The notes below the pieces were generated by a model. The model saw only the letters and a list, made by a program, of their open reading frames with translations, searched no databases and was not told where the DNA came from. From the IMG/VR virus record IMGVR_UViG_3300045988_042155, positions 1-6,600 of that record: 6,600 bases of DNA; one strand, given 5' to 3'. The translations under genes were made by a program, and so were the position numbers. Numbering within the stretch: the first letter of the stretch is position 1; each line of letters opens with the position of its first letter. Shown in pieces: positions 1-6,600 of this stretch. The stretch comes from a virus.

Positions 1-119
1 ATTTTTTTTCCATATTTAAATAGGTTTTTTGTCGACCTCAGCAATCAACAAAGAATTCTTATCATTCAAAGCTTTATGTTTAATACGTTCACGATTATCC
101 GCGGCATAATCTGCATAGC
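1..119. repeat. Terminal redundancy of a circular genome assembly (left copy); identical to 6482..6600, so the unit length is 6481 nt
   Basis: Base-by-base comparison shows 1..119 equals 6482..6600. The duplicated segment carries the 3' end of the VP4 CDS and the start codon of a small ORF, as expected for a circular contig cut arbitrarily. Confidence 0.95.
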
Positions 120-1635
120 TGGCTTGTAAAACAAGACTATCAAACACTATCTCTAAATAAGAACGCTTCATTATATCAACATCCGTCAACGGGTAAAAAT
201 AATATATAGATAAATTCTCACGTACATAAGAATCATTAGACCATTTCTCAACTTTCAATAACTGGTCACGCAAAGAACGTTTAGCGCAATAATCATAGAA
301 AGAATGAATTGAACGAACGGCATAACGTAATTGACCAGTAAACGCAACACTACCAACAGGAGCAGTAATCCAATTTTTAACTAAATTGCGATACTGAAGT
401 AACAAACGATAAACAGCACCACAGCCACTCTCGTCAGAAAAATTGATATACAACGACAGACGACAAGCGTTATAAATTACACGAAGTTCCTCAGGAGCAT
501 AGTCTAAAGAATGGTCTACTTCCAAATAACGACGAATAAGAAAATAAACACGCTTAGAAAGTTCAAAATCACTTACTTCATCAATAAATCCGAACCTGGC
601 AACAACTTGGGGGAGTCTCGATATAATTGTTGCAACTCGTATATCATCAGCCACAGTCGCATGCTTAGACTTATTAAGTCGGGGGTATAATCGATTGATA
701 TGCGACCGCTTAGGCCTGACAATTGTAGGCTTTCCATTAAGGTCGAGCACTCTACCATCATAGAATAAAGAGAATATTTTTTCATCTTCTTCCGGTTTAA
801 AGACTTCATCAAAAGCGGATTCCGCAAAATGGACAGAAAAGCGCCCGAACGGCTTAATATACCTAGAATTCTTAAAAAAGTTGGGAAGGCACGAAGTACT
901 ATTGACATATCCCGCAACGTAACATGAAGCCGAAGACCAGACAGGTTGCGTATCTGAATCACCAAATCGCCAGCTCTTAGAAACAAACTGTCGTATACTT
1001 TGTCTGAGCTCTTTCGAGTCGTGGAAAAGTAAGATATGGAAATGCGGACGGAATGTCGTTGGTCCATATTCGCCAACAACGTAGTAGTGAATCTTTTCAT
1101 TTGTTATTCTCCTTATATTTTGAATCAAACGTTTAAAAAAAAGCTGTATATCACGATAGTTAAGATAACCGACAAGACCTTCCATATAAGGCCTATTATA
1201 AATACGCCGACCATCAGGAAAAGAAGTGTAGTGTAGATGTGCTTTCTTCTGCAACAATTGTGCAGATTCCCAAGACAATTGAGCATCAAAGTCAAAATAT
1301 TCATCATTAAATGATATATCACGGTTATAACCTTGAACAGTATTATATGAATAAACAAAATCACGAGGCAAACAACGGAAACGAACCTCACCTCTTGAAC
1401 CTTTATAAAACTCACCGACTGGCAAATATTCCGTCGAATAAGTCAAAGTAATAAACTCGCAATACTTAGAAGCAGCCAATTGAACATTACATTTCAACTC
1501 AGCCTTGATAGCTTTATTATGTATACAAAACTCACACGTACCACAAGGAACATACACAGGGTCACCTGTATATTTGTTCTTTATCACACGAGGATAAAGA
1601 CAAGAGCCATATGTTTTACTTCTATCGTTAATCAT
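16..1635 (-). CDS. VP4: Replication initiation protein (Microviridae VP4, HUH rolling-circle endonuclease), 539 aa
   Basis: ATG at 1635..1633 and TAA at 18..16. N-terminal Cys cluster (CLYP...PCGTCEFC). Rolling-circle Rep motifs: FITLTYS (motif I), RPHFHILLF (HUH motif II) and CYVAGYVNS (catalytic Tyr region). This is the typical Microviridae VP4 architecture. Confidence 0.9.
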   Translation of the reverse strand: MINDRSKTYGSCLYPRVIKNKYTGDPVYVPCGTCEFCIHNKAIKAELKCNVQLAASKYCEFITLTYSTEYLPVGEFYKGSRGEVRFRCLPRDFVYSYNTVQGYNRDISFNDEYFDFDAQLSWESAQLLQKKAHLHYTSFPDGRRIYNRPYMEGLVGYLNYRDIQLFFKRLIQNIRRITNEKIHYYVVGEYGPTTFRPHFHILLFHDSKELRQSIRQFVSKSWRFGDSDTQPVWSSASCYVAGYVNSTSCLPNFFKNSRYIKPFGRFSVHFAESAFDEVFKPEEDEKIFSLFYDGRVLDLNGKPTIVRPKRSHINRLYPRLNKSKHATVADDIRVATIISRLPQVVARFGFIDEVSDFELSKRVYFLIRRYLEVDHSLDYAPEELRVIYNACRLSLYINFSDESGCGAVYRLLLQYRNLVKNWITAPVGSVAFTGQLRYAVRSIHSFYDYCAKRSLRDQLLKVEKWSNDSYVRENLSIYYFYPLTDVDIMKRSYLEIVFDSLVLQASYADYAADNRERIKHKALNDKNSLLIAEVDKKPI

Positions 1636-1639
1636 GCTG

Positions 1640-1671
1640 CAAACATAATAACTTTATTCTAATTACGCAAT
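1640..1671 (-). promoter_or_regulatory. Candidate Bacteroidota-type promoter (-33 TTG, 20-nt spacer, -7 TAtgTTTG) directly upstream of the VP4 ATG
   Basis: The minus strand reads aTTG (1671->1668), then 20 nt, then TATGTTTG (1647->1640), then gcagc, then ATG. This matches the published Bacteroides consensus TTTG-N19-21-TAnnTTTG. The predicted transcription start would fall at or next to the VP4 ATG, giving a leaderless or near-leaderless mRNA. Confidence 0.3.
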
Positions 1672-1689
1672 ACCTTTATATAGTCATGT

Positions 1690-1763
1690 GACTTTCGCCA
1701 ATCGTGAACAAGGAAGTTTGAACCGGAAATTACAATTAATCCGGTTTGCTTCGCACGAAAGTC
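1690..1763. other. Nested stem-loop domain: an 8-bp closing helix around a 7-bp GC stem capped by a 12-nt AT-rich loop; candidate origin hairpin or RNA domain
   Basis: gactttcg (1690..1697) pairs with cgaaagtc (1756..1763). aaccgga (1721..1727) pairs with tccggtt (1740..1746). The loop on the viral (minus) strand reads ttaattgtaatt. cgtg (1703..1706) and cacg (1754..1757) add further partial pairing. Confidence 0.5.
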
Positions 1764-1841
1764 GGAGAACTACGTACCAGTAAAATTTATAAACTATACA
1801 AACCAACGCTTCGCTAAGACCCTTCCGGGGGACCACGGCTC

Positions 1842-1868
1842 CGGCCCGTGGACGGCCGACGTTTTTTT
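1842..1868 (+). terminator. Intrinsic-terminator-like GC hairpin followed by T7, on the plus strand (antisense to all genes)
   Basis: cggcc (1842..1846) pairs with ggccg (1854..1858) around a 7-nt loop, followed by acg and then ttttttt (1862..1868). A competing hairpin is ccacgg (1833..1838) with ccgtgg (1846..1851). The stem is only 5 bp and a 3-nt spacer precedes the T-run, so this is a weak call. Confidence 0.3.
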
Positions 1869-1982
1869 CATGTTCGCTCCCGCTCTCACATAGAGATTTA
1901 GGGAGCCTTGCTCCCCCCAGAGGGTCCCCCCAGCTGGCTGGACAGATAGAAAGGACAGGAAATGTAGTGAAGCAGGAGGGCC

Positions 1983-2020
1983 ATACAGAAAAGGGACCAA
2001 CCAATTAAGGTCAATCCCTT
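1983..2020 (-). terminator. Candidate rho-independent terminator just downstream of the VP2 stop codon
   Basis: On the minus strand, aaggga (2020->2015) pairs with tccctt (1996->1991), and cc (2010->2009) pairs with gg (1998->1997). A T-rich run follows (ttctgt). The element begins 23 nt after the VP2 TAA. Confidence 0.4.
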
Positions 2021-2043
2021 GAAAGGAGAGAAACAAATAAAAA

Positions 2044-3141
2044 TTAACGACCTCTATGTTGTCGCGTCCAAGAATAACCTCTATTATCATCAAAGATATC
2101 AACTGTACCACGATCAAACTGACGCTTAGACTCTTTTAACGAATTATTAGCATTTTTTAAGAAGCCAAATTTAGTAACAGAACCGACGATATTAGAAAGA
2201 CCATCAATAAGCTTACCGGCATTATTGATACCTCTATCCCAACGAGCTTTAACAGGATCTTGATACCAGCGATCCATTTTACCGGTACGATAACCGACAT
2301 CATTAGAAAATTCAGAATAACCTCGATTATAAGCAGCTTCATTCATCTTAGCAGTATTAGTAGCATCAATGATACTATCAGCGGTAGAACGCGCAACCTT
2401 ATTAGAAATATGCTGGCCAGCTGTACGAGCTTCAATCTCCAAACGAGTAGCAAGAAGATTTTTAGCCTGTTCTACTTTAAGCGAACCATCTCTAATCATA
2501 TTCCAATATTGTGCACCCATAGTAGAAAGAGCTATCTGTTTTTCCTGAGGCAAATACATATTCATAACCTCTTGAGCCTCAGAAGACAAAAGCAAACTAG
2601 CTTTTTGAGCAGTAGCAACATCAGATTGACGCTGTTTAAAATAAGTATCAGCTTCAGTATTAGCAATACGTGAAGAATAATCAGAAGCACCATACTTTCC
2701 TAACAAATCAGCTTCCGTACCAGACTTACGAGCATCAGAAAGAGACTTCATAGCACCAGCATAAGAAGCAACATCACCAATCATATTTGTAGGGGTGTAC
2801 TGGTAAGGTGTACCACCAGAACCAGAAGAACCAGAAGAGGGAGTTGCAAACGTAGACTGAGCAGAACCAGCCGAACCACCATTCATCATCAAATAAGGAT
2901 TTAAACCAGCTTCCTCTAAGCGTGCACGCTGATTTTTAGCGGAGTTCCATTCGTTCGTAGCGTCAAACATTGATCGAGCAAAATCGCGAGATTTCTGAGA
3001 TTCAGAACTTGCCCATTCGTTCTGAATACGTTGCATTTCAAGCTGATGTTTACGATTCTTAGAACCTTGCCGGTTATTTCCAATAGCATTAACGACACCG
3101 CTGGCTAAAGAACCAGCGGCACCAATAGCAGCACCTATCAT
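2044..3141 (-). CDS. VP2: Minor capsid / DNA pilot protein (Microviridae VP2), 365 aa
   Basis: The ATG at 3141 overlaps the upstream stop as ATGA. Gly/Ala-rich N-terminus (MIGAAIGAAGSLASG), then the motif typical of gokusho/alpavirus VP2 (NEWNSAKNQRARLEEAGLNPYLMM), then a Ser/Gly-rich linker and a helical C-terminal part. Confidence 0.85.
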   Translation of the reverse strand: MIGAAIGAAGSLASGVVNAIGNNRQGSKNRKHQLEMQRIQNEWASSESQKSRDFARSMFDATNEWNSAKNQRARLEEAGLNPYLMMNGGSAGSAQSTFATPSSGSSGSGGTPYQYTPTNMIGDVASYAGAMKSLSDARKSGTEADLLGKYGASDYSSRIANTEADTYFKQRQSDVATAQKASLLLSSEAQEVMNMYLPQEKQIALSTMGAQYWNMIRDGSLKVEQAKNLLATRLEIEARTAGQHISNKVARSTADSIIDATNTAKMNEAAYNRGYSEFSNDVGYRTGKMDRWYQDPVKARWDRGINNAGKLIDGLSNIVGSVTKFGFLKNANNSLKESKRQFDRGTVDIFDDNRGYSWTRQHRGR

Positions 3142-3644
3142 TCTGATTCTGAAAAAGATTGGGCAGATTGATTAGAGTTCTGTTCCTGTTGTTGTTGTTG
3201 CTGTTTAGCCAACTCAGCAGCCTGATAAGCGGCAACATCACCTTCGAGAGACTGACCTTCCGAAATCAAATATTCAAGCCAAGCTTGCATTTCAGTATAT
3301 GACTGAATATTACGGTCTTTACAATACTCCAAAAGGAACTTATCATCATAATGATTGGTATAAGGAGATGAAGAAGGACGTAAACCGTTCAAATAACGAC
3401 GTAATTGCGTTGGATTCATCTGATCAATAGCGGTTTGACCGGCAATAATACCATAATCACTGACAAACGTAAGCGAACCATCAAAATTTTTATCAAAGAG
3501 GAAATCCTCAACTGGAGATTGCTCGCGTAATACACCAGAGAGAGCAACACTGGCACAATGGACACCATGACAAGTACATTCATGTAACTGATTAGAGCGA
3601 TTAAGCGAATATTTCGCAAAACCTTTAAGAATATCTTTTTCCAT
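3138..3644 (-). CDS. Hypothetical protein, putative internal scaffolding protein (VP3-like), 168 aa, with a poly-Q, acidic C-terminus
   Basis: ATG at 3644 and TGA at 3140..3138, inside an ATGA overlap with VP2 (translational coupling). The size and the position between VP1 and VP2 fit a scaffold role. The function is positional inference only; I recognise no diagnostic motif. Confidence 0.6.
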   Translation of the reverse strand: MEKDILKGFAKYSLNRSNQLHECTCHGVHCASVALSGVLREQSPVEDFLFDKNFDGSLTFVSDYGIIAGQTAIDQMNPTQLRRYLNGLRPSSSPYTNHYDDKFLLEYCKDRNIQSYTEMQAWLEYLISEGQSLEGDVAAYQAAELAKQQQQQQEQNSNQSAQSFSESE

Positions 3645-3682
3645 AACAAAAACAATTCATTTTTTATAACAAAAACAATTCA
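3643..3682. repeat. Perfect 17-nt direct repeat (ataacaaaaacaattca) x2 with a 23-nt period, spanning the VP3-like start codon
   Basis: The copies are at 3643..3659 and 3666..3682. The first copy includes the complement of the VP3-like ATG (3642..3644). Confidence 0.9.
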
Positions 3683-3686
3683 AAAA

Positions 3687-5555
3687 TCAATACGGCATAC
3701 CATCATATGAAAGATTACGTGCAACCTTTACATCAAACTGACAATTGCAAAGCAACTGGTCCGAATTCCAAGAAGAATTAACGGCCACACCAAAAATAGG
3801 ATTAAGTACCGAGGGATTAACCTTAAACCAAGTATAAGAAAGTATAGGACTACCTTGTTCGGGCACAACGTTACCGAAAAATACGTGCATATAATCAGAA
3901 TCAACAGGAGCAACCCAAGATTTCAAAGTATCCGTAAAAGCACCACGAACAACATCAATAGATGTTTTCCAACTAATATAGCGTGGAACATAGCCGGCGT
4001 AAGAACGGGCAACAACATCACCGATAGCCTTAGAATTAACCAAAGAAAGCATAGGCAACGACTCCATACCTAAAGAATCAAACTCAGGAACAGGGAAAGA
4101 CTCACCTTTGACAGTAGTCATTAACTGTAAGTCAGGGCCTGTAGGCACGTAATCCAAAAGCGGAGTAGAATGATAAATACACATAATTATACCATGCTCT
4201 GTACAAGTAAAGGTTGACGGGTCATTAATACGTTGACCGCCTAAACCTCTACCACGAATAATAGCCTCGTCAGAAGTAAGGTTTGTATTTTCCACAGCTG
4301 AGATGTCGATAGAACCATCAAAACCGCAAATACGAGTAGAACGATGCGACTGTATAGGATTAGTTGAAACGCCGAAGTGAGCCTTAACCTGAGCAGCATA
4401 GTTTTGACCGTTCGCCTGAGCAATTTCTTTCCATTTTTGAAGAGCTTCGGCAGCGCGAAGCTGAAGAACAGAAAACTGCGAATTAATAGAACCAGCCAAG
4501 GCACCAGTCAAAGAAGAACCACTAATAGAGGCAGGGTCAGAAACAGCAGAAATAGGGCTTTTATCCGTAGCCTGAGCAAAGAGATAAGGACGTGCAGAAT
4601 CAGAAGTAGAATTAGGATAAACCGTAACCGTCTGACCATTCGAAGGAGCACCTACTACACGGCCACGGATAGCAACCTGATTTTCGATCAAAGTACCGTT
4701 TTCCTGAGCATTAACTACAGGAAGCATACCACGAACACGAGCCGTACCGGAAATAGTTACCTTAGCAGAAGAAGTATCAAAGCCAACAGAAACAGCCGCA
4801 ACATCGCCAAACTGACTGTTAGGTAAAGAACCCATCCAAAGATCTTTATTCCAGTTGGCATATCGCAACTCAAAAACTGAATCATTAGGATTCTGAGTAA
4901 ACAAATCTACAGAAGAGGCAACGGGCGTAGAATCCTCGCCATTCCAAAAGTCACAATTATAAGTCCATGGCTTATTCTTTTCCCATTGGGAATGTCTGTA
5001 ATAATCCTGATAAATCTTCTGATAAGCATAAAGGGGTAAAGCGCTACAACGAAGATTGTCAACATACTTTTCGGGTGAGGTCTCACCATATCCCAAATAA
5101 CTAACAAGTTTTTTAAAACCCTCTGAGCGAGCAAGACCAAAAAAATTATTTGGCGAGGCCGAAGACTGAACATTGCCGATAGCAGCGTTAATAGTAGACA
5201 AATCAACCCATGGCAGATTGCGGTTAAAACTAATAGAAGCAGAGCTAGAAGCAGCATAGTTAGGCTGATTCTCCATTGACATGATTGCCTCGTTACTATT
5301 ACGATAAAGCAAATGCAAAGGAACAAAAAACCATTCATAATACTCACGTATGCGGGTAAACGCGGAAGTGTCAACAGGTTGCGTACGTGCAAACCATTCT
5401 TGCGAAATATGGAACTTATCACCCGGCAAACAGAATTTCCAATAAGTAGGTAAAAGCTCACCTACCTTAGCGGTAAATGCACACTTATTAGACAGGTCAA
5501 AACCTGAACGGCGAGGTGTATTTTTAATATCACCATAAGAAAATAAACTACTCAT
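3687..5555 (-). CDS. VP1: Major capsid protein (Microviridae VP1 / F-protein family), 622 aa
   Basis: N-terminus typical of the family: RRSGFDLSNKCAFTAKVGELLP...LPGDKF...FFVPLHLLY. It also has the later conserved SVLQLRAAEALQKWKE block. This is the longest ORF. Its ATG overlaps the upstream stop as ATGA (5555..5552). Confidence 0.95.
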   Translation of the reverse strand: MSSLFSYGDIKNTPRRSGFDLSNKCAFTAKVGELLPTYWKFCLPGDKFHISQEWFARTQPVDTSAFTRIREYYEWFFVPLHLLYRNSNEAIMSMENQPNYAASSSASISFNRNLPWVDLSTINAAIGNVQSSASPNNFFGLARSEGFKKLVSYLGYGETSPEKYVDNLRCSALPLYAYQKIYQDYYRHSQWEKNKPWTYNCDFWNGEDSTPVASSVDLFTQNPNDSVFELRYANWNKDLWMGSLPNSQFGDVAAVSVGFDTSSAKVTISGTARVRGMLPVVNAQENGTLIENQVAIRGRVVGAPSNGQTVTVYPNSTSDSARPYLFAQATDKSPISAVSDPASISGSSLTGALAGSINSQFSVLQLRAAEALQKWKEIAQANGQNYAAQVKAHFGVSTNPIQSHRSTRICGFDGSIDISAVENTNLTSDEAIIRGRGLGGQRINDPSTFTCTEHGIIMCIYHSTPLLDYVPTGPDLQLMTTVKGESFPVPEFDSLGMESLPMLSLVNSKAIGDVVARSYAGYVPRYISWKTSIDVVRGAFTDTLKSWVAPVDSDYMHVFFGNVVPEQGSPILSYTWFKVNPSVLNPIFGVAVNSSWNSDQLLCNCQFDVKVARNLSYDGMPY

Positions 5556-5767
5556 TTTTCATCAAATTTAAAATTAATAACTAATTGTTTTTCTTTCTCT
5601 GAAGCAAAAACGTCAGAAGATCGTAAAGGAACAAGAGAATTTTCTTTACAACGGACAATCTCAATTTCATACAAATAGTTTTTATAATAATGAACATAAT
5701 TCTCGGGAATCCCGTCTACCAAAACATTATGAATAGACGGGAAAGAATCAAAATCAAAATTAGGCAT
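5552..5767 (-). CDS. Hypothetical protein, 71 aa from ATG 5767; the open frame continues upstream to ATG 5905 or GTG 5929, overlapping the peptidase gene
   Basis: The ATG at 5767..5765 overlaps the peptidase stop by 8 nt. The TGA at 5554..5552 sits in an ATGA overlap with the VP1 start. I recognise no homology. The start codon choice is uncertain. Confidence 0.55.
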   Translation of the reverse strand: MPNFDFDSFPSIHNVLVDGIPENYVHYYKNYLYEIEIVRCKENSLVPLRSSDVFASEKEKQLVINFKFDEK

Positions 5768-6164
5768 CTCTAACAATAACTTGAGACCGCGGACTAGGAG
5801 ACCAAGAAACATGAATAAAATTTCGTTTCTTATAATAAATAAGCTGATCAAAAGGCAAATGTAACTCCTGAACAAGGTCAAACAACTTAGGTAAAGAAGA
5901 GACATCACGTACAGTAATATCGGCAGCACAACCTAATTTATGCTGAGATGTAGAAACACCACCTACACGCTCATTAACAAAATTAGAACGGAAACCAGAG
6001 TTAACATACAAAGACTTGCCAAAAGCAGAACGTAACGGATCAAGAATCTTTTCACACAAAATAAGAAGATTTTCCAAACTATTCCAATCAGGAATATTAT
6101 TCGAAAGGTCTGTGAAACTTGTATCTATAAACTCAAACAGAGAGAAATACTTAGGCTTATACAT
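5760..6164 (-). CDS. Peptidase M15 family zinc D-Ala-D-Ala carboxypeptidase-like protein (putative cell-wall lysin), 134 aa
   Basis: The sequence SGFRSNFVNERVGGVSTSQHKLGCAADI contains the SxHxxGxAxD zinc-binding motif, and the downstream NFIHVSW supplies the third His ligand. This matches the VanY / peptidase_M15 fold signature. ATG at 6164, TAA at 5762..5760. Confidence 0.8.
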   Translation of the reverse strand: MYKPKYFSLFEFIDTSFTDLSNNIPDWNSLENLLILCEKILDPLRSAFGKSLYVNSGFRSNFVNERVGGVSTSQHKLGCAADITVRDVSSLPKLFDLVQELHLPFDQLIYYKKRNFIHVSWSPSPRSQVIVRDA

Positions 6165-6165
6165 A

Positions 6166-6312
6166 TCAATTTAAAACTAACAGTTTAACATTTTCAATCA
6201 ACTCAACAACATAACCAAGACGCAAAAGCTTATCAATCTGATCCGAAGAAATGACCACTTTTGAAGAATCATCACCAAAATGAATAATAGCAAAATAATA
6301 CTTTTTTTCCAT
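6166..6312 (-). CDS. Small hypothetical protein A, 48 aa (MEKKYYFAIIHFGDDSSKVVISSDQIDKLLRLGYVVELIENVKLLVLN); paralog of ORF B
   Basis: Translated by hand; it is below the ORF-track size cutoff. ATG at 6312..6310 and TGA at 6168..6166, 1 nt before the peptidase ATG. About 22 of 48 residues are identical to ORF B in an ungapped alignment. Confidence 0.6.
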   Translation of the reverse strand: MEKKYYFAIIHFGDDSSKVVISSDQIDKLLRLGYVVELIENVKLLVLN

Positions 6313-6339
6313 ATTTAATCAATTTAATCAATTTAATCA
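6313..6339. repeat. Perfect tandem 9-mer x3 (atttaatca; minus strand tgattaaat) at the junction of the two small ORFs
   Basis: The units are 6313..6321, 6322..6330 and 6331..6339. The repeat abuts the ORF A start codon and contains the ORF B stop codon. In the ORF B frame it reads GAT TAA ATT three times. Confidence 0.95.
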
Positions 6340-6494
6340 ACTGATAAATCAGGTTCAGTCATAACAGCAACAGGTCTCAAAATCTCAACAACATAGCCAA
6401 GAGACAAATAATAATCAAGAAGATCAAGACTAATTACAACATCTCTCTTATGTCCTAAATAATGGAGATAAACAAAATAATATTTTTTTTCCAT
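6333..6494 (-). CDS. Small hypothetical protein B, 53 aa (MEKKYYFVYLHYLGHKRDVVISLDLLDYYLSLGYVVEILRPVAVMTEPDLSVD); paralog of ORF A
   Basis: Translated by hand. ATG at 6494..6492 (equivalent to 13..11) lies 2 nt after the VP4 stop on the circle, and TAA is at 6335..6333. It shares MEKKYYF, VVIS and LGYVVE blocks with ORF A. Confidence 0.6.
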   Translation of the reverse strand: MEKKYYFVYLHYLGHKRDVVISLDLLDYYLSLGYVVEILRPVAVMTEPDLSVD

Positions 6495-6600
6495 ATTTAA
6501 ATAGGTTTTTTGTCGACCTCAGCAATCAACAAAGAATTCTTATCATTCAAAGCTTTATGTTTAATACGTTCACGATTATCCGCGGCATAATCTGCATAGC
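6482..6600. repeat. Terminal redundancy (right copy), identical to 1..119; 6497..6600 repeats the 3' end of the VP4 CDS on the minus strand
   Basis: Exact identity with 1..119. This is not a second gene copy but circular wrap-around. Confidence 0.95.

What the first reader, a model, noticed from the sequence alone, without database searches (positions are those of the whole stretch)
1801..1990. GC-rich, hairpin- and pseudoknot-dense non-coding island in an otherwise AT-rich, tightly packed microvirus genome
Composition: by my hand count 111 of 190 bases (about 58%) are G+C here, against about 37% in a sampled coding stretch (61..120). Coding potential: there is none I would credit. The 106-aa track ORF starts with TTG and has no internal ATG, and the 107-aa ORF is an out-of-frame run-on from inside VP2. 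Local pairing: 1833..1838/1846..1851 (6 bp) and 1842..1846/1854..1858 (5 bp) overlap. They can also be drawn as an H-type pseudoknot using 1842..1845/1855..1858. Further hairpins are 1901..1906/1910..1915 (6 bp, small loop) and 1884..1887/1893..1896. Long-range pairing: gggggacc (1827..1834) forms an 8-bp helix with ggtccccc (1923..1930). A mutually exclusive 6-bp helix joins gaccct (1818..1823) to agggtc (1921..1926). Repeat: the 9-mer tccccccag occurs twice (1912..1920 and 1925..1933), giving alternative C-tract partners for the G5 run, which looks switch-like. Context: every other gene junction is overlapped or separated by at most 42 nt, so keeping this segment argues for function. Hypotheses: (a) a structured ncRNA or ribozyme-like element; (b) a complementary-strand (single-strand initiation) origin, like the hairpin clusters in the phiX174/G4 intergenic regions; (c) an attP or horizontally acquired host fragment. 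I could not match it by eye to any family. It has no hammerhead CUGANGA core, no HDV-like P1/P2/P3 topology, no tRNA cloverleaf, and no SRP, RNase P or tmRNA signatures.
Basis: partly seen in the sequence, partly recalled or inferred. Interest (0 to 1): 0.75.

Follow-up and report, generated by a model that had tools for sequence, protein, structure and literature searches.

The report
Conserved hairpin island, probable replication origin
The GC-rich stretch is a real non-coding element and the best-conserved part of this small Bacteroides virus genome; it most likely folds, as single-stranded DNA, into hairpins that let the host start copying the incoming viral strand.

Summary
Bases 1801-1990 are 58% G+C against 38.6% for the 6481-nt circular microvirus genome. 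They sit in its only large non-coding gap (1636-2043, between the pilot and rep genes). The island is not coding, matches no Rfam family and has no copy in bacterial or plasmid DNA.

It occurs in 21 distinct related genomes, including the cultured Bacteroides fragilis phage phiHBP1, where a hypothetical CDS is annotated over it. Its core is the most conserved 100 nt of the genome (89% against a 64% mean).

The long-range helix, pseudoknot and switch are not supported. What is kept is a row of short local hairpins on the packaged strand. Several carry C-GNA-G or C-GNNA-G "DNA mini-hairpin" caps, as at the G4 and phiX174 complementary-strand priming sites.

In 68 relatives with a 5.5-7.4 kb genome (65 distant ones plus the window and two clade members), a GC-rich, mini-hairpin-rich stretch lies just upstream of a 78-nt structured element. 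That element (window 1686-1763) is covariation-supported and present once in each of about 80 genomes searched.

Best reading (about 0.5): the island is the complementary-strand origin, next to a probable Rep nick-site element and the rep promoter. This layout resembles the filamentous-phage intergenic region. No step has been shown experimentally.

The parts
1991..2020 (-). 12-bp hairpin directly after the pilot-gene (VP2) stop, followed by a T-run. It is a probable intrinsic terminator of the late transcript.
   Evidence: Terminator scan. All 17 sequence variants in 21 relatives fold as a hairpin although two clades differ completely in sequence. It tolerates several G.T(U) wobbles, which is RNA-like. 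The second clade lacks the T-run.
1967..1986 (-). Conserved pyrimidine-rich, apparently unpaired block GTATGGCCCTCCTGCTTCAC at the 5' edge of the island.
   Evidence: Near-invariant columns 98-116 of alignment A3.
1801..1990 (-). GC-rich island as flagged. It is a non-coding hairpin cluster on the packaged (coding-sense) strand and the candidate complementary-strand origin.
   Evidence: 58% GC. Present in 21 distinct relatives. Mean identity 80% against a genome mean of 64%; 1851-1950 is the genome's best-conserved 100 nt at 89%. Frame-breaking indels, and stops in all three viral-strand frames in two relatives.
1901..1915 (-). Hairpin GGGAGC-AAG-GCTCCC (6 bp).
   Evidence: The stem is invariant. 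The loop is 3, 4 or 6 nt in different relatives.
1889..1906 (-). 18-nt block GCTCCCTAAATCTCTATG, invariant in the 21 relatives, all of which were retrieved or retained through an exact match to it. It comprises the 3' arm of the hairpin plus an unpaired tail.
   Evidence: It served as the search key, so its invariance across the set is partly circular; six of the genomes were found independently through Rep or whole-genome similarity.
1876..1883 (-). Mini-hairpin GC[GGGA]GC.
   Evidence: Kept in 21 of 21 relatives as GC[GGGA/GGTA]GC or GAC[GGGA/GGTA]GTC, with one compensatory position.
1862..1868 (-). Invariant A7 tract (T7 on the plus strand).
   Evidence: Invariant in 21 of 21. With hairpin 1842-1858 it reads as a terminator-like site on the plus strand. 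Its role is unexplained.
1833..1858 (-). Two overlapping hairpins: CCACGG/CCGTGG (1833-1838/1846-1851) and CGGCC/GGCCG (1842-1846/1854-1858).
   Evidence: The first is invariant. The second has one compensatory pair (2 sequences) and six C-to-T changes that keep G.T pairing on this strand only. The one freely varying base falls at N of a CGNAG motif.
1820..1829 (-). Mini-hairpin CCC[GGAA]GGG.
Evidence: Kept in 21 of 21 in three stem versions: CCC/GGG, GCC/GGC and CTC/GAG, with GGA, GGAA or GGGA loops. That gives two compensatory positions.
1808..1814 (-). Mini-hairpin heptamer GCGAAGC.
   Evidence: (repeat D6). Present as GCGAAGC or GCGGAGC in 10 of 21 relatives. The same heptamer lies in the phiX174 F-G intergenic region.
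1686..1763 (-). 'Element 2', a 78-nt structured element made of:
- a 9-bp outer helix;
- the GCGAAGC mini-hairpin (1748-1754);
- a 7-bp hairpin (1721-1727/1740-1746);
- an unpaired CTYGTCY motif (1706-1712);
- a 3' ACAY tail.
It is a probable viral-strand origin or Rep nick site.
   Evidence: Covariation: 90% of cells paired against 70% in shuffles, and 14 of 19 pairs with changes on both sides. Model R1 finds one copy per genome, always on the viral strand, in about 80 genomes. In that alignment 94.8% of cells pair and the internal pairs show almost no G.U intermediates.
1640..1671 (-). Candidate Bacteroidota-type promoter for rep: ATTG, 20 nt, then TATGTTTG, ending 4 nt before the rep ATG.
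   Evidence: In 29 of 68 relatives an exact TTTG-N18-22-TAnnTTTG starts 41 nt after Element 2. This is a consensus match only.

Best explanation
The island is the GC-rich half of the phage's single non-coding replication-control region, and it acts as DNA, not as a gene or an RNA.

Proposed mechanism:
1. In the packaged single strand (the minus strand of the window) it folds into a row of short, very stable hairpins.
2. Several of these are capped by C-GNA-G or C-GNNA-G 'mini-hairpin' loops, with invariant unpaired stretches between them.
3. After the genome enters the cell, these hairpins stay free of single-strand-binding protein.
4. They mark the place where a host enzyme (primase, RNA polymerase or the PriA primosome; which one is unknown) lays down the primer for the complementary strand. 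The island would therefore be the minus-strand origin.

The neighbouring 78-nt element (1686-1763) most likely carries the Rep nick site, that is the plus-strand origin, and is followed by the rep promoter.

Shown here: conservation, lack of coding potential, strand specificity, local hairpins, enrichment of the motif, and the shared layout across the lineage.
Inferred: the folding in vivo, the priming function, and which module serves which origin.
For: - It lies in the only large non-coding gap, is non-coding, and is the genome's most conserved segment.
- The hairpins are local and on the viral strand. Mini-hairpins at 1820-1829 and 1876-1883 are kept in 21 of 21 relatives with compensatory stem changes. 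Wobble changes fit this strand only.
- In 64 distant relatives the largest ORF-free gap holds 190 mini-hairpin motifs on the viral strand against 24 on the complementary strand. Elsewhere the counts are 504 against 624.
- C[GAA]G is by far the commonest small-loop hairpin there. RNA-type GNRA tetraloops are not enriched.
- Counting only the 255 nt upstream of Element 2 gives 129 against 17, with 33 +/- 6 in shuffles. In 15 unrelated sequence clusters the counts are 28 against 6.
- A GC excess of 10-15 points sits just upstream of Element 2 in 68 genomes.
- Known minus-strand origins measured here look the same. The G4 origin gap is 58% GC against 46% for the genome, with CGGCGAAAGCCG at the annotated primer. 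phiX174 has GCGAAGC in its F-G gap. M13 hairpins A-C are 57.5% GC against 41%. The literature on mini-hairpins at priming sites agrees (PMC13037366).
- No promoter-like site lies in or upstream of the island on either strand.
- There is precedent for conserved hairpins upstream of rep in other microviruses (PMC9865509).
Against: - No experiment bears on priming.
- The folding energy is not better than shuffles.
- Inside the island most stems are invariant, so covariation is thin.
- The very high primary-sequence conservation suggests recognition by a protein, which could be Rep rather than a host enzyme.
- The island sequence has no detectable homologue in 77 distant relatives.
- 18 of 68 relatives lack a window of 55% GC or more upstream of Element 2. 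One example is L036.
- Hairpin 1842-1858 tolerates G.T wobbles, which is more typical of RNA.
- The assignment of the island to the minus origin and Element 2 to the plus origin could be the other way round.
- Genomes in the enrichment counts are phylogenetically related.
Confidence: 0.5

Rival explanations
1. The island is the Rep-recognised part of the viral-strand origin (a binding or enhancer domain, or the nick site itself), and Element 2 is instead the host-recognised complementary-strand origin. The two modules would be assigned the other way round.
For: - The island is conserved at the level of primary sequence, with an invariant 18-mer and an invariant A7 tract. That looks like protein recognition.
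- It is specific to one clade, as expected for something that co-evolves with a phage protein.
- Element 2 is shared by phages whose Rep is only 27-35% identical, as expected for a host-recognised site. It carries a mini-hairpin at a fixed position, like G4 hairpin I.
Against: - Element 2 carries an unpaired CTYGTCY motif that resembles the phiX174 nick context CTTG|ATA. The comparison with pC194 is from memory.
- Its helices avoid G.T pairs, as expected if both strands of the duplex must fold.
- Minus origins are the more dispensable and variable module in other ssDNA replicons (general knowledge). That matches the variable presence of the island.
- Between the sub-clades Rep differs by 43% in amino acids while the island core differs by only 11%.
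Confidence: 0.2
2. The island works as RNA. It could be a structured 3' untranslated tail of the late (capsid-scaffold-pilot) transcript that blocks exonucleases or reinforces termination, or a small non-coding RNA of a new class.
For: - The structure is on the mRNA-sense strand.
- A GC-rich island in an AT-rich genome is a classic sign of an ncRNA (general knowledge).
- Hairpin 1842-1858 varies through G.U-compatible changes.
- The post-VP2 hairpin in the second clade has no U-run, so read-through into the island is plausible.
Against: - No Rfam match, even with permissive settings.
- The loop repertoire follows the DNA mini-hairpin rule: GNA triloops and GNNA loops including GGTA and GATA. 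GNRA tetraloops are not enriched.
- No promoter-like site upstream or inside.
- A terminator-like hairpin precedes the island in the window's own clade.
- Folding energy is not exceptional.
Confidence: 0.17
3. The island encodes a small protein, as annotated in phiHBP1 (136-aa hypothetical protein) and as suggested by the 106- and 107-aa ORFs in the window.
For: An ORF is annotated over it in PV598014. GC-rich sequence has few stop codons, so ORFs appear in several relatives.
Against: - Island length varies from 173 to 181 nt with all three residues modulo 3.
- Two relatives have stops in all three viral-strand frames.
- Variation shows no 3-base periodicity (28/20/25).
- A short ORF starting at the conserved ATG is cut by TAG in 3 relatives.
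- No Pfam family reaches threshold.
Confidence: 0.03
4. The island is an attachment site (a dif-like target for XerC/XerD) or a fragment recently acquired from the host.
For: Microvirus prophages exist in Bacteroidota, and dif-like sites lie in non-coding regions of some gokushoviruses (PMC7062461).
Against: - The invariant 18-mer has no true hit in 185,579 species-representative genomes. All metagenome hits with flanking similarity are microvirus-sized contigs.
- No plasmid hit.
- phiHBP1 showed no lysogeny or prophage (PMC13064476).
- A dif site is a 28-bp AT-rich motif, not a 190-nt GC-rich block.
Confidence: 0.03

Closest known systems
Complementary-strand origin of phage G4 (also St-1 and alpha3): primase-dependent, in the F-G intergenic region
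   Same: - A GC-rich hairpin cluster in an intergenic gap of a microvirus. G4 measures 58% against 46% for its genome; here it is 58% against 39%.
- It is on the viral strand.
- It contains a GCGAAAGC-type mini-hairpin. In G4 this lies at the annotated primer (PMC13037366).
- Unpaired conserved sequence lies 3' of stable hairpins.
   Different: - No sequence similarity.
- Different gene neighbours: pilot and rep here, F and G in G4.
- Host is Bacteroides, not E. coli.
- The island is longer (about 170-190 nt) and holds more hairpins.
- The priming enzyme is unknown and nothing has been tested.
Intergenic region of filamentous phages (M13, f1, fd)
   Same: - The order of parts on the viral strand is the same: terminator hairpin after the last late gene, GC-rich hairpins of the minus origin, plus origin with the nick site, then the promoter of the initiator gene (for the sequence; the functional map is from general knowledge).
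- The Rep here matches Pfam REP_ORF2-G2P, a family that includes gene II protein.
- The GC excess is similar: 57.5% against 41%.
   Different: - A different virus family and particle type.
- No packaging signal is expected in a microvirus.
- No sequence homology (model R1 finds nothing in M13).
- M13 priming is by RNA polymerase with sigma-70, whose promoter rules differ from those of Bacteroides.
phiX174 n' (PriA) primosome assembly site, and the single-strand origins (sso) of rolling-circle plasmids
   Same: A hairpin in an intergenic region of the single strand that nucleates host priming. phiX174 carries GCGAAGC in that gap. Plasmids place an sso next to the double-strand origin, as the island lies next to Element 2.
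   Different: The phiX174 gap is not GC-rich (43%). No similarity to the sso conserved motifs was tested or seen.
DNA mini-hairpins d(GCGNAGC) and d(GCGNNAGC) (Hirao and colleagues)
   Same: The exact heptamer GCGAAGC occurs twice in the gap. There are also GC[GGGA]GC and CCC[GGAA]GGG. Relatives alternate between GNA and GNNA loops, always closed by a C-G pair.
   Different: Their stability here is assumed from the literature and was not measured. Some stems are only 2-3 bp.

Membership tests
Complementary-strand origin of an ssDNA phage (functional class) | Lies in a non-coding part of the packaged strand | tested here: met
   It is in the only large gap, 1636-2043, and holds no conserved ORF.
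Complementary-strand origin of an ssDNA phage (functional class) | Conserved hairpins specific to the viral strand | tested here: inconclusive
   Local hairpins are kept in 21 of 21 relatives with some compensatory changes, and the loop motifs are strand-specific. However, most stems are invariant and the folding energy is not better than shuffles.
Complementary-strand origin of an ssDNA phage (functional class) | Directs primer synthesis by a host enzyme on SSB-coated viral DNA | not testable with these tools
   This needs in vitro priming or mapping of the 5' end of the nascent strand.
G4, phiX174 or M13 origin (membership by homology) | Sequence or structure similarity to the characterised origins | tested here: not met
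   The only match to the gap in the phage collection is phiHBP1. Model R1 finds nothing in G4, phiX174 or M13. The resemblance is functional, not homologous.
Any Rfam RNA family (ribozymes, riboswitches, sRNAs, tRNA-like) | Covariance-model score at or near the gathering threshold | tested here: not met
   The best scores are 13-14 bits against thresholds of 34-80. No tRNA or tmRNA was found.
DNA mini-hairpin motif | Sequence rule: C-G closing pair, GNA or GNNA loop, and at least one further pair | tested here: met
   Five instances lie on the viral strand of the gap, three of them in the flagged island and one more just downstream of it, against two on the other strand.
DNA mini-hairpin motif | Unusual thermal and nuclease stability | not testable with these tools
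   The nearest-neighbour parameters available carry no bonus for these loops.
dif-like attP (XerC/XerD integration) | Copy at prophage-host junctions, and a lysogenic lifestyle | tested here: not met
   No bacterial-genome copy was found. phiHBP1 is not lysogenic.
Protein-coding gene | Reading frame conserved across relatives | tested here: not met
   frame-shifting indels, stops and no codon periodicity.
Intrinsic terminator (for the hairpin at 1991-2020 only) | GC-containing stem followed by a U-run on the transcribed strand | tested here: inconclusive
   The rule is met in the window and its near relatives. In the second clade the hairpin is kept but the U-run is missing.

The most novel reading that the evidence does not exclude
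Gut Bacteroidota microviruses share a previously undescribed two-part origin region: a universal 78-nt three-helix DNA element with a fixed C-GAA-G mini-hairpin (Element 2), and a lineage-variable GC-rich cluster of mini-hairpins, of which this island is one instance. The mini-hairpins would be the actual signal that a Bacteroides priming enzyme reads on single-stranded DNA. That would extend to a major group of human-gut viruses a mechanism so far only suggested for G4.
Probability: 0.35. Interest if true: 0.7.

Novelty: new variant of a known kind. Interest (0 to 1): 0.55.

Why it matters
Microviruses of Bacteroidota are among the most abundant viruses of the human gut, and their first cultured member, phiHBP1, was reported only in December 2025. 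Nothing is known about how they start replication.

This analysis points to the region that most likely holds both origins. It gives exact coordinates and hairpins to mutate in a phage that can now be grown, and it corrects a probably spurious gene annotation in that phage.

It also provides a covariance model (Element 2) that marks the viral strand and the origin region in about 80 metagenomic genomes. If the mini-hairpin reading is right, it would be the first evidence outside coliphages that these unusually stable DNA loops mark priming sites.

Tried and rejected
- **Rfam.** I searched the whole window and the gap alone with permissive settings. Only chance-level matches appeared.
- **tRNA and tmRNA.** None were found.
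- **Thermodynamic test.** Minimum folding energy against dinucleotide shuffles, as RNA and as DNA, gave no signal.
- **All-against-all column covariation on A3.** It was swamped by the two-clade split of the alignment and was not used.
- **RNAalifold global fold of the gap.** Its long-range pairs inside the island rest on G and C runs, and I did not adopt them.
No support. Its 6-bp alternative (1818-1823/1921-1926) was not scored separately.
- **Small ORF starting at the conserved ATGAAAAAAACG.** Rejected, because of TAG at codon 11 in 3 relatives and a frameshift in L014.
- **nhmmer profile of the island against 77 distant genomes.** No hits. A covariance model of the island itself was therefore not built.
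- **Shared short words between the island and the M13 minus origin (GGCTCCCT, CTAAATC).** I judged these to be chance, given the lengths compared.
- **Bacteroides-type promoter on the plus strand that could drive a primer-like or antisense RNA ending at the plus-strand terminator-like site 1842-1868.** None was found.
- **Six of the 20 metagenome hits and the single genome hit to the 18-mer.** These had no flanking similarity and were discarded as chance.

Full report
**What the window is.** The 6600 bases are one circular microvirus genome of 6481 nt, read with a 119-nt terminal overlap. All genes lie on the minus strand, which is therefore the mRNA-sense and packaged strand.
- rep: 16-1635 (Pfam REP_ORF2-G2P)
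- pilot gene: 2044-3141
- scaffold gene: 3138-3644
- capsid F: 3687-5555
- M15 peptidase: 5760-6164

The only large non-coding gap is 1636-2043. The flagged island, 1801-1990, lies inside it.

**Checking the observation.** The base count is exact: 111 of 190 bases are G+C, against 38.6% for the genome. The region is the compositional maximum of the genome.

The stretch nevertheless folds no better than dinucleotide shuffles (z = -0.46 and -0.99 as RNA, -0.91 for the whole gap as DNA). Hairpin density alone is therefore what this composition gives by chance. Any case for function has to come from comparison with relatives.

**Relatives.** The closest public genome is Bacteroides phage phiHBP1 (PV598014). 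It was isolated on B. fragilis and is described as the first cultured Bacteroidota microvirus (PMC13064476). It is 82% identical over the genome and 87% over the gap. Its GenBank record places a 136-aa hypothetical CDS over the island.

I searched three public collections with Rep and with an 18-mer that was invariant in the first six relatives. This gave 21 distinct gap sequences, all from contigs no longer than a microvirus genome (about 2.7-6.7 kb). Six further metagenome hits and the single bacterial-genome hit had no flanking similarity and are chance matches. The island is therefore not an assembly chimera and not a host fragment. It also has no plasmid match, and phiHBP1 does not lysogenise.

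**Conservation and coding.** I compared the window with seven genomes of the more distant sub-clade, whose Rep is about 57% identical.

| Region | Mean identity |
|---|---|
| Genome | 63.7% |
| rep | 63.3% |
| Capsid gene | 66.7% |
| Island | 80.2% |
| Island core 1851-1950 | 88.9% |

The core is the best-conserved 100 nt of the whole genome.

The island is not a gene:
- Its length ranges over 173-181 nt, with all residues modulo 3.
- Two relatives have stops in all three sense frames.
- Variable sites show no codon periodicity.
- The ORFs match no Pfam family at threshold.

**Structure inside the island.** The alternative-partner 'switch' falls with it.

What is kept is local:
- Hairpin GGGAGC/GCTCCC has an invariant stem, and its loop is 3, 4 or 6 nt.
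- Hairpin CCACGG/CCGTGG is invariant.
- The overlapping CGGCC/GGCCG has one compensatory pair and six C-to-T changes that keep pairing on this strand only.
- Two small hairpins are kept in all 21 sequences with compensatory stem changes: CCC[GGAA]GGG / GCC[GGA]GGC / CTC[GGA or GGGA]GAG, and GC[GGGA or GGTA]GC / GAC[..]GTC.
- A GCGAAGC heptamer closes the island at 1808-1814.

Between these lie invariant unpaired stretches (CCCTAAATCTCTATG and ATGAAAAAAACGTC). The hairpin directly after the pilot-gene stop (1991-2020) behaves differently. Its sequence differs completely between clades, it always folds, it tolerates several wobbles, and in the window's clade a T-run follows it. I read it as the terminator of the late transcript.

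**The neighbouring element.** The strongest covariation in the gap lies outside the flagged coordinates, at 1686-1763. I call this Element 2. It consists of:
- a 9-bp outer helix;
- a GCGAAGC mini-hairpin;
- a 7-8-bp hairpin of freely varying sequence;
- an unpaired CTYGTCY motif;
- a 3' ACAY tail.

On 24 diverse sequences, 90% of cells pair, against 70% in shuffles and at most 43% when partners are slid. Fourteen of 19 pairs change on both sides. My seed finder required the outer helix and the mini-hairpin, but it did not require the third helix, and all 8 pairs of that helix covary.

A covariance model built from these sequences finds one copy per genome, always on the Rep-coding strand. It does so in about 80 distinct genomes whose Rep is as little as 27% identical to the window's. 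It finds nothing in G4, phiX174 or M13. The internal pairs switch between Watson-Crick types with almost no G.U intermediates. That is what DNA pairing would predict, not RNA pairing.

**A layout shared by the lineage.** In 68 genomes, the 200 nt just upstream of Element 2 run 10-15 points above the genome's GC content, and the 150 nt downstream run 11 points below it. An exact Bacteroidota promoter consensus starts 41 nt after Element 2 in 29 of them. The island sequence itself has no detectable homologue outside the window's own clade. The architecture is shared; the sequence is not.

**The mini-hairpin signal.** I counted hairpins with a C-G closing pair, a GNA or GNNA loop and at least one further pair.

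| Region counted | Viral strand | Complementary strand | Dinucleotide shuffles |
|---|---|---|---|
| Largest ORF-free gap, 64 distant genomes (5.7% of each genome) | 190 | 24 | - |
| Rest of those genomes | 504 | 624 | - |
| 255 nt upstream of Element 2 only | 129 | 17 | 33 +/- 6 |
| One representative of each of 15 unrelated sequence clusters | 28 | 6 | - |

- Among all small-loop hairpins in those gaps, C[GAA]G stands far above the rest (70; the next is 16). RNA-type GNRA tetraloops are not enriched (18 against 15).
- GCGAAGC is the single most enriched 7-mer: 37 of 64 gaps on the viral strand and none on the other.
- In the 15 unrelated clusters, 13 favour the viral strand and none the other.
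- In Element 2, 47 of 49 triloops are GNA and only 5 of 28 tetraloops are GNRA.

This loop repertoire matches the unusually stable DNA mini-hairpins d(GCGNAGC) and d(GCGNNAGC). These were described at the primase site of the G4 complementary-strand origin, in St-1 and alpha3, in RSF1010 ssiA and in N4 promoters (PMC13037366).

**Comparators measured here**:
- The annotated G4 complementary-strand origin gap is 58% GC against 46% for the genome, with CGGCGAAAGCCG under the annotated primer.
- The phiX174 F-G gap, which holds the PriA site, contains GCGAAGC.
- The phiX174 viral-strand origin CAACTTGATATTAATAACACTATAGACCAC is followed by CCCCGAAGGGG.
- M13 hairpins A-C are 57.5% GC against 41%.

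**Interpretation.** The gap reads, 5' to 3' on the viral strand:
1. terminator hairpin;
2. GC-rich hairpin cluster (the island);
3. short AT-rich variable spacer;
4. Element 2;
5. rep promoter;
6. rep.

This is the order of parts in the filamentous-phage intergenic region. The functional map of that region is from general knowledge.

I assign the island to complementary-strand initiation for these reasons:
- It is strand-specific and rich in DNA-type stable hairpins.
- It is not preceded by a promoter-like site.
- It is variable or absent between lineages, as minus origins tend to be.
- It resembles the three known phage minus origins in composition and motif.

I assign Element 2 to the viral-strand origin for these reasons:
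- It is universal and present in single copy.
- It avoids wobble pairs.
- It exposes CTYGTCY, which recalls the CTTG|ATA nick context of phiX174. The pC194 parallel is from memory.

Both assignments are inferences and could be swapped. An RNA-level role is not excluded.

**Verdict.** The finding is real and the element is functional. Its specific structural claims (long-range helix, switch, pseudoknot) are not. This is a new, lineage-specific variant of a known kind of element, in a virus group where replication origins have never been described.

Noticed in passing
window 1686-1763 (minus strand): A 78-nt three-helix element ('Element 2') with strong covariation. It occurs once per genome, always on the Rep-coding strand, in about 80 microvirus genomes. 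It matches no Rfam family and no description in the paper library searched.
   Followed up: yes
window 573-1100 (minus strand), inside rep: A 175-aa ORF in an alternative frame of rep, preceded by AAGGAG 8 nt before its ATG. It stays free of stops over 159-175 codons in all 10 clade genomes tested, including those only 51-53% identical. It is probably a real overprinted gene, like B and K inside gene A of phiX174.
   Followed up: partly
L001 (phiHBP1, PV598014) 2326-2736: The GenBank record annotates a 136-aa hypothetical protein across the island and into the end of the pilot gene. The comparative evidence says this reading frame is not conserved, so the CDS is probably spurious.
   Followed up: yes
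window 1842-1868 (plus strand): On the strand opposite to all genes, hairpin CGGCC-CGTGGAC-GGCCG followed by ACG and T7 reads as an intrinsic terminator. The run (A7 on the viral strand) is invariant in 21 of 21 relatives. If RNA polymerase made the primer on the viral strand, this would be a self-terminating primer. No promoter-like site was found to support that. Unexplained.
   Followed up: partly
L039 4071 and 4170; L072, L084, L102 and others, within 300 nt upstream of Element 2: The motif GTA(A/T)ACATCC lies directly 3' of a GAA- or GGAAT-capped hairpin. It occurs 49 times on the viral strand against 3 on the complementary strand, in 36 of 68 genomes, and often twice per genome. The window has CTAAATCTC after its own hairpin instead. 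It could be an initiation or protein-binding site.
   Followed up: partly
loci L035-L114, 40-41 nt after Element 2: An exact Bacteroidota promoter consensus TTTG-N18-22-TAnnTTTG begins at a nearly fixed 41 nt after Element 2 in 29 of 68 genomes. That is about half of all exact matches in those genomes. It suggests coupling between Element 2 and the downstream promoter.
   Followed up: partly
window 1912-1933 (G6 runs on the minus strand): The two G6 runs vary between G5 and G8 among assemblies, always by single bases. This could be real homopolymer variation or sequencing error. It is the source of several of the frame-breaking indels.
   Followed up: no
window 1-119 and 6482-6600: The two ends of the window are identical over 119 nt, so the window is a circular genome of 6481 nt read past its start.
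   Followed up: yes
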